Shown: positions 1 to 64,000 of the stretch, one piece after another
Layout: each line of letters begins with the position of its first letter
Numbering within the stretch: the stretch's first letter is position 1
NCBI GenBank assembly: GCA_963757675.1
Contig: CAVWTH010000011.1
Location: 69,682-133,681 of the forward strand
Direction of reading: 5' to 3'
Length of the DNA stretch: 64,000 nt
Origin: an uncultured Verrucomicrobiae bacterium
Lineage (GTDB): Bacteria > Verrucomicrobiota > Verrucomicrobiia > Chthoniobacterales > UBA10450
Notes under the pieces: generated by a model
Databases searched by the model: none
The model's input: only the letters and a program-made list of their open reading frames with translations
What the model was told of the DNA's origin: nothing
Position numbers and translations under genes: made by a program

Positions 1-1122
1 CTGAAAACCAAGCGTGCGGCCGTACCGAACGGCGCGACGTAAGATGCGACGCAGAACATAACCGCGGCCTTCGTTAGATGGGATGATTCCATCGGCAATT
101 GCGAACGATAGCGCGCGGATGTGGTCAGCTATCACGCGGAACGCAATGTCGATCTTTTCCTGCTCGTTCCGATTTTGTAGGGCGGCTGTGTCAGCCGCCG
201 TCGGCGTCTCATAGAGACGCCCTACAGTCGGAACCGTGCTCGCGTATTTTTTGCTGCTCAGTTTTTCCAGCTCGTCGAAAATCGGGCGAAAAATGTCAGT
301 CTCGTAGTTTGACGTGGTTCCCGAGAAATGGGTGAGATTCTTTGTGCCCTGGATGATTGCGGTCACGCGCTCGAAACCCATTCCAGTATCGACATGACGC
401 TGTGGGAGCGGCACAAATTCCATGCGGCCGGGGTCTCCGCCCCCGGCTACAGGTTGCGCGTTGAACTGGATGAAGACGAGATTCCAAATCTCGATGCAGC
501 GCGGGTCGCCCTCGTTCACGAGCGCGCCGCGCGTGTCGCCATCTGGTGTGAGATCGACATGCACTTCCGAGCACGGTCCGCACGGGCCGGTATCGCCCAT
601 CATCCAGAAATTGTCGGCCTTGCCGCTGCTCAGAACGTGGACGTTTGGATCGAGATCGGCTTCGCGGAACAAATGCGCCCAGTGATCGTAGGCTTCCTGG
701 TCGAACTCGCTCGGTTCGCCGGGTCCGGGCTTGTAAACGGTCGCATAAAGCCGTTGCGGCGGAAATTTCCAGCGTTCGACGAGTAATTCCCAGGCCCATT
801 CTATTGCTTCCTTTTTGAAATAATCGCCGAAGCTCCAGTTGCCGAGCATCTCAAAAAAGGTGTGGTGATACGTATCGAGTCCGACGTCTTCGAGGTCGTT
901 ATGTTTCCCGCCGGCGCGAATACATTTTTGCGTATCGACGACGCGCGGCGGATTCCAGGATGGCTTCTGTTGCCCGAGAAAAATCGGCACGAACTGGTTC
1001 ATGCCGGCATTCGTGAAAAGCAGGTTCGGCGCGTCAGGCAAAAGCAACGACGAAGGCACAATCGTGTGCTGTTTCTGGCGAAAGAAATCGAGAAATGATT
1101 GCCGGATTTTAGCCGAGGTCAT
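1..1122 (-). CDS. alaS: alanine--tRNA ligase, N-terminal ~374 codons (gene continues past window start)
   Basis: Not in the ORF track because it has no stop in the window. Reverse complement from ATG 1122-1120 reads [69 protein letters not shown], open to position 1. These are class II AlaRS catalytic-core motifs. Confidence 0.93.
176..226. repeat. TGTAG-type REP doublet (REPIN-like), 51 nt, in frame inside alaS
   Basis: TGTAG-GGCGGCTG-TGT-CAGCCGCC-GT-C-GGCGTCTC-ATA-GAGACGCC-CTACA. Two perfect 8-bp hairpins sit between inverted TGTAG/CTACA. Translated on the minus strand as [18 protein letters not shown]. Confidence 0.8.
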
Positions 1123-1164
1123 AGTTAACGAAGAATAAACACGAACTTCTGGAAAGCTGAAATA

Positions 1165-1207
1165 GGCAGGCAAGATGCCCGCCAACCCCACAGCCAAGAT
1201 GGCTGTG
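1165..1207 (-). terminator. tandem stem-loops between recA stop and alaS start (possible recA terminator or degenerate REP pair)
   Basis: GGCAGGC-AAGAT-GCCCGCC (one mismatch) and CACAGCC-AAGAT-GGCTGTG (perfect 7 bp) share the same loop. There is no clean U-tract. Confidence 0.4.
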
Positions 1208-1215
1208 CCACGAAG

Positions 1216-2253
1216 CTAGCTTTTCTCTTCGTCCAGCTTCGATTTGACGATCGCCTCGATTTCGTCGTAAAGCGCCTTGTCGTTCTTCAGAGCTTCCTTC
1301 GCAGCGTCCCGGCCCTGGGCAAGCTGCGTCCCCTTGTAATTCAACCAGGAACCCCGCTTTTCGATGACTTGTTGTTCTAACGCGACATCTAGAAGAGCGC
1401 CGACTGACGAAATTCCCTCGTTGTACATGATGTCGAACTCGGCCTCGGCAAAGGGCGGCGCGACCTTGTTCTTTACCACCTTGACGCGTGTGCGATTCCC
1501 TGTGACCACGCCATCGGTCTGCTTAATTGCACCGATCCTGCGGATATCGACGCGCATGCTGGCGTAAAACTTTAAAGCTTTGCCGCCGGGAGTGGTTTCC
1601 GGGTTTCCAAACATCACTCCAATTTTTTCGCGGATTTGATTCGTGAAAATGCAGCATGTCCGCGCCTTTGAGATTAGCGAGGTAAGTTTGCGCAACGCCG
1701 CGCTCATCAGGCGCGCTTGCGCACCGACTGTCGTGTCCCCTATCTCGCCCTCGAGTTCCGCTCGGGTGACCAGCGCCGCCACCGAATCCAAGACGATTAC
1801 GTCCAGAGCGTTGGACCGGATAAGCGTCTCGCAAATGCGCAGCGCTTCCTCGCCGGAGCTTGGCTGTGAGACAAGCAAATCGTCGAGATTGACTCCTAGT
1901 CTTTTTGCGTAACCGGGATCGAGCGCGTGCTCGACGTCGATAAACGCCGCGAGACCGCCGCGCTTTTGCGCCTGAGCAATGACCGTGAGCGCAAGCGTTG
2001 TTTTACCAGACGATTCAGGGCCGAAAATTTCGACTACTCGTCCGCGCGGAAATCCACCCACTCCGAGCGCGCGATCGATCAAAATATTCCCAGTCGGAAT
2101 AACGTCGATATCGACAATTTTATCCCCGCCCAAACGCATGATCGCCCCTTCGCCGTAGTCCTTGGCGATCTGTTGGATCGCCAGATCGAGATTCTTATTT
2201 CGTGCAGCGTTCAGTTTGTCACCGGCTGTTTTTTCTTCGCTCTTCGTCGCCAT
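1216..2253 (-). CDS. recA: recombinase RecA
   Basis: ORF 1216..2298. Contains [13 protein letters not shown] (Walker A), [21 protein letters not shown] and [19 protein letters not shown]. Start placed at the internal MATKSEEK (ATG at 2253). Confidence 0.95.
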
Positions 2254-2383
2254 ATCAGAAAACTCTAAGTACGATGCAGCCGGCGATTCGCCAAGCACAA
2301 AAGCGAACCACCGTCCCCTGGCCCCGACGAAAAAGGCCGCGAGCTTCGCGCTCGCGGCCTGGAATTTTCGACGTTCCTGATCT

Positions 2384-2755
2384 TTAAGACACTGTGATCT
2401 TGCGCGGCTTGACGTGCTCGGCTTTCGGCAGTGTCAACGTCATAAGGCCCTGGTCGATTTTCGCGCTGATTTTGTTCGCGTCGATCGATGGATCCAGCTC
2501 GAATGTGCGCCGGAAGTTTTCCGGACGCGATTCGCGATGAATCGCTGTCCCTTCCGCAGCAGGAACCGAACGCCGTCCAACGATTGTCAGCTCGTGGTTC
2601 TCGACCGAAATGTCGAGGCCGTCTTTTTTCACGCCAGGCATCTCGATCTCGAGCATATAACCGTCGGCGGTATCAGTAACGTTGGCTGGCGGCGTAATAA
2701 ACTGCTCCGCCTGCGCGCGATCAGCGTCGCGGGTTTCACGGGTTAAAGTGTTCAT
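2384..2755 (-). CDS. Hsp20/alpha-crystallin family small heat-shock protein
   Basis: [52 protein letters not shown]. This is the alpha-crystallin domain pattern. Confidence 0.88.
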
Positions 2756-2780
2756 AGTAAAAAATTCCTTTCAGTTCGGA

Positions 2781-3242
2781 TTAGCTAACGTGGATTTGTT
2801 TTGGTTTGGCTTCTTCAGCTTTCGGCAATGTCACCTTCAGAATTCCATCCTGATAGGTGGCACTGACTTTACCGGCATCCACGCGGGTCGGAAGTGAGAT
2901 GCTGCGGCGAAATGTGCCGAAGTAACGCTCTGTGCGCTCGGCTTTTTCGCCGTTAGTGCTCTCGCGTTTGCGCTCGCCGCTGATCGTCAATGTTCCGTCA
3001 TGCAAGGAAACATCGACGTCTTCCTTACGCATTCCTGGCAACTCGACTACCGCGACCAGATGATCGCCACTCTCGTAAAGGTCGAGTGCGGGCGACCAGC
3101 CGGTAAACAGTTGCCCGGTGCGTCCGAAACTCGACGAAAACGGCAGCTCAAAGAACGAGTTAAGCTCGTCCCGCAGATTGCTCCAGCGATCCAACGTCGG
3201 CCATGACGTTCCATCAGGAGCGTGATAACGAATTAGATTCAT
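2781..3242 (-). CDS. Hsp20/alpha-crystallin family small heat-shock protein
   Basis: WSPALDLYESGDHLVAVVELPGMRKEDVDVSLHDGTLTISGERK..GTFRRSISLP..YQDGILKVTLPK. Confidence 0.9.
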   Translation of the reverse strand: MNLIRYHAPDGTSWPTLDRWSNLRDELNSFFELPFSSSFGRTGQLFTGWSPALDLYESGDHLVAVVELPGMRKEDVDVSLHDGTLTISGERKRESTNGEKAERTERYFGTFRRSISLPTRVDAGKVSATYQDGILKVTLPKAEEAKPKQIHVS

Positions 3243-3518
3243 AGTTTAAATTTCCTTTCTTGAAATTGAGGATTGCACTTCAAGAACTGTACTAGCGCCC
3301 CGCGTGCCAGAAACATTCCCGGCAAAGCCTTCGGATAAACGCACTGTTTCCAACGGTTTACCTCGAATCCGTTGCAAAGCGCTTGATGATGATGCTGGTC
3401 TAATCTGACACAGCCGAAGCATGGATACTCCAAACATCGAGACAAAATTTCACTGTGCCGGTAGTGGTCGATCTAGCGTCTTGACAGTTCAATCAGCGAA
3501 CGGCTAACGATCAATCGG

Positions 3519-4189
3519 ATGAATCTTCCTGATGATGCCCGCCGCGAACTCGATTCCGTCGTGATAAGCGTCGAACTGACTCTCGTCAGCATCATTCAAG
3601 GCGTGGCGCTGTTTTTTCTGACGGACAGCGCTCGCGTGCTTCTGTCGATGCGACACGCCAATGCGTTTATCTACATCGCGGGCGGATTATTCGTGATCTT
3701 CATCTTTTGGTCGCGCTCGGTGATTCACACGCTCACATTAATTCGCTGGCCGCTGGAGTTCGGTCACAACTTCTTCTACATCGCATGCGCGCTGGGCGAG
3801 GCGATTCTTTTCAGTCGCCTGGACAATCCTCTTGCCGGTTCCGATTAAGCGCCGCCTACGCAGGGATTGTCTGGCTGCTTTTCATTTACGATATGCGGCT
3901 GATTCGCGCGCGCATTGTTGAATCAGGCGACGATTCCGAGCGCGCCCTTTACCGCCGCGCCAGATCCGATCAGCTGCTCAATATTCGTGTGCTTGTTCCG
4001 CTACTTTTTTTATTCAATCTCGCGTGTGCATTCGCCATTTGGCGCTGGCCTGATTTGTTCATCGCTCGCTCCGGTCATCTTTGGTTAATTAGCACGCAAA
4101 TGGTCTTGTTCGTCGGGTACCTGATTTATACGGGCCGTTACTTCAGTGCGATTGCTCCGCTCGTTCTGCGGAGCCGGCGATCAGCCTAA
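3519..4189 (+). pseudogene. multi-pass membrane protein of unknown function, split by an apparent 1-nt frame change
   Basis: ORFs 3519..3848 and 3707..4189 are hydrophobic halves that join smoothly (..FSRLDNPLA / FRLSAAYAGIVWLLFIY..) if one base is restored near 3833-3845. Confidence 0.5.
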
Positions 4190-4204
4190 CTTGCAGGGAC
4201 ATTC

Positions 4205-5698
4205 ATGAAGCGAGCTGTAGATTTTCGCCGAGATTTTTGGTGGATAATTGTCTTTTCGTTGTTTGCCGCGCTGCGCGTTCTTGTCTTCGCTGCGGCGTTT
4301 CCCTTCTTTAACAACGTAGATGAACGCCGCCACTTCGATCTGGTGATTAAATACGCCGCTGGCCACGTGCCGCGAAGCACGGAACTGATCTCGCCAACAA
4401 CGCTGCCTTACCTTTCCCATTACGCGTCGCCGGAGTTTCTTTCGGCGCCGGAAGATTTTGAGGGCGGCTACTATGGACCGATGTGGAAACATCCTCTCGA
4501 AGAAGTCGCCCCGACGATCGCAAAGATCGAAGAGATCTGGGGCCGCACGCCCAACCAGGAATCCTCGCAATCGCCGCTGTATTACCTCACGGCCGGCGTC
4601 TGGTTCCACATTGGCCAATGGATCGGCCTGAAAAACGGTAGCGCGCTCTACTGGGTGCGATTTCTCAACGTCGCTTTCGTCGCCGCCCTGGTGTGGCTGG
4701 CCTACGCGGCGGCGCGAATGATCTTTCCCCATCAAGTTGCGTTGCGGCTCGGCGTTCCACTTCTAGTCGCCGCCGTGCCGCAAGACGCATTTTACGGAAT
4801 CAGCAACGACGTCCTTTCACCAATTTGTTTCGGACTCACGTTCATCTGCCTGGTTCAATGGTTTTTCGAAGACTACCCGAGCGTCTCTCTCGGGGTTGCA
4901 ACCGGTTTGTCGATTGCCGCGGCGTATCTTACCAAGCTCAGCAATTTGCCGCTGATTCTCGTCGCAATTGGCGCGGTTTTGTGGTGGTGCATCGCGAGAG
5001 CTCGATCGGGAAAGCTGCGCGGTGCCATGCCCGCTCTCGGTGCGCTTGCATCCTGTGCTGCCACTCCAATCCTCGGCTGGCTCATCTGGATGAAAGCGCA
5101 TTTCGGCGATTTCACCGGCGCTACCTCGAAAGCGCAATTGCTCGGGTGGACAGCAAAACCGTTCTCCGAGTGGTGGTCTCATCCAATTTTCACCGCTTCG
5201 GGGATGTGGACATTCGTTTCCGAACTAATCGCCAGCTTCTGGCGTGGGGAATTCATGTGGCACGCCCGCACCATTGCTTTCCCGGTAATGGATTGGTTTT
5301 ACGTCTTGTCCTCGCTTGGACTGATTTCGGTTGCCGTCATTTCACTCTTGCGCCGAGGAGATGACATCACCGGGAAAGGGCAGCGTCGCGCGCTTTGGAT
5401 CGCAGCGGCGTGCGTTACCGCCACGATCGTGTTCCTCGGGGTCCTATCGCTGCAATTCGATTTCGGTCGCTGCATCAACCCCTCGCGCGAGCGGCCTTAC
5501 TTTTTTCAGGGCCGCCTCATGCTTGGAGCGCTGATTCCGTTTGCGACGCTTTATGTTTACGGGTTGAACCGCCTGCTGCAGGCCCGCTCTAGCCTTGTGC
5601 TCGGAGCCGTTGGCGCAATCGCGATCATGATCAGCGTTTCGGATTTCTTAGCGAACCGTGTCGCCTTCACCAGCGCTTACAATTGGTTCCACATGTGA
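4205..5698 (+). CDS. large polytopic membrane protein, GT-C-like (ArnT/PMT/DUF2142-like) putative glycosyltransferase
   Basis: 497 aa with more than 10 predicted TM helices. The first periplasmic loop carries NNVDERRHFD, an acidic motif typical of GT-C enzymes. Family assignment is from memory only. Confidence 0.4.
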   Translation: MKRAVDFRRDFWWIIVFSLFAALRVLVFAAAFPFFNNVDERRHFDLVIKYAAGHVPRSTELISPTTLPYLSHYASPEFLSAPEDFEGGYYGPMWKHPLEEVAPTIAKIEEIWGRTPNQESSQSPLYYLTAGVWFHIGQWIGLKNGSALYWVRFLNVAFVAALVWLAYAAARMIFPHQVALRLGVPLLVAAVPQDAFYGISNDVLSPICFGLTFICLVQWFFEDYPSVSLGVATGLSIAAAYLTKLSNLPLILVAIGAVLWWCIARARSGKLRGAMPALGALASCAATPILGWLIWMKAHFGDFTGATSKAQLLGWTAKPFSEWWSHPIFTASGMWTFVSELIASFWRGEFMWHARTIAFPVMDWFYVLSSLGLISVAVISLLRRGDDITGKGQRRALWIAAACVTATIVFLGVLSLQFDFGRCINPSRERPYFFQGRLMLGALIPFATLYVYGLNRLLQARSSLVLGAVGAIAIMISVSDFLANRVAFTSAYNWFHM

Positions 5699-6802
5699 AG
5701 GTATTTCAAGTTTGCTGTCGAGATAAACGACCACAAATGCGATACCCAGCAACGGCTGGAGAATTCTTTGGACCACGCCCAGAACAAAAGCAGTAACATC
5801 AAAGCCGGCGGCTTGCTGTGCCTCAGTCATTTGTTGCAGAAGTGCCTGCGGGTCCTGTGTCTTTAGCAATTCATTGGAAAAATGCTGCAGCGTTCCCCAT
5901 TGTGCCGCGAGAGTGATCGCCAATACGAAGGCGAACCAGATCGACGCGATAAATGCACCGCGCCATATGGGTCGTTGAAACCACGGAAGATCCCGCCCGC
6001 TGCGCGCGAGATCCCGGCTCTCACGCAATGAATCGATGAATCCTGCGTTCTCGAGAACGGCAAACTGCTGCCAGAACAGAACGTTCGCGAAAAAACGGCT
6101 GAACATCCAGACCTGCAGGATGAGCAAACCCATCGCGACAAGGGCCACCAACACTGAGGACGCCCCGGCAAGAGCCATCGCAGCAATCAGCAATCCGAAG
6201 ATCATGAGCAGGAAGAACACGCCGTAAACGAATATGCACAGCGCCGCGACGCGCGGCCAAAACTTGACCGCTCGATTGAGGACAGCGACCAGGCCGGGTC
6301 GATTTCCCCGCGCAATTTCCGCGGTGAGGACTTGAATTCCAGCGATGTACACCGGCCACATCACAACCGAGAGGATGAACGTGAGAAAGGCAAAGCCTGC
6401 GCCAATGACCGAGCGGAGATCGACATTAGAGCCCTGTGGCGGTTGCACGAACGCCGTCGTTAACTGGCTGCATATCGACGGCAACAAGATCAGCAGTGTG
6501 AGGCCAACGAATTGCAAAAAACCTGTCCGGTAGATCTGAAATGTCTGCGCTAAAATCTGGGTAAAGCTGCGATGCGAGATTTGCAGAGGCGGTTGTGTCA
6601 ATCGTTGGGGGCTCGCCACCTCGAGCACCTCTACATCAAAGAGCCCCGGAATTTCCGCTGCTGTTGTCCAAAGATCAATGTTGTCGCGGCGCGCTTCATT
6701 AGCCGGAAGCAATCGGCCCTCTGCTTTCCACTCGCGGAGAGTCTCGATGTCTGCCGGGCCGTATTCCCTGCCCTGCACGCGCACGATCCATTCTTCGGTC
6801 AT
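5648..6802 (-). CDS. GYF-domain (DUF4339-like) N-terminus fused to a polytopic membrane domain
   Basis: MTEEWIVRVQGREYGPADIETLREWKAEGRLLPANEARRDNIDLWTTAAEIPGLF followed by about 6 TM helices. Start moved to ATG 6802. The 3' end overlaps the convergent 4205..5698 gene by 51 nt. Confidence 0.55.
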   Translation of the reverse strand: MTEEWIVRVQGREYGPADIETLREWKAEGRLLPANEARRDNIDLWTTAAEIPGLFDVEVLEVASPQRLTQPPLQISHRSFTQILAQTFQIYRTGFLQFVGLTLLILLPSICSQLTTAFVQPPQGSNVDLRSVIGAGFAFLTFILSVVMWPVYIAGIQVLTAEIARGNRPGLVAVLNRAVKFWPRVAALCIFVYGVFFLLMIFGLLIAAMALAGASSVLVALVAMGLLILQVWMFSRFFANVLFWQQFAVLENAGFIDSLRESRDLARSGRDLPWFQRPIWRGAFIASIWFAFVLAITLAAQWGTLQHFSNELLKTQDPQALLQQMTEAQQAAGFDVTAFVLGVVQRILQPLLGIAFVVVYLDSKLEIPSHVEPIVSAGEGDTVR

Positions 6803-6852
6803 TCCTTGATCATCCAGCATGATGCATTCAGAATCCAGCATCAGCCTTTGCA

Positions 6853-7764
6853 ATGAAACTGCTGCTTATCGACGGTCATTACTACGTTTACCGCTCGTTT
6901 TTTGCTATCCCGAATTTGTCGAATTCCCGAGGCGAACCCACCAACGCTATCTTCGGGTTCACGAAAACGCTGCGGCTAATGGTGAAACATTTGCAACCTG
7001 ACCTGGGCGCAGTGATCTGGGACGAAGGCGTGCCGCAGAGGCGAGTGGAGCTGCAACCTGCCTACAAAGAAACGCGCAAGGAAATGCCTAAACCGATGAT
7101 CCCGCAGCTCGAGTTTATTCAAGAGCTTACCCCTTTGCTGGGCTTCCGAAATATTTCGCTTCCGGATACGGAGGCCGATGACCTGATAGGTTGCTACTCT
7201 ATCGCGGCCTGCAAACGGCCCGGTATGGAAGTCGTGCTCGCAACCAACGACAAAGATTTATTTCAACTCATCGGCCCTCTCGTGAAAGTCTACACCACAG
7301 CGAAAGCGGACCTGGCATCGCCCAAAGATGCATTCGCGTTGCTGGGTGAGGACCAGGCTACCGCAAAATGGGATGTCCCGCCCGCTCTGATCGGCGATGT
7401 GCTCGCCTTGACCGGCGATTCTGTCGATAACATCCCCGGAATCGGAATAGGCCGTAAGAGTGCCGCCGCTTTGATTCGCGAATTTGGTGGTCTGGAAGGC
7501 TTACTGAACAACGTTGACAAGGTGAAGAGCCCGCGCACACGGGAGAAACTGGCGAACGCTCGCGAACAGATTTTGCAAAACCGAAAAATGGTCGATTTGG
7601 ACTGCGAGATGGAATTGCCCGTGGCCATCGATGAACTGCGAATCAAGCCCGATTATCCAGCCCTGATAGCAACCTTGGAAAAATGTGAGTTTAAGTCGCT
7701 TCTGCAGGAGGTGCGCGACGAAGCAGCCCAAGTTGCGAGCCTTGTGCAGACAAATCTTCTGTAA
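6853..7764 (+). CDS. stand-alone 5'-3' exonuclease (Pol I N-terminal/FEN-like domain)
   Basis: MKLLLIDGHYYVYRSFFA..TNAIFGF..TEADDLIG..ATNDKDLFQL..LTGDSVDNIPGIGIGRKSAAALI. No polymerase domain follows. Confidence 0.88.
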   Translation: MKLLLIDGHYYVYRSFFAIPNLSNSRGEPTNAIFGFTKTLRLMVKHLQPDLGAVIWDEGVPQRRVELQPAYKETRKEMPKPMIPQLEFIQELTPLLGFRNISLPDTEADDLIGCYSIAACKRPGMEVVLATNDKDLFQLIGPLVKVYTTAKADLASPKDAFALLGEDQATAKWDVPPALIGDVLALTGDSVDNIPGIGIGRKSAAALIREFGGLEGLLNNVDKVKSPRTREKLANAREQILQNRKMVDLDCEMELPVAIDELRIKPDYPALIATLEKCEFKSLLQEVRDEAAQVASLVQTNLL

Positions 7765-8136
7765 GAACAAGGGCAGGTTTCTGTGTTTCATGTCTTGGAC
7801 CCAGGATGGGGCGGTTCAGCGCGTATTGGCCTCAGGAATGCCGGAGGTTTCACCAGACACGAATTTTTGGTAAAAAAGTTCGAACGGGCGCCACTGCAGG
7901 CTGTCGAATGTACCAGGTTAAGGCGATTCGGGCGGTTGCACGAGTTCTTCTGGAAGTGTTTCTCCTTAGCGTGCGCTGCCCGAATCAATTTTTGTACGAC
8001 GGTGGCTGGAGAAGCAGAAGGCCGCCGATTCCGGGGCCGGCTTGTTGGGATATTCCAAGCGTAGCAAGCGTCGACTAAGTGGCTGTTTGATAGACGGGCT
8101 TGAACTTTGCTCGTATCATGCGGCTTATGCTCCTCC

Positions 8137-8985
8137 ATGAAGCCTGACGATTACGACCCAATTACTGCTGCGTTAAAAGAAGATATTGGGCACGGCGACA
8201 TCACGACCGAGTTTTTCGTGCCCGAAGCGCTGCACGCAACCGGACGCATCGTTGTGCATGAACCGGCGATCGTTGCAGGGACTGCGACCGCAGCGGAGGT
8301 TTTTAAAACGGTCGATTCTGCGACTGATGTCCAGGCCGTTCACTCGGATGGCGACGCTGTGGTTGCCGGCGACGTTGTCATAGAACTGCGGGGCCGTGCG
8401 CGTTCGATTCTCAAGGCCGAGCGCGTTGCTCTAAATTTTCTTCAACGCCTCTGCGGCGTCGCAACGCTCACCCGCCAGTTTGTCGACGCCGTAGGAAATC
8501 ATCCGGCTAAAATACTGGATACACGCAAGACGACTCCTGGGCTGCGCGCATTGCAAAAGGCCGCTGTAGCCGCAGGTGGTGGCATCAACCACCGTTCCGG
8601 CCTGTACGATATGGTTCTTGTGAAGGATAATCACCTCGCTGCGTTCGGAGGGCTTTCCGGGTTTGCCGATCAAATTCGCCGCCTTCGGAAGGAACGGCCG
8701 AACATTCGCATCGAAGTGGAGGCTGACAATTTGGAGCAGGTGCGTGCTTTTGTCGAGATTGACGGCATAGACGTTATCCTGCTGGATAACATGGAGCCGG
8801 CTCAAATCCGGGAAGCTCTGGCGCTGAGGAGGAATAACATCAAGTTCGAAGCAAGCGGCGGCATCACGCTGAAAACCGTCCGCCGCATCGCAGCCACGGG
8901 CGTCGATTACATTTCCGTCGGCGCGCTAAGCAACGCCGCACCTGCGATTGATCTCGGGCTGGAAATAACTCATGTCAACGGCTGA
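8137..8985 (+). CDS. nadC: nicotinate-nucleotide diphosphorylase (carboxylating)
   Basis: DIGHGDITT..AGTATAAEVF..ERVALNFLQRLCGVAT..ILDTRKTTPGLR..VKDNH..EVEADNLEQV..ILLDNM..ASGGIT. ATG at 8137 is preferred over the TTG at 8107. Confidence 0.92.
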   Translation: MKPDDYDPITAALKEDIGHGDITTEFFVPEALHATGRIVVHEPAIVAGTATAAEVFKTVDSATDVQAVHSDGDAVVAGDVVIELRGRARSILKAERVALNFLQRLCGVATLTRQFVDAVGNHPAKILDTRKTTPGLRALQKAAVAAGGGINHRSGLYDMVLVKDNHLAAFGGLSGFADQIRRLRKERPNIRIEVEADNLEQVRAFVEIDGIDVILLDNMEPAQIREALALRRNNIKFEASGGITLKTVRRIAATGVDYISVGALSNAAPAIDLGLEITHVNG

Positions 8986-9601
8986 GAAGTTGGACTGGCT
9001 GATCGCTGATCAACTCAAAGCCGAACTCACCGGGGCGGTCGTCATCGGCCGGGAGATCATCGTGCTCAAAGAAACCGGTTCTACCAACGATGCTATTTTG
9101 CAGTTCTCGTCGACACACCTTCCGCCGCCCGTGCTCGAGGGTTTAGTTCTTTTCGCCGAACATCAAACCACCGGACGCGGTCAGCGCGGCAACCACTGGG
9201 AATCAACAAGGGGAAAAGGGCTTTGGTTTTCGATTCTGTTACGACCCGAGATCCAGCTTCGCGATTCGGGGCGGCTCACGATTTGGGCAGTCGAAGCGAT
9301 CTCTGATGCCATTCGCGCGGAATTCGGCGTGGCGCCAGTGATTAAGTTGCCTAACGACATTCAGCTTTTTGGACGCAAAGTAGGCGGTGTGCTCGTGGAA
9401 ATGCGCGCACAAAAGAACGAGTCACATTTGGCTGTAGTCGGCGTCGGAATTAACGTGAACCAATCCCGCGACGATCTTCCTGTCGAACTCCAGGACAGGG
9501 CCATTTCCCTCGCAATGGCATTAGGCCGAGCCGTTGATCGCCAGAAATTCGCCGTCGCGCTTCTACGGAATCTGGATCTCACGTATTGCGAAAAGTTCTG
9601 A
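8972..9601 (+). CDS. birA: biotin--[acetyl-CoA-carboxylase] ligase
   Basis: ETGSTNDAI..AEHQTTGRGQRGNHWES..GKGLWFSILLRP..KLPNDI..GRKVGGVLVEM. Confidence 0.85.
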   Translation: MSTAEKLDWLIADQLKAELTGAVVIGREIIVLKETGSTNDAILQFSSTHLPPPVLEGLVLFAEHQTTGRGQRGNHWESTRGKGLWFSILLRPEIQLRDSGRLTIWAVEAISDAIRAEFGVAPVIKLPNDIQLFGRKVGGVLVEMRAQKNESHLAVVGVGINVNQSRDDLPVELQDRAISLAMALGRAVDRQKFAVALLRNLDLTYCEKF

Positions 9602-9610
9602 AGCGCGGGC

Positions 9611-9684
9611 TGTAGCCGAGGGCGCTGACCTCGGCTCACTCAAAGGAACGCATACTGAGCGGGCCAGCGACGCCCGCGGCTACA
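9611..9684. repeat. TGTAGCCG-type REP doublet (REPIN-like), 74 nt
   Basis: TGTAGCCGAGG-GCGCTGA-CCTCGGCT, about 25 nt of spacer, then ..CCCGCGGCTACA in inverted orientation. Lies between the convergent birA and 9691 genes. Confidence 0.7.
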
Positions 9685-9690
9685 AGTCGT

Positions 9691-10791
9691 TCAGCCGTCC
9701 GTCTGCTCGGACAACCACTCGCGATAAACCCGTGGCGAGATTTCGGACGGTTTAATCTCGCTCCGCCCGCCCCAGAACACGTTTGTGTAAGAAACCGGGA
9801 TATTGCTCGCGCGCAGGTGCTCATCAATCGCGGCTTTATGATCGAGAAGCAATCGCTTGTCGGTCCCATGCGCCACGGCCATGATGTTGACGTTCCTGAA
9901 TTCCGGACCGGCTTCGCGCCAGTAGCAGTGCGTTAAAATGTGATGGCGGCCGACCTCGCCTCCAGTCTCAATTTCGCGGCCCGGCGGCACCGCCCAATGA
10001 AACAGCGCGTTGAATCGCGTGACGCGCACACCGCCGGCGGATGGTTTGACGTGTTCCAGAAACGTTGAGAAACGGCCGACAATCTTTCGCGTGTTCAAAT
10101 CTTCCGCTACGCGACAAAATTCCTCCACGGATACGCCGGCTTCGTTTGCCCGCGCAACCCAAGGCGACGGCTTGATTTCCTCCGGAGTAAATTCGCGCTT
10201 GAGCGCAACCAAAACATTCCACTCGTGCTCGCTCAGTTCGACGAGCTGCACGGGAATCATTTTTGCCGGCTGATCCGCTTTACTTCCCGGCTCAATGGTT
10301 TTCCGGCGAACGTGTCCGACCCCAAGAGTGAAGATTCCTTTCGCCGGCATCAGACGAAAACGCTCCGCGCCAACTTTTTTGATCAGCAATTCGCAATGTG
10401 CTTTCAGGGAAAATCCCTGAGGAACTTTTAAAGTCGTCCAAAGCTTGTAGTCGGACCCGGCGCTAACAGTATCGGTGGAGCGCAGGACCACATGACCGGA
10501 GAACGGATCGCGCTGAAACATCCAGTCGAACGCGGCATCGATCTTATCTTCGGGAACTTTCCACGCCACCAGCGCGCCCTCGGCCAGATTCGTCGCAAGC
10601 AAAGTTTGACGGACCCGGCGAATCGTCCCCGCGCGCAACATGCCGGCGATACGCGCCATTACTACCTCGACACTTACACCCGAACGATTCGCAATCTCTT
10701 CGAACGGTTCGCAAACAAATCCTTCAATCTTGTCTTCCGAAACCGCAAGAATTCTCGCGTTGATCGGATCATCGTGCTCGATTGGCAGCAT
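9691..10791 (-). CDS. fused two-module AsnC/Lrp-type protein resembling siroheme decarboxylase (NirD/L or AhbA/B-like)
   Basis: Two tandem modules, each with an HTH part (..FEEIANRSGVSVEVVMARIAGMLRAGTIRRV.. and ..WVARANEAGVSVEEFCRVAEDLNTRKIVGRF..) followed by an AsnC-like ligand domain. ORF extends to 10857. ATG 10791 is preferred because it avoids overlap with the upstream gene. Confidence 0.5.
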   Translation of the reverse strand: MLPIEHDDPINARILAVSEDKIEGFVCEPFEEIANRSGVSVEVVMARIAGMLRAGTIRRVRQTLLATNLAEGALVAWKVPEDKIDAAFDWMFQRDPFSGHVVLRSTDTVSAGSDYKLWTTLKVPQGFSLKAHCELLIKKVGAERFRLMPAKGIFTLGVGHVRRKTIEPGSKADQPAKMIPVQLVELSEHEWNVLVALKREFTPEEIKPSPWVARANEAGVSVEEFCRVAEDLNTRKIVGRFSTFLEHVKPSAGGVRVTRFNALFHWAVPPGREIETGGEVGRHHILTHCYWREAGPEFRNVNIMAVAHGTDKRLLLDHKAAIDEHLRASNIPVSYTNVFWGGRSEIKPSEISPRVYREWLSEQTDG

Positions 10792-10844
10792 CCTAATTAA
10801 TCCGCCGCGCCGGCAAACTTGTCCAACTGCACGCGCAGCCTTTT

Positions 10845-11522
10845 TCAGATCGCGCAAATAAACACAGCCGCAAAGTGACAGCTAGTTCCGGCGAGCACCA
10901 ATAGATGCCAGACAAAATGGGCATAACGCAGCCGCTCGTTCGCAAAGAATAAAGTGCCCGCTGTGTACGCGATGCCGCCGGCGATTAAGCAAAGCAGGGC
11001 CGACAATGGAATTGCCAGGGCGAGCGGACGTATGAAGATGAGTGCGATCCAGCCGGTTCCGAGGTAGAGAGTCATCGCAAGTTTCCGATGACGCAGAGCG
11101 CCGCGTGTTGTTTTCATGACCACTCCGAAAAGCGCGAGTGCCCAGACGATCCCGAGCATAGTTAACCCGGCAGCACCGCGCAACGGACCCAGGGCAAATG
11201 GCGTATATGTTCCCGCGATCAACAAAAAAATCGCCGAGTGATCTAACACCTGGAGGATGGATTTTACACGCGTCTGCGGCCAGGCGTGATAGACCGTGGA
11301 CCCGAGGTACACGAGCAACATCGTCACGGTAAAAATGCTCGTACCGACAAGAAAAGAGAGGCTGCCATGGTAGGACGCCACCAGAAGCAGAATCGGCGTG
11401 CCGATCACCGCTCCCACGAGTCCAATCCCATGGCTGACACTGTTCGCCAGTTCCTCGCCAGCTGATTGCGTCCGCGATGGCAATGCCGTCGACTCGTCAA
11501 CAACATTCATCGCCCTCATCAT
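10845..11522 (-). CDS. hemolysin III family (PAQR) channel protein
   Basis: EELANSVSHGIGL..STVYHAW..VLDHSAIFLLIAGTYTPF..HFVWHLLVLAGTSCHF with 7 TM helices. Start trimmed from 11645 to the internal MMRAMN. Confidence 0.85.
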   Translation of the reverse strand: MMRAMNVVDESTALPSRTQSAGEELANSVSHGIGLVGAVIGTPILLLVASYHGSLSFLVGTSIFTVTMLLVYLGSTVYHAWPQTRVKSILQVLDHSAIFLLIAGTYTPFALGPLRGAAGLTMLGIVWALALFGVVMKTTRGALRHRKLAMTLYLGTGWIALIFIRPLALAIPLSALLCLIAGGIAYTAGTLFFANERLRYAHFVWHLLVLAGTSCHFAAVFICAI

Positions 11523-11638
11523 GCAACGCGTATCGAGGGATTTTGCAAAGCAAAAAATCGGGCGGACACGCTCGGCGTTGGACGTAGGGTGTTGCCCGCT
11601 TGCCCGCGATTCTTTCGAAGTTGAACGTTTGGACCGAA

Positions 11639-12393
11639 TGATCAAAGCGATCTTTTTCGATGCCGCCGGTACACTTTTTTATCTCACGAAAACCGTCGGC
11701 GATCATTACGCCTACGTCGGTCGCGAGGTAGGATTAGATCTCGATGCGCAGGAACTGGAGCGCGCATTCAAGACAGCATGGCAACAAATGCTACCACGGC
11801 CGCCAAACGACAAACCGCGCGCGGACGACGACAAAGGCTGGTGGCGTCAGCTGGTCGATTGCGTTCTCGACCAGGTCGCGCCCTCGTTGAGCAAATTCGA
11901 TCGGGATAATTTCTTCGAAGTCGCTTACGGACATTTTGCCGAGGCTGGCGTTTGGGAGCTTTATCCGGAAGTTCCCGGCGTTCTCGAGAAATTACGTTCT
12001 CGTTTTCAGCTCGCCGTGATTTCAAATTTCGACGGGCGCTTGCGATTTATTCTTCAACACCTTGGAATCTCGAAATATTTTGCCCACACATTCATCTCCA
12101 GCGAGCTAGGCGCAGACAAACCGGATCCGGAAATGTTCCGACGCGCTCTGAAGGTCATCAATTTGAAACCAGATGAGGTCCTTCACGTTGGCGATGATCC
12201 AGAACGCGATTGGCAAGCAGCCAGCGCGGCTGGTTTGTCGGTGTTTCGATTAGACCGACCCCGAAATTCTCTCCGCGATTTGCTCAACTTTGCCGCTGTG
12301 GGCAGCGCGCGCATCTCGCAGAGAGCTAAATTGGGTCGGCCGGGACTCGAACCCGGAACCAACGCCTTAAAAGGGCGCTGCTCTACCGATTGA
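11639..12393 (+). CDS. HAD-superfamily hydrolase, subfamily IA
   Basis: MIKAIFFDAAGTLF (motif I DxD-like) ..VISNFDGR..GADKPDPEMF..LHVGDDPERDW. Start at ATG 11639. The frame has no stop until it has read 63 nt into the antisense tRNA-Lys gene, so the true 3' end is uncertain. Confidence 0.8.
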
Positions 12394-12403
12394 GCTACCG
12401 ACC
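12331..12403 (-). tRNA. tRNA-Lys (anticodon TTT)
   Basis: GGGTCGG-TA-GCTC-AATCGGT-AGAGC-A-GCGCC-CTTTTAA-GGCGT-TGGTT-CCGGG-TTCGAGT-CCCGG-CCGACCC-A, folded by hand. Confidence 0.93.
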
Positions 12404-12443
12404 CGCGCAGGGCTTCACTTTCTAATGCCTGCGAGATTTTTCA

Positions 12444-13112
12444 ATGTACAATGGCACGCCGCCGGACATGATCTCGCACAAACACAAATGCATCTTTGTC
12501 GAAGTACCCAAGACTGGCTCAACGAGCGTCAGGGCCATTCTCGGCAAAGCCTGGAAGCCGCACTTGAACTTGTGGCAGATCAGAAAGCTGATGGAAACGT
12601 CGTGGACCCATTACGGCGGAAGAAAGAACCGGATATTGGCAGCGCTTTATTTACTGCTGCCGGAAGAGCGTCGAAAAAAAACCGGGAGCCGGCAATTCGA
12701 GATCTACTTCAAGTTCGGCTTTGTTCGCAATCCGTGGGACCGGGTTGTATCGCTGTATGAGCGCACGGAAGCGCTACAGCTCAGGAATGAGATGAGCTTC
12801 GAACAATTTGTCGATTGGATCGAGTACAGCAGCGCTACTTGCGTCCACTCCTCTCCGCACCGGTATCAGCTGGACTGGTTCGTCGATCCGAACGGCAACC
12901 TGCTCGCCGATTTTATCGGAAAATTTGAGCGGCTCGATGAAGATTGGGCTTTTGTGGCGCAGAAACTGGGTTTGCAGGAAAAATTGCCGCACCAGAGAGC
13001 GAATCCCCGGCAGCGCCATTACACTGAATACTACACTCAGCGGACAAGGGATATCGTTGCAGTGAAGTTCAAAGTGGATATTGAGCGGTTCGGTTATGAG
13101 TTTGCCGGATAA
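12444..13112 (+). CDS. sulfotransferase family protein
   Basis: HKCIFVEVPKTGSTSVRAILGK (PAPS 5'-phosphosulfate-binding-loop-like) ..FGFVRNPWDRVVSLY. Alternative start at 12468. Confidence 0.7.
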   Translation: MYNGTPPDMISHKHKCIFVEVPKTGSTSVRAILGKAWKPHLNLWQIRKLMETSWTHYGGRKNRILAALYLLLPEERRKKTGSRQFEIYFKFGFVRNPWDRVVSLYERTEALQLRNEMSFEQFVDWIEYSSATCVHSSPHRYQLDWFVDPNGNLLADFIGKFERLDEDWAFVAQKLGLQEKLPHQRANPRQRHYTEYYTQRTRDIVAVKFKVDIERFGYEFAG

Positions 13113-13833
13113 AATAAAAGCGATTGTGCTCACGTGTGACCGCTATCGAGCGATTACGCGACACGTCATTCTTAAATACGAGCAGCTGTGGCCGGATCAC
13201 CCTTTTGTTTTTCATGTTCCATACCAGGAGTTTCGCGGAACCGACACCGATCGAATCAAATACCACCCGGCGCCGGAGGACATTAAAGGAACGGTCTTGC
13301 ATTTGCTGGCGGACATCGACGACGAAGACTGGATTTACTGGTGCGTGGACGACAAGTACCCGATACAACTCCCTACGGACAAGGTCGCCAGCTTGATTTC
13401 GCACGCCATGCGTTCACCGGGAATCGATGGCCTGCTATTCTGCAGATGCCGGGCGCTATTGAGCATCCCCGGGCTCACACTTCACCCTAAGAAAGTGAAA
13501 AATCTGTTCGGCGATGTTTATCTCGAACGTAAAGGTTGGTGGCAAATATGGATCCATCAGCTTATGCGCGCCAAAGTGCTTCGACATCTCTTCAAACATT
13601 TCCCCGATCACATTCCCAGTGCAAAAGCGATGGATGATCTGAAGGACGACGTGCCAAAGCTACCCGAGCACAGGTTATTTGTGACGGAGAAAAACTATGC
13701 AGTCTTTGGCGAAAGCACCCGGCGGGGCATGATCACGCAAAATTGTTACGAGAGTATCGTGGACTCGGGCATTGAGTTGCCGGAATGGTTTCAGCAACCA
13801 AACGGCGAATACGTGACTCTCGGAAAATTGTGA
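13096..13833 (+). CDS. hypothetical protein (no family recognised)
   Basis: Coding-like 245-aa ORF with an ATG at 13096 overlapping the sulfotransferase stop. Contains WCVDDKYP, which could be a DxD-like motif. That reading is speculative. Confidence 0.5.
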   Translation: MSLPDKIKAIVLTCDRYRAITRHVILKYEQLWPDHPFVFHVPYQEFRGTDTDRIKYHPAPEDIKGTVLHLLADIDDEDWIYWCVDDKYPIQLPTDKVASLISHAMRSPGIDGLLFCRCRALLSIPGLTLHPKKVKNLFGDVYLERKGWWQIWIHQLMRAKVLRHLFKHFPDHIPSAKAMDDLKDDVPKLPEHRLFVTEKNYAVFGESTRRGMITQNCYESIVDSGIELPEWFQQPNGEYVTLGKL

Positions 13834-13859
13834 GCGAGACGCACACCCCAAACTGCAAA

Positions 13860-14536
13860 ATGTTTGCCCCCGGAAATTTTCTAGACCTCGAACACACGGC
13901 TCATCCGAAACTGTTCGAGAACCAGAATCATGTCTGGGATGCGCTCAAACAGATCGCGAGCTATTTGCAATTTCGGCTCAAACCAGCCGTGTTGGGCGAG
14001 CTAATCGGGAAGCCATTCATCAGCAATCGCGTGTTCATTGGCAGAGGAACGGTCGTTGAGCAGGGCGCGGTACTGAAAGGGCCGGCGTGGATCGGCGAGA
14101 ATTGCCAGATTCGCAGTGGTTGCTACGTGCGCGAAAACGTGATTGCGGGTAACGGCGTTGTCATGGGCAACTCGTGCGAATTCAAAAATTGCATTCTTTT
14201 CGACGAAGCGCAGGTGCCGCACTTCAATTACGTCGGCGACTCCATCCTGGGTCATCACGCGCATCTTGGCGCCGGCGTAATTCTCTCAAACGTCAAACTC
14301 GATCATGGCGAGATCGCGGTAATCACGCCCGACGGCGAGTATTCCCACCGGCTTGAAAAAATTCGGCGCGATCATCGGCGACAGAACCGAGATCGGCTGC
14401 AATTCGGTGATCAACCCGGGCTCGGTCATCGGCCGCGATTGCATGATTTACCCCGGCGTAAACTTCCGCGGCGTTGTTGCCGCACGGCGCCAGGGTGAAA
14501 TTGCGGCAGGAACTGCAGGTAATCGAAAAACGCTAA
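13860..14536 (+). pseudogene. hexapeptide-repeat (left-handed beta-helix) acyltransferase, GlmU C-terminal-like, with two apparent +1 frame changes
   Basis: The protein continues across three frames: ..VITPDGE / IPTGLKKFGAIIGDRTEIGCNSVINPGSVIGRDCMIYPGVNFRGV / LPHGARVKLRQELQVIEKR*. Breaks are near 14343 and 14475. As written, the ORFs (13785..14498 and 14353..14667) run on into tRNA-Ser. Confidence 0.65.
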
Positions 14537-14560
14537 ACCGCGAGGGCGCTCGAAACAGGA

Positions 14561-14645
14561 CGGATGGGGGGGGATTCGAACCCCCGGTGCCTTTCAGCAC
14601 ACACGCTTTCCAGGCGTGCACAATCAACCACTCTGTCACCCATCC
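14561..14645 (-). tRNA. tRNA-Ser (anticodon GGA)
   Basis: GGATGGG-TG-ACAG..-CACGC-CTGGAAA-GCGTG-long variable arm TGTGCTGAAAGGCAC-C-GGGGG-TTCGAAT-CCCCC-CCCATCC-G. Confidence 0.9.
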
Positions 14646-14679
14646 AAGTTGGAACTCGACATTTTAGCCACAAACGCGC

Positions 14680-14794
14680 TGTAGGGGAAGCTGCAGCTTC
14701 CCGTTTTCTGGATTTGTTGTAGCCGTCGCCCTGTGGGCGACGATCCGTATCGTAAGCGGACCCCAGGGCCGCGCTTCACAGGGAAGCGGCTACA
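14680..14794. repeat. REP cluster: single TGTAGGGG REP plus a 77-nt TGTAGCCG REP doublet
   Basis: 14680-14702 is TGTAG-GGGAAGCTG/CAGCTTCCC, an 18-nt perfect palindrome. 14718-14794 is TGTAGCC-GTCGCC-CTGTG-GGCGAC, a spacer, then GCCGCGCTTC-ACAGG-GAAGCGGCTACA. Confidence 0.75.
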
Positions 14795-14803
14795 GGACGC
14801 CGA

Positions 14804-15619
14804 TCAGAGCTGCAAACGCCGGAACAATTCGTCGAGCGGTAATTGGATGCCGATGTAAAATTCGCCGAAGTCGGCGTATTCGGCGCTGACTGGATCGAAC
14901 CGCATTTTGTAAACGATGGCTTTGATCTGAAACGTGTCGCGCGCGAAGAGCGTCACGCCCCATTCCGCATCGTCGAGGCCGGTGGAACCGGTAATCAACT
15001 GTTTCACTTTGCCGGCGAACTCCCGCCCGACGTTGGCGTGGCCTTTCATCAGTTTGCGGCGTTCATCATACGGCAGCGCGTACCAGTTACGCTGTTCGCC
15101 GCGGCGCTTGCTCATGTTATAAAAACAAACCACCGGCCAATCAGGGAGCGTAGGATAAACCCGCTCTTGTCGATAATGTTTGATCCGGTCACGAAATGTC
15201 GTCAGCGCTTCGCTGAGCTTTCCCGGATCATTGCGGACACTCGCATCGAGTGATTGCGTGTATTCTTCCTCGGTCGTGATGTATTCGCTTTCTTCGGTCA
15301 GCGAGAGATAACTGTAAACCGGTGTGAGCACGTCCGGGCCTAACGAAACGGACAGCCGTTTCTCGATTCTGTTGGCGTTGTGCAAATCCGGCGTAATCAA
15401 CATGAAACCGATGTCGCCCTTTGGCGTCACGACCCCGAGCGTGAGCAACTGCGTCGAATCCATCGCGCGCACTTCCTGGACCAGCGACGACAGATCTGTT
15501 TTCGCAGCATTTTTCTCTTCGCGGCTGAGCAACTGCCATTGGCCGTATTCGACCCGGTAAAACAGGTGCAAACAATGCCAGCCTTCCTCGGGAACGAGCG
15601 CAGTATTCTTATCAGTCAT
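14804..15619 (-). CDS. hemQ: chlorite-dismutase-family protein, HemQ/ChdC-like coproheme decarboxylase
   Basis: GWHCLHLFYRV..FYNMSKRRGEQRNWYALPYDERRKLMKGH..ITGSTGLDDAEWGVTLFA..IVYKMRFDPVSAEYADFGEFYIG. Confidence 0.78.
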   Translation of the reverse strand: MTDKNTALVPEEGWHCLHLFYRVEYGQWQLLSREEKNAAKTDLSSLVQEVRAMDSTQLLTLGVVTPKGDIGFMLITPDLHNANRIEKRLSVSLGPDVLTPVYSYLSLTEESEYITTEEEYTQSLDASVRNDPGKLSEALTTFRDRIKHYRQERVYPTLPDWPVVCFYNMSKRRGEQRNWYALPYDERRKLMKGHANVGREFAGKVKQLITGSTGLDDAEWGVTLFARDTFQIKAIVYKMRFDPVSAEYADFGEFYIGIQLPLDELFRRLQL

Positions 15620-15649
15620 CGCGGTAGTCTCATCCGCAAGGATTGTTGG

Positions 15650-16495
15650 TCAAGAACGGTTGTAGCGAGCGTATCGACCGCGGCGAAGCGCCTCTAATAG
15701 CGCAATTTCTCGCCCGCGGAATCTCAGCGTTTGGGCCTTCGGCAGATGCGCCATGCAATATTCTTCGCCATCACTCGCGACGCGGAAATCCAGATTCGGA
15801 TCGCTTAGCTCGGTGGCGCCACAGACCGCGCAACGATGCAGTGTCTCAGCTGGGCTGCGCGAGTCCGTTTCAAAACGTTTGCGCCGCGTTGAAACATCAC
15901 GGCGATGCCGCGCCTCATGAATGATTTCCGGCCCGAAAAATATGAAGTAGTTCGCGAATGCAGCGACGAGCGCAGCGCGATACGAATTCGGGCCCAGGAC
16001 AAATCCGAACAGCAAGAACGCCGCGAAAATCCACGCCAGCCATTTGATCTTTACCGGCAGAATAAAAAGGATGTAGATGACTTCATCTGGATAAAATCGC
16101 GCGAACGCAAAGAACAGGGACGTGATGAGCATTCCATTGGAAAAATTGCCGCCGAAAAAGAAAGCGGCGACGGTTGTGCCGATCATCCCGATGACGAAAT
16201 ACAGTGTGAACCGGAACGGCCCCCAGGCGCGTTCAAGCCCTTCGCCGATGAACCAGAGAAACCAGAGCGCCAGCACGACCCAAAGGCTTAGGGTCTGCGG
16301 TACGAAGATGTAAGTGACGAGCCGCCAGACTTCGCCGTGGCGGATACGCGCCGGATCGAGATCGAGCGCGAAACGGAAATCAGGATTAAGCCAGATCAGC
16401 CCCCAAACGAGCGCCGTGAGGCCAACAATGATGCGCGTCAGTCCGGGAATGCCGAGAAAACCAAAACGGCGTTCGAGTTTATCCAGCAAGGTCAT
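15650..16495 (-). CDS. rhomboid-like polytopic membrane protein with a C-terminal Cys/His cluster; catalytic motifs not evident
   Basis: GEVWRLVTYIFVP..FIGEGLERAWG matches rhomboid TM1-TM2. I cannot find GxSG or the TM6 His. The C-terminus has HRCAVCG..CMAH. Confidence 0.55.
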   Translation of the reverse strand: MTLLDKLERRFGFLGIPGLTRIIVGLTALVWGLIWLNPDFRFALDLDPARIRHGEVWRLVTYIFVPQTLSLWVVLALWFLWFIGEGLERAWGPFRFTLYFVIGMIGTTVAAFFFGGNFSNGMLITSLFFAFARFYPDEVIYILFILPVKIKWLAWIFAAFLLFGFVLGPNSYRAALVAAFANYFIFFGPEIIHEARHRRDVSTRRKRFETDSRSPAETLHRCAVCGATELSDPNLDFRVASDGEEYCMAHLPKAQTLRFRGREIALLEALRRGRYARYNRS

Positions 16496-16535
16496 CTAGT
16501 TGCGGGACGGTAGAGGTCGGGCGTTTCATTTTCAA

Positions 16536-16591
16536 GGTAGGGGCGGTTCACCTGAACCGCTCTCGGGCGATTGAGGTCAATCGCCCCTACC
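16536..16591. repeat. compact REP doublet (REPIN-like), 56 nt, intergenic
   Basis: GGTAG-GG-GCGGTTCA-CC-TGAACCGC-TCTC-GGGCGATTGA-GG-TCAATCGCCC-CTACC. Confidence 0.8.
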
Positions 16592-16602
16592 TGTGCTAGG
16601 CT

Positions 16603-17724
16603 TTGCGCGTGAGCGAAGCCGCACAAAAACGGACTCCACTTTACGACGAACACGTGCGGCTGGGAGCGAGAATCGTTCCGTTCGCAGGATGGCTGATGCC
16701 GCTGCAATACACCAGCATCGTGGAGGAACACCAGGCAGTGCGAAACAATGTCGGCATTTTCGACATTTCCCATATGGGTCAGTTGATCGCCGATGGATCG
16801 GGCGCTCGCGAATGGCTCAATATCATGCTCACAAACAACGTCGACAAACTCGATGTCGGCGTCGGGCAATACACATTTTTGCTGAGCGAGCGCGGCGGAA
16901 TCATTGATGACCTGATCGTTTATCATATCGCCAAAGAGCAGTTTCTGCTCGTGGTAAACGCGGCGCGTATAGATGAAGATTTTGCCTGGCTGCAAGACCA
17001 TCTCAACGAGGGGCGATCTACTTGTAAACTCACAAATCGCAGCACGAATTTTGGCGGAGTGGCCATTCAAGGTCCGCGCATCGCAGAACTGTTCCATGCT
17101 CTCTTTGGCGCAAATGCCGATCTTCCGTCGCGAAACTCGATTGCCGATTTGCCATTTGATGGGACGACTATGTCCGTCGCGCGGACCGGTTATACCGGCG
17201 AGGATGGCATTGAAGTTTTCTTTCGTACAACGGATGCGGTGAAGTTTTGGAATGCCGTCCTCGAAAAAGGAGAGCCGCTAGGAATCAAGCCGTGTGGCCT
17301 CGGCGCGCGCGACACGTTGCGGCTGGAGATGTGTTATCCCCTCAACGGTTCAGATCTGTCGCCGGAACGAAATCCGATCGAGGCGGGACTCGGTTTCTTC
17401 GTCGATCTGACAAAACCAAACTTTATCGGGCGCGAGGTCTTGTTGAACACAAAGGATACCGGACCGCGCGAAAAACTTGTGCCGTTTCGAATGAAAGAGA
17501 AAGGTCCGCCACCCCGGCCGCACTACGCAGTGTTCCGGGACGCCGAGCGCATAGGTGAAGTGACCAGTGGCACTCTTTCTCCGAGCTTGAACTGGGGCAT
17601 TGGCATGGCGTATGTGTCGTCGGCGCACGCGAAGATCCACGCAGAGATTGAAATCGAAATTCGCGGGCAAAAGTTTGCTGCCACCGTGGAAAAAAAACCG
17701 CTCTACAGAAAACCAGCATCATGA
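16603..17724 (+). CDS. gcvT: glycine cleavage system aminomethyltransferase T
   Basis: TPLYDEHVRLGARIVPFAGWLMPLQY..EEHQAVRNNVGIFDISHMG..ARTGYTGEDGIE..GLGARDTLRLE. Confidence 0.94.
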   Translation: MRVSEAAQKRTPLYDEHVRLGARIVPFAGWLMPLQYTSIVEEHQAVRNNVGIFDISHMGQLIADGSGAREWLNIMLTNNVDKLDVGVGQYTFLLSERGGIIDDLIVYHIAKEQFLLVVNAARIDEDFAWLQDHLNEGRSTCKLTNRSTNFGGVAIQGPRIAELFHALFGANADLPSRNSIADLPFDGTTMSVARTGYTGEDGIEVFFRTTDAVKFWNAVLEKGEPLGIKPCGLGARDTLRLEMCYPLNGSDLSPERNPIEAGLGFFVDLTKPNFIGREVLLNTKDTGPREKLVPFRMKEKGPPPRPHYAVFRDAERIGEVTSGTLSPSLNWGIGMAYVSSAHAKIHAEIEIEIRGQKFAATVEKKPLYRKPAS

Positions 17725-18098
17725 TTATCCCAGACGACCTGCTCTACACCGAGAGCCACGAATGGATTAGACGCGAAGGCGACAACATCCGCGTGGGTAT
17801 CACCGATCACGCTCAATCGGAATTGACCGACATCGTTTATGTCGAGCTGCCGAAAGTCGACCGGCAGGTAAACGCGAAAGAAGCGATCGCCGTTGTCGAA
17901 TCAGTCAAGACGGCGAGCGACATCTACGCGCCGGTGAAAGGCACAGTTGTCGAGGCGAACAAGGCGCTCGAAGCCGATCCGGGACTGATCAATCGCGAAC
18001 CGTACGGCCAGGGTTGGATTTTCGTTCTCAAAATCGACAACGCCGACGAGCTCAAAGCATTCAAGGACGCCGAAGGGTACAAAAAGCAAATTGGTTAG
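17721..18098 (+). CDS. gcvH: glycine cleavage system protein H
   Basis: YTESHEWIR..VGITDHAQSELTDIVYVELP..VESVKTASDIYAPV (lipoyl-Lys motif). ATGA overlap with gcvT. Confidence 0.94.
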   Translation: MIIPDDLLYTESHEWIRREGDNIRVGITDHAQSELTDIVYVELPKVDRQVNAKEAIAVVESVKTASDIYAPVKGTVVEANKALEADPGLINREPYGQGWIFVLKIDNADELKAFKDAEGYKKQIG

Positions 18099-18193
18099 TG
18101 CGTCGATGCAAGAGCGCGATGCCATCGCTGGCGTGGCGACGATACCAGCGCGAATCCTTTTTCCTTCCCTGACGGTGAGAAGCATCCGCTGCG

Positions 18194-18751
18194 ATGACGA
18201 TCAAATACTTCAAGTCGCCAACCGACTTTCGCAAATGGCTAAATAAGAATCACGCGACCACACAAGAATTATGGGTCGGTTATTATAAGAAAAAGTCACA
18301 GCAACCGAGCATCACCTGGCCGGAATCGGTAGATGAAGCGCTCTGTTTTGGATGGATCGACGGGATCCGCAAGAGCGTCGATGAATCACGTTACATCATT
18401 CGATTTACACCGCGGAGACCGGGAAGCATCTGGAGCACCGTCAATATCAAACGCGCAGGCGAACTGGCGGGTAAAGGTTTGATGCAAGCTTCTGGGACGG
18501 CAGCTTTCAATGTACGAAAAGAGAATAAGTCGGGCATTTATTCATACGAACAAAGGAGTGCCGAGCTCGATAGGCCTTACGAAAGAAAGCTGAGGCAAAA
18601 CAAAGCGGCGTGGAATTTCTTTTACGCTCAGACCCCGTCGTATCGAAAAGCAATCGTGTGGTGGATAGTGAGTGCAAAACAGGAAGTGACGCGGCTTAAG
18701 CGCCTGGAAAAGCTGGTAAAGGAATCAGCGACAGGGAAGCGACTCAGATGA
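18194..18751 (+). CDS. YdeI/OmpD-associated family protein
   Basis: F.SPTDFRKWLNKNH..ELWVGYYKK..ITWPESVDEALCFGWIDGIRKS..FTPRRPGSIWS..N. Confidence 0.7.
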   Translation: MTIKYFKSPTDFRKWLNKNHATTQELWVGYYKKKSQQPSITWPESVDEALCFGWIDGIRKSVDESRYIIRFTPRRPGSIWSTVNIKRAGELAGKGLMQASGTAAFNVRKENKSGIYSYEQRSAELDRPYERKLRQNKAAWNFFYAQTPSYRKAIVWWIVSAKQEVTRLKRLEKLVKESATGKRLR

Positions 18752-18821
18752 GAGGGAAGCGTTGCACGCGGCGCCCGTTCGCTTCTCAATCCGCTGAATC
18801 AGCGCAATCGGCGGTTGAATA

Positions 18822-19535
18822 CTACTGACTACCTTTTTTTATCGCGAAACCGATGTAGCCCCACCGGCCCCATTCGTAGTGCGAAGAGCGCTCGGCGTCG
18901 CGGCGGCCGGTTTTTTTGTCCTGCACGTAGGTTTTGGCGATGAATTCGGGAAACGCGGCATTCATCTGAACGTCGTGCGAGACGAGTAGTCCACCGTCGC
19001 GCAGGCGCGGCCAGAACTGGCGGAATTCCCAGAGCATATGGCGATAACTGTGTGAGCTGTCGTGCAGGAACATGTCTATGGATCGAGGGAGTTGATCCCG
19101 CTTCAGCAATTCTTCGATTCTGCCGCGGACCGGAATGAATCCGACTGAAACGGAGCGCAATGCGTCAGGAATTAAAGCACCCTGCTCGCAGTCTTCGCTC
19201 AATTCGATGCTGTAGAGTTTGGCTGTCGTGAGTTTTTCGTCGGCCAACGCTTTCAAAATAAAAGCTGAAGACATCCCAACAAATCCCCCCGATTCGACGA
19301 CCACAACCGGCCGAAGCCAGCGGGTCAGTGCGTAAAGCGTTGCGCAATCGAGCGCACCCATCACTCCTTCGGCGCCGTATGTGTCACGGCGGCGGATCAT
19401 TTCCGCCATGAAATCGCTTCGTCGGATTTCTTGCGCGAATCGAGCAACCGCGTCCCACATTGCATAAAAGGATGCAGGCTGAATTTGATCGCGGTTATTG
19501 GCTTGGCCTTTTCCAGACCACTGAAATACGTGCAT
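18822..19535 (-). CDS. class I SAM-dependent methyltransferase (Methyltransf_24-like)
   Basis: VVVESGGFVGMSSAFIL (motif I-like) ..IELSED..MFLHDSSHSYRHMLWEF..LRDGGLLVSHDV. Confidence 0.6.
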   Translation of the reverse strand: MHVFQWSGKGQANNRDQIQPASFYAMWDAVARFAQEIRRSDFMAEMIRRRDTYGAEGVMGALDCATLYALTRWLRPVVVVESGGFVGMSSAFILKALADEKLTTAKLYSIELSEDCEQGALIPDALRSVSVGFIPVRGRIEELLKRDQLPRSIDMFLHDSSHSYRHMLWEFRQFWPRLRDGGLLVSHDVQMNAAFPEFIAKTYVQDKKTGRRDAERSSHYEWGRWGYIGFAIKKGSQ

Positions 19536-19729
19536 ATTGGGTGGGAAATCGAAAACATTGGCAGTACTTTCAGTAGAGGCGAATGTTAAATTCGTGAATT
19601 CCGTTCTTAGACACCCCGATTCGCAATCCCGGCGATTCGCGACGGCGCCAATCGCAGCACGCGAAAGCGCACTCCCGGAAGTCGCCCTTTTTTCATGGCT
19701 ATGCTGTGCTTAATTCTTCCGCTTTCCCC

Positions 19730-20047
19730 ATGAGCAGTAAACCGAAGCCGCGCGAGGCGGAGCTTAACTTTGAAGGCGCGATGGATCGGCTTGAGAAAAT
19801 TGTCGAACAGATGGAGTCGGGTAAATTGCCACTCGAAGATCTGATCGTGCGCTACGAGGAGGGAATGAATCTGGTAAAGATTTGCCAGGAACGGCTCGCC
19901 AAAGCGGAGCAAAAGATCGAAATCATTGCTCGCAATAGCGCCGGCAAACCGGTAGTGAAAGAATTCGAGCCGGCGCAGGAACCGGCTACTTCCGAGAGAG
20001 CAGCGTCCGAATCCGAAAGCACCGATGACGAAATCAAACTCTTCTGA
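19730..20047 (+). CDS. xseB: exodeoxyribonuclease VII small subunit
   Basis: LNFEGAMDRLEKIVEQMESGKLPLEDLIVRYEEGMNLVKICQERLAKAEQKIEII. ATG at 19730. Confidence 0.88.
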   Translation: MSSKPKPREAELNFEGAMDRLEKIVEQMESGKLPLEDLIVRYEEGMNLVKICQERLAKAEQKIEIIARNSAGKPVVKEFEPAQEPATSERAASESESTDDEIKLF

Positions 20048-21971
20048 CAATTCCCAAACCTCTGAGACGGCAGCCACGCCGAAGCGTTTGCTCGATGGCA
20101 TCCGTTCGCCGGCTGACATCAAGGCGCTGCGGGAACAGGATCTGCCGCAGCTTGCGCAGGAAGTGCGCGAAGATCTGATCAGAGTTCTGTCCCAAACCGG
20201 CGGCCACCTCGGACCGAACCTCGGCGTCGTGGAGCTAACAATTGCATTGCATCGCGTGTTCGATACGCCGCGCGACCGGTTCGTGATGGACGTCAGTCAC
20301 CAGGGTTACGTCCACAAAATGTTTACGGGGCGGCTCGATCGATTTCATACGATGCGCCAATTCGGCGGCCTCAACGGTTTCCTTTTGCGAACTGAAAGCG
20401 AACACGATTGCTATGGGGCTGGTCACGCCGGAACGGCGCTTTCCGCCGGCCTCGGCATGGCCGTCGGGCGTGATTTGAAGGGAGGCAACGAGAATATCGT
20501 GGTCGTGGCGGGCGACGCCGCATTCACCTGCGGAATCAGTTACGAAGCGCTTAACAATGTCAAAACGCACACGAAGCGTTTCATCGTGGTGCTCAATGAC
20601 AACGAATGGTCGATCGCAAAAAATGTTGGCGCGATCGCCAATTACCTGAACAGCATCGTGACAAATCCCACTTACGCGCATCTGCACGATAAGGCGCGCG
20701 ATTTCGTCCAGGCGATTCTTGGAAAAACCGGCGTGCAGCTCGCGCACAAGGTGGAAGAAAGCGTCAAGGGTTTGCTCGTGCCGAGCGTGATTTTTGAAGA
20801 GCTGGGTCTGCGCTACTACGGCCCGATCGATGGACACGATATTCCGTTATTGATCCGAACATTCGAGTTTTTGAAAACGCAGGACGAGCCGGTGCTGCTG
20901 CACATTCTCACCAAGAAAGGCAAGGGATACGAACCGGCCATTAAACAGCCCGACAAATTTCACGGACTCGGCAAATACAAGATCGAAAGCGGCGAGACTG
21001 CTCCGGCGCCTACGCCCACCTATTCGGAAATCATTGGCAAGACACTGGCGAAATTCGCGGAGACCAACCAGAAGCTCGTCGCAATCACCGCGGCGATGCC
21101 GAGTGGGACCGGCCTTTCCCATTTCGCCAAGGCGCATCCGGATCGGTACTTCAACGTCGGCATTGCGGAAGAGCACGCCGCGCTTTTTGCCTGCGGCTTG
21201 GCGACGCAAGGGATGACGCCGTTTCTTACGATCTATTCCACGTTTTTTCAGCGCGCCTACGACATGGCGATTCACGACATGGCAATCCAGAAATTAAACG
21301 TCAGGCTCTGCATGGACCGGGCTGGATTAAGCGGCGACGACGGCCCGACCCATCATGGATTGTTCGACATCGGTTATCTGCGCCACATCCCGAATTGGGT
21401 GCACATGCAACCGAAGAACGAAGATGAATTCGTCGATATGCTCTGGACAATGGCGCACTACAATTCCGGTCCAATCGCCGTCCGTTACCCGCGAGGTCCA
21501 GGGACGGGCGCGCAAATCAAATCGGAGCCAAAGCTTCTCGAGATTGGCAAAGCGGAAGTCGTGCAACACGGCCGCGACGTGGCAATTTTCGGATTGGGCA
21601 ACCTGTTTGAAGTTGCGGAAGAAGCGGCGCGCAAGCTTGAAGAAAAAGGAATCTCGGTTGCACTTATCAATCCCCGCTGGATCAAGCCGATGGACACCGG
21701 AACACTGGAATTTTTCGCGCGCAGTGTGGACGTCGTCTGCACGATCGAAGACCATGTTTTGTACAACGGTTTTGGTTGCGCGGTAATGGAACATTTGCAC
21801 TCGCAAATGATCAACACGCCGGTCGTGCGGATCGGCTGGCCTGACCAATTCATCGAGCACGGCGCAGTCCCGATCCTGCGCAAGAAGCACGGCATCACAG
21901 CGGATGCACTCTTGGAAAAAGTTCTCCCGCTTCTGCGCAAGAAATCCAAGCTCACACCATCTGTAGCCTGA
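20025..21971 (+). CDS. dxs: 1-deoxy-D-xylulose-5-phosphate synthase
   Basis: GGHLGPNLGVVELTIALH..DVSHQGY.HK..GAGHAGTALSAGLG..GDAAFTCGISYEALNN..NDNEWSI..MPSGTGL..GIAEEHA..DRAGLSGDDGPTHHG. Confidence 0.96.
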   Translation: MTKSNSSDNSQTSETAATPKRLLDGIRSPADIKALREQDLPQLAQEVREDLIRVLSQTGGHLGPNLGVVELTIALHRVFDTPRDRFVMDVSHQGYVHKMFTGRLDRFHTMRQFGGLNGFLLRTESEHDCYGAGHAGTALSAGLGMAVGRDLKGGNENIVVVAGDAAFTCGISYEALNNVKTHTKRFIVVLNDNEWSIAKNVGAIANYLNSIVTNPTYAHLHDKARDFVQAILGKTGVQLAHKVEESVKGLLVPSVIFEELGLRYYGPIDGHDIPLLIRTFEFLKTQDEPVLLHILTKKGKGYEPAIKQPDKFHGLGKYKIESGETAPAPTPTYSEIIGKTLAKFAETNQKLVAITAAMPSGTGLSHFAKAHPDRYFNVGIAEEHAALFACGLATQGMTPFLTIYSTFFQRAYDMAIHDMAIQKLNVRLCMDRAGLSGDDGPTHHGLFDIGYLRHIPNWVHMQPKNEDEFVDMLWTMAHYNSGPIAVRYPRGPGTGAQIKSEPKLLEIGKAEVVQHGRDVAIFGLGNLFEVAEEAARKLEEKGISVALINPRWIKPMDTGTLEFFARSVDVVCTIEDHVLYNGFGCAVMEHLHSQMINTPVVRIGWPDQFIEHGAVPILRKKHGITADALLEKVLPLLRKKSKLTPSVA

Positions 21972-21978
21972 CAAAAGC

Positions 21979-22010
21979 GAAGGGCGCCTTCGTTGCCGAA
22001 AGCGCCCTTC
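21979..22010. terminator. stem-loop between the dxs stop and the rnpB 3' end
   Basis: GAAGGGCGC-14 nt-GCGCCCTTC, a perfect 9-bp stem. No strong U-tract. Positioned to end both convergent transcripts. Confidence 0.45.
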
Positions 22011-22013
22011 ATA

Positions 22014-22424
22014 GTTTTGATGGCGATAAGCCGAATTCTGTCGGCGTGATTGCTCACGCTGATGATCATTCATCTCATCCAGATTTCTCCGAATGCCCGG
22101 CGAATTTTACTTCGCCATGATGCGACGATACCCGAGGATTAATCGGGCCGGCTGCCCTTCCTCTGTTTTGTCTTGCACCGCATGGGGTTTTTCGTGCCTC
22201 GTGAATTGCTCCGCGAGCGGTGAGCTCTTACCTCGCCTTTTCACCCTTACCTGTGCTTTTCTCAAAGAACCGGCGGTGTGTTTTCTGTGACACTTTCCGT
22301 CGTCGCAATTTTTCAACTGCGACGCCCGCGTATTTTACGCGGCATGCTGCCGTATGGTGTTCGGACTTTCCTCCAGCAAATCCCGTCACGCGGGACTCAC
22401 CAGCGATCATCTGCCATCGACAAG
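22014..22424 (-). ncRNA. rnpB: RNase P RNA, bacterial type A
   Basis: The reverse complement contains GGAGGAAAGTCCGAACACC, GGTAAGGGTGAAAAGGCGAGGTAAGAGCTCACCG and ACAGAATTCGGCTTATCGCC in canonical order. P1 is GATGGC/GCCATC. A TGATATACT extended -10-like box lies just upstream. Ends are +/-10 nt. Confidence 0.9.
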
Positions 22425-22521
22425 AAGTATATCACAATCAGGAAAGCAGGAAAGGTAGGAGCGGTCGAGATCGCGCGTCCAGTCTAACTTTCCTGGGTTC
22501 CTGTATTCCTGATTTTTTAAT

Positions 22522-23010
22522 TCAAAAAGGCGACGGAACGTTCATCAGAAATATCGCGATCATCGCAAGGCCGATAATCAGTTTGGCGGCCATGGCGCCG
22601 AGGTTTCCGGGCAAACTTCCCCAACCCGCGCGACCCGCATCGATCATTCGTTTCCCCGCGATGAATTCGCCGGCCACCGCGCCGATGACCGGCCCGGCGA
22701 ACAATCCAATGATTCCAAAAAAAAGACCTACAAGCATCCCAACAATCGCGCCGAGCGCGCCCCATTTTGTAGCGCCAAAATATTTCGCTCCAAAATAGCT
22801 GCCAAGAAAGTCGAACACGTAGGAAAGAAGCGTGAGTAGCACGAGAACAACGAGTGTTTTCCAACCGGCGCTCTTCCCCTCGCCCAGTGCGAGGCGATGG
22901 ATGATCGCCGCAGCGAGAATGATCGTTGTGCCGGGAAGAACGGGGACGATCGTGCCTATCAGGCCAACTGCGACGAGTGCGATCGTGAAAAACCACCAGA
23001 AGAGTTCCAT
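22522..23010 (-). CDS. DUF456 family membrane protein
   Basis: MELFWWFFTIALVAVGLIGTIVPVLPGTTIILAAAII.. with Gly-rich TM helices. Family assignment is from memory. Confidence 0.65.
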   Translation of the reverse strand: MELFWWFFTIALVAVGLIGTIVPVLPGTTIILAAAIIHRLALGEGKSAGWKTLVVLVLLTLLSYVFDFLGSYFGAKYFGATKWGALGAIVGMLVGLFFGIIGLFAGPVIGAVAGEFIAGKRMIDAGRAGWGSLPGNLGAMAAKLIIGLAMIAIFLMNVPSPF

Positions 23011-23013
23011 GGA

Positions 23014-23094
23014 GACGTGAATCGTAATTCGAGACTCGTGAATCGTGAATCAAGAAGACCTTCGATGTAACGATTTAACGAATCTCGATTCACG
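23014..23094. repeat. ATCG-rich dispersed repeat, copy A
   Basis: CGTGAATCG occurs three times plus an inverted CGATTCACG. It shares an identical 22-mer CGATGTAACGATTTAACGAATC (23062-23083) with copy B at 59830-59851. Confidence 0.7.
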
Positions 23095-23166
23095 TTCTGC
23101 TTTGACCCGCCACATCTCGATCCTATACTGAATTTTCGGAAAACAAGATCAACCTCGGAGACATTT

Positions 23167-23662
23167 ATGCCACTTGTTGTTGGAACCAAAGCGCCAGATT
23201 TCACCTTATCGACCAAAACCGCTGACGGTCCGAAGCAGATCAAGCTGAGCGACAATTTCGGAAAGAAAAACACATTGCTGCTTTTCTTTCCCATGGCGTT
23301 CACGGGCACTTGCACAACTGAGATGTGCGAAGTCAGCGAGGGTTTAAATGCCTACACTGATCTAAATGCCAGCGTTTACGGGATCAGCGGCGACAATCCA
23401 TTTGCTCAGGAAGCGTGGGCGCAGAAGGAGAAGATCACTGTGCCGCTACTGAGCGACTATGACCATAAGGTCGCAAAGGAATATGGCGTAATGTACGACT
23501 CCTTCCTGCCGCAAATGAATCTCGGCATGGCCGGCGTGCCGAAACGCTCTGCGTTCGTCATCGATAAAAATGGCGTGATTCAATACTCGGAGAGCAACGA
23601 CGACGCGCGCGCAGTTGCCAAACTTCGAGAAGATCAAAGCGAAGCTCGCTGATCTGAAATGA
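23167..23662 (+). CDS. peroxiredoxin (AhpC/TSA-redoxin family); last ~16 codons appear frame-shifted
   Basis: GTKAPDFTL..LLFFPMAFTGTCTTEMC (PxxxTxxC). The ORF as written ends at 23652 (..AVAKLREDQSEAR*). The +1 frame gives QLPNFEKIKAKLADLK* ending at 23662, which looks like the native tail. Confidence 0.82.
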
Positions 23663-23672
23663 TGTGTAACAA

Positions 23673-25445
23673 GTGAAATTTTCGTGTCCTTCGTTCGCGC
23701 GGTGGCGTTCGGGAGCGTTGGCGGCTTTCACTCGGTTTCCCTGGAACATTCTCTGCAGCGCGACCGGCGCCGCGTGTTTGATCACGCTGATCCACATCGA
23801 GCACAACGAGTGGCTCGAAGGAGAGTGTGTGCGTTTGGCAATGGCCTCGGCCATTGGCATGCCGCTGTTTTTTTCGCTGCGCATACTGCGCGAACGAATT
23901 CCGAAATTCACTCGATGGCCGATCGAAATTGTCGGCCTGTTTGTTCTCGCGGGATGGTTTTTTGCCCAGCCGGCCTCGCCGCTGCGGTTACCGGGAATCA
24001 TCTGGATTCAATGGCTGCTTCTTTTGGCGGCACTGCATTGTGTCGCTGCTGTTTCCGCGCATTTCTCGCGGTGCGAGAGGTTGGGCTTCTGGCAATTTAA
24101 CCGCTGCCTCTTTGTCCGGTTTTGTCTCGCGACCCTTTACACCGTCGTCCTGACCGCCGGCTTGGAATTGGCAATGCTCAGCGCCGACAAACTTTTTCAG
24201 CTCAATCTCAGCAAAGAATACGGCGATTTATTCTTCCTGATGCTCGGTCTATTTCATCCCACATTTTTCCTGGCCGGTGTGCCGCGTGATTTCGAAGCGC
24301 TCGATGTCGAGACTGATTATCCGCGTGGATTAAAGGCGTTCACTCAATTCGCGCTCGCGCCACTGGTCGCAGTCTACACTGCGATTCTTTACGCCTACGC
24401 AATCAAAATCATCGTTATCCGAAGCTGGCCACACGGTTGGGTGGCGTTGCCCGTCCTGCTCTTATCAGGAATTGGCATTCTTGCTTTCCTCCTGCTTTTG
24501 CCACTCCGTAGTCGGCCGGAAGAAAAGTGGGCGCGCTGGTTCACAACAAATTTTCCACGCGCGCTCGCGCCGCTCGCTGTACTTCTACTGATCTCAGTCC
24601 TTATCCGCGCTCGCGAATACGGGATCACCGAGGTGCGTTATGTCGGAATCGTGGCGGCGCTTTGGATATTTGCGTGGGCGATTGTTTTTATTCTGCGCCA
24701 AAACGCCGGTATTCGGTGGATTCCATCAAGCCTCGCGATCATTGCGGTGTCGTGCGCATTCGGCCCGTGGAGCGCAGGAGAAATTTCAAAAATGAGCCAG
24801 CTAAAACGACTCAAGAACATGCTCCAGGCGCACGGAATGTGGAAAGACGATCATGCACACGCGCCTGGCGAGACCGTCGAACTTTCAAAAGCCGAAGAAA
24901 CCAACCTGCGAAGCACACTCAATTATCTAATCGGCACGCATGGCGGCATGACGATCAAGCGCATCTTCGAGCCCTCGGTGCTTTATCGCGATTGGCAGAA
25001 GTTGATCGTATGGCAGGCCGCCGGCGATATCGTCACAGCGCTCAACATCGCCACTCAGGAGGAATCCCCCCAGCTTATCTTTGTTCGCCGCAAAGCGGAC
25101 AGTTTTCTGGATGTGCAGGATTTCCGTCGAATGTGGAAGGTCAATCTCTACTCATCGAATCCAACGTGGAATCCCAGACGCTCCGGAGGTGTGGCGATTG
25201 GAATAGAACAGGGAGCATTGAAGCTGACAACCGGCGATGACAACGCCCGAAAGGAAATATCGCTCCAACGGATCTTCGATCGTATTCAGTCGAGCAGAGG
25301 TCAACAGTTACCCGATGAAGATCTGACGATCGATTTTCAAAATGGGACTCGTGCCTTTAGGATCGTCTTCGAATCACTGACCGTACGGCGCGAAACGAAT
25401 GGCCTGAGTCTCAACGCCAGCGAGCTTTATTTGCTTCAGAAGTGA
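23673..25445 (+). CDS. polytopic membrane protein with a C-terminal soluble domain (DUF4153-like)
   Basis: 590 aa. About 10 TM helices in the first ~380 aa, then a hydrophilic domain. Family name is tentative. Confidence 0.4.
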   Translation: MKFSCPSFARWRSGALAAFTRFPWNILCSATGAACLITLIHIEHNEWLEGECVRLAMASAIGMPLFFSLRILRERIPKFTRWPIEIVGLFVLAGWFFAQPASPLRLPGIIWIQWLLLLAALHCVAAVSAHFSRCERLGFWQFNRCLFVRFCLATLYTVVLTAGLELAMLSADKLFQLNLSKEYGDLFFLMLGLFHPTFFLAGVPRDFEALDVETDYPRGLKAFTQFALAPLVAVYTAILYAYAIKIIVIRSWPHGWVALPVLLLSGIGILAFLLLLPLRSRPEEKWARWFTTNFPRALAPLAVLLLISVLIRAREYGITEVRYVGIVAALWIFAWAIVFILRQNAGIRWIPSSLAIIAVSCAFGPWSAGEISKMSQLKRLKNMLQAHGMWKDDHAHAPGETVELSKAEETNLRSTLNYLIGTHGGMTIKRIFEPSVLYRDWQKLIVWQAAGDIVTALNIATQEESPQLIFVRRKADSFLDVQDFRRMWKVNLYSSNPTWNPRRSGGVAIGIEQGALKLTTGDDNARKEISLQRIFDRIQSSRGQQLPDEDLTIDFQNGTRAFRIVFESLTVRRETNGLSLNASELYLLQK

Positions 25446-25517
25446 CCTCTCCCTGTGAATTTACGAGGGTTGCGTTGTCTTCACGCGTGCGGAACTTGTC
25501 TATCTGTATAAACCAAG

Positions 25518-28403
<2,886 letters not shown>

Positions 28404-28406
28404 GTT

Positions 28407-28430
28407 CTGCGGTCACAGACCGCGCTACAG
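28407..28430 (-). repeat. single TGTAG REP
   Basis: Reverse complement is CTGTAG-CGCGGTC-TGT-GACCGCAG. Its TAG is the stop codon of the 28425..29135 gene. Confidence 0.65.
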
Positions 28431-29135
28431 AAGAATCTCGCGCTTTTGGACGATGATCGGTGAACCGTCGGCAATGAATGCGGAGCGAGGCGGTTGATTC
28501 AAGGCTTCGGCGAATTGTTCCCCGTAAAGGCCTGCAACGTCTGCGTCGAATTCGAACCGGATCGCGTTCCAAATTTTCCAGCGTGGATGTTCCACGCGAT
28601 ATTCGCTGCAGCCGTTGCGCAGGGCGGTGTAACCCCAGTAATGTTCGGTAATAAATTCGGCGTGGGAGCCTACTGGAATCGCTTCCGGGCCGCCGGCCGC
28701 GTTCATCTTGAGCGATTCCCATTTTCGGCCGCGTCGCCACGAGTATTCCACTCTCAAATTTCCGTTGAGATCTTCGATTTCATGTTTCATTGGGACGGCA
28801 ACATAGTTTTCGCCGTAAAATGTGCGCGCGACGAAAGCGATTGCGCGACGTGGCACCAGTTCCCGGACAAAAACAACGCCGCGCCGCCACGTGTCTGCCG
28901 ATTTCCTCCTCACGTAGAAACGCAAATTCACTTCTTCGAAATCGCGATGAAGTGGAATGGGAAGGCCCAGAAGACGGGTGTCGAGGAAGAGAAATCCGAC
29001 CACACTGAGGAAAGTCTCGCCGTTGCGGAAGTCGCTTTCGGTGCCGAGCGGAACGAGCGGAGCGATCAGGCGAGGATCGACAACGTAATTCAACATCGCC
29101 AGATAACGCCAGTTGGCCGTGAGAAATGGTTGCAT
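28425..29135 (-). CDS. DUF2071 (YqjF-like) domain protein
   Basis: FLTANWRYLAMLNYVVDP..LVPLGTE.D..GETFLSVVGFLF..FEEVNLRFYVRR. Confidence 0.7.
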   Translation of the reverse strand: MQPFLTANWRYLAMLNYVVDPRLIAPLVPLGTESDFRNGETFLSVVGFLFLDTRLLGLPIPLHRDFEEVNLRFYVRRKSADTWRRGVVFVRELVPRRAIAFVARTFYGENYVAVPMKHEIEDLNGNLRVEYSWRRGRKWESLKMNAAGGPEAIPVGSHAEFITEHYWGYTALRNGCSEYRVEHPRWKIWNAIRFEFDADVAGLYGEQFAEALNQPPRSAFIADGSPIIVQKREILL

Positions 29136-29202
29136 GCTTTTCAAGCATCAACTGCGCGCACGCGACATCGCGCGGCGAACCGTTCCGCCTCGGATGTTCC
29201 GG

Positions 29203-31263
29203 TCACTGCAACAGTCTTTCCAGTGATGGACTGGGTTGTGTGCCGAGCGCAGTCGCCCGCGCATAATGTTCTCTGGCAAGTTCCTTCGATGAAGGCTGCG
29301 TTGTAATCAGAATGACCGCCAGATTAAAATGGGCGTCGGCGTAGTTGGGATCCTTCGTGATCGCTTGGAGCATCTCTTTTTCTGCCTCTTGCTGCCGGCC
29401 TTTCTGACTGGCCGTGATACCAAGGTAGTTGTGAGCGGTGGCGCTGTTTGGATTGATCTCGATCGCCTTTCTTAATTCCGTCAGCGCATCGTCGAACCTG
29501 GACTGCCGATAATGAACAATGCCCAGCGTGGTGAGCACAAAATCATCATTCGGCGCAATGGCCACGGCTTTCTTCAGCGTTGACTCCGCGGATCGAATCT
29601 TGCCGATGCGAAAGTAAACCACCCCAAGATTGGACAGCGCGTCGAGGTTGTTCGGATCTTTCGTCAGAATCTGCTGATATTGCTTTTCCGCTGTTCGAAA
29701 TTTGCCTCGCTCAACGTTTTTCCGCGCAGTGCGCGCAACTTCCTGAAGTTCGTTCGGCAGAGCCTTGGCAGCGGCTGTTGCCGTCGTGTCCGATTTCGCG
29801 GGAGTAACAGATCTCGCCGGCGATTTCTTTTCGAAAACAAAACTCGCTTTGAACACTCCGGGCTTCTCATCGGAGATTGAGACCACCGGCTGTCGGAACA
29901 GAGCCAGTTCTTCGCTGGTTAATTTGGTCACCGGTTGCGCGAGGAATTCGATTTCTTTGTTCAGCAAGTCTGACCTGACTTTCAGTCTATCCAGCTCCGC
30001 CAGGACCAGCTTTCTTGCCTCGTCGCGACGCGCCTCTTCCTGTCGTTCGCGTACAATAATGTTTCGGAGCAATTCGTTTTCTCTCGCAAGCTGGGGAGAC
30101 TCCTCGGTGGCCAGCTTGGCGGCCTGAAGCTCCGCGCCCGCGTGTTCGAGCTCAACATCAAGCTCCGCGGCCCGCGCTGCCAGATAGTGATTTCTATTCT
30201 GGGTTTCGGTCAGCTGCTGCTGAAGCTGTGCCATCTGTTGTTCCATCTCGTTCAATTTCCCGGCGTTTTCGGGGTCGGCGTCGCCAAGTGTCCTGACCTT
30301 CTCTTCTGCGGTCGCGAGTTTCTGTTGCAGGTCATTCTTCTCGGCCAGGAGCGCTTGGAAACGCTGTTCCATTTCCTTCGCGGATCTCAATTGGGAGAGT
30401 GCGTCGTCGCGTTCACGCTCGAGCGCAACGATGTGATTATTTGCCTCGGCAAAACCTGCCTGAGTGTTGTCCCTTTGCTTTTCTGCTGTCACACGCGCTT
30501 CATCGGCTGCAACAACCGCTTGTTTCAATTCGGCAATCTGCGTACGCAACTGCTCCCGTTCCGTGTCACGGTCGGCGTCCGACGCCCTGGAAGCCTTGAG
30601 TGATTCCTGGACCTGAGTGAGCTGATCGTGCGCCTGACGTTCGGATTTCTTCGCTTGATCGAGATCGGTCTGAACTCGCTCTAGCTTTGAATTTGTCTCT
30701 TTCAGACGCGTATCGACTGATTCCTTTTCTTTCCGTGCGCTTTCCAGGTCGCCACGTGTTTTGTCGAGCGCTGTTTGCAGTTGATTAACTTTGTCGCGCA
30801 ATTTTTTGGTTGCATCCTTCGTCGCGGTATCGCGTGAGCTATCGCTCGCGGTCTCATTCGGTTGGGGCGCCACCGCTTCCGGGCCAGGCTCGGACCAGGC
30901 GTCACTCTCAGGCGCTGCCGGGGCAATTTCTGGCAAAGGGCTGGCGCTGGCGCTCAGCTGGGTCTGTCTCGTCATTCGCTCCTGAAGTCGGAGGATACCT
31001 TCGCTGATTTTGCGCCCGCGATATTCCACAACCGCCGGTTGCCAGCCAGCGTGCGACTTGCGTAACTCCTCGATCAGGCTGCCGGCGAAGCGATACTTCG
31101 CTAAAGCAGTCTTGAATCGGCTTTGGTGCTCTAGTTTCTCAGCCTGTTGTGCGGAGAGATAAGCTTTAAGAAAAATGTCGCTCGGGTCATCTTGTTGCCC
31201 GACGGCGATCCCGGTTGTGGCGAGGAAAAACAAAACCGCGACCCAAGCCGCCCCACGCCGCAT
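29203..31263 (-). CDS. secreted coiled-coil / tetratricopeptide-repeat protein
   Basis: Signal-like MRRGAAWVAVLFFLATTGIAVG, a long heptad-rich central region, and C-terminal TPRs (..YQQILTKDPNNLDALSNLGVVYF..AIAPNDDFVLTTLGIVHY..AIEINPNSATAHNYLG..). ORF extends to 31329. Confidence 0.75.
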   Translation of the reverse strand: MRRGAAWVAVLFFLATTGIAVGQQDDPSDIFLKAYLSAQQAEKLEHQSRFKTALAKYRFAGSLIEELRKSHAGWQPAVVEYRGRKISEGILRLQERMTRQTQLSASASPLPEIAPAAPESDAWSEPGPEAVAPQPNETASDSSRDTATKDATKKLRDKVNQLQTALDKTRGDLESARKEKESVDTRLKETNSKLERVQTDLDQAKKSERQAHDQLTQVQESLKASRASDADRDTEREQLRTQIAELKQAVVAADEARVTAEKQRDNTQAGFAEANNHIVALERERDDALSQLRSAKEMEQRFQALLAEKNDLQQKLATAEEKVRTLGDADPENAGKLNEMEQQMAQLQQQLTETQNRNHYLAARAAELDVELEHAGAELQAAKLATEESPQLARENELLRNIIVRERQEEARRDEARKLVLAELDRLKVRSDLLNKEIEFLAQPVTKLTSEELALFRQPVVSISDEKPGVFKASFVFEKKSPARSVTPAKSDTTATAAAKALPNELQEVARTARKNVERGKFRTAEKQYQQILTKDPNNLDALSNLGVVYFRIGKIRSAESTLKKAVAIAPNDDFVLTTLGIVHYRQSRFDDALTELRKAIEINPNSATAHNYLGITASQKGRQQEAEKEMLQAITKDPNYADAHFNLAVILITTQPSSKELAREHYARATALGTQPSPSLERLLQ

Positions 31264-31410
31264 TACGCAGCAGTGCAGCGCCAAGCCTAACCGGCTGGGG
31301 AGAGGTTTCCGGTCCACCGGCGCTGACAATTAGTGGAGTGACCGGCAAAAGTCGAGCCCTTTGTTTGCAAAGGGCAAGCGGAATCTTAGAATCTGTTTCG
31401 CGTTAATTGT

Positions 31411-31483
31411 GGTGGCCGTAGCTCAATGGTAGAGCCCCAGATTGTGGTTCTGGTTGTTGCGGGTTCGAGTCCCGTCGGCCACC
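31411..31483 (+). tRNA. tRNA-His (anticodon GTG) with encoded G-1
   Basis: G-GTGGCCG-TA-GCTC-AATGGT-AGAGC-C-CCAGA-TTGTGGT-TCTGG-TTGTT-GCGGG-TTCGAGT-CCCGT-CGGCCAC-C. Confidence 0.92.
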
Positions 31484-31491
31484 CAGCTTCG

Positions 31492-31570
31492 CAAATCCCA
31501 AATTCCAAATCCAAAATTCCAATGTCTCGAGTCTTACAGTTTGGGTTTTGGAGCTTGGGATTTGGGATTT
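31492..31570. repeat. long imperfect inverted repeat of CCAAAT-like oligomers in the tRNA-His/tRNA-Arg spacer
   Basis: AAATCCCAAAT..CCAAAA..ctcgag..TTTTGG..ATTTGGGATTT. The outer stem is 11 bp and perfect. Confidence 0.7.
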
Positions 31571-31578
31571 TTGATTGT

Positions 31579-31652
31579 GTGCCTGTAGCTCAACTGGATA
31601 GAGCTTCTGACTTCGGATCAGAAGGTTGGGGGTTCGAATCCCTCCAGGCACG
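31579..31652 (+). tRNA. tRNA-Arg (anticodon TCG)
   Basis: GTGCCTG-TA-GCTC-AACTGGATA-GAGC-T-TCTGA-CTTCGGA-TCAGA-AGGTT-GGGGG-TTCGAAT-CCCTC-CAGGCAC-G. Confidence 0.92.
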
Positions 31653-31690
31653 CGTTTTTGAATGAACCGTTTGTTAGTCTATTCGAAACC

Positions 31691-32722
31691 ATGACGAGAG
31701 ATCCGGACGAAAAGTTCATGCGCGCTGCATTGAAAGAGGCAAAAAAGGCGCGCGGCCGGACGAGTCCGAATCCCGCTGTAGGAGCGGTCCTGGTCATTGA
31801 CGATCAAATAGTGGCGAAAGGACATCATCGCGAAGCAGGACACTCTCATGCTGAGATCGAATGTTTGCGGGATTTCGGTGCCCCGGTTCCGGCGCGGGCG
31901 ATTCTTTACGTAACTCTCGAGCCCTGTTCGACGGCCGGGCGGACTGCGCCGTGCACGGAGGCAATAATCAACGCTCGAATCAGAAACGTAGTCATCGGCG
32001 CGACAGATCGGAATCCGCGCCACTCGGGCAGAGGCATTATCAAATTACGAAATGCGGGGATCACAGTGCGGCAAGGGGTCCTGGCGGATGAGTGCACCCA
32101 GCTCAACGAGGCTTTCAATAAATGGATTGTGACTGGACGGCCTTTCGTGATTGCAAAATGCGGCATGTCTCTCGACGGCCGGTTAACGCGCCGTGCGGGC
32201 GAACCTCGATGGATCACCGAATACGCTGCCCGGCGTGACGCAAATCAGCTTCGCGCATACGTGGACGCGGTGCTCGTTGGAGCGGAAACCGTCCGAGCTG
32301 ATAATCCGCGTTTGACCATCCGCGGCGTGCGCGGGGCACGGCAGCCATGGCGCGTTGTGCTGACCCGCTCAGGCCGATTGCCACGCAAGGCTCGGTTGTT
32401 CTCGGACAGATTTGCCGCGCGAACCTTGATCTATAGACGAAAAGCACTGGCAGCTGTCCTGAAGGATCTCGGCAAACGCGGCATCACCAGCGTGTTGATC
32501 GAGGGTGGCGGCGAAGTCCTCGGTGAGGCGCTCGACAAGCGGCTCATTGACAAAGTGCAGATTTACTTGGGACCGATGTTAACTGGAGGACCCGTAGTCG
32601 CTTTTGCAGGAAAAGGAACGGCCAAAACGGCGGATTCGCTGCGGCTTCGGGACGTTGACTATCAAAAAATTGGGCAAAGTATTTCCGTTAGAGGTTATCC
32701 AAGCCTTTTGCAGGCTCATTAA
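31691..32722 (+). CDS. ribD: bifunctional diaminohydroxyphosphoribosylaminopyrimidine deaminase / 5-amino-6-(5-phosphoribosylamino)uracil reductase
   Basis: FMRAALKEAKKARGRTSPNPAVGAVLV..HAEIECL..VTLEPCSTAGRTAPC..KCGMSLDGR..VLVGAETVRADNPRLT..VLIEGGGEV. ATG at 31691 is preferred over the TTG at 31658. Confidence 0.93.
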   Translation: MTRDPDEKFMRAALKEAKKARGRTSPNPAVGAVLVIDDQIVAKGHHREAGHSHAEIECLRDFGAPVPARAILYVTLEPCSTAGRTAPCTEAIINARIRNVVIGATDRNPRHSGRGIIKLRNAGITVRQGVLADECTQLNEAFNKWIVTGRPFVIAKCGMSLDGRLTRRAGEPRWITEYAARRDANQLRAYVDAVLVGAETVRADNPRLTIRGVRGARQPWRVVLTRSGRLPRKARLFSDRFAARTLIYRRKALAAVLKDLGKRGITSVLIEGGGEVLGEALDKRLIDKVQIYLGPMLTGGPVVAFAGKGTAKTADSLRLRDVDYQKIGQSISVRGYPSLLQAH

Positions 32723-32772
32723 ACGGGCAACTTTTCCCCGGTCTTCCTGTTTAATCACTGGGAGGAAAAATA

Positions 32773-33036
32773 ATGAAGAAGCTTCTGTTGATGGCACTCG
32801 TGGCCGGGGGTTTTATGTTCGCGGGAGTGCCGCCGTCTGATGCTCAAGTTTACTTCAGCATCGGGTTCGGCTTTCCGGGCTACTACGGCTACGGATATTA
32901 CCCATATGGTTACAATTATCCGTACCGGTATTATTACAGGCCGTACTATCGCGGCTATTACAATCGCCCCTATTACCGGTCAGGCGGACGTCGGTATAAC
33001 CGCAATCATTATCCCAACTACTATTACAGGCATTAG
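32773..33036 (+). CDS. small secreted Tyr/Gly/Arg/Pro-rich low-complexity protein
   Basis: Signal peptide MKKLLLMALVAGGFMFAGVPPSDA, then QVYFSIGFGFPGYYGYGYYPYGYNYPYRYYYRPYYRGYYNRPYYRSGGRRYNRNHYPNYYYRH. GGAGG lies 7 nt upstream and a strong terminator follows. Confidence 0.6.
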   Translation: MKKLLLMALVAGGFMFAGVPPSDAQVYFSIGFGFPGYYGYGYYPYGYNYPYRYYYRPYYRGYYNRPYYRSGGRRYNRNHYPNYYYRH

Positions 33037-33056
33037 TTTCTGGGGATAAATCAAAT

Positions 33057-33088
33057 CAAGCTGGCTCGAAATGTTTCGAGCCAGCTTG
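33057..33088. terminator. intrinsic terminator
   Basis: CAAGCTGGCTCGAAA-TG-TTTCGAGCCAGCTTG is a perfect 15-bp stem, followed by a T-rich stretch gtcttttct. Confidence 0.8.
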
Positions 33089-33143
33089 GTCTTTTCTCCC
33101 TCCCAGGCGCAAGAACGCCTCGGGGATTCGAACCAGCGCCGGC

Positions 33144-33743
33144 CTATTTATCCGACTTTGGCGAAGTTGCCGATTTTGCTGCAGGGCTTTTGACTGGCTG
33201 ATCAATCTGGAACTCTTTCTTCAATTGCTGGATCAGCGCGGGAAGTTCCTTTTGCCTCTCAGCTTCGATTTGCTGCCGAAGTGTTTGTTCGACTTTTCGG
33301 CGTTCCTGAATGTAACGGGATTCAAATCGGGCGCGTTCCTGCGGATTCAGTTGAAGACCGGAGTTGCGAACGGCTGCATCTGCCTCGCGGGTAACAGCCT
33401 GCCGACGCATCGTCTCGCGCTGACGCATAAGATTGCGTTGTTCGGGGCTCATCTGCATCCAAAGCTCGGCGTTGCGACGAAAATTTTGACGAGCATCGGG
33501 TGGCATCGCGAGCCACCGTTGCCTTACATTCTGGCCTGCAGGTATCCCATGAGCCTGGCCCGCTGGCGGTCCATGAACCTGGTTTGACGGCGGCCCATGC
33601 GGGACTGCCATAGGCGGCGGCCGGCCAACCGGTGCGCGATGTTGTTGCGCCTGCGCTTGTGCGGCAGCGCAGGACAAGGCGAAAACCGACAAGCCGACGA
33701 ATAATTTACAGCGTTGGCTGTTCTTCCCACACGCTATTTTCAT
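33144..33743 (-). CDS. DUF3106 domain protein (secreted)
   Basis: Signal peptide, then RQRWLAMPPDARQNFRRNAELWMQMSPEQRNLMRQRE..LNPQERARFESRY repeats. Confidence 0.7.
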   Translation of the reverse strand: MKIACGKNSQRCKLFVGLSVFALSCAAAQAQAQQHRAPVGRPPPMAVPHGPPSNQVHGPPAGQAHGIPAGQNVRQRWLAMPPDARQNFRRNAELWMQMSPEQRNLMRQRETMRRQAVTREADAAVRNSGLQLNPQERARFESRYIQERRKVEQTLRQQIEAERQKELPALIQQLKKEFQIDQPVKSPAAKSATSPKSDK

Positions 33744-34065
33744 CCCAGGCGATCAATGCATCCAGATCAGCCACGACGTCATAATCTTGTGGATCGATTT
33801 TAGCCACTACATCTGAGTCACTCGAAGACGCTGTCTGCGGACCTGGATGTGTGACAAGAGCAAGACCAATTACGAGCGCTGCTACAGCCGACGCTCCAAT
33901 GAGCCTCCATACGCCGAACCAGTTCCGCACCCGCTCGAAATGAGTCGGTTCCTGCCTAACTCTTCTCAGGACATTCCGGCCGAAAAACGGCGAAAGCGTG
34001 GGCTGCGGAAGCCGCCCGAGAAAATCCCATAGCTCCTTGTCATCTTGAGGTTCCATGTTGTCCAT
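33706..34065 (-). CDS. small single-pass membrane protein (anti-sigma-like organisation)
   Basis: MDNMEPQDDKELWDFLGRLPQP..NWFGVWRLIGASAVAALVIGLALV (TM) ..DPQDYDVVADLDALI. The upstream part of ORF 33706..34275 overlaps the rpoD 3' end and is discarded. A TTG start at about 34083 is also possible. Confidence 0.45.
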   Translation of the reverse strand: MDNMEPQDDKELWDFLGRLPQPTLSPFFGRNVLRRVRQEPTHFERVRNWFGVWRLIGASAVAALVIGLALVTHPGPQTASSSDSDVVAKIDPQDYDVVADLDALIAWDENSVWEEQPTL

Positions 34066-34111
34066 CCGATTCAACCATTTCAACGCCTCGAAGTTGCGCT
34101 CGAACGCGGTA

Positions 34112-35806
34112 TCATATTCCGGGTGCCTCCAGGAAACCTTCCAGTTGTCGAATGCGTGTCGGATGGCGCATTTTGCGTAGCGCCTTCGCTTCAATCTGCC
34201 GAATGCGCTCGCGAGTAACCTGGAACTGCCGCCCGACCTCCTCCAAGGTTCGGCTGTAGCCGTCCACGAGGCCAAATCGTTGCTCGAGAACTTGCCGTTC
34301 CCGGTCGGTTAGTGTTTCCAAGACATCTTTGATCTTTTCTTTCAGCAAAACGATGGCCGTCATGTCGCTGGGGTTTTCGGCGCCTCTGTCCTCAATGAAA
34401 TCGCCAAAGTTGGTTTCTTCGCTCTCGCCGACGGGCGACTGAAGCGAGATCGGCTGCTGTGCCATCTTCAGCACCGCCCGCACACGGTCGACTGGCAAGA
34501 GCACTTCTTCAGCCACTTCCTCAGGCGTCGGCTCCCGGCCGTATTCCTGAACGAGCTGTTTTTGCACGCGCAGGAGTTTGTTAATCGTCTCAATCATGTG
34601 GACTGGGATTCGGATAGTGCGCGCCTGATCGGCAATCGAGCGCGTAATAGCCTGGCGAATCCACCAGGTGGCGTAAGTCGAAAACTTGTATCCGCGCCGA
34701 TACTCAAACTTCTCCACCGCTTTCATCAATCCCATGTTTCCTTCCTGGATGAGGTCTAGAAACGACAAACCGCGGTTGGTATATTTCTTCGCGATCGAAA
34801 TAACGAGACGAAGGTTGGCCTCGACCATTTCGGTTTTGGCCTTGAACGCCTGACGCAGCCAGTTTTTAAGCGTCCGATATTCGTCCGCGTAATCGGAAAG
34901 CGAAAACCACAGGCTCGTTTCCAGCTCGCGGACTTTGTCCTGAAGCTGCAACCGGCGTTTCTTGCTACGAGGATTTTTAGCCAGCTCGGTCTGAAGATAA
35001 AGTGACGTGTGGTATGCCTCGTCGGCGAGATGCACGAACTCCTCGGTGACCCGCTGCTTGAGATAAAAACGAGGGTAAACCTTTTGCAGAGCAGTCATCG
35101 TTTTTTGTAATGCCCTGCGTTTCTGGGACGTTTTCCTCGAAAAGTCGCGCGCTAGCTCGGAAAATTGCCGGGCGAGGGACGCGCTCAATTGTTCCACCTG
35201 CTTACTCAAGCGCGGCAGGTTTTTCATGTATCTTTCGCGGCTCTCGATTTTTTTATCGAGGATTACGCGATCAAACCGTTCCCTGCCCTCGAGAAGTTTT
35301 CTGGCCAGGTCGAGATGACCGCGCGCAACAAAACCGAACCGAGTGAGATGCTTCTGCACCATCGCTTCAGCCAACTCGATGCGTTTTGAGATTTCGACCT
35401 CCTGGTCGCGGGTTAGCAGCGGCACCTGCCCCATCTGCTTGAGGTACATCCGCACCGGGTCATCCAGAATATCAACTTTGGTTGTCGTTCTGTTTTCTTC
35501 TTCCTCTTCCTCATCATCCACGTCTTTTTTGCCGTCCCGATAGCGGTCCACCTCCGAGGCTTCGATGATATCGATCTCCAGGCGGCGCAGACGGGTGAGA
35601 ATCAAATCTAGTTCGTCCGCATCGGTAATTCCTTCGGGCAACGCCTCGTTCAGATCGTCGAACGTGAGATAGCCTTGTTCTTTTGCCAGCTTGATCAGGT
35701 CCCGAATGCGCGTTTGAACCTCAATCGACGAGTACAGACCAGATACTCCCAGTGCCGGCACGGACAGCGGCCCGTTCTTTTTAGGCCGAAGCGAGGAAGA
35801 TTTCAT
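34112..35806 (-). CDS. rpoD: RNA polymerase sigma factor RpoD (sigma-70)
   Basis: [114 protein letters not shown]. Start set at MKSSSLRP (35806). The longer ORF to 36076 would overlap dnaG. Confidence 0.95.
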
Positions 35807-35903
35807 GCGCGCACCCTTAAGTCCATTAGGTCGCGGGTGCTTGTTGAGATTTCCACGCGCATTTAAACGCCTCTTCGAGTGGCCGCGGCGGTGGTTATTT
35901 TTG

Positions 35904-35931
35904 AGCCGGCGCGACGACGACCGTCGGCTAC
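35904..35931 (-). repeat. single GTAG REP in the dnaG-rpoD spacer
   Basis: Reverse complement is GTAGCCGACG-GTCGTCGTCG-CGCCGGCT, an 8-bp stem with one mismatch. Confidence 0.5.
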
Positions 35932-36017
35932 CCCCCCTTCGTTTCGAATGCCTGGCCAAGTTTGTTCGGTTAAGGATTTGGACTAAGGCCTTCGGCCTGC
36001 CACGCGGCAGTTGACGA

Positions 36018-37823
36018 CTAAATGTCGGTCCGGCCGGCGGGTCGGGAAAACTCGTGGAGCTGTTCCTGCAGGTCAAGAATTTGTTTCTGCAAATTTACGA
36101 CCTCACCCGCAGTCAAATTTGGCAGCCTCATTTTGTTCTTAAGCGCTTCTAATTCTCGTTCGACAGGTTCTGCCGTCAGACTCCGCCACCATTGATAAGC
36201 CAGACCTCGATCAGTATAAGGAATTTTTTTTGGTGAAATCCAACTCGACACGACAGCCTCCTCTTCTGGTTCCAGTGAAGCCAAAAACGAAGCGATGGTG
36301 GCAGGGTCTTCTGGTCGCACATCCGCACTAAGTATGCGGCACAGCAACTCGGTACCTGGCGTTTTCACTAACATTTGCCGCCAAGGTTGCGCCAGCAAGA
36401 AGTTGCGCACTTCTGAGTCCCGAAGCCCGAGAATGCAGAGTTGCTTAATCTTTTGCGGTGAGGCAACAGGTTGGATATCGCGCTGGACCGATTCAGTTGA
36501 TCGCGTCGAAACCCTGGGCATAAGGTTTTTTAAGTCAGTCGCTGGCAAGTCGAAACGTGCGGCGGCCTTGTAGATGACCTCGTTTCGCATTGGGTCGCTT
36601 CCAATACGGCTAATCAACTCTGCAGTCCTTCGCGCCGCCTGGATCTTCGCTCCTGAGGAAGAAAGATCGACATTGGCCGCCTCTCGCTCAGTCCAGTAAT
36701 CGAAGAAATCGCGCGCGTTCGCGACGCGTTTTTCGAATTGCTCCCTTCCCTCCCGGCGAATAAGCGAATCCGGGTCTTCGCCCTTCGGCAGCTCGACGAC
36801 GCGGATAATAAAGTCGTTCTGTAGCAACGCATCGAGCGAACGCTCGGCCGCTTTTGCGCCCGCCGCGTCCGAGTCGAAACACAGAACCACTTCATCAACA
36901 AACCTCCTAAGAATCCTCGCCTGATTTTCCGTGAACGCAGTTCCCTGTGGCGCAACGACATTCCTGATCCCCGCCTCAAACAAGGTAATCAAATCAAGTT
37001 GGCCTTCGCAGACGATCGCACAATTCGCTTCGATCAGTGACCGCTTGGACTTATGCAACCCAAAAAGCACATTGCCCTTTCGGAAAAGCGGCGTCTCGGG
37101 TGAGTTCAGATATTTCGCCGCGCCTTCCTCGTCTTTCACCAGCCGACCGCTGAACGCGATCACTTCGCCAATATCGTTGCAAATTGGAAACATAACCCGG
37201 CCGCGGAAGCGATCGTACGCGTTCTGGCGTCCCTGTACGTCGCTTTCATCCCTCGTTTTGAGTAGCCCGCTGGCTAGCAGATCGCGTTGCTCGAACCCTT
37301 GCGCGCGCGCCCAGTTGCCAAACGCGTCCCATTCATCCGGCGCATAACCAAGCTGCCACCGTTTCGCAATTTCTCCGGTAATTCCCCGGCGCTTTAAATA
37401 TCTCCGCGCGGATTCTCCGACTTCGCTCTTTATTAGATTTTCATGGAACCATTCCGTGGCTTCGGCATGTAATTTTAGTAACTTCCGGCGTGTCTCGTGT
37501 TGTCGGTCTTCTTCTGCCGCGCCACGTGTTTCGACTATAGTGATACCGGCGCGCGCCCCGAGCTTGCGCACGGCTGATGGAAAATCGACGTGCTCGTAAT
37601 CCATTACGAACCGGAAAACACTCCCGCCGACGCCGCAGCCGAAGCAATGAAAGGTCTGCCGACTCGGGCTCACCATGAACGAAGGCGTCTTTTCCTGATG
37701 AAACGGGCAGAGGGCCTTGAAATTCGCTCCGGCGCGTTTCAGGGGAAAATACGAACCGATCACTTCGACGATGTCATTCGCAGCAGCGATTTGTTCGATT
37801 GTTTCTGAAGGGATCGTTCCCAT
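36018..37823 (-). CDS. dnaG: DNA primase
   Basis: [35 protein letters not shown] (zinc ribbon) ..[22 protein letters not shown] (Toprim). Confidence 0.95.
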
Positions 37824-38005
37824 GCGCGCCTGCTTATTTTTGCCTCGTTTGGGATCTAAAGCGATGGCAAACTTACGCAGTGCGGCTGCGTTTCAACGTC
37901 AGGAGCAATGATCGGTCAGTCATCCCAAGCGAAGGCGAGGGACCCCGTGGCACTATCTTAAAGCACCGCCACGGCATTCCTCCATTTCGGTTCGCTTCGT
38001 TCACA

Positions 38006-39400
38006 ATGACAGCAGTGTGTTCGCTCGTGCTATCCTTGCTCACTGTCGTTCCGGCCGATGCACGTGAGACAATTCATAAAGGCGATGTCGTTGTGGTGCC
38101 GTTGCATGGTGAAGTTGCGCCCTCACTACTGGCATTCCTGCGGCGCGCGGTAAAGACGGCCGAGAACAACGAGGCTTCCGCGATCGTGCTTGACCTGGAC
38201 ACCTACGGCGGTCGCCTCGACACAGCGACCGACATTGTAAATGCGCTGAATCAAATCAACATCCCGACCTACACGTTTATCGATACGAACGCAGGATCGG
38301 CTGGCGCGTTGATCGCTATTGCCACGGAACATATTTACATGGCGCCGGTGAGCGCAATTGGCGCGGCTGCACCGATCCTTTCGACGGGCGAAGATCTTCC
38401 TGCCACGGCAAAGGAAAAAACTATCTCGTATTGGTCTGCACTCATCCGCGGATCGGCAATCAAGAACGGCCACAATCCCGACCTCGCCGAGGCCTTCATG
38501 AACAAAGACAAGGAAGTAAAAATCGGTAACCGCGTCGTCCATCCAAAAGGCGCGATTCTCACTATCAATGCGCCGGAAGCCACTGAAAAGATCAACGGCA
38601 AACCCTTACTCGCAGAAGCGATTGCCAATTCGATTTCTGATTTGACCAAAAAAGCCGGATTGAAAGGGAAGATTGTCAGGATTGAGCCAACTGGGTTCGA
38701 GCAGATTGCCTTTTGGATCACTGCGCTTGCGCCGTTGCTGTTGCTCGGCGGAATTCTCGGTGCGTATTTGGAATTCAAGATTCCTGGAGCAACTTTGCCG
38801 GGCGTTATCTCTGCGATTTGTTTCGCGCTTTTTTTCTTTGGCCATTATCTCGCGGGGCTCGCTGGCTGGGAGGTCGTCGCGCTTTTCGTTCTTGGAGTGG
38901 TTCTTGTGCTGATCGAGATATTTTTCTTCGCGCACAGCACAATAGTGTTCGGCATGGTCGGCGTGTTTCTTATGATCGCGTCGCTTCTCTGGACAATGAT
39001 TGATCGTTACCCACAGCAACCGTTCTTACCGACCGGCAAAATGCTAGCGATCCCATTACTCAACATGTTGATCGCAGTTGTGGGAGCATCCATCGTGATC
39101 GCCCTCCTCGCACGTTACCTTCCGCGCACCAGCTTTTACCGGCGATTTGCCTTGATCGATTCAAATCCGTCCGGCACATCGCTGGCAGGCGAGCCGCGAC
39201 ACTTCGCAACCGCACTCGCAATCGCGCCCGGAACGCACGGCACGGCAGTTACCGTGTTACGACCCAGCGGGAAAGCGCGCTTCGCCGACCACCTCGTCGA
39301 TGTCGTCACTGAAGGCGAATTCATTGCCCCGCTAACCCCCGTCACTGTCATCCAAACTGACGGGATGCGCGTGGTAGTGAAAAGCAGTACGTCGGTCTGA
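38006..39400 (+). CDS. NfeD-family membrane-bound ClpP-class serine protease
   Basis: VVVPLHGEVAPSLLAFLRRAV..AIVLDLDTYGGRLD..AGSAGALIAIA..IYMAP, then TM helices and a C-terminal OB-like tail. ATG at 38006. Confidence 0.8.
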   Translation: MTAVCSLVLSLLTVVPADARETIHKGDVVVVPLHGEVAPSLLAFLRRAVKTAENNEASAIVLDLDTYGGRLDTATDIVNALNQINIPTYTFIDTNAGSAGALIAIATEHIYMAPVSAIGAAAPILSTGEDLPATAKEKTISYWSALIRGSAIKNGHNPDLAEAFMNKDKEVKIGNRVVHPKGAILTINAPEATEKINGKPLLAEAIANSISDLTKKAGLKGKIVRIEPTGFEQIAFWITALAPLLLLGGILGAYLEFKIPGATLPGVISAICFALFFFGHYLAGLAGWEVVALFVLGVVLVLIEIFFFAHSTIVFGMVGVFLMIASLLWTMIDRYPQQPFLPTGKMLAIPLLNMLIAVVGASIVIALLARYLPRTSFYRRFALIDSNPSGTSLAGEPRHFATALAIAPGTHGTAVTVLRPSGKARFADHLVDVVTEGEFIAPLTPVTVIQTDGMRVVVKSSTSV

Positions 39401-39410
39401 TCGACTTTGT

Positions 39411-39611
39411 TTATCCGCCAGCGACGACGCGGATGAATTCGATGCGGTCACCCTCTGCAAGCGAGCGTCCTGCCCATTCGTAGCGATGAACGGCGAGCCC
39501 GTTGTGTTCCACCAGAATCGACTGCGGCGGCAATTGATAACGATCGACAAGCTCCGCGATCGTTCTTGCTTCGCGCGAATCCGCTGTTTCGCCGTTGAGT
39601 GAAATCGTCAT
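39411..39611 (-). CDS. thiS: sulfur carrier protein ThiS
   Basis: MTISLNGE..VEHNGLAV.R..W....L.EGDRIEFIRVVAGG*, with the C-terminal GG. Lies directly after thiH. Confidence 0.88.
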   Translation of the reverse strand: MTISLNGETADSREARTIAELVDRYQLPPQSILVEHNGLAVHRYEWAGRSLAEGDRIEFIRVVAGG

Positions 39612-39613
39612 GC

Positions 39614-40732
39614 TTAGCAAAGGGCCCGGTCCCAATCCTTCCAAACCGGTTCGATACCGCAACTGCGAAGGGTGGCGGCGATCTCGGTAGGTGAACGCTC
39701 ATCACTGATCTCGAACTGGCCGGTCGCGAGTTGATCTTCACCGTGCTGATATTCCGGTGCGACAATGCGACCGCGGACAGTATGATGGAGATGTTCGCGT
39801 CCCTGGCGGGTGTAACCGCCTGGCTCGGTGTGGCTGCCTGCGCTCATCATTGTTACTCCGATTGAGGCCAGTGCATCGCGCAGCGGCGCGCGCTCGCGCG
39901 TGCTGAGCACTATCCCAACCTGCGGGAATGTAATTCGTAACGCGCACACCAATTGCACAACTTCGCGGTCACTCATCGCAAAGAGCGGACGGAATCCGCC
40001 GGCTGCCGGGCGCAACCGCGGCACGCTGACGGTAATTTGCGCCTGCCAGCAGTGTCTGAATAAATGTTCCAAGTGCGCGACGAGCGCAATCACTTCATCC
40101 TGCCAGCGCGACAACCCGATCAGCGCGCCGATGCCGAGTCGGCGAAAACCGGCGGCGTATGCTCGCTCGGCGCAATCGAGCCGATAATTAAAATCGCGTT
40201 TCGGCCCAGCGGTGTGCATTTCCGCATAGATGCCGCGGTTATACGTTTCCTGATAAACGACAAGGCCTTCCGCGCCAGCCTCAACGACGGCCACGTAATC
40301 CCCGGTATCCATCGGACCAACCTCGATCGAAATCGAAGAAAAATCGGGTGCGAGAGCGCGCACACATTCGGCAAGATAATTGCCACTCACAAATTTTGGG
40401 TGCTCGCCCGCAACCAGAAGGATCTGGCGAAAGCCCTGACGCGCCAGATGCTGCGCTTCAGCAATGACTTCATCGACACCAAGCGTGACGCGCAGTATCG
40501 GATTGTCCCGCGAGAAACCGCAATATTGACAATTGTTGATGCATTCGTTGGAGAGATATAACGGTGCGAACAGACGCATCGTGCGCCCAAAATTTTGCAG
40601 TGTGAGCGCGCGGGAACTTTGCGCCATCGCTTCCATTTCCTGATCGGACTTTGGGGCGATTAGTTGTTCGAACCGCTGAACCAGCTCTGATTTTTTCAGA
40701 GCTAAATTGTTCAATGTCTGGACGAATGACAT
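39614..40732 (-). CDS. thiH: 2-iminoacetate synthase ThiH (radical SAM)
   Basis: FAPLYLSNECINNCQYCGF (CxxxCxxC) ..ILLVAGEHP. Adjacent to thiS. ORF extends to 40753. Confidence 0.85.
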   Translation of the reverse strand: MSFVQTLNNLALKKSELVQRFEQLIAPKSDQEMEAMAQSSRALTLQNFGRTMRLFAPLYLSNECINNCQYCGFSRDNPILRVTLGVDEVIAEAQHLARQGFRQILLVAGEHPKFVSGNYLAECVRALAPDFSSISIEVGPMDTGDYVAVVEAGAEGLVVYQETYNRGIYAEMHTAGPKRDFNYRLDCAERAYAAGFRRLGIGALIGLSRWQDEVIALVAHLEHLFRHCWQAQITVSVPRLRPAAGGFRPLFAMSDREVVQLVCALRITFPQVGIVLSTRERAPLRDALASIGVTMMSAGSHTEPGGYTRQGREHLHHTVRGRIVAPEYQHGEDQLATGQFEISDERSPTEIAATLRSCGIEPVWKDWDRALC

Positions 40733-40814
40733 CAGGATAATTTCATAGCGCATCCAGCGTGCGCAAACGGCAATTCGCGGACCACGCGCAGTCTGAAATA
40801 TGCCGCGTGATGTG

Positions 40815-41519
40815 TTAAAAGGCGAAATTCACGCCGGTGCGAACCATGCCGAAGTTGTTATTCGGCCCATCCACAAAGTTCCAGCTGAAATCGCTCACCC
40901 AGCCGATATGTGGCGTAAGACGGATTTCAAGGCCGCCCCCGACTTGGCCGAGCGCCTCGGTTTGGGCTCCTGTAAAGCCCTCTGTCTGGACAATGTCAAA
41001 GCCTTCTCCGGGTTCAACGACGCGTACATTTTTTGAGCGCTGGCCGCCACCAAAAATCGCTCCGCCGCCTCCGAAAATGTATGGCGAGAAACGGCTGCAA
41101 GGAATTGGGTAACGCAGAGTGAATGTCCCCAACATAGCTCCAATGGTGTTGGTCGAACGGCCGGTGTTACTCTCAAAAATGCCGTCGCTAAAATCGGCAA
41201 AGATACTTTCGCGAGCCTGTCTGGCACTCGCCGCCCAACCTTCAATTCCCACACCGAAATAACGCATGAAGAAATATTTGATTTCTCCGCCACCGCCCCA
41301 AGCGTGATCGGCTTCAATGTAGCGATCATTCGCCCAATTGGTTCCGGTGAAAATGTAGGTGCCCCAAAGGCTCACATTGAACTCGTTATTTGCGTACCAC
41401 TCCGGGCACGGCGGCGGGGCAGCTACCTGCTTCATTTCCTTGCCTGAATAGCCGGTACCACCAGAAGCCGCCGAAGCAAATAAACCGATCCCGATCAGCC
41501 ACGACAGCAGCTTTTTCAT
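40815..41519 (-). CDS. outer-membrane beta-barrel protein
   Basis: Signal peptide MKKLLSWLIGIGLFASAASG, alternating beta-strand pattern, C-terminal ..GVNFAF. ATG at 41519. Confidence 0.7.
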   Translation of the reverse strand: MKKLLSWLIGIGLFASAASGGTGYSGKEMKQVAAPPPCPEWYANNEFNVSLWGTYIFTGTNWANDRYIEADHAWGGGGEIKYFFMRYFGVGIEGWAASARQARESIFADFSDGIFESNTGRSTNTIGAMLGTFTLRYPIPCSRFSPYIFGGGGAIFGGGQRSKNVRVVEPGEGFDIVQTEGFTGAQTEALGQVGGGLEIRLTPHIGWVSDFSWNFVDGPNNNFGMVRTGVNFAF

Positions 41520-41656
41520 GTGTCTCTCCTTTTGGTTAAGTCCCCTCCAAATTTCGTACGCCCCAGTCGGTAAACGACTTCCGTGCTGTGTTTGGATGCT
41601 GTGATTGTGAGCCGGGCACCAGAAATTGCAAGCATTTTTGACCACTGCCGACTGGC

Positions 41657-43306
41657 TCAGGTCTTCAGTTCTACCCCGGTATTCGCATCGGTAATGACAA
41701 ATTTTTCGTGATGAAACGTCGGGTCGCCGCGAAAAATCAGACGACCGGCATAACGGCGCTCCAGTTCCACGAGCAGCTCTTCGTCTTCCTCTTTCAATCG
41801 CTTCAAAACATCAGGGTTCAGGATTACCCGAATCTCGTGAATAGAGTCCTGGTATTTGCGCATCACAGTATTGAGCGTTCTGTGTAATTCCACGCTGGTG
41901 GTCATGGTCGTTTTTACCACGCCCCGTCCGCCGCAGTAGGGACAGTTTTCATAAATAGTGTCGCTGAGGCTTTCCTGCGCCCTCTGCCGCGTCATCTCCA
42001 TCAGGCCGAGCTGCGAAATGGGAAGCACATGTGTTCTCGCTTTGTCACGCTTGAGCCGTTCCTTCATCAACGCATAAACAGCCTGCTGATCCCTGCGGCT
42101 TTTCATGTCGATGAAATCAGCAATGATCAATCCACCAATATTACGTAACCGAAGCTGCCGTGCGATCTCGTCGGCCGCTTCCAAGTTGGTTTGCAGGATC
42201 GTCTTCTCAACGTCGCGCCCCCCTTTGTTGCGTCCGGTGTTCACATCGATCGCCACCAGCGCTTCAGTCTCGTCGATGACAATGTAGCCGCCACACTTCA
42301 GCCAGACCTGCCGATGAAATGCGTCATCGATCTGCTTTTGCACGCCGTGAGTCTCAAAAATCGGCGTCGCGCCGTCATAGTAGCGAACACGGTTTCGCGC
42401 GCGCCTTGAGATTTCACCGACCATGTCGATCATCCGATCCGTCGCCGCGCGGTCGTCGCAAAGGATCTCGTTAATTTCTTCGGTGAGAAAATCGCGCACT
42501 GTCCGTTCGACCAAATCGGGTTCCTCAAACAAGCGGCACGGGGCGGGATTGTCCCGAATGGCTTGATCGACTTTGGCCCATTGATCGAGAAGCACGCGCA
42601 GATCGCGCACAAAATACCTGGCGCGCTGACCTTCTCCCACCGTGCGAATGATAACGCCGACACCGTCAGGAATATCCAGCTCGCGCAGAATCTTGCGCAG
42701 TCGCTCGCGTTCTTTTGGCGCTTCGATTTTACGCGAGATACCGCTGCGATCGCTGAACGGCATCAGTACCAAGTATCGCCCTGCAAAACTGAGATTGGTT
42801 GTGACGCGAGGGCCTTTCGTGCCAATTGGCCCTTTGGTAACCTGCACGATCACGTCCGAACCAACCGGGTAAATGCTCGGTATGTCTTTTACCGTGATCC
42901 GCTTTCGCGGGCGCTTGTTCGCGCGCCTGTCGATTTCTTCGATGCCGCTGTCGAGCGCTGCGGGAATCGCGTCCCAAAAATGGAGGAACGCGTTTTTTTC
43001 GAAGCCGATGTCAACAAACATCGCCTTCAAACCCATCTCGATGTTTTTGACTTTACCCTTGTAAACGCCGCCTACAATGTTGCGCGAGGTTTTACGTTCG
43101 ACGCTGTATTCTTCAAGCTGGCCACCCTCGAGCAAAGCCACACGGGTCTCGAGTTTCTCCACGCTCAATATGAGTTTGTTGCCGGTCTTGCGTGAAGGAA
43201 GACCCAAAATCTTTCTTACCTTGTCTATCATAAAAATAAAGGGTTGCCCGGTCATCGGCCGAACTGCCGATACGAACTGCAATAGCGATTCTGACCGGGG
43301 ATTCAT
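41657..43306 (-). CDS. rng: ribonuclease E/G family endoribonuclease
   Basis: S1 domain VGGVYKGKVKNIEMGLKAMFVDIGFEKNAFLH ..GGYIVIDETEALVAIDVNTG..GGLIIADFIDM. The same frame stays open to ATG 43543, which would add a 79-aa Arg/Pro/Ala/Ser-rich extension. The true start is unresolved. Confidence 0.88.
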   Translation of the reverse strand: MNPRSESLLQFVSAVRPMTGQPFIFMIDKVRKILGLPSRKTGNKLILSVEKLETRVALLEGGQLEEYSVERKTSRNIVGGVYKGKVKNIEMGLKAMFVDIGFEKNAFLHFWDAIPAALDSGIEEIDRRANKRPRKRITVKDIPSIYPVGSDVIVQVTKGPIGTKGPRVTTNLSFAGRYLVLMPFSDRSGISRKIEAPKERERLRKILRELDIPDGVGVIIRTVGEGQRARYFVRDLRVLLDQWAKVDQAIRDNPAPCRLFEEPDLVERTVRDFLTEEINEILCDDRAATDRMIDMVGEISRRARNRVRYYDGATPIFETHGVQKQIDDAFHRQVWLKCGGYIVIDETEALVAIDVNTGRNKGGRDVEKTILQTNLEAADEIARQLRLRNIGGLIIADFIDMKSRRDQQAVYALMKERLKRDKARTHVLPISQLGLMEMTRQRAQESLSDTIYENCPYCGGRGVVKTTMTTSVELHRTLNTVMRKYQDSIHEIRVILNPDVLKRLKEEDEELLVELERRYAGRLIFRGDPTFHHEKFVITDANTGVELKT

Positions 43307-43597
43307 CGTGTTGTTCCGCGTTTGCGGCTGGGCGGCGGTGGAGGCGGGCGGGCTGGCGCTTAACTCCGAAGAGCCGCTCAAAAAAGTTGCGTGGACGCTG
43401 GGGCGCCGCAACCGGGACCGCGCGGGCCGCAGCACCGCAGCTCGCCGCGCTACTTTTCCCTGTGAATCGGCTTCGGGTTCAACATCAGGTCGATGCGTCC
43501 GAAGTTGCCATTTGCACAGTTGCGCTTTGCGAATCGTTGGCATGTTTCTTCGTCCTCGCCTCCGAGATTTCCTCCCGCATCGTGAAAACTCACTTCC

Positions 43598-45580
43598 TTA
43601 ATCAATTGGAAACGGATTGGCCTTGTGCGCGGGTGGAAGCCACGCCACCTGCATGTCGAACTTGCCTTCGTCGAGCGCCAGCTGTGCGTTCCAAAATTCC
43701 GGTAGCGATCGGGCCCGCGACGCTCGCCGCCGTGCCCAGAGGCGCCCTGCACCATCACTACGACGACGTACTTCGGATGGTCAAATGGCGCGAAACAAGC
43801 AAACCACGGCAACGTGTTTCCTCGTGGCCGCGCTCGCTGGCCTGCGCGGTGCCGGTTTTTCCAGCGACCTGCACATCTTTCAAACGTGCTCTGCCACCAG
43901 TCCCGCCGTCTTCATTAACAACCTCCCAAAGACCCTTGCGCACCAATTCGATATCTGTCAGGCGAAATTTCCTGCCGTAAGTCCGATCGCACTCGTCGGC
44001 TGGTCAGGCACGGCGGATCTTGCCGTCCTCATCCAGCACTGGAGAGCCGTCTTGATTCAAGACCTTGTCACCAAACGTGGGTAATAGCATACGCCGCCGT
44101 TTGCAATCGCAGACGTAGGCCATTGCCAGTTGCAGTGGCGAAACAAGTGTGTAGCCCTGGCCGATGGAAACGTTCGCCGTTTGCGCTTGTGACCATCTCT
44201 CCTGTGGATGATGAATCTGCATCCACTCCGGCCCTGGCATATTGCCAGTCTGTTCGCCGGTCAGTTGCAGGCCGGATTCCTCGCCAATGCCCAACATCTT
44301 GCCAATGTGGTCAATCGACTGAATCCCAGCTGCATTGCCATATTGATAGAAGAAGGAGTCACACGATACTTTGATCGCATCAACCAGCCCAACTGTGCCG
44401 TGCCCGGAATGTTTCCAGCATTGGAAGTAGTGGTCGCCATAACTCACGCCACCGCTGCAGTTGAAACGCGTGTTTGCGAGAATTTTCGTGCCACGCAGAT
44501 CCGGCCAGCGCCGTGATCAGCTTGAATGTCGAGCCCGGCGGCAAGCCGCTAATCGCGCGGTTGACTAATGGATCGCCCTCGTCTTTCTGCAGCGCTTTCC
44601 AATCCTTTGCCTTGATGCTCGGAATGAAAGTGTTTGGATCGAATGAGGGCACCGAAGCCATCGCCAGGATGTTGCCATTGTTTGGATCGACAACGACCGC
44701 GCCCGCCCGGGCTACTGCGCGCAACGCTTCCTCCGTAATCGCCTGAATGCGCGCGTCGAGCGTCAGGAAAACATTGGCGCCTTGTTGCGGGGGATCTTCG
44801 CGCAGCACTCCATCGATTGTGCCCTTTGCGTTGCGCCGCAGATAACGCACACCGGGTTTCCCGCGCAGATATTCGTCCATCGTTTTCTCGATATTCGATT
44901 TCCCTTCCACATCCGCCTGGTAAAAGGTGAATTTCTTCGCTTCCTCCTTGTTCACATCGTCCGGTACCCCGACGTAACCAAGGATGTGCGCGGCTAGCGC
45001 GCCGTAGACATAAGAGCGAACAGGTTTGATCGCGATGTCCACTCCCGGCAATCCGACATCGTGCTCGGAGAATTTCGCCATCGTCGGGAAATCGATGTCT
45101 TTGATGTAAGAAAACGGGACCTCCGTATCATTGCGAAAATGTCGCTGCAGCTTGCCGGCATTGTAATCGCGCGCCAAATCCAGCTCATTGAGACGCGGTA
45201 CGATGCCATTATTAACAATTTTGATTATGTCCGGCTCCTTTAGATCTTTCGGCATCCCGCTGATGGTTGCCCTATATTCAGCCGTCGGCGGCGAACCGAA
45301 GCGCTCACGGTACCCTTTGACCATCTCTGGCAGATAGAAATCGACCTCATAGCTGGCGCGGTTTTGGACGAGCGTGAACGCCGTTGCGGTCTTTGATTTC
45401 GCCGCGCACCGAAGGAATACGCACAGTGGCTTGCGAGCTGCCGCGAATCTGCGCGGTCCATTCTGCGCCGTGCGCCACCTGGATCCACCAAAGTCGAAGA
45501 CCAAGTGAGCCGACGCCCAACAGCATGAAAAGCCCAAGGAATTGGATGCGCAGACGCGAACTCAAGCGGCGTTTGCTCAT
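43598..45580 (-). pseudogene. mrdA: penicillin-binding protein 2 (elongasome transpeptidase) with at least 6 apparent frame changes
   Basis: Pieces lie in ORFs 45347..45703, 44380..45537, 44004..44447, 43758..43946, 43450..43812 and unlisted frames. They read MSKRRLSSRLRIQFLGL..RGEIKDRNGV / ..VVVDPNNGNILAMASVPSFDPN..LPPGSTFKLITALAG / LRGTKILANTRFNCSGGVSYGDH.. / SAIANGGVCYYPRLV / ..GKTGTAQA / PWFACFAPFDHPKYVVVVMVQGA.GHGG / ASVAGPIATGILERT / LALDEGKFDMQVAWLPP..ID*. The start overlaps the mreD stop (ATGA). Confidence 0.85.
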
Positions 45581-46119
45581 TCCACCCGCCCCCCTTCGGG
45601 ACCGTACGAATAGGCGGTCATGTGCCCGAGCCATTGCAAGCCCCAGAAAAAGATCGGCGCGATGGCCATGGCGATGAGACCGGGTCCGCCAATCTGCCAC
45701 CAAATTTCAGGAGTAAAAACAAGCGAGCCGCGGCGAAAAGTGATCATGAGATATTGTGCGAGAACTATCAACGAGGTGAAAACGCCGCTCAGGATACAAT
45801 GCACTTCCCATCGGCCGCGGGCAAAGAGCGGTCGCAGGCCATGCATTATTCCTGCCAGCACACCGTAGAGGAGTATCGATGATCCGGCTGAGATTTCAAC
45901 CTTGCCCCCGATCACCTGAACGGTAAGCGCATCGAGCAAAACCCCGGCAAAGAACGCCAAAGCGAGCATCAGGGGAAATGGCAACGCCATTGCGCCGTAA
46001 AAAACAATGACAGGCACAATATAGACATGGGCATTGTAGAGCCACGGCAGCGCCGGAATGAAGAGCTCGGCGATCTGCGCCACCAGAACCAGTACCAATA
46101 GACAACCAAAAAAAATCAT
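45577..46119 (-). CDS. mreD: rod shape-determining protein MreD
   Basis: 180-aa protein with 5 TM helices in the conserved mreC-mreD-mrdA position. Intact. Confidence 0.75.
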   Translation of the reverse strand: MIFFGCLLVLVLVAQIAELFIPALPWLYNAHVYIVPVIVFYGAMALPFPLMLALAFFAGVLLDALTVQVIGGKVEISAGSSILLYGVLAGIMHGLRPLFARGRWEVHCILSGVFTSLIVLAQYLMITFRRGSLVFTPEIWWQIGGPGLIAMAIAPIFFWGLQWLGHMTAYSYGPEGGRVE

Positions 46120-46919
46120 CTTCTGCCAGTCACAACGAATACGTCCTCAAGATGAGAAAGATCGACAGCGGGGGTGAGTTGCGCCTGCCCATCCAGTTCG
46201 CGGACGCGAAAAGTTTTTACAGCTCCAATGAGCAGGCCCGAGGGGAAAACACCCCCTACGCCTGAAGTATAAGCTTTCTGCCCCGGCTTCAGGTCGGCCT
46301 GTTTTGACAAGAAATTCAGGTCCAAAAGCGGGGTGAGTCCGCCAGTCACGCGCTGGCCGGAAACGATGCCCTGTTCGCGGCTGCCTTCCACTGACACTGC
46401 CACGCGGCAGTTTTCATCGGAAATCAACAAGACGACTGAGATTGTGTCGCTCACAGTGGTGGTTTTTCCCACCAGACCTACATCGGTCACCACGGGCATG
46501 TCCGTTTCGACGGCATCTCTCCTGCCGCGGTTGATGGTAACAGTTCGCCACCAACTAGAAGAATCGCGCGCGATCACTTCAGCTGCGACTAACTTAAAGA
46601 CTGAGCGCTCGCGATAGTTCAGGGCGTGGCGCAGACGATTTACCTCGTGCTCAACATCGCGCAAGCCTTGATTGGTCGCGCGCAGCTCTCGGTTTTCCAC
46701 CTGCAGCGCGGCGTTCTCATGCTCCAACTGGTCAAGCGACTTTAACCCTGACCGCACCGAGGTGATCTGCTTCTTGATTCCGGACCCACCAGTCAGAAAC
46801 GGCGCCAGCAGCCCATACACACCAGACTTGAACTTCTGCGTAGTTTCCGGACCAAAGGTGAGAAAATATCCCAGGATAGCGCCGAAAATCAGCAAGGTGA
46901 TGAGGTTCGTGCGACTCAT
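46116..46919 (-). CDS. mreC: rod shape-determining protein MreC
   Basis: N-terminal TM helix, a coiled coil (LEHENAALQVENRELRATNQGLRD), then ..VVTDVGLVGKTTTVSDTISVVLLISDENCRVAV..GIVSG..YTSGVGGVFPSGLLIG. Confidence 0.88.
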   Translation of the reverse strand: MSRTNLITLLIFGAILGYFLTFGPETTQKFKSGVYGLLAPFLTGGSGIKKQITSVRSGLKSLDQLEHENAALQVENRELRATNQGLRDVEHEVNRLRHALNYRERSVFKLVAAEVIARDSSSWWRTVTINRGRRDAVETDMPVVTDVGLVGKTTTVSDTISVVLLISDENCRVAVSVEGSREQGIVSGQRVTGGLTPLLDLNFLSKQADLKPGQKAYTSGVGGVFPSGLLIGAVKTFRVRELDGQAQLTPAVDLSHLEDVFVVTGRR

Positions 46920-46920
46920 C

Positions 46921-47040
46921 GCAATTGCGGATTGCCCGCCATGGCGGATGACCTTCCCGCGGAATGCGGATTAAAAAAGATCGATTTCAGCCGGAGAGGG
47001 CCAATCAATCCGCAATCGGAAATCGCCAATCCGCGATTGC
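46921..47040. repeat. inverted GCGGATTG / CAATCCGC oligomer repeats in the mreB-mreC spacer
   Basis: GCAATTGCGGATTGC (46921-35) faces CAATCCGCAATCGG (47006-19) and CCAATCCGCGATTGC (47026-40). Confidence 0.6.
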
Positions 47041-47042
47041 TC

Positions 47043-48081
47043 CTAGCGCCACTGGCGATCCGCCGAGGCGACCTGACGCAAAAACTTAAGTTCATTGAGG
47101 CATTTGCCTGTCCCCTCCGCCACTGCGCTGAGTGGATCTTCAGCTACGTGGACAGGCAACCCTGTTTCCTCGCTCAAAAGTTTGTCGAAGCCGCGCAGTA
47201 ACGCGCCACCGCCTGCCAGCACCAGCCCGCGATCGACCAGATCCGCCGAAAGCTCGGGAGGGCACCGCTCCAGGGTGATGCGCACCGAATCGACAATCGT
47301 CGAGATCGGTTCGAGTAAGGCTTCGCGCACTTCTTGAGAAGTAATCATGAGCGTCTTTGGCAAACCCGGCCACCAGATCGCGCCCTTTGACTTCGACACT
47401 CGTTTCCTTTTCACTCGGATACGCCGAGCCGATTTTGATTTTAATTTCCTCGGCGGTGCGCTCACCGACCATCAAATTGTAGGCGCGTTTCATGTATTGC
47501 ACGATCGCCTCGTCCAATTCATCGCCCGCCACACGCACGCTGCGGCTAAACACAATCCCGGAAAGCGAAATAATCGCGACTTCTGTCGTTCCGCCGCCAA
47601 TATCGATAATCATGTTGCCGGCGGGATCCTGAACCGGAAGTCCTACGCCGATGGCCGCCGCCATGGGCTCTTCGATCAAATAAACTTCGCGTGCGCCGGC
47701 ATGCGTGGCCGATTCACGCACTGCGCGTTTTTCCACTTCCGTGATTCCGGAGGGGACGGCAATAACCACGCGCGGTCGCACCCGCACCCGGCGGTTATGC
47801 ACCTTGGTGATGAAATGCCGCAACATCGCTTCGGTGACTTCGAAATCCGCAATCACGCCATCCTTAAGCGGACGCACCGCGACAATATTCGCCGGCGTGC
47901 GGCCGAGCATGCGCTTGGCTTCGTCACCGACGGCCAGCACGCGGTTGGTCCCGGCCTGCACCGCTACGACCGATGGCTCACGTAAAACGATCCCCTGATC
48001 CTTTACGTAAACAAGAGTGTTCGCTGTGCCGAGATCAATCCCGATATCGCTGGATAGCCAGCCGAAAAATCCGTTGAACAT
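47043..48081 (-). pseudogene. mreB: rod shape-determining protein MreB with one apparent frame change
   Basis: ORF 47140..48081 is canonical ([30 protein letters not shown]..) up to ..VKGRDLVAG. The continuation [51 protein letters not shown] is in ORF 47043..47465. The break is at the TTT run near 47362. Confidence 0.9.
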
Positions 48082-48274
48082 GAATTATTTATTAGCAGCA
48101 CTGTCCAGCTCGAAAGAAACGCGTTCACGCATCTGAGCCGGATCCAGTGGACCCCTCCCGCGGCGCGATTCGGCCGGCTGAAACGCCGTAACATGAGAAG
48201 GCGCAAGCCGCCGTCAAGCGTATTCTATTGGGGTAACGGAGGATTGAAGTGCTGGAGGTTTGCGGAGGGGCTTG

Positions 48275-48302
48275 CCATTACTCCATTACTCCATTACTCC
48301 AT
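48275..48302 (+). repeat. octanucleotide tandem repeat (CCATTACT x 3.5) immediately upstream of rpe
   Basis: ccattact ccattact ccattact ccat, 6 nt before the rpe ATG. Confidence 0.85.
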
Positions 48303-48308
48303 CACGCC

Positions 48309-48968
48309 ATGGCACAAGTGATTGTCGCTCCATCCATTCTGGCTGCAGATTTCTCGCGGCTCGCTGAGGAAATCCACCGCGTCGAGGCCGCAGGGGCCGA
48401 TTGGATTCATTGCGACATCATGGACGGGCATTTTGTCGATAACATCTCCTTTGGGCCGGACGTGGTGCGCCTCGTTCGCAAAGAAACCGATCTGCCGCTC
48501 GACGTCCATCTCATGATCGAACATGCCGAGCATTATGTGCCGCGATTCGTCGAAGCCGGCGCAAACTCGATCACCGTTCACGTGGAACCGGAAGCCAAAC
48601 ACGATGTCATCAAAACATTGCAGCATATTCGAAACAGCGGTTGCCGCGCGGGCCTCACACTGAATCCCGAAACGCCACTCGACTTAGTCGAACGGTTCCT
48701 TGGTAGCTTCGACATTCTGCTCGTTATGACTGTGCATCCCGGGTTCGGCGGACAACCGTTCCGCGCTGATCAGATGGAAAAGGTCAGGCGCGCAGCAGAA
48801 TGGAACCACTCACGGGAGCACAAGATCGACATTGAAGTGGATGGTGGAATTACTCCGGAGACCGCCCGAATCTCAGTGGAAAACGGCGCGAACGTCCTCG
48901 TCGCCGGCACGTCAATTTTTCACTCCAAAGATTACGCCAAAGCAATTCGTGAATTGCGCGGCGAATGA
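48309..48968 (+). CDS. rpe: ribulose-phosphate 3-epimerase
   Basis: MAQVIVAPSILAADFSRLAEEI..AGADWIHCDIMDGHFV.NISFGP..LDVHLMI..VHPGFGGQ.F. ATG at 48309. Confidence 0.94.
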   Translation: MAQVIVAPSILAADFSRLAEEIHRVEAAGADWIHCDIMDGHFVDNISFGPDVVRLVRKETDLPLDVHLMIEHAEHYVPRFVEAGANSITVHVEPEAKHDVIKTLQHIRNSGCRAGLTLNPETPLDLVERFLGSFDILLVMTVHPGFGGQPFRADQMEKVRRAAEWNHSREHKIDIEVDGGITPETARISVENGANVLVAGTSIFHSKDYAKAIRELRGE

Positions 48969-50758
48969 CACGCCAACCGATCGACCGCGCTTAGCGCGTT
49001 TCGGACGATTCGCCCGCCACGACCGGCTCGGCCTCTATCGGTGGTTTCGGCCATGACTTCGTCGGTCTGTGTAACGCGCACGACTTCTTCGATAGTCGTT
49101 TTGCCCTGGGCTACACGTCGCCAGCCGTCTTGCCGCAACGTCTCCATGCCTTCGGCAATCGCGCATTGCTTCAGCTCGCCGCCGTCACGCTTTTGCATGA
49201 TCAGCTTTCGCAGCGGCTCGGTGATCACGACAGATTTCGTAAATCGCGGTGCGACCTTGATAACCGGTCTGCCGGCATTGATCGCAACCGGCGCCCCGCC
49301 GGAAACGGGTGCCAGTTCCTTCACAGGAAAACCGATCTCGGCGAGATAATCGCGTGGGATAATCGACCATCTGCGCGCAATCCGGACAAATCGTGCGCAC
49401 GAGCCGTTGCGCGATGAAGGACTTCACCACCGAGGCGAGCAGAAACGGCTCCACATCCATGTCGAGCAAACGGGTGATGCCGCCGACGGCGTCGTTGGTG
49501 TGCAGCGTGCTGAAGACAAGGTGGCCGGTCATCGCGGCGCGGATGGCGATATCCGCGGTCTCGACATCGCGAATCTCGCCGACCATTACCACATTCGGAT
49601 CCTGTCGCAGAATGTGGCGCAGGCCTTTAGCGAAAGTGAGATCGATTTCCGGTTTCACGTCGATTTGCGAGACACCGGCGAATCCGATATTCGACCGGTT
49701 CTTCGATCGTGATGATGCGCCGCTGTACCGAATTGATGCTGCTGAGAAAAGCAATAAAGCGACGTCGACTTTCCGCAGCCAGTCGGACCCGTGAGCGAGG
49801 ATGATTCCGTTCGGCTGGGCGAGCAGATGCCGGATAATTTTCTCCTGCTTGTCGCTGAAATCGAGGCGCTCGAAATCCGAACTGTTGTTCGCCGCGACTG
49901 AGCAAACGCAAACTGATGGATTCGCCGTTAACCGTTGGAATTGTCGAAACGCGAACGTCGATTTCCTGATTGTTTTTCGCGAGCAAATTCATCCGCCCAT
50001 CCTGAGGAAGCCGGCGCTCGGCAATGTCCATGTGCGACATCACTTTCAATCGCGAGATAATGGCCGATTGCAGGACCCGCAGTTGCGGCGGGACGGCGAC
50101 TTCGTGCAGGATTCCATCGATTCGGTACCGAATGCGCAAGATCGTTTTCCAGCGGCTCGACGTGAATATCAGTGGCGCGCTCCAAGATCGCCTCGCGAAT
50201 GATCTGGTTGACAAACTTCACCACGGACGCTTCTGGATCGTCAGCATTCAGTTCGATGGCGGCCTCGACGTCCTCCAGCACATCCATGGAGCCCCTGGTT
50301 TTCAGGATCTCGTCGAAAGTTTCCGCGCCGACGCCGTAAAGCGTTTTCATCGCGCGCAGAAGCTGCGCGCGCGGCACCAGCACCCATTCGGCCGGTTTCT
50401 TCAAAAGCTGTCCTGCAAGCTGGCGGCCAATCGAATTGAACAAATCGTACGTCGCCAGCACTACTGAATTTTCCTTCGCCTCGATCGGCAAAATGTGATG
50501 TTGAAACACGAAACGGCTTGGAAGCATCGCCAAGGTCGTGCGGTCGATGTTTTTCGCATCAATGGAGACGATCGGAACCCGGAAGAAATTCCCGATTGCG
50601 CCAAGGAAGCGTTGTTCGTCGACTTTGCCGGAATCGAGCACCTGACTCACCCACGAACCGCCGTTGAGGTTCGTCGCTAACTGCGCCGCCTCTTCGGTCG
50701 AAGGCACACCGCTTTCGAGCAGCAGATTAATCAACGATTGACTCGGCGCTGCGTTCAT
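48932..50758 (-). pseudogene. GspE/PilB-family secretion ATPase with at least 7 apparent frame changes
   Basis: A T2SSE_N-like N-domain is followed by ..ATDIHVEPLENDL / RIRYRIDGILHEV..LPQDGRM..ISLRLL / ..LLAQPNGIIL / ..FLSSINSVQRRIITIEEPVEYRI / GVSQIDVKPEIDLTFAKGLRHILRQDPNVVMVGEIRD.ETA..A..AAMTGHLVFSTLHTND / ..GAGCDQCRQTGYQGRTAIYEI / VITEPLRKLI.., spread over ORFs 49928..50758, 49627..50214, 49185..49754 and 48932..49324. The 3' end is uncertain. An alternative stop lies at about 48991. Confidence 0.85.
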
Positions 50759-50768
50759 TCAGCAGTCG

Positions 50769-51180
50769 TTAGGGCATGTGTAACGCGCGCCGCACGGGCC
50801 CGGTAAGCGTGCCGGTCACGCGCATGGAATAATTCTTTTGAAGACGCGCGATGGCATACGAAACCTCTGGGGTAAATACGCCGTCAACAGGGCCGCAGTA
50901 ATAGCCCAACCGGCGCAACGCCGTTTGCATTGAGCCAACGTAAGCAGGTTGGAGAAGTAATTGTTCGCGTGAGTTGAAGTAATAACACCAGCGCCAGTGA
51001 TATTCTCGGCGCAAAATCGGTCGCGTTGACAACTGGAGTTTGATGGACAAGTCCCCATTCGTCGCGTTGAGCCAATGGATCCGTGGACCGAAAGATACCG
51101 TAATCGACAATGTCAAACTCGTCGGCTCGTGCTACGATCGTCCCTAGGCTGAGAATCAAAACGAGTGCTGTTCGTTTCAT
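50769..51180 (-). pseudogene. secreted peptidoglycan-binding-domain protein with one apparent frame change
   Basis: Signal peptide MKRTALVLILSLGTIVARA (ORF 50884..51276). The C-terminal PG_binding_1-like motif VGSMQTALRRLGYYCGPVDGVFTPEVSYAIARLQKNYSMRVTGTL is in ORF 50769..51116. The break is near 51010-51030. Confidence 0.7.
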
Positions 51181-51191
51181 AATTGCGAGCA

Positions 51192-53628
51192 TTAATTCAT
51201 GTCTTTGCCTGCAGGAAGATCCGGCGGCGGTAAGTTTATCTGTTTGCCCGTGTCCACTTTGGGGCAGTCTGGACACTCGGCCTGATCGAGTTCAGGACCA
51301 AAATGTGTATGGGTGTTCTCCCATTTCTGCCGCAGTCGATATTGATCCAGCTTCGTCAAGGTCACTTCTGGACACATGAGAATGATTAATTCGCGACGCT
51401 GTTTGCCACTCGCTGTGGAACGGAACGCCGCGCCAATGAGGGGAATGCGCGAGAGATAAGGAAAACCTTGATAGTTTTTCTGCTTTTGGTCTTCAATTAG
51501 TCCACCTAGGACGATCGTCGATCCGTTCGCTGCGGAAACATTCGTGCGTATGTAACGCGTGTCGATTGTTGGGACCTGGTTGCCGCTGATGTTTACGTCG
51601 CCCCCCGGGACAATGCTGTCGATCTTTTGCAAGATATCGAGCGACACTTCCTTCTCGGAATTAATGAGCGGAACAACCTCAAGTTGCAACACCACCTTCT
51701 TGTACTCGATGCTCGCCGAAACGGCAGCTGTGTTATTTATAACCCCTCCAACATTCGCATTTGTAAGGGTGCTTACCGGAACTGGAACCTCCTGCCCGGA
51801 CGCGATGATAGCTTTTTTGTTGTTGCTGGTGAAAACGGTGGGTCGAGAAATAACTCTGAATCGATTCGTCGCCTCCAGCAGATGCACAATAGCCGCAAAA
51901 GCGTTGCCGGCTGCGACATAAATATTCGTTCCATTGCCTACGTTTTGGATGATTTGGCTGAAATTGATCAGATTGGCCGGATCAGAACATTGCCGACAAT
52001 CGGTGGCACGCTGCTGCCGGGGGATACGGAGGACACCAGGGATCGGAATACCCGGGTTATTGTTCCCAAAGACACTATTATTGCGCGAGGTGCCCACGAA
52101 CCTTCTGTTGTACTTTGCGAACCAATCGACGCCAAATTCCTCATTGTTGCTAAGTGTCAACTGGCCAATCACTGTGCTCAACGACACTTGCGGCGCCTTG
52201 ACATCCATTTCGTCCAGAATCTTTTGCACCTTCATCACCACCTCGCGATTGCCAAGGATAATGATCGAGTTTGCGCGCTGATCGGCGATCAGTTTCGAGT
52301 TCCCGATCGTGACTGCCTTTGGCACGGTGTCCACCGGCTGAGTGGAAAGTTCTTCCGAAATATTAAGTGAGCTCCCTGTGCCGCTTTGGCTGCCGCCGTA
52401 GTTGCTCGTCAGTGGCGAATTACCCGTCCCCTGCCGCTGTTGCCCTTGACCTTGCCCGGGCGATGGGCCAACGCCCGGAAGTCCTCCCTGTCCTCCAGCG
52501 CCGGCGCCTTGTTCTGTTCCCGGCTCGGTCAATGCCTGCACAAGGACCGGCAGAATGTCGCCGGCGGAAACGTATTGCAAATAGCGGGTGACCGGCTTTC
52601 CAAACTCGACGTTGGCATCAAATTCGTGGATCAATTGCCGAATGAAAGGCATGTTGATCGGCCGCGTCACCACATGAATGCGGTTGGTGCGGATGTCAGG
52701 TGTTAGCTTAATCTTCCCCACGATCACTGCTTCTTCGGAAAGGATACCGCCGCCGCCTGTGTCCACCGGGACTGGTTGCGGCACACCTCCGGGGATCTTT
52801 ACCCCCGCGAACACCCGGCTGGCCCGTGGTTTCAGAGCCCTTTTCGAAAATCTCCTTCATCATATCGACCACTTTTGCGGCATCGGCGCGCTCGAGCTTG
52901 ATGAACTCGCTCACTACTTCCGCCGGCGCTACGTCGACCTGCTCAATCACACCGGCAAGTTGCCGGATTATATCAGCGTTCTGTGTGACAAGGAGACTGG
53001 ATGATTTAGGCAGGGCCAAAATGTTGATCGTTCCCAGAGCTGCCTTGGAAATACGCCATCAAAACCTGCTGAAGTTCCTGCGGGTCCGCGTACTGCAACC
53101 GGAACAAGAAGCTAATGACAGGATTACCTGACGGAATATCCGCCAGATCGGAGATGATGGGAACAGGCGCCTTGCGCGGATTCTGCCCAGCGCCGACTAC
53201 ATCGATAATGTCGCGACCAGCGGGAACGAGTGAAATCCCGTTTAGGGCCATGCTTATCTCGATGATCTTGATCGCCTCTTCGCGCGACACGTCTTTGGCG
53301 ATGAAAATGTTTACCTTGCCCTGCACAAAATTATCCATCACCAGCTTTTTGCCGGTGAGCTGCTCGTAGAGATGCAGCACATCGACTACATCGCTGTTGG
53401 GAAATTGCAGCCGGACAGTGGCCGGCGCGTTCGGTGGAGCGGCAGGCGAATCCTCCGTCTGCCTGCGGTTTGACTGCCTTGACCGCTGGCACGCTGGGGG
53501 GCGCCGCGATTCGCTCTGAGCGGAACTGCCGTCGCGCTGGCAATCACGAGCGTGGCGATACAGAAAAGCCGGTCCACAGTCTTACTTTGCTGGATGGGCG
53601 ACCGTAGTAGATTTATGAAACCCGTCAA
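51192..53628 (-). pseudogene. GspD/PilQ-family secretin with at least 4 apparent frame changes in the N-terminal third
   Basis: The C-terminal 540 aa (51192..52814) carries the secretin core (..VISRPTVFTSNNKKAIIASGQEVPV..IEYKKVVLQLEVVP..TIVLGGLI..FPYLSRIPLIGAAF..RELIILM.P). N-domains are split over 52708..53019, 53006..53380, 53331..53543 and 53386..53628. The start is TTG 53628 or GTG 53577. Confidence 0.82.
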
Positions 53629-53662
53629 TGTATTTCCCTTACCTGGAACTGTCCTTCAGTGC

Positions 53663-54202
53663 ATGGGCCGGAGGCGGCAGAGGGGCCTAGTTTATAGGAG
53701 ATCGCTACCGTTGCAAACTATACTCGCGCTTGCCAGAAACAAAGGATTCGCCCACGCAATCGCCATTAGTTGTTGTATTCTGACCGCGGCCTCTGTTGGC
53801 GCCGCGGCGCAAAGCCCACCGAATGCAGTCGCGGAGATTCAATCTGTGCTTCGCGCACAGCAGGACGCGTGGAACCGCGGCGACATCGACGAATTCATGA
53901 ACGGGTACGCGCGATCGGCTGCGACTGTTTTTGTTTCAGATGACCAGGTCACGCGCGGTTGGGAAACCGTCCGCGAGCGGTACCGCCGAAAATATTCTGA
54001 CCGGACAAAGATGGGAACACTCGCGTTCTCTGATATTGAGGTCACGGTGCTCTCTCCTGACGCGGCAGTTGTGCTCGGTCGTTGGGCCTTGAAGCGAGCA
54101 ACTGACGAGCCACATGGCCGATTCACGCTTATTTTGAAGCGCCTGCCTGAAGGCTGGCGGATCGTTCACGATCACACGTCGGCGGCTCCGCCGACCGGGT
54201 AA
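53663..54202 (+). CDS. SnoaL-like / DUF4440 (NTF2-fold) protein
   Basis: IQSVLRAQQDAWNRGDIDEFMNGY....VFVS...V.RGWE.V...Y....S......LAFSDIEV.VL..D.AVVLGRW.L......HGRFTLILKR...GWRIVHDHTS. The start is uncertain (ORF opens at 53552). Confidence 0.7.
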   Translation: MGRRRQRGLVYRRSLPLQTILALARNKGFAHAIAISCCILTAASVGAAAQSPPNAVAEIQSVLRAQQDAWNRGDIDEFMNGYARSAATVFVSDDQVTRGWETVRERYRRKYSDRTKMGTLAFSDIEVTVLSPDAAVVLGRWALKRATDEPHGRFTLILKRLPEGWRIVHDHTSAAPPTG

Positions 54203-54257
54203 TTGGCTACCTGAGTTACGTCGTTAAATGGAATCGGCTTGTAACAACGGCACCTTT

Positions 54258-55650
54258 TTAGCTTTTTAACCTCATGAGAAGCTTCTCATGAATATTGTCG
54301 AACCCACCGTTGCTGAAAACCACGACCACGTCTTTTGGCCGTAGCATCGGAACGATTCGATCTACGATCGCATTGGGATCGTGCTCGTAAAATGCAGGCC
54401 GGCCGGATCGTGTGATAGCCGCAACGACCCGCTCCGGGTTCAGTCGCTGATCTTCAGGGATCTGTTCGAGGCGGGCCACTTGCGAGATGAAAACGCCGTC
54501 GGCCAGTTTCAACGCTTCAGGGAGTTGTTGTTGAAACACCGCGCGCCGGGTCGTATTCGAGCGCGGCTCGAACACGGCCCATAGCCGCTGGCCGCGATAA
54601 CGATGGCGCAGTGCCTGCAACGTGGACGCAATCGCGGTGGGATGATGGCCAAAATCGTCAATCACCTTTACTCCGCGCGGCTTCGCCCCGAAGCTCCTGG
54701 CGGCGGGCAATACCAGAAAAACTCTTGAATGCGCTGGCTATTTTCGCTGTAGGCACACCATAAAAACGCGCCGCCGTCGCTGCCATCGCCGCATTGTGAA
54801 CGTTGAATTCGCCAACGAGCGGAATTTCGAAAACGTCGTCGCCCAGTTTGAATCGTGATCCCCGGGACGAATAGGTGACGTCCCTGATCCGTTGAGCGCA
54901 GTTTTTCGAAAAACCGACCTCGACCATCTGCGCCAGGCAATCTTTGGCGACCTCGACGGAATTAGGATCGTCGCCGTTGACCACGACCATGCCGTTCTGA
55001 GGAACGATATTGAGTAGCCGGCGAAAGCTGAGCTTGATCTCGTCGAGATTGTTGAAGATGTCCGCGTGATCGAATTCGATGTTGTTTATGATCACCAACT
55101 CCGGAAGGTAGTGAACGAACTTGGAGCGTTTGTCGAAAAACGCCGTGTCGTATTCGTCGCCCTCAATCACGAAATATTTGGAGTCGTTCAGTCGCGCGCC
55201 TTCGCCAAAGTTTTTTGGAATGCCGCCAATCATGTAACCAGGTTTGCGTCCGGCTTTCTCCAGGATCCAGGAAAGCAACGCTGTCGTGGTCGTTTTACCG
55301 TGGGTACCGGTGACCACCAGATTGTGGCGGCCGCGCAAGAAAAAATTCCGCAGGACCTCTGGCAACGACAAGTAAAGGAGTTTTCGATTCAGAACGGCTT
55401 CCACTTCCGGGTTACCGCGTCTCATGGCATTTCCTATCACGACGACGTCTGCATCTGACGGGATGTTCGCTGCACAATAGCCTTCCATGGGCGCGATCCC
55501 CTTTTCCTGGAGAAAGCTCGACATCGGCGGATAAACGTTTTCGTCTGACCCGGTCACTTTAAAGCCGCGCTCCTGCAGCGCGACCGCCACCGCGCCCATT
55601 GCCGTCCCGCAAATTCCGAGGAAATGAAAACTTTTGGGCGCTTCTTTCAC
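54258..55650 (-). pseudogene. mpl: UDP-N-acetylmuramate:L-alanyl-gamma-D-glutamyl-meso-diaminopimelate ligase with one apparent frame change
   Basis: HFLGICGTAMGAVAVALQERGFKVTGSDENVYPPMSSFL..VTGTHGKTTTT..EGDEYDTAFFDKRSKF.. ends ..ARRQELRGEA (ORF 54658..55650) and continues RGVKVIDDFGHHPTAI.. in ORF 54258..54710. The break is near 54678. Confidence 0.85.
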
Positions 55651-55767
55651 CGCGCATTCTCTACGCTGCCCGCGCAGAAAAGAAAACCACGGATTACACC
55701 GATTTCACGGATGGCCGACCGGACAGGGTCAGAACACAATCCGTTTCATCCGCGCGATCGCGGTTGA

Positions 55768-57891
55768 TTACTTTTTCTGAAAGATCTCCAGCGCTTCCCA
55801 CGCTTCGTCCGGCGGAGCGTGTTCGTACTCGAGCGCGCGCTGGAGGTACATCTTCGCCAGCAGATCGTCGGGATAAAATTCCAGGAAACGTGAAAAGAGG
55901 ATCTTCGCGTCAGCAAAATCGCGGGCTCGAAATTTTTCCAGCGCCTCTTCGTACGTTTCCAGCCATTTCAAAAACTCCGAATTTATGTCTTCGCCCCGGG
56001 CACCGACAAAAGTAAAAACGTCCACTGGTTTGGTTTTGCCTTTCACCTGCACACGAGCCACCGAGCGTAGATAAACTTCATCGCGCACGGGTACGGCAAC
56101 CGATTCGCCCACCAGCATGTCCACGCCATAAGTTCGGGTAAGAGCTTCCAACCGCGATGCCAGATTCACAGCATCGCCTATGACTGTGGGATCCATTCGG
56201 TCCTGTGAACCAATGTTGCCGACGATTACTTCGCCGTGATTCACGCCGATACCCATGCCCAATCCCATCTGCCCTTGCTCGCGCCAGTTTTGATTCAGTT
56301 TGCTCAGCTCCCGGCGCATCCCCAACGCCGCGAGCGCACAATTTTTCGCATCCTGCGCAGTGCCGAGACTGCGCACGTTGCCCCACACGGCCATGATCGC
56401 GTCGCCGATAAATTTGTCGAGTGTTCCGCCATTGCTGAAAATGACGGAAGTCATGGCCGAGAGATACTCATTGAGCTGCGTGACCAAGGCTTCCGGGTTG
56501 GCTTTCTCGGCCAGCGTGGTGAAACCAACCAAATCCGAAAACAGAATCGTCACAGGCACGCGGACACCACGAAGCGTGCTGTAGTAGCTGTCCGGGTTTT
56601 CCAGAATTTCCTTGACCAGATTTTTCGAAACGTAGCGTTCCAGCGTGCGCCGGGTGCGCAACTTCTCCAAGCGCTCGAGGAAGTATTCGAACCCGAGCGA
56701 AAATGACCCGCTGAGGAGGAATGCCGAAAGCACTGGAACCGTGAGCAGCAGCAGTCCCGTGTGATCGTAAAGCAATCGCGCCGTTCCAAGGTAACCCACC
56801 GTAATCGCCACGAGTCCGCCGAGACAAACCAACGGTTTGCGTACAAACGCGACCAATAACCAGGCGACAAGACCTGCCGCGCACACGAGCGCCAGGCCAG
56901 TTTTCTGCGGCGTTGGCCGCAAAAACTCGTGCCCGAGCGCGGCAGCCATCGCCTCGAAATGCATCGTGGGGCCCGGCGTATTGGGGCTCATTGGAGTATC
57001 GACGAAATCATGCAGCACCTGGGCAGAAGGCCCGACCATTACGATCTTGTCTTTGAAAAAAGCGCCATCGCCGTAATTCGCGTGCCAAAGCTTTGGATCA
57101 AAGATCTCGTACAGGGGGCGCGGCTCGAATGCGTCCGGTGCGGTGAACCGGATCATGTGGCCGCGAAAATCACCAGGTACATCGTTCGCATGACCGATCT
57201 TCTCCAGGGCGCGTGCAGAGAGAGAATCGTAAATTTTTTCGCCCGGGTCCGGCGGTGAACCGGCCAGTTCCCGATCAGTCACCGTATAGGTTGCAGCGCG
57301 AGTTTTTCCGTCAATCGCATCCGGCCAGAAATTGACATAACCCACGCGGTCATCCTCCAATTGAGGCGGCGGAATCAACGCGGCGTTTGGTGTAATCCGT
57401 TGCACTGACAGATGGCCCTGCGCGTCGTATCCGAAATCAAAATTCGCGCTGACGACAACTTTGTCGCGATAACGATCCAGCGCCGCATGAAATGCCGGGT
57501 CGCCCTCGTTAGGCGGATTGAAAAGCAAATCAAACATCACGACACGCGCGCCTGCCGCAAACAGCTTATCGAGTAAGAGCGCCCAGACTTCGCGCGACCA
57601 TGGGAACGGCTTCTCGGTCATGAACTGAAGCGCTCGATTGCCTGCGAGTTCTTCAGTGCTCAACGGCGGCAACTGCAACGTGCTCTGATCAATTCCCAGG
57701 AAGACGAAATCGTGCGGCGGCGTAGTCTTGCGACCCTCCTTCCGAAGCAAATCTTCAAAGCTCTGTTCCCCACGCCACGGTACCGAGACAAACGGCGCAG
57801 TTGGGAAAAAATGCCCGACAAAGATCAGACCAGTCCAAAACAGGCAGATCAACGCCAGCACCAACAACCGCGCTCGGCTGAACCACTGCAT
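55768..57891 (-). CDS. CHASE2-sensor class III adenylate/guanylate cyclase with a C-terminal TPR-like tail
   Basis: FVFLGIDQSTL..FPWSREVWALLLDKLFAAGARVVMFDLLF (CHASE2), then TM helices, then VTILFSDLVGFTTLAE..GGTLDKFIGDAIMAVWG..GMGIGVNHGEVIVGNIGS..RMDPTVIGDAVNLASRLE. Confidence 0.88.
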   Translation of the reverse strand: MQWFSRARLLVLALICLFWTGLIFVGHFFPTAPFVSVPWRGEQSFEDLLRKEGRKTTPPHDFVFLGIDQSTLQLPPLSTEELAGNRALQFMTEKPFPWSREVWALLLDKLFAAGARVVMFDLLFNPPNEGDPAFHAALDRYRDKVVVSANFDFGYDAQGHLSVQRITPNAALIPPPQLEDDRVGYVNFWPDAIDGKTRAATYTVTDRELAGSPPDPGEKIYDSLSARALEKIGHANDVPGDFRGHMIRFTAPDAFEPRPLYEIFDPKLWHANYGDGAFFKDKIVMVGPSAQVLHDFVDTPMSPNTPGPTMHFEAMAAALGHEFLRPTPQKTGLALVCAAGLVAWLLVAFVRKPLVCLGGLVAITVGYLGTARLLYDHTGLLLLTVPVLSAFLLSGSFSLGFEYFLERLEKLRTRRTLERYVSKNLVKEILENPDSYYSTLRGVRVPVTILFSDLVGFTTLAEKANPEALVTQLNEYLSAMTSVIFSNGGTLDKFIGDAIMAVWGNVRSLGTAQDAKNCALAALGMRRELSKLNQNWREQGQMGLGMGIGVNHGEVIVGNIGSQDRMDPTVIGDAVNLASRLEALTRTYGVDMLVGESVAVPVRDEVYLRSVARVQVKGKTKPVDVFTFVGARGEDINSEFLKWLETYEEALEKFRARDFADAKILFSRFLEFYPDDLLAKMYLQRALEYEHAPPDEAWEALEIFQKK

Positions 57892-57974
57892 GCGCGATTA
57901 TACCAAAACGGCAGCGATTAGCAGGAGATTAGTAGTAAGTGACAAATGAGAGGTCGCGCCCGGATTTTTCTTTT

Positions 57975-58000
57975 CACTTCTCACTAATCACTTCTCACTA
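57975..58000 (+). repeat. 12-mer direct repeat CACTTCTCACTA x2 in a divergent promoter region
   Basis: Copies at 57975-57986 and 57989-58000. A partial inverted copy (AGTAGTAAGTGA) is at 57931-57942. Confidence 0.7.
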
Positions 58001-58011
58001 CTTCGATCAAC

Positions 58012-59147
58012 ATGCCTGATGGCTCCGAGCTTCTCTGCCCGCGATGTAACGTGCCACTGAAAGAAGTGCGCACTTCGGGCGGCGTTTTTTACGCGTGCAA
58101 TCGCTGCGGCGGTCGCGCGGTAACTATCGAACTGCTGCGCAAACGCTTCACGCCCGAGTCAATCAATCCGCTGTGGCTGCATGCAGTGCAGGGCCAGGGA
58201 CGAATCGGCCCGCCGTGTCCATCGTGCCGGCAGCCCACGATCGACGTTGTTTTGTCCGATCAGGCGCAGATCGACGTAGACGTTTGTTCGCACTGTCATT
58301 TCGTCTGGTTCGATGCGCATGAAGTAGAGACGCTTGTTCCTCGCCAGCCGGCCGCGCCGCTCCAGAACTCCCGCAAAAAGCGCGCGAGCTGCTCGCGATT
58401 CGCGAAGTAGAGCGCTTGTCAAAACAGGCCGAGGGCTCGGATTTAGACAGCGTCGCACCCGAGGAAGCGTGGAAACAGATCGCCGCATTCGCTGGGTTAC
58501 CAGTCGAATTTGACGCGCCGGAAGAGCCGCGGAAACCGTGGACAACATGGCTGCTTTCGGCTGCCATTGTTTGCGCGAGTCTCCTGGCTTTTCCACATCT
58601 CCGCGAAGTCGTTCAACGTTTCGGATTGATTCCAGCCCAGGCGACGCGGCTCGATGGTCTTACGTTCGTAACCTCGTTCTTCCTTCATGCAGGAATCATT
58701 CATCTGGCAGGTAATATGTATTTTCTGCTGGCCTTTGGCCACGCCGTGGAAAACTTCCTGCGACCGCTGCGCTACCTGACGCTCATCGCACTGGCAGCAT
58801 TGATCGGTGACTTGGCGCATATCGCCCTCGACCCCAACTCGCAGACGCCAAGCATCGGCGCAAGCGGTGGCATTTCCGGGGTGATTGCGTTTTATGCGCT
58901 GAATTTTCCACGGATGCGACTCGCTTTTCTAATGCGCTGGGGATTTGTCTGGTTTCGCTGGATTCGATTGCAGGCCTGGTTCGCTTTCGTTCTCTGGGTT
59001 TTGTTCCAGTTCATCGGCACTCTCGAGCAGAAGGCAGGAATGAGCTCCGTCTCATCGGCTGCGCATTTAGGCGGAGCCGTGATGGGGGTTGTCGCATGGA
59101 TCGTTTGGCGAAGACCTAACAGCGAAACTCAAATGTCGAAGGAATGA
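58012..59147 (+). pseudogene. zinc-ribbon domain fused to a rhomboid intramembrane serine protease, split by one apparent 1-nt deletion
   Basis: ORF 58012..58410 carries CPRC..CNRC..CPSC..CSHC. The frame of ORF 58416..59147 extends upstream as ..PELPQKARELLAIREVERLSKQ.. and carries the rhomboid motifs HAGIIHLAGNM, GASGGISGV and AAHLGGAVMG. The break is near 58361. Confidence 0.75.
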
Positions 59148-59395
59148 CGAAATCCGAATCGACTGGATACCATGGCATGTTTCGATATGGCATGCTTCCT
59201 TCATTCCTTATTTGGGCTTCGGGATTTGTAAAATGCGTTTGTCATTTTGCGTTCAGCATTTACTTTCCGACCCGCGATCTTTCCGCCTGTCCCGCGTCTG
59301 TGGGATAAATCAGTGAGCGAGGCTGGAAAGATCGATAAGAGAACAACAGCTCGCTGAACGAGGAGCCCCGAAACCATTGCCGGGGCAAAACAAAC

Positions 59396-59783
59396 ATGCC
59401 AAGAGCTACAAATGCCCCGGCAAGTCGTGCGCGCCGGAAACGAATGCTGAAAAAGGCGAAGGGCTACCGCGGTCGCCGTTCCAAACTTTTTCGTTACGCC
59501 AAAGACGCCGTTATGAAGGCCAAGTATTGGGCGTATCGCGACCGCAAAACCCGCAAGCGCACATTTCGTTATCTTTGGATCCAACGTCTCAATGCTGCTG
59601 CCCGCGCAAACGGCATGACTTACAGTCGCCTGGCTGAAGGACTGAAAGCTGCCGGTATCTGCACTGGACCGCAAAATTCTCGCCGACCTCGCGGTCACCG
59701 ATGAAGCCGCATTCAAATCGATTGTTGATCTAGCGAAGAGCGCGCTGGAAGACAAAGCGAAATCGAAAAAGAAGGCGGCGTGA
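59396..59783 (+). pseudogene. rplT: 50S ribosomal protein L20 with one apparent +1 frame change
   Basis: [88 protein letters not shown], then the native [29 protein letters not shown] is in the next frame. The break is at about 59660. Confidence 0.9.
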
Positions 59784-59860
59784 TTCGTAAATCGAGATTG
59801 GTGAATCGAGATTCGATTTCCCGATTTAACGATGTAACGATTTAACGAATCACGAAATCC
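59782..59860. repeat. ATCG-rich dispersed repeat, copy B (rplT-pheS spacer)
   Basis: AATCGAGATT occurs twice. The 22-mer at 59830-59851 is identical to 23062-23083, with about three-quarters identity by eye over roughly 75 nt. Confidence 0.7.
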
Positions 59861-60875
59861 ATGCACCCGCTCGAACAACTGCGCGATGACGCACTGCGTG
59901 AAATTGAAGCCGCGCACGACCAAAAATCGCTCGAAGCGGTCCGGGTAAAATATCTCGGCAAAACCGGCAGCATCTCCGAATGGGGCGAGCGGATGAAAGC
60001 CCTCGCCAAAGACGAACGTCCGGTCGTCGGTAAGTTGCTCAACGAAGCGCGCAACGCCGTTACCGCGGCGCTCGACCAACGCGGAGAGAAAGTCCGCGTC
60101 GAAAAGGAATCGGACGCGCTTGCAACCATCGACATCTCCCTTCCGGGAACGCCCCACCAGATTGGTTCTCTGCATCCGCTTCATCAAATGCATGAGCGTG
60201 GAATTCAGATTTTTCGACGAATGGGGTTCGCCCTCGCTGAAGGCCCCGATGTGGAGACCGAGTGGTACTGTTTCGATGCTCTGAATACGCCGCCCGATCA
60301 CCCTGCACGCAACGAGCAAGACACGTTTTATTTGCCCGACGGACGGCTTCTGCGAACACACACGTCAACGGTGCAAATCCGCGCGATGGAATCTACGCCG
60401 CCTCCTCTGCGCGTGATTGCGTCAGGTGCGGCCTATCGGCGCGATGAACTCGACGCAACCCATAGCCCACAGTTTCATCAAATTGAGGGCCTTTACGTTG
60501 ATGAAAACGTGAGCGTCGCCGATTTGAAAGGCGAGCTCGACTTCTTCCTGCGGGAACTCTTTGGCGACGAAACCGAGGTGCAATTTCGTCCGCATTACTT
60601 TCCGTTTACCGAACCGAGTCTGGAAGTTTATGTCCGATCAAAAGCTCTGAAGGGCGGCGAACAGTGGATCGAGGTGTGCCGGTTGCGGCGTGGTGCATCC
60701 AGCCGTTTTCGAAGCGGTCAATAAAGCGCGCGGCGATGACGCTTACGATCCGGAAAAGTGGAGCGGCTATGCATTCGGCCTCGGCATGGATCGCCTGGCG
60801 ATGATTCTATTCGACATTCCCGACATCCGCCTGTTTGCGCAAAACGATTTGCGGTTTCTCCGCCAGTTCGCATGA
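59861..60875 (+). pseudogene. pheS: phenylalanine--tRNA ligase alpha subunit with one apparent +1 frame change
   Basis: ..HPLHQMHERGIQIFRRMGF..FDALN.PPDHPAR..DTFY..LLRTHTS.VQIR..YRRDE.DATHSPQFHQIEGL..FRPHYFPFTEPS.EV.. then ..EQWIEV / [28 protein letters not shown] continues in ORF 60690..60875. The break is at about 60677. Confidence 0.92.
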
Positions 60876-60884
60876 ACCCACTTT

Positions 60885-60955
60885 GTCATTCCGAGCGAAG
60901 TCGAGAAATCTCTGGATGTTGTTCTCGAGAGATGTCTCGCCTTCGCTTGGCATGA
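60885..60955. repeat. long imperfect palindrome of the GTCATTCCGAGCGAAG family in the pheS-pheT spacer
   Basis: GTCATTCCGAGCGAAGTCGAGAAATCTCT, an 11-13 nt loop, then GAGAGATGTCTCGCCTTCGCTTGGCATGA. A half-copy GTCATCCCAAGCGAAGGCGAGGGACC is at about 37919-37945. Confidence 0.75.
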
Positions 60956-60968
60956 GACTGAAACCAAA

Positions 60969-63320
60969 ATGAAATTCTCCGTTAATTGGCTGCGCGAATT
61001 TGTCGATCTTCCAAAAAATCCCGAAGAGATCGCCGAATTGCTAACTCGCGCCGGTATTGAAACCAAAAAAATCGAGACGCGCGGCGCGAACATCGACAAG
61101 GTGATCGTTTCGCAAATCACTGCATCGTCCCGCCATCCGAATGCCGATCGGCTCACGGTTTGCGAGGTGGACGACGGCAGCGGCACGAAACGCCAGATCG
61201 TTTGCGGCGCCACGAATTACAAAGTCGGCGACAAGGTTCCGCTCGCGCTTCCGGACGCGAAGCTGCCTAACGGCATGGAGATTCGAAAGAGCAAACTTCG
61301 CGGCGTCGAATCCGAAGGAATGCTTTGCAGCCCAATCGAGCTCAGTCTCGGCGAAGATGCCTCCGGTCTGTTGATCTTATCGCCCGATGCGAAAATCGGG
61401 GCGCCTATTGGCGATCTTTTTCCAGCAGATACGATTCTGGACGTCGAGATTACGCCAAACCGCGGCGATTTGCTGAGCCATTTCGGTCTTGCTCGCGAAA
61501 TTGCCGCTTTGACAAATAAGGAAACTGTAGGGCAAGCGCATCGCTTGCCGGCAGGCGGAGCGCCTGCCCTACAAAAATCGGGCATTACAATTTCCGCAAC
61601 GCGCGAATGCCCATTTTTCTCGCTGCGTAAAATCGACAACGTAAGCGTGGGTCCGAGCCCGCAGTGGTTGCGCGCGAAGCTTGAGAGCGTCGGCGTTCGC
61701 TCCATCAGCAATATCGTCGACATCTCCAATTTCGTGATGCTGGAGCTCGGTCAGCCCACGCACGCGTTCGACGCCGATAAATTGAAGGGCAGCATTAATG
61801 TGCGGCTCGCGCGCGACAGCGAGAAGTTTCTCGCACTGGATGGAAGCACCTACACGCTCAAGCCGGACAATTGTGTTGTCGCCGATCAGGAACGTGCCGT
61901 TGGGATCGGCGGCGTAATGGGTGGCGAAGAAACGGGTGTGACCGATTCGACCAAAAATATTTTGCTCGAAGCCGCTTATTTCTTGCCGGCGAGTATTCGC
62001 CGGACGGCGCGCGATTTGAGTCTGCAAAGTGATGCGAGTTATCGATTCGAGCGGGGCGTGGATCCGGAAATGATTTTGCAAGCGTCGCACCGCGCTACGG
62101 AATTAATGCGCGAAATCGCCGGTGGAGCGCCGGCAAAAGAAATCCATGTCGCCGGTGAACTTCCCGCCAATCCAGCGGACTTCTCGTTGATTTACGAAAA
62201 ATGTGACCGCGTGATCGGCATCTCCATTGATCCAGAGGCTGTTGATGAAATTCTCACCCGGTTCGGGCTGCGGAAAACCACGAGCACGAACAAAGCCGCA
62301 ACCTGGCAGATTCCAAGTTATCGGCGGGATTTGCAGCGCGACGTTGACCTGATCGAAGAAGTCCTTCGCGCGTACGGAATAGACAGGGTTCCTGGAAGAA
62401 CGCGCGGCCGTTTCATCTCCACGAGTGAAGCTGATCGTTCCCACGATTTCGAAACTCTTATTCTGCGCGAACGATTGACTGCATGCGGTGTGTCGGAAGT
62501 GCGGACCTCAAAATTGATTTCGAGGAGCGTTGCGGCTTTGAACGAAGCAATCGAGTTGCGGAATCCGTTAAGCGAAGATCACGTTGCGCTGCGGCCAACA
62601 CTGATCAGCGGTTTGCTCGATGTGCTCGAACGAAATATTCGCGCGGGCGCCGAGAGTGTTTCCATCTTCGAGATTGGCCGAGTATTCATCCCGCCATCTG
62701 CGAAAGAGGAACGACACCTCGGAATTTTGCTTTGGGAAAATGCGATCAGCGCTCCTAATTGGCGATCCCACACAAGACGTACCGTCGACTTGTTTGATCT
62801 CAAGGGCGTGCTCGAATGTGTTGTTCCAAATCTGTCGTTTCGGGCAGAAAGGTCCCCCGATTTCGCGCTCGCGGTCGAAGTTTGGTCTGGCGATGAGCGG
62901 ATCGGATTTGGCGGCCACCTCTCGGCGGGCAAATCGAGCGCCGCGGGTTCAGTGCTTGTTGCCGAACTCCATGCCGATCCTCTTTTGGACAGTGGCGGTT
63001 CAGCAAAAAAATTCCGGGAACTCGATCGCTACCCTTCGATCACTCGCGACATCGCGATGATCGTTCCTAACAAATTGACCCACGCTGAAATTTCACGCGT
63101 GATTCAAGAACCGCCGGAACCGTTGCTCGAAAGCGTGCAATTATTCGACTTGTTTGAAATCAGCGAAGATACGGATCCGACTGCTTCCGGAAAATCACTT
63201 GCATATAGATTGACATACCGCGCTAAAAATCGCACACTCACAAACGAAGAAGTGACTGCAGCGCACGCGAAGATTCGCGAGCGACTAAAGCGCGAACTGA
63301 GCGTGACGCTGCGGGAATAG
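60969..63320 (+). CDS. pheT: phenylalanine--tRNA ligase beta subunit
   Basis: 783 aa. MKFSVNWLREFVDL.., tRNA-binding domain (HPNADRLTVCEVDDG..VCGATN), B3_4 (..RDL.L.SDASYRFERGVD), B5, and the FDX-ACB C-terminus. Intact, but contains the repeat at 61526-61573. Confidence 0.95.
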   Translation: MKFSVNWLREFVDLPKNPEEIAELLTRAGIETKKIETRGANIDKVIVSQITASSRHPNADRLTVCEVDDGSGTKRQIVCGATNYKVGDKVPLALPDAKLPNGMEIRKSKLRGVESEGMLCSPIELSLGEDASGLLILSPDAKIGAPIGDLFPADTILDVEITPNRGDLLSHFGLAREIAALTNKETVGQAHRLPAGGAPALQKSGITISATRECPFFSLRKIDNVSVGPSPQWLRAKLESVGVRSISNIVDISNFVMLELGQPTHAFDADKLKGSINVRLARDSEKFLALDGSTYTLKPDNCVVADQERAVGIGGVMGGEETGVTDSTKNILLEAAYFLPASIRRTARDLSLQSDASYRFERGVDPEMILQASHRATELMREIAGGAPAKEIHVAGELPANPADFSLIYEKCDRVIGISIDPEAVDEILTRFGLRKTTSTNKAATWQIPSYRRDLQRDVDLIEEVLRAYGIDRVPGRTRGRFISTSEADRSHDFETLILRERLTACGVSEVRTSKLISRSVAALNEAIELRNPLSEDHVALRPTLISGLLDVLERNIRAGAESVSIFEIGRVFIPPSAKEERHLGILLWENAISAPNWRSHTRRTVDLFDLKGVLECVVPNLSFRAERSPDFALAVEVWSGDERIGFGGHLSAGKSSAAGSVLVAELHADPLLDSGGSAKKFRELDRYPSITRDIAMIVPNKLTHAEISRVIQEPPEPLLESVQLFDLFEISEDTDPTASGKSLAYRLTYRAKNRTLTNEEVTAAHAKIRERLKRELSVTLRE
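61526..61573. repeat. TGTAG-type REP doublet (REPIN-like), 48 nt, in frame inside pheT
   Basis: TGTAG-GGCAAGCG-CAT-CGCTTGCC-GGCAGGCG-GAG-CGCCTGCC-CTACA. Translated as TVGQAHRLPAGGAPALQ. Confidence 0.8.
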
Positions 63321-63629
63321 TTCTTTGAAAGAAAAGAGCCGTTTGTTGAGGGTTGGGAAGAAAACCAGTGCTTTTCTCTCAACTCTCGACTAACGGCTCT
63401 TCACGCGGTCCCGAATTAGTTCTGATTTTTGGGATCGAACATTTACCCTGCGATGTTCGAGATTACGAGGTGAGATTCCCGAACCGCTATTGATAGAAGC
63501 AAGGAGGCTGGGTCGCCCGCAGAACATGGCAGGCCTTTATTGGAAGTCAGACGCTGTGGCGACGGTCATCCACCCGTGACTGTAAGGGAACGGGTGATCC
63601 GCCTAAACGGCATCGGCGGGGTAACATTT

Positions 63630-63663
63630 AAAACCCGGATCGAAAAATCGATCCGGGTTTTTT
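63630..63663. terminator. strong bidirectional intrinsic terminator
   Basis: AAAA-CCCGGATCGA-AAAA-TCGATCCGGG-TTTTTT. Perfect 10-bp GC-rich stem (14 bp with the A/T flanks). Confidence 0.85.
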
Positions 63664-63756
63664 CGTTATGGAAGCGCTAAAGCGTTCTAGAAAGCATTGT
63701 CTGCTTCACGCAACCGATTTGAAAATTCGCTCGCAATCCCGATACTGGGCGGTGAC

Positions 63757-64000
63757 GTGCGCACCATTCTAGCTCTCGAAGACGGCCGGTATTTTGAGGG
63801 CGAATCATTTGGCGCAAGCGGCACATGCGTCGGTGAGATTTGCTTCAACACCGCGATGACCGGTTATCAGGAAGTGCTGACGGATCCTTCGTATCGCGGG
63901 CAGATCGTGGCGATGACGTATCCGTTGATCGGAAATTATGGGACTAATTCGCTCGACCAGGAAAGCCGTTCCCCGCACGTGCGCGGATTTGTAATCGAGG
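63757..64000 (+). CDS. carA: carbamoyl-phosphate synthase small (glutamine amidotransferase) subunit, N-terminal 81 codons (continues past window end)
   Basis: Not in the ORF track. From GTG 63757: [77 protein letters not shown]. This matches the CarA N-domain pattern (..VFNT.MTGYQE.LTDPSY..QI...TYP.IGN.G.N). Confidence 0.9.

Follow-up and report, generated by a model that had tools for sequence, protein, structure and literature searches.

The alaS gene at the left end of the window (the whole stretch of DNA that was analysed, 64 kb long) carries within its coding sequence a 51-nt palindromic element, at positions 176-226, which is a tail-to-tail dimer of GTAG-headed REP units, that is, a REPIN-like unit. 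We believe that such a dimer was very probably mobilised by RAYT, the REP-associated tyrosine (HUH/Y1) transposase, and survives as a translated extension of an AlaRS loop. Elements of this type have already been documented; what is new here is the lineage and the stem families. Two features go beyond the published description: palindromes of different types take one another's place at fixed codon positions, and the stems are strongly conserved.

The features in alaS are the following (loci from relatives are given by their L numbers):

1-1122, minus strand: alaS (PF01411), first 374 codons; the gene continues past the left end of the window
176-226, minus strand: REP doublet in frame in alaS; the same doublet occurs at the same site in L001, L131 and 31 protein alleles
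203-226, minus strand: REP unit 1 (in coding sense TGTAG-GGCGTCTC-TAT-GAGACGCC), loop codon Tyr304; the same stem lies beside RAYT genes in L124 and L042
176-199, plus strand: REP unit 2 (TGTAG-GGCGGCTG-TGT-CAGCCGCC), a compensatory variant of the common GGCGTCTG...CAGACGCC unit
428-451, minus strand: lone REP unit (TGTAG-CCGGGGGC-gga-GACCCCGG) from a second family, read in frame within alaS as residues 224-232 (PVAGGGDPG); present or absent among relatives

The doublet is made up of TGTAG (176-180), the hairpin GGCGGCTG-TGT-CAGCCGCC (181-199), a GTC spacer, the hairpin GGCGTCTC-ATA-GAGACGCC (203-221) and CTACA (222-226). Both stems are perfect 8-bp inverted repeats with 3-nt loops, the GTAG tetranucleotides adjoin both stems at the foot of the hairpins and point outward, and the 25+25 nt of the palindrome as a whole are 80% complementary. 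The initial annotation had described the position, the sequence and the two stems exactly as we find them, and its reading of an in-frame REP doublet also stands: the minus-strand frame opening at the ATG at 1122 runs uninterrupted through the element, which forms AlaRS residues 299-316. These residues align to a gap in human AlaRS structures (PDB 5KNN and others), in agreement with the variable loop in which they had been placed; the loop is presumably surface exposed, and an AlphaFold2 model of the AlaRS fragment, built on a shallow alignment, has a mean pLDDT of 48, too low to bear on exposure. The pattern TGTAGGGC-N20-50-GCCCTACA has two matches in the window (176-226 and 61526-61573) and none in 100 dinucleotide-preserving shuffles. 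Furthermore, the 86-nt alaS region folds far better than shuffled sequence (z = -6.7 as RNA and -5.75 as DNA), the predicted structure being two hairpins closed by head-head pairing. If translated, the inserts would yield a tryptic peptide of 17 residues and VGQAHRLPAGGAPALQ.

A search for GTAG next to a GC-rich hairpin returned 11 units in the 64-kb window, compared to about one in shuffled sequence; the density in close alaS loci of relatives was 0.18 units per kb. Outside alaS, the window holds the following features:

9611-9684, no strand: intergenic REP pair of the CCGRGGGC family, between convergent genes; present in L004, absent in L001
14680-14794, no strand: intergenic cluster of three GTAG-headed hairpins, between convergent genes
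16536-16591, no strand: intergenic REP doublet with GGTAG heads, between divergent genes
60969-63320, plus strand: pheT, phenylalanyl-tRNA synthetase beta chain; ortholog in L011
61526-61573, plus strand: REP doublet in frame in pheT (TVGQAHRLPAGGAPALQ), sister to the alaS doublet; it occupies the linker that joins the tRNA_bind and B3_4 domains

The unit at 428-451, the third in alaS, had been overlooked in the initial annotation. With 11 units in the window, this third alaS unit and the intergenic copies among them, the copies in the two tRNA synthetase genes are members of an ordinary population of REP-like hairpins. The heads of the alaS and pheT elements are conserved and their stems differ yet remain self-complementary, so that the two had rightly been taken for the same kind of element, and their co-occurrence in two such genes is no coincidence, since a single repeat family accounts for both. 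The sequence of the stems is not free to take any form and falls into a few recurrent families.

These families emerged from a doublet scan of one genome per GTDB species with the strict pattern TGTAGGGC-N13-GCC-N0-15-GGC-N13-GCCCTACA, which matched at least 119 stretches. About five-sixths of the matches listed came from Udaeobacter, Chthoniobacterales, Spartobacteria or Verrucomicrobiae MAGs, often several per genome, and the remaining ones from Acidobacteriota, Thermoanaerobaculia, Chloroflexi and a few others. Perfect 8-bp stems were present in 188 of the 256 units analysed. At the five stem pairs left free by the search pattern, Watson-Crick pairs filled 90% of cells, compared to 39% after shuffling, and each of these pairs showed three or four pair types. 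The recurrent units were GGCGTCTG-TGT-CAGACGCC, GGCGTTTC-TGT-GAAACGCC, GGCAGGCG-nnn-CGCCTGCC, GGCAACCG-nnn-CGGTTGCC and GGCAAGCG-nnn-CGCTTGCC. Variants of the first of these groups make up the alaS doublet: its GGCGTCTC...GAGACGCC unit is also found elsewhere, and its GGCGGCTG...CAGCCGCC unit, one compensatory pair apart from the common form, was seen only in alaS copies in the sample analysed. The pheT doublet is a GGCAAGCG+GGCAGGCG heterodimer that recurs in pheT (window and L011), in queA (L024 and L113) and in L116. Doublets measure 48-63 bp, with spacers of 3 nt in alaS and 0 nt in pheT. The closest AlaRS sequences (81-94% identity) come from Verrucomicrobia, Chthoniobacterales and Ca. 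Udaeobacter MAGs, and the doublet's REP family appears to be abundant in Chthoniobacterales and Ca. Udaeobacter (Verrucomicrobiota).

The flanks were less informative than they had seemed. The AC on one side and AAATCGG on the other, noted for both copies in coding sense, are indeed there, with an extra A in the pheT copy (CTACA-AAAATCGG). A shared target motif was not borne out, as only three flanking bases were biased across 256 element heads: A-A-T precedes TGTAG (T in 76% at -1, then A in 56% and A in 45%), sequence farther out is random, and the head consensus thereby extends to A-A-T-TGTAGGGC. In place of AAATCGG, the orthologous alaS copies of L001 and L131 have AAATCAA and AAAACCA, respectively, and the TCGG of pheT is host coding sequence (K-S-G; baseline allele AGATCAGGC). 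The TVG...ALQ reading common to the two copies is real, though weak as evidence, since the TAG of the head closes one of the three frames and two copies would agree half the time. No target-site duplication was seen at the copies in the window or at the filled and empty intergenic pair of window and L001 (9611-9684), where the empty allele has unrelated bases, and no clean pair of empty and filled alleles was found.

The comparison of eighty alaS loci from metagenomes and 120 protein homologs allowed us to follow the doublet site among relatives. The short AlaRS loop is the ancestral state, because verrucomicrobial enzymes of 63-73% identity almost always have it (LPKxGSxGxTEQEKID) and its length is similar in the human enzyme. 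Among close relatives the empty allele is common (e.g. L002), and L001 and L131, like 31 protein clusters, share the window's doublet at this site. The same codon position holds a GGCAAGCG-based doublet with a 13-nt spacer in L003 and L125-L128, three to five other GC hairpins in L004 and L005, a CTCAAC-type simple repeat in L130 and L135, and yet other REP types in the more distant lineages L153, L175 and L203. Some alleles, those of type B, have mismatched, decaying stems, so decay of the stems also occurs. Most sequences lack an insert (ANPDGTFT) at the second alaS site (residues 224-232), which is filled in about one-quarter of close homologs; its empty allele (AACCCGGAC) resembles the REP arm GACCCCGG, and filled and empty states of the two sites occur in all combinations. 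On a weakly resolved NJ tree from the rest of AlaRS (about 300 conserved residues), the insert types took 30 parsimony steps, compared to a minimum of 6 and about 38 after shuffling; we set aside the use of this tree to tell recombination from recurrent insertion, given its poor resolution. In several related long-read contigs alaS is split into two ORFs. We did not take this split as genuine, since recA and permease genes are split too, which looks like long-read indel error.

The pheT site shows a turnover that parallels that of alaS. Among 120 close homologs, the commonest allele is a Lys-rich linker lacking a palindrome (TGKKLKSTPRESKIAIKKTG), and other alleles are the window's doublet, a GGCAACCG+GGCAGGCG doublet, a GGCGTTTC+GGCGTCTG doublet, a non-GTAG pair of palindromes and a 43-residue segment. 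Several palindrome alleles retain the linker length of 28 residues, which indicates that palindromes in pheT replace host residues and do not only add to them; indeed, replacement beyond plain addition is observed at both tRNA synthetase sites. The elements are not specific to such genes: Pfam typing of 20 host ORFs with in-frame doublets placed them in at least 10 unrelated gene families, mostly between Pfam domains. The hosts are PheT, QueA, LigD, IspG, glycogen debranching enzyme (GDE), a GH57 branching enzyme, an RlmI-like methyltransferase, a UvrA-like protein, a Mur ligase, an M28 peptidase and a Kelch protein. For QueA and the RlmI-like methyltransferase, the doublet lies at the identical site in two genomes each.

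A candidate source of mobility is present in relatives. A tblastn search in which E. coli RayT served purely as a probe found ORFs at five loci. Three full-length ones reach NCBIfam NF047646, 'REP-associated tyrosine transposase', with 90.9 (L124), 100.2 (L070) and 93.4 (L050) bits at a cutoff of 80, and the candidates match Pfam Y1_Tnp and carry the HUH motif (PDHLHIL) and the Tyr motif (WEYLRQNPVRAG). The L124 protein has 310 homologs, many labelled RayT by JGI. The genes of L124 (Chthoniobacterales) and L042 (Spartobacteria) share a locus between rpsA and an M20 peptidase gene and have GGCGTCTG / GGCGTCTC (or GGCGTTTC) doublets on either side, whose stems belong to the same family as those of the alaS element. 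The genes of L070, L050 and L060 are bordered by other GTAG families. Neither a RAYT gene nor an empty rpsA-M20 locus was found within the 64-kb window. To our knowledge, full reconstitution of RAYT-driven REP transposition has never been achieved.

The doublet is conserved in an unusual manner. Across the three DNA alleles compared (window, L001 and L131), it is 96-98% identical, compared to 82-90% for the rest of alaS, and all differences are confined to the loop of one hairpin. Other 51-nt segments as conserved as the doublet numbered 3-6 of 994 in the two more divergent pairs and 41 of 994 between window and L001. Third codon positions are identical at 18/18 in the element versus 60-76% elsewhere (P = 1e-4 to 6e-3). 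In the 31 protein alleles the residues encoded by the stems are invariant, and the loop codon reads C, G, Y, F, R or S. The single REP at the 224-232 site follows the same pattern, stem fixed and loop variable, and the pheT doublets of window and L011 are identical at 45/48 nt, only the loops differing, in proteins that are 70% identical. The doublet is conserved much more than expected of a neutral passenger, and the conservation of the stems beyond the surrounding coding DNA, together with the variation of the loops, points to a constraint on the nucleic acid and not on the peptide. Selection, self-correction of the palindrome or exchange with other copies could each be the cause.

We propose that REP units are mobilised by RAYT as single-stranded hairpins and that one copy landed, or was copied, into the AlaRS loop joining the aminoacylation domain to the tRNA-recognition domain. 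It would persist as a translated extension of 17-21 residues in an essential enzyme because the GTAG/CTAC heads close just one of the three frames and additional residues are tolerated in the loop; the peptide is presumably made and harmless. Only copies that lie in a linker or loop between domains, keep the frame open and have a net length divisible by three would survive, and the same filter may have left the sister copies in pheT and many other genes. That RAYT itself moved the alaS doublet is suggested by the stems beside the RAYT genes of relatives.

It might be argued that intragenic doublets are kept by selection as nucleic-acid structures, for instance as ribosome-pausing mRNA hairpins at domain boundaries or as DNA or protein binding sites, or that they stay intact through RAYT- or homology-dependent exchange of cassettes at fixed sites. 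We consider maintenance of this kind distinctly unlikely, even though the invariant stems amid variable loops and flanks in alaS and pheT, the several doublet types carried by each of these loops among close relatives, the scatter of insert types on the AlaRS tree and the position of most inserts between domains would all fit. It would likewise fit that homogenisation by the bulk of the family is an improbable cause in alaS, since the GGCGGCTG...CAGCCGCC unit was seen in no other copies of the sample. However, close relatives free of an insert are common at both sites, which argues that the structure is dispensable, and the type B alleles have let their stems decay; no terminator-like feature and no known RNA family (Rfam) was found at the alaS element. 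Moreover, the comparison of the alaS doublet rests on three DNA alleles, the AlaRS tree is short and poorly resolved, and self-correction of palindromes by template switching could equally keep the stems paired. A more far-reaching version, unlikely in our view but worth stating, is that in Ca. Udaeobacter and related bacteria a few inter-domain loops of essential genes (the two alaS sites, pheT, queA and the rlmI-like gene) are fixed landing pads for REPINs, in which cassettes are exchanged and then come under nucleotide-level constraint.

Template switching might also have made or enlarged the palindromes in place, by quasi-palindrome mutation at hairpin-prone sites and with no transposition. 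The lack of a target duplication, the replacement rather than displacement of host residues and the resemblance of the empty 224-232 site to a REP arm would agree with this, as would a cluster of three substitutions on the right-hand side (TCAAAGC in L001, TCGGAAC in the window), which adds 7 bp of complementarity to the left flank. Yet the same 19-nt units occur at more than 100 unrelated loci and around RAYT genes, and pheT and queA share an identical heterodimer, so local mutation at most reshapes copies after their arrival, and as an account of their origin it is very unlikely. The inverted repeats at the ends (TGTAGGGC / GCCCTACA), with TG at the start and CA at the end, may recall a miniature DDE-type transposon (MITE) or a transposon footprint. 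This origin is extremely improbable for elements of 48-63 bp, far under the size of a MITE, that show a target-site duplication at no copy, have random flanks beyond 3 nt and are associated with a Y1/HUH RAYT gene instead of a DDE transposase. As for a chance palindrome or an assembly artefact, metagenome assemblies and the frameshift-split genes of several related long-read contigs might raise the suspicion, but the absence of pattern matches in 100 shuffles speaks against chance, and independent assemblies, as well as 31 protein clusters, have the same insert at an identical codon, which makes a chimera implausible and leaves this explanation barely conceivable.

Intragenic dimers of GTAG-headed REPs have precedents. 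GTAG-tagged REPs, including head-to-head and tail-to-tail dimers and RAYT 'REPtrons', were described by Di Nocera, De Gregorio and Rocco (2013, BMC Genomics 14:522, PMC3733652), and among the species covered there the verrucomicrobium Opitutus terrae had the largest number of intragenic copies. Over half of the intragenic copies are dimers or grouped repeats coding for 20-30 residues, in hosts such as uvrA and DNA ligase and, in other species, tRNA synthetases; different REPs at one site were reported in one case, in recB (PMC3733652). Our elements share with that system the GTAG head beside a GC-rich stem of 6-9 bp, a division into sub-families whose stems use alternative complementary bases, the tail-to-tail arrangement of dimers around very short spacers, intragenic dimers that code for about 20 residues and RAYT genes flanked by repeats (PMC3733652). 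GTAG-tagged REPs are described as short GC-rich stem-loops of 20-40 bp with covarying stems, as is the alaS element, and as extragenic, whereas the alaS doublet and four other units of the window lie inside alaS or pheT; exceptions within genes are on record for this family (PMC3733652). Our stem sequences are distinct from those of the GTAG-17, GTAG-19 and GTAG-20 families of O. terrae (PMC3733652), and so do the peptides (VAGVADP / GTGVPPV in O. terrae, VGRL.ETP / VGQAHRLP here). Ca. Udaeobacter and the Chthoniobacterales lay outside that survey, in which turnover of multiple palindromes at one codon position and conservation at the nucleotide level are undocumented beyond the one recB example (PMC3733652). 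A literature search on Udaeobacter and palindromic repeats found no paper linking the two.

The alaS element also resembles REPIN-RAYT systems (Bertels and Rainey 2011; Nunvar et al. 2010, PMC2817692), in which two inverted REPs form one unit, the same heterodimer occurs at several loci and a single, vertically inherited RAYT is flanked by cognate REPs, the last in our case only in related MAGs, those of L124 and L042. Unlike REPINs, which are described as almost exclusively extragenic, the alaS copy lies in frame in coding sequence, and its halves, with their partial complementarity, are predicted to form two hairpins with paired heads and not one long hairpin. PARCELs (palindromic amphipathic repeat coding elements, PMC2996958) are likewise palindromic DNA translated within genes, but they are AT-rich tandem elements of greater length that code for amphipathic repeats of surface proteins and have neither a GTAG head nor a RAYT. 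The resemblance to other translated palindromes extends to in-frame insertion in unrelated ORFs, essential ones included, as in the Rickettsia palindromic elements (RPE), the classic case for comparison, whose copies are tolerated in surface loops. These, which PMC3733652 also cites, were reportedly described by Ogata et al. in 2000 as selfish palindromic DNA in frame in many unrelated genes. In comparison to the 48-63 bp GTAG-REP doublets, RPE-1 is 100-150 bp long with a consensus of its own, going by its description in the literature and not by alignment, and its host is an obligate intracellular alphaproteobacterium; we know of no RAYT association for RPE-1.

Our findings indicate that a REP/RAYT repeat system is active in Ca. 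Udaeobacter-like Verrucomicrobia, which are among the most abundant soil bacteria and little studied, and that it writes segments of 16-21 residues into essential enzymes such as AlaRS and PheRS. On a practical matter, such peptides should be annotated as repeat-derived and not as features of the enzyme, contigs break at REP repeats during assembly and binning, repeat families can expose mis-binned contigs, and the insertion sites mark naturally permissive loops for protein engineering. If the reading of fixed landing pads were true, the REPIN-RAYT system would actively maintain structured DNA or RNA in coding sequence and the copies would not be decaying junk. Taken together, the conservation of the stems and the turnover of the palindromes provide a testable case for whether intragenic REPs are neutral passengers or maintained structures.

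REP units (GTAG-headed palindromic hairpins) and associated sequences were located at the following positions, in addition to the in-frame alaS doublet, the tail-to-tail REP pair read as AlaRS residues 299-316:

Window 428-451, minus strand: single REP, TGTAG-CCGGGGGC-gga-GACCCCGG, in frame in alaS and of a family other than the doublet's
Window 166-172 and 228-234: outer flanks of the alaS doublet, GTTCCGA / TCGGAAC, extending its pairing by 7 bp
Window 9611-9684: pair of intergenic REPs where lipB-like and AsnC-like genes converge
Window 14680-14794: three clustered GTAG-headed hairpins, intergenic, between convergent genes
Window 16536-16591: GGTAG-headed doublet in the intergenic space of a divergent gene pair, upstream of the gcvT-like ORF
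Related metagenome locus L124, 888-910 (also L042; database proteins P0241-P0360): in-frame REP-like segment in the gene of a REP-associated tyrosine transposase (RAYT), TGTAG-GCCATCTG-tgt-CAGACGGC

The single REP encodes AlaRS residues 224-232 (PVAGGGDPG). Most relatives are empty at this site and read ANPDGTFT, about a quarter of the close relatives carry the REP, and variation among the filled alleles is confined to its loop. The RAYT segment is read as YCRPSVSDG and lies in the very transposase clade associated with the doublet's REP family; we found it in nearly all of 120 RAYT homologs, with two copies in some.

Between the lipB-like and AsnC-like genes, the REP pair is shared by the window and L004 (about 2840-2930) and is missing from L001 (about 1450-1530), the closest relative, where some 11 unrelated bases take its place. 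We saw no target duplication at this site.

In related long-read (contig_N) assemblies, alaS, recA, the permease gene, pheS and pheT are broken into two to three ORFs (L001 11290-11400; L002-L005, L205-L208), probably through indel error; this splitting would also explain the length of 380-700 residues seen for most AlaRS and PheT proteins in databases. Verrucomicrobia-type REP units also occur on contigs binned as Acidobacteriota or Nitrospirota (L026, L073, L082), including a Mur ligase gene (L026) that has the in-frame doublet of Udaeobacter L014 and L061; this suggests mis-binning, transfer being less likely.

The alaS loop that holds the doublet has other contents elsewhere. In some alleles (L130, L135, L140; P0031 and others) its place is taken by a simple repeat of the CTCAAC type, which reads SQPSTLNSQ in protein, a string also listed among the intragenic repeat peptides of Opitutus terrae (Oter_3011; supplement of PMC3733652). 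Distant verrucomicrobial lineages (L143, L155, L164, L166, L174, L195) have inserts of 40-50 residues sharing the motif LKTSGEGPSNIIEV; these inserts do not look REP-like.

The right flank of the doublet reads TCGGAAC in the window versus TCAAAGC in L001, i.e. three clustered substitutions that lengthen the palindrome and change NQS to NRN in the protein, a pattern that looks like template-switch (quasi-palindrome) mutation. Immediately 5' of the insertion point, conserved G-S-T-L-P codons form the palindrome GGCAGC-AC-GCTGCC in L127, L130, L150 and L203; it is absent from the window allele. Where present, this palindrome may render the alaS insertion point hairpin-prone.

Follow-up and report, generated by a model that had tools for sequence, protein, structure and literature searches.

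In the 64-kb stretch of DNA analysed here (hereafter the window), the gene pheT, encoding the beta subunit of phenylalanine-tRNA ligase, is intact and carries a 48-nt palindromic doublet in its reading frame. Its 783-aa product contains all PheT Pfam domains—tRNA_bind (residues 45-145), B3_4 (214-385), B5 (409-470), tRNA_synthFbeta (499-652) and FDX-ACB (687-782)—and aligns end to end with PheT of E. coli; the domain limits were taken from Pfam and from this alignment. The doublet encodes (T)VGQAHRLPAGGAPALQ, corresponding to PheT residues 186/187-202 (V187-Q202), and lies, as had been proposed from the sequence alone, between the N-terminal tRNA-binding domain, ending at residue 145, and B3_4, starting at residue 214; the linker concerned is hypervariable (Table 1). 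An AlphaFold2 model of PheT, for which 42 close homologues had been aligned, was unusable (mean pLDDT 40.8, pTM 0.27), and no structural claim rests on it. In pheS, a probable indel error (frameshift) is located near position 60680.

Table 1. Position of pheT, its REP doublet and further GTAG-tagged REP sites in the window.
Feature	Position	Strand	Remarks
pheT (phenylalanine-tRNA ligase beta subunit), intact, 783 aa	60969..63320	+	all PheT Pfam domains
Hypervariable inter-domain PheT linker, T182-E213	61512..61607	+	32 codons
REP doublet, tail-to-tail dimer, 0-nt spacer	61526..61573	.	TGTAG-GGCAAGCG-CAT-CGCTTGCC-GGCAGGCG-GAG-CGCCTGCC-CTACA
Left REP unit of the pheT doublet	61527..61549	+	GTAG head, 8-bp stem GGCAAGCG/CGCTTGCC, loop CAT
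Right REP unit of the pheT doublet	61550..61572	-	minus-strand reading GTAGGGCAGGCGCTCCGCCTGCC
REP doublet in alaS, in frame	176..226	.	different stem family; peptide of about 17-18 aa
Intergenic REP doublet	16536..16591	.	third stem family; divergent ORF (15650-16495, -) on one side, gcvT (16603-17724, +) on the other
Intergenic GTAG REP cluster	14680..14794	.	units 14680-14702, 14719-14744 and 14771-14794; adjoins tRNA-Ser (14558-14646, -)

The sequence-only reading had described the element as two perfect hairpins in inverted near-copy arrangement, and this description is borne out. The repeat search returned two stems of 8 bp without mismatch, at 61531-61538/61542-61549 and 61550-61557/61561-61568, each closing a loop of 3 nt, and 24-nt arms (61526-61549 and 61550-61573) which are 83% complementary, the right unit differing from the left one by one compensated stem pair and the loop. 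An unpaired tag, GTAG at 61527-61530 and CTAC at 61569-61572, adjoins GC-rich stems with a short loop that fall within the range of 5-13 bp typifying GTAG-tagged REPs, and the two inverted REPs can fold as one hairpin, as those of a REPIN do. While REPs are defined as extragenic, the doublet sits inside intact pheT; it is nevertheless eligible as a GTAG-tagged REP, because intragenic members have been documented (PMC3733652). As RNA, the segment 61516-61583 folds with -35.3 kcal/mol (z = -4.8), the minimum-free-energy structure being a single long hairpin, and as DNA with -21.3 kcal/mol (z = -4.6). Directly after the hairpin there is AAAAA and no T run, a terminator and promoter scan gave no signal at the element, and in a scan of 59000-64000 no Rfam match overlapped 61526-61573 at E-values up to 1. 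The frame through the left junction reads ACT GTA GGG, leading from T186 into the REP-coded residues, and avoids the frame in which TAG would be a stop. An intein or intron was ruled out, given that the segment comprises 16 codons only, lacks a splicing domain and is always in frame.

Besides the single copy of the pheT-type doublet (family 1), the window contains three sites of other GTAG families, one of them within the alaS reading frame and the other two between genes. The similarity in architecture that had been pointed out for the doublets in alaS and at 16536-16591 holds, their stem families being different from that of pheT. The pattern GTAGGG..CCCTAC occurs three times in the window (177-225, 16537-16590 and 61527-61572) and TGTAGGGC..GCCCTACA twice, with no match to either in 100 of 100 dinucleotide-preserving shuffles. 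alaS is encoded on the minus strand (1-1122), the N-terminal 374 aa of AlaRS lying within the window, and in human AlaRS the loop corresponding to the one with the doublet lacks about 18 aa. Two multidomain proteins other than PheT bear REPs, namely AlaRS, in an exposed loop, and Lhr, between two Pfam domains. Short AlaRS gene calls of about 400-650 aa on long contigs had raised the suspicion of a split alaS, which was set aside; the case of L201 consists of plain frameshifts in an otherwise continuous AlaRS, which we attribute to faulty assembly of this metagenome contig.

The pheT doublet is, then, a true member of the GTAG-tagged REPs, from a family that is dispersed in related genomes and associated with RAYT (REP-associated tyrosine transposase) genes. 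Across 1.42 Mb comprising the window and related loci, 187 sites with a GTAG tag and a hairpin were counted versus 16-35 in shuffled sequence, and the exact pheT REP family (GTAGGGCARGCGCNNCGCYTGCC) was detected in at least 120 contigs from soil metagenomes. Copies outside pheT are also present in L006, L016, L052 and L073. Among the matches listed, family-1 elements are mostly intergenic (88/124), most of them share the extended head TTGTAG/CTACAA, and coding copies never use the TAG frame, as in pheT. Inside other genes, the family-1 REP reads VGQAHRLP/AGGAPALQ or CRAGASPA/GKRSACPT. Matches to the strict pattern in the metagenome sample are mostly single units, with doublet spacers ranging from 0 to about 35 nt, a count in which subfamily partner arms may be missed. 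The left unit of the pheT doublet recurs in metagenome contigs and beside RAYT genes. In L124, a RAYT gene (6142-6651) scoring 84.4 bits on the NCBIfam model NF047646 (REP_Tyr_transpos; cut-off, 80 bits) is flanked by family-1 REPs in inverted orientation (6104-6126 and 6580-6602), and in L115 a RAYT gene scoring 78.7 bits is placed between two family-1 doublets; a third one, in L045 (85.3 bits), is flanked by another GTAG REP. The 64-kb window is without a RAYT gene; the search suggested in the sequence-only reading, which within this genome covered the window, thus tied a cognate transposase to the family in metagenome contigs.

A set of 74 full-length PheT genes from Chthoniobacterales genomes marks the PheT linker as a hot spot for palindromes. 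The reading frame is open in all of them. About 30 orthologues, including whole clades, possess a REP-free and unstructured linker of 28 aa (TGKKLKSTARESKIPVKKTGV..., z about 0), as compared to the 32 aa in the window, and E. coli PheT shows a gap of 2 residues only through this region; the doublet is, thus, not a net lineage-specific insertion of 16 codons, a point that the sequence-only reading had put up for checking. In 24/74 orthologues, the linker contains strong hairpins (z below -3), which belong to at least five GTAG families and to other palindromes. Linker classes are patchily distributed on the PheT tree, with sister taxa differing from each other, decayed REPs are found at the linker in L004, L009, L056, L067 and L073, and orthologous REP sites show turnover, i.e., presence/absence and switches of family between genomes. 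Between the window and L001, L016, L025 and L029, the doublet is 93-98% identical versus 74-84% for the flanks and 44-66% for upstream third codon positions (Fisher p = 3e-5 to 1e-8 for doublet versus third positions), while the spacer between the arms of pheT doublets varies (0, 3, 9 or 12 nt). Comparison of filled and empty sites in pheT and alaS revealed neither a target duplication nor a clean empty site, part of the original loop being missing when filled. As the net gain is 4 codons in the pheT linker and 13 codons in the alaS loop, the latter for a 51-nt element, without a clean insertion, part of the original sequence must have been lost or replaced.

On these grounds, we consider it probable, at roughly 85%, that a non-autonomous REP doublet has settled in a pre-existing, tolerant PheT linker by RAYT-type mobilisation in trans. 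GTAG-superfamily, REPIN-like tail-to-tail doublets are of the kind that is mobilised in trans by RAYT, an HUH/Y1 single-strand DNA transposase, and RAYT is, according to this scheme, the presumable mover of the pheT doublet. A copy would have landed in, or been exchanged into, the codons of the sequence-tolerant linker between the N-terminal B1/B2 module and B3/B4, where survival would be limited to copies that are off the TAG frame and preserve the downstream frame. The surviving copy would be translated into 16 Gly/Ala/Pro-rich residues that take the place of the larger part of the original linker and lengthen it by 4 residues net. That the REP segment is indeed translated is suggested by the conservation of the frame, and it is probably neutral for PheRS. 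The conservation of the arms, in turn, may stem from maintenance of the REP as such—by way of its recognition by RAYT, of gene conversion between its copies or of an exchange of alleles—rather than from a function in PheRS.

Such strong conservation within a coding region could alternatively point to a local function, with the palindrome being retained as a domesticated REP that, as an mRNA or DNA structure at a domain boundary, slows ribosomes and so assists the N-terminal module in folding co-translationally, that buffers mRNA decay, or that binds a factor, for instance gyrase, RAYT or a nucleoid protein. This would be in line with arms that are far more conserved than flanking synonymous sites while the spacer is free to vary, with unrelated palindromes recurring at the PheT linker in many lineages, with the REPs borne by AlaRS and Lhr, and with the very stable RNA hairpin. 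However, whole clades manage with an unstructured linker, REPs at the pheT site do decay, the family is mainly intergenic elsewhere (among the matches listed), and neither a terminator-like nor an Rfam signature is found at the element; moreover, REPs that evolve in concert or are exchanged as alleles would account for the identity of the arms equally well. We therefore regard a local function as unlikely.

It is highly improbable that the palindrome arose in place within a GC-rich linker, through template switching or a mutation templated by a hairpin, and resembles a REP by chance without ever having been mobile. A local origin would account for the missing target-site duplication, the missing clean empty site and the nearly unchanged length of the linker, but it is already contradicted by identical 23-nt units at many unrelated loci and flanking RAYT genes, by the shared flanking head, and by the several discrete REP families that occupy the pheT linker with different junctions. 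A repeat misjoined into pheT during assembly or binning of a metagenome-assembled genome (MAG) can practically be dismissed, for although the window is apparently MAG-derived, its closest relatives all being MAGs, and contains at least one probable indel error (that in pheS), the in-frame pheT element is present in dozens of independent assemblies (including L161) from different projects and assemblers, with the ORF always intact.

Intragenic GTAG REP dimers, including those in a verrucomicrobial species and in tRNA synthetases, have been known since 2013. In Opitutus terrae, a member of the Verrucomicrobia, 70 intragenic GTAG REPs have been described, many of which are dimers of 15-16 aa; tRNA synthetase genes of other species also carry REPs, and protein linkers and loops have been proposed to be REP-tolerant (Di Nocera, De Gregorio and Rocco 2013, BMC Genomics 14:522, PMC3733652). 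Hence, the identification of the pheT element as a REP in frame stands, whereas the exceptional status attributed to it in the sequence-only reading does not. The O. terrae elements share with the pheT doublet the GTAG head, a GC-rich stem (6-9 bp) and a short loop, and their dimers share the tail-to-tail orientation, spacers of 0-2 nt and an in-frame position in housekeeping genes; the REP-coded peptide AGGAPAL of Oter_0701 is even identical to the right arm of the pheT doublet (PMC3733652). The host, in contrast, is here a soil bacterium of Chthoniobacterales/Candidatus Udaeobacter, known only from metagenome assemblies, and pheT and alaS are absent from the intragenic REP list of that study. 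A literature look-up found nothing on palindromic elements in Udaeobacter, and one on in-frame REPs in synthetases returned nothing relevant. Two things are new in the present case: within an order, a single orthologous linker has been taken by at least five REP families as well as by other palindromes, and the arms are more strongly conserved than synonymous sites.

Further likenesses concern the REPIN-RAYT system, which, as described by Bertels and Rainey (2011, PMC3116915), likewise comprises two inverted REPs forming one hairpin, a family flanking a single RAYT gene, and a long-conserved sequence and position. Classical REPINs are extragenic with a spacer of tens of nt, unlike the pheT doublet with its 0-nt spacer, in which each arm is a perfect hairpin and for whose family the RAYT linkage is known from metagenome contigs only. 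The Rickettsia palindromic elements (RPE; Ogata et al. 2000, as relayed in PMC3733652) are also small mobile palindromes, in frame at tolerated sites of functional protein-coding genes; by that description, RPE-1 is a longer insertion, and RPE-4 and RPE-6 fall into the CGTC-tagged class without a dedicated transposase, as opposed to the GTAG tag of the pheT doublet. RPE-1 is probably unrelated in sequence, the alphaproteobacterial host lives as an obligate intracellular organism, and the resemblance would be functional only. The REP/BIME elements of E. coli are GTAG-headed like the pheT doublet; they are imperfect palindromes, often arranged as inverted pairs and associated with a RAYT (TnpA-REP). 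Unlike it, they lie outside genes, their stems are longer and bulged, and functions in stabilising mRNA and in the binding of gyrase and IHF are documented for them.

The gain in knowledge is incremental, because the principle of intragenic REPs has already been published (PMC3733652). Yet the locus demonstrates that a mobile palindrome which still looks alive can be accommodated in the reading frame of an essential subunit of an aminoacyl-tRNA synthetase, and that the PheT linker is repeatedly occupied by different REP families in one of the most abundant lineages of soil bacteria. This constitutes a natural data set on where proteins tolerate foreign sequence, on how REP/REPIN populations persist, given arms whose conservation far exceeds that of synonymous sites, and on whether RAYT exchanges elements in place. 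For annotation, recurring REP-coded peptides such as VGQAHRLP/AGGAPALQ in unrelated proteins can mislead homology searches. It is an improbable proposition that the domain-boundary doublets in large housekeeping proteins of Udaeobacter (PheT, AlaRS, Lhr) are more than passengers, being preserved as DNA or RNA and exchanged on the spot, like cassettes, between the GTAGGGC/GCCCTAC ends that they share; in L002, for instance, a family-2 doublet is placed exactly at the left junction of the family-1 alleles. Such a swap could proceed by RAYT-mediated cleavage and strand transfer or by gene conversion, and the stable hairpin might in addition make translation pause or have a regulatory effect. If true, this would mean that the REP/RAYT system shapes protein linkers and has a host-level function inside coding regions.

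The element in pheT consists of TGTAG-GGCAAGCG-CAT-CGCTTGCC-GGCAGGCG-GAG-CGCCTGCC-CTACA, in which a repeat search recovers two perfect 8-bp stems with 3-nt loops; its 24-nt halves are 83% complementary to each other. Each half is composed of a GTAG head and a GC-rich 8-bp stem-loop, thus matching the definition of a GTAG-tagged REP, and the halves are inverted with their tags facing outward, resulting in a tail-to-tail dimer. The stretch 61516-61583 folds into a single long hairpin as RNA (-35.3 kcal/mol, z = -4.8) and, as DNA, into two hairpins closed by a GTAGG/CCTAC stem (-21.3 kcal/mol, z = -4.6). In the window, the pattern TGTAGGGC..GCCCTACA occurs twice and GTAGGG..CCCTAC three times, including the alaS and intergenic sites to which the sequence-only reading had attributed the same architecture, and neither pattern is matched in 100 dinucleotide-preserving shuffles.

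The host gene is intact, and the alignment of its product with E. coli PheT (7n8y/3pco; E = 1e-132) covers the entire window protein. Read in the frame ACT GTA GGG, the element encodes residues V187-Q202 (VGQAHRLPAGGAPALQ), located between the tRNA_bind (45-145) and B3_4 (214-385) domains, as had been predicted. The best PheT matches, at 82-93% identity, carry the names Candidatus Udaeobacter or Chthoniobacterales (Verrucomicrobiota) and originate, without exception, from soil metagenomes and MAGs.

Coordinates of the features discussed (window positions unless a related locus is named) and distribution of PheT linker classes among related loci
Feature	Position or loci	Strand	Remarks
pheT ORF	60969-63320	+	783 aa; all five PheT Pfam domains
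REP doublet in pheT	61526-61573		48 nt
REP doublet in alaS	176-226		51 nt, in frame
GTAGGG..CCCTAC	177-225; 16537-16590; 61527-61572
tRNA-Ser (GGA)	14558-14646	-	three clustered GTAG REP units (two families) follow
GTAG REP units beside tRNA-Ser	14680-14702; 14719-14744; 14771-14794
pheS	59861-60872		appears frameshifted, break near 60675-60690
Second palindromic repeat	60885-60956; ~37919-38010		first copy in the pheS-pheT spacer
Candidate 6S RNA (Rfam RF00013)	63442-63626	+	just 3' of pheT
RAYT gene	L124 6142-6651		84.4 bits on NCBIfam REP_Tyr_transpos (cut-off 80)
Inverted family-1 REPs bracketing this RAYT	L124 6104-6126; 6580-6602
Lhr helicase with REPs	L016 14597-19009	-	~1470-1576 aa, downstream of pheT
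Linker, family 1 as in window	L001, L016, L017, L024, L025, L029, L058, L061
Linker, family-1 subfamily	L068, L072, L073, L078		different left junction
Linker, family 2 (GGCGTTTC/GGCGTCTG)	L002; L019		decayed form in L019
Linker, family GGTCATCGCG/GGGCGGCGCG	L035, L074
Linker, family GGACGCCTC/GGACGTTTC	L053, L057
Linker, CTGCCGCYG/GTCCGCTG units	L071; L012, L027, L033, L041		doublet in L071, single in the others
Linker, long GC-rich palindrome			AAAPSPR..RGRAGS class
Linker, longer inverted repeats	L006, L007, L015, L036		SSFRA..GSLDFARDDK
Linker, decayed REPs	L004, L009, L056, L067

The assignment as a REP is well founded, given the dispersal of the stem families and the presence of family-1 REPs, i.e., those with the stem of the pheT doublet, beside RAYT genes. 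In the window and 80 related pheT loci (1.42 Mb together), a scan for 7-12-bp stems preceded by GTAG yielded 187 sites versus 16-35 in shuffled sequence; the sites group into discrete stem families and often form inverted doublets, and the exact family-1 pattern (GTAGGGCARGCGCNNCGCYTGCC) is present in at least 120 metagenome contigs. Among the contigs listed, family 1 brackets the RAYT of L124 and, in L115, two family-1 doublets enclose a RAYT scoring slightly below the cut-off (78.7 bits), while L143, L128 and L186 carry a RAYT homologue together with family-1 REPs. The RAYT of L045 (85.3 bits) is flanked by another GTAG family. No RAYT gene is found within the 64-kb window; the association is shown for the family, in metagenome contigs. 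The 3' ends of two RAYT ORFs overlap their own flanking REP (L124 6580-6651, L045 3926-3980), where the REP-coded residues (..GKRRACPT.., ..VIDRRYS..) constitute the C-terminus of the predicted transposases.

The expected lineage-specific insertion of 16 residues is not borne out as a net gain. The 120 closest PheT orthologues measure 777-796 aa, near the 783 aa of the window protein, and the alignment with E. coli PheT shows a 2-residue gap across the linker region. At the DNA level (74 loci), the REP-free linker comprises 28 codons (TGKKLKSTARESKIPVKKTGVTITSTRE) versus 32 in the window, so that the 48-nt doublet fills the space of 36 nt of ordinary linker. Relative to the empty allele LPAHGSGGEGEQEKI, the alaS doublet lengthens the loop by a net 13 codons. 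Neither a target duplication nor a clean empty site is visible in the pheT or alaS alleles compared, and filled alleles have lost some of the original codons.

Across related loci, the same PheT linker is occupied by different REP families and other palindromes. Linker fold energies reach z < -3 in 24 of 74 loci and lie near 0 in about 30. On a neighbour-joining PheT tree computed with linker positions masked, the classes have a patchy distribution, sister taxa often being unlike (L029/L033, L016/L019, L001/L015, L017/L020). The distance from the CTAC of the right junction to the conserved GVTI codons varies by family from 7 to 14 nt, which argues for the linker REPs having arisen through several separate events. 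The left junction, AAGAAAATT joined to GTAGGGC, is identical in the family-2 allele of L002 (2846-2944) and in family-1 alleles (L001 10544-10639), hinting that one REP cassette may have replaced another in place between common GTAGGGC/GCCCTAC ends.

The family-1 arms are conserved at the DNA level. The window element is identical to those of L001, L016, L025 and L029 at 45/46, 44/46, 45/46 and 43/46 positions, respectively, against 74-84% for 300 flanking coding bases (Fisher p = 5e-3 to 6e-4) and 44-66% for upstream third codon positions (p = 3e-5 to 1e-8). In alleles with an inter-arm spacer (L017, L024, L058, L061), the arms are identical at 41-44 of 46 positions and the spacers are unrelated. 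The conservation may reflect constraint on the REP itself through recognition by RAYT, gene conversion between copies in the genome, or a recent passage of the small allele from one lineage to another. That the hairpin has a local function in pheT is less likely, considering that many PheT linker alleles are unstructured or decayed. Selection on the protein cannot explain the pattern, since synonymous sites in the arms are conserved as well.

Other coding sites are likewise occupied. The loop holding the alaS doublet, shorter by about 18 residues in human AlaRS, is polymorphic among close relatives (P0121-P0240; L201, L202, L165), with empty (LPKHGSAGESDQEKID), window-type and family-1-headed (VGQAHRLP..GSRSGRPT) alleles as well as several inserts that are longer and unrelated. 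In related long-contig assemblies, gene calls for AlaRS are shortened to ~400-650 aa; a seemingly split alaS in L201 (frameshifts at 4740-5040 within continuous AlaRS sequence) was attributed to metagenome assembly errors. The Lhr helicase is a second coding hot spot, carrying GTAG REPs in frame, from two or more families (e.g., LSVGEADSFPYKIEEW and LVGSPRCGDRTAQRAVPT), between WH_Lhr and DEAD_assoc in the related loci L016, L011, L012, L013, L014, L017, L020 and L047. Among the metagenome matches listed, 36 of 124 family-1 elements lie deep in open frames that span 200 codons or more, some of which may be chance frames; hosts include pheT (L161), alaS (L165) and a recurrent ~580-aa protein (L103, L116, L120, L145). 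In these matches, the REP is read in two stop-free frames (VGQAHRLP/AGGAPALQ, CRAGASPA/GKRSACPT), while the TAG frame is not used in any of them, as would be expected from a survivorship filter on translated insertions.

Several neighbouring features were observed. In pheS, ORF 59861-60724 spans only positions 1-191 of 246 of the tRNA-synt_2d profile, and the remaining sequence continues in the next frame to ~60872; since pheS is essential, a single-base error of the assembly is the probable cause. The pheS-pheT spacer holds a second, unrelated palindrome, a 72-nt inverted repeat (GTCATTCCGAGCGAAG..CTTCGCTTGGCATGAG; 103-nt stretch 60866-60968 around it, -42.4 kcal/mol, z = -5.3), whose copy near 37919 lies upstream of where a signal-peptide protein probably starts. 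The in-frame SSFRA..GSLDFARDDK linker inserts start with the GTCATTCCGAGC motif that this repeat also has, and seem to be elements of the same type. For the 6S RNA candidate, the match to the full model scores 38 bits (E = 3e-5), short of the gathering score (46.4).

Intragenic GTAG REPs are already known. Di Nocera, De Gregorio and Rocco (2013; PMC3733652), who defined the GTAG and CGTC superfamilies, reported REPs inside genes of several species, most in the Verrucomicrobium Opitutus terrae (70 cases in Additional file 3). Glycyl- and isoleucyl-tRNA synthetase genes with REPs are also on their lists; Rickettsia RPEs are cited there as an older precedent. One of the REP peptides given, AGGAPAL, matches the right arm of the window element exactly, and the authors argue that linkers or loops render such insertions neutral. 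An in-frame REP is, hence, not as exceptional as first supposed. Our literature search turned up no account of REPs in Udaeobacter. Overall, the observation is confirmed and its interpretation as a REP is supported with these corrections. Beyond the 2013 description go the finding that, across an order, different REP families have repeatedly filled one orthologous linker of an essential gene, and an arm conservation above that of synonymous sites; these are of moderate interest for REPIN/RAYT biology, the element being otherwise ordinary.
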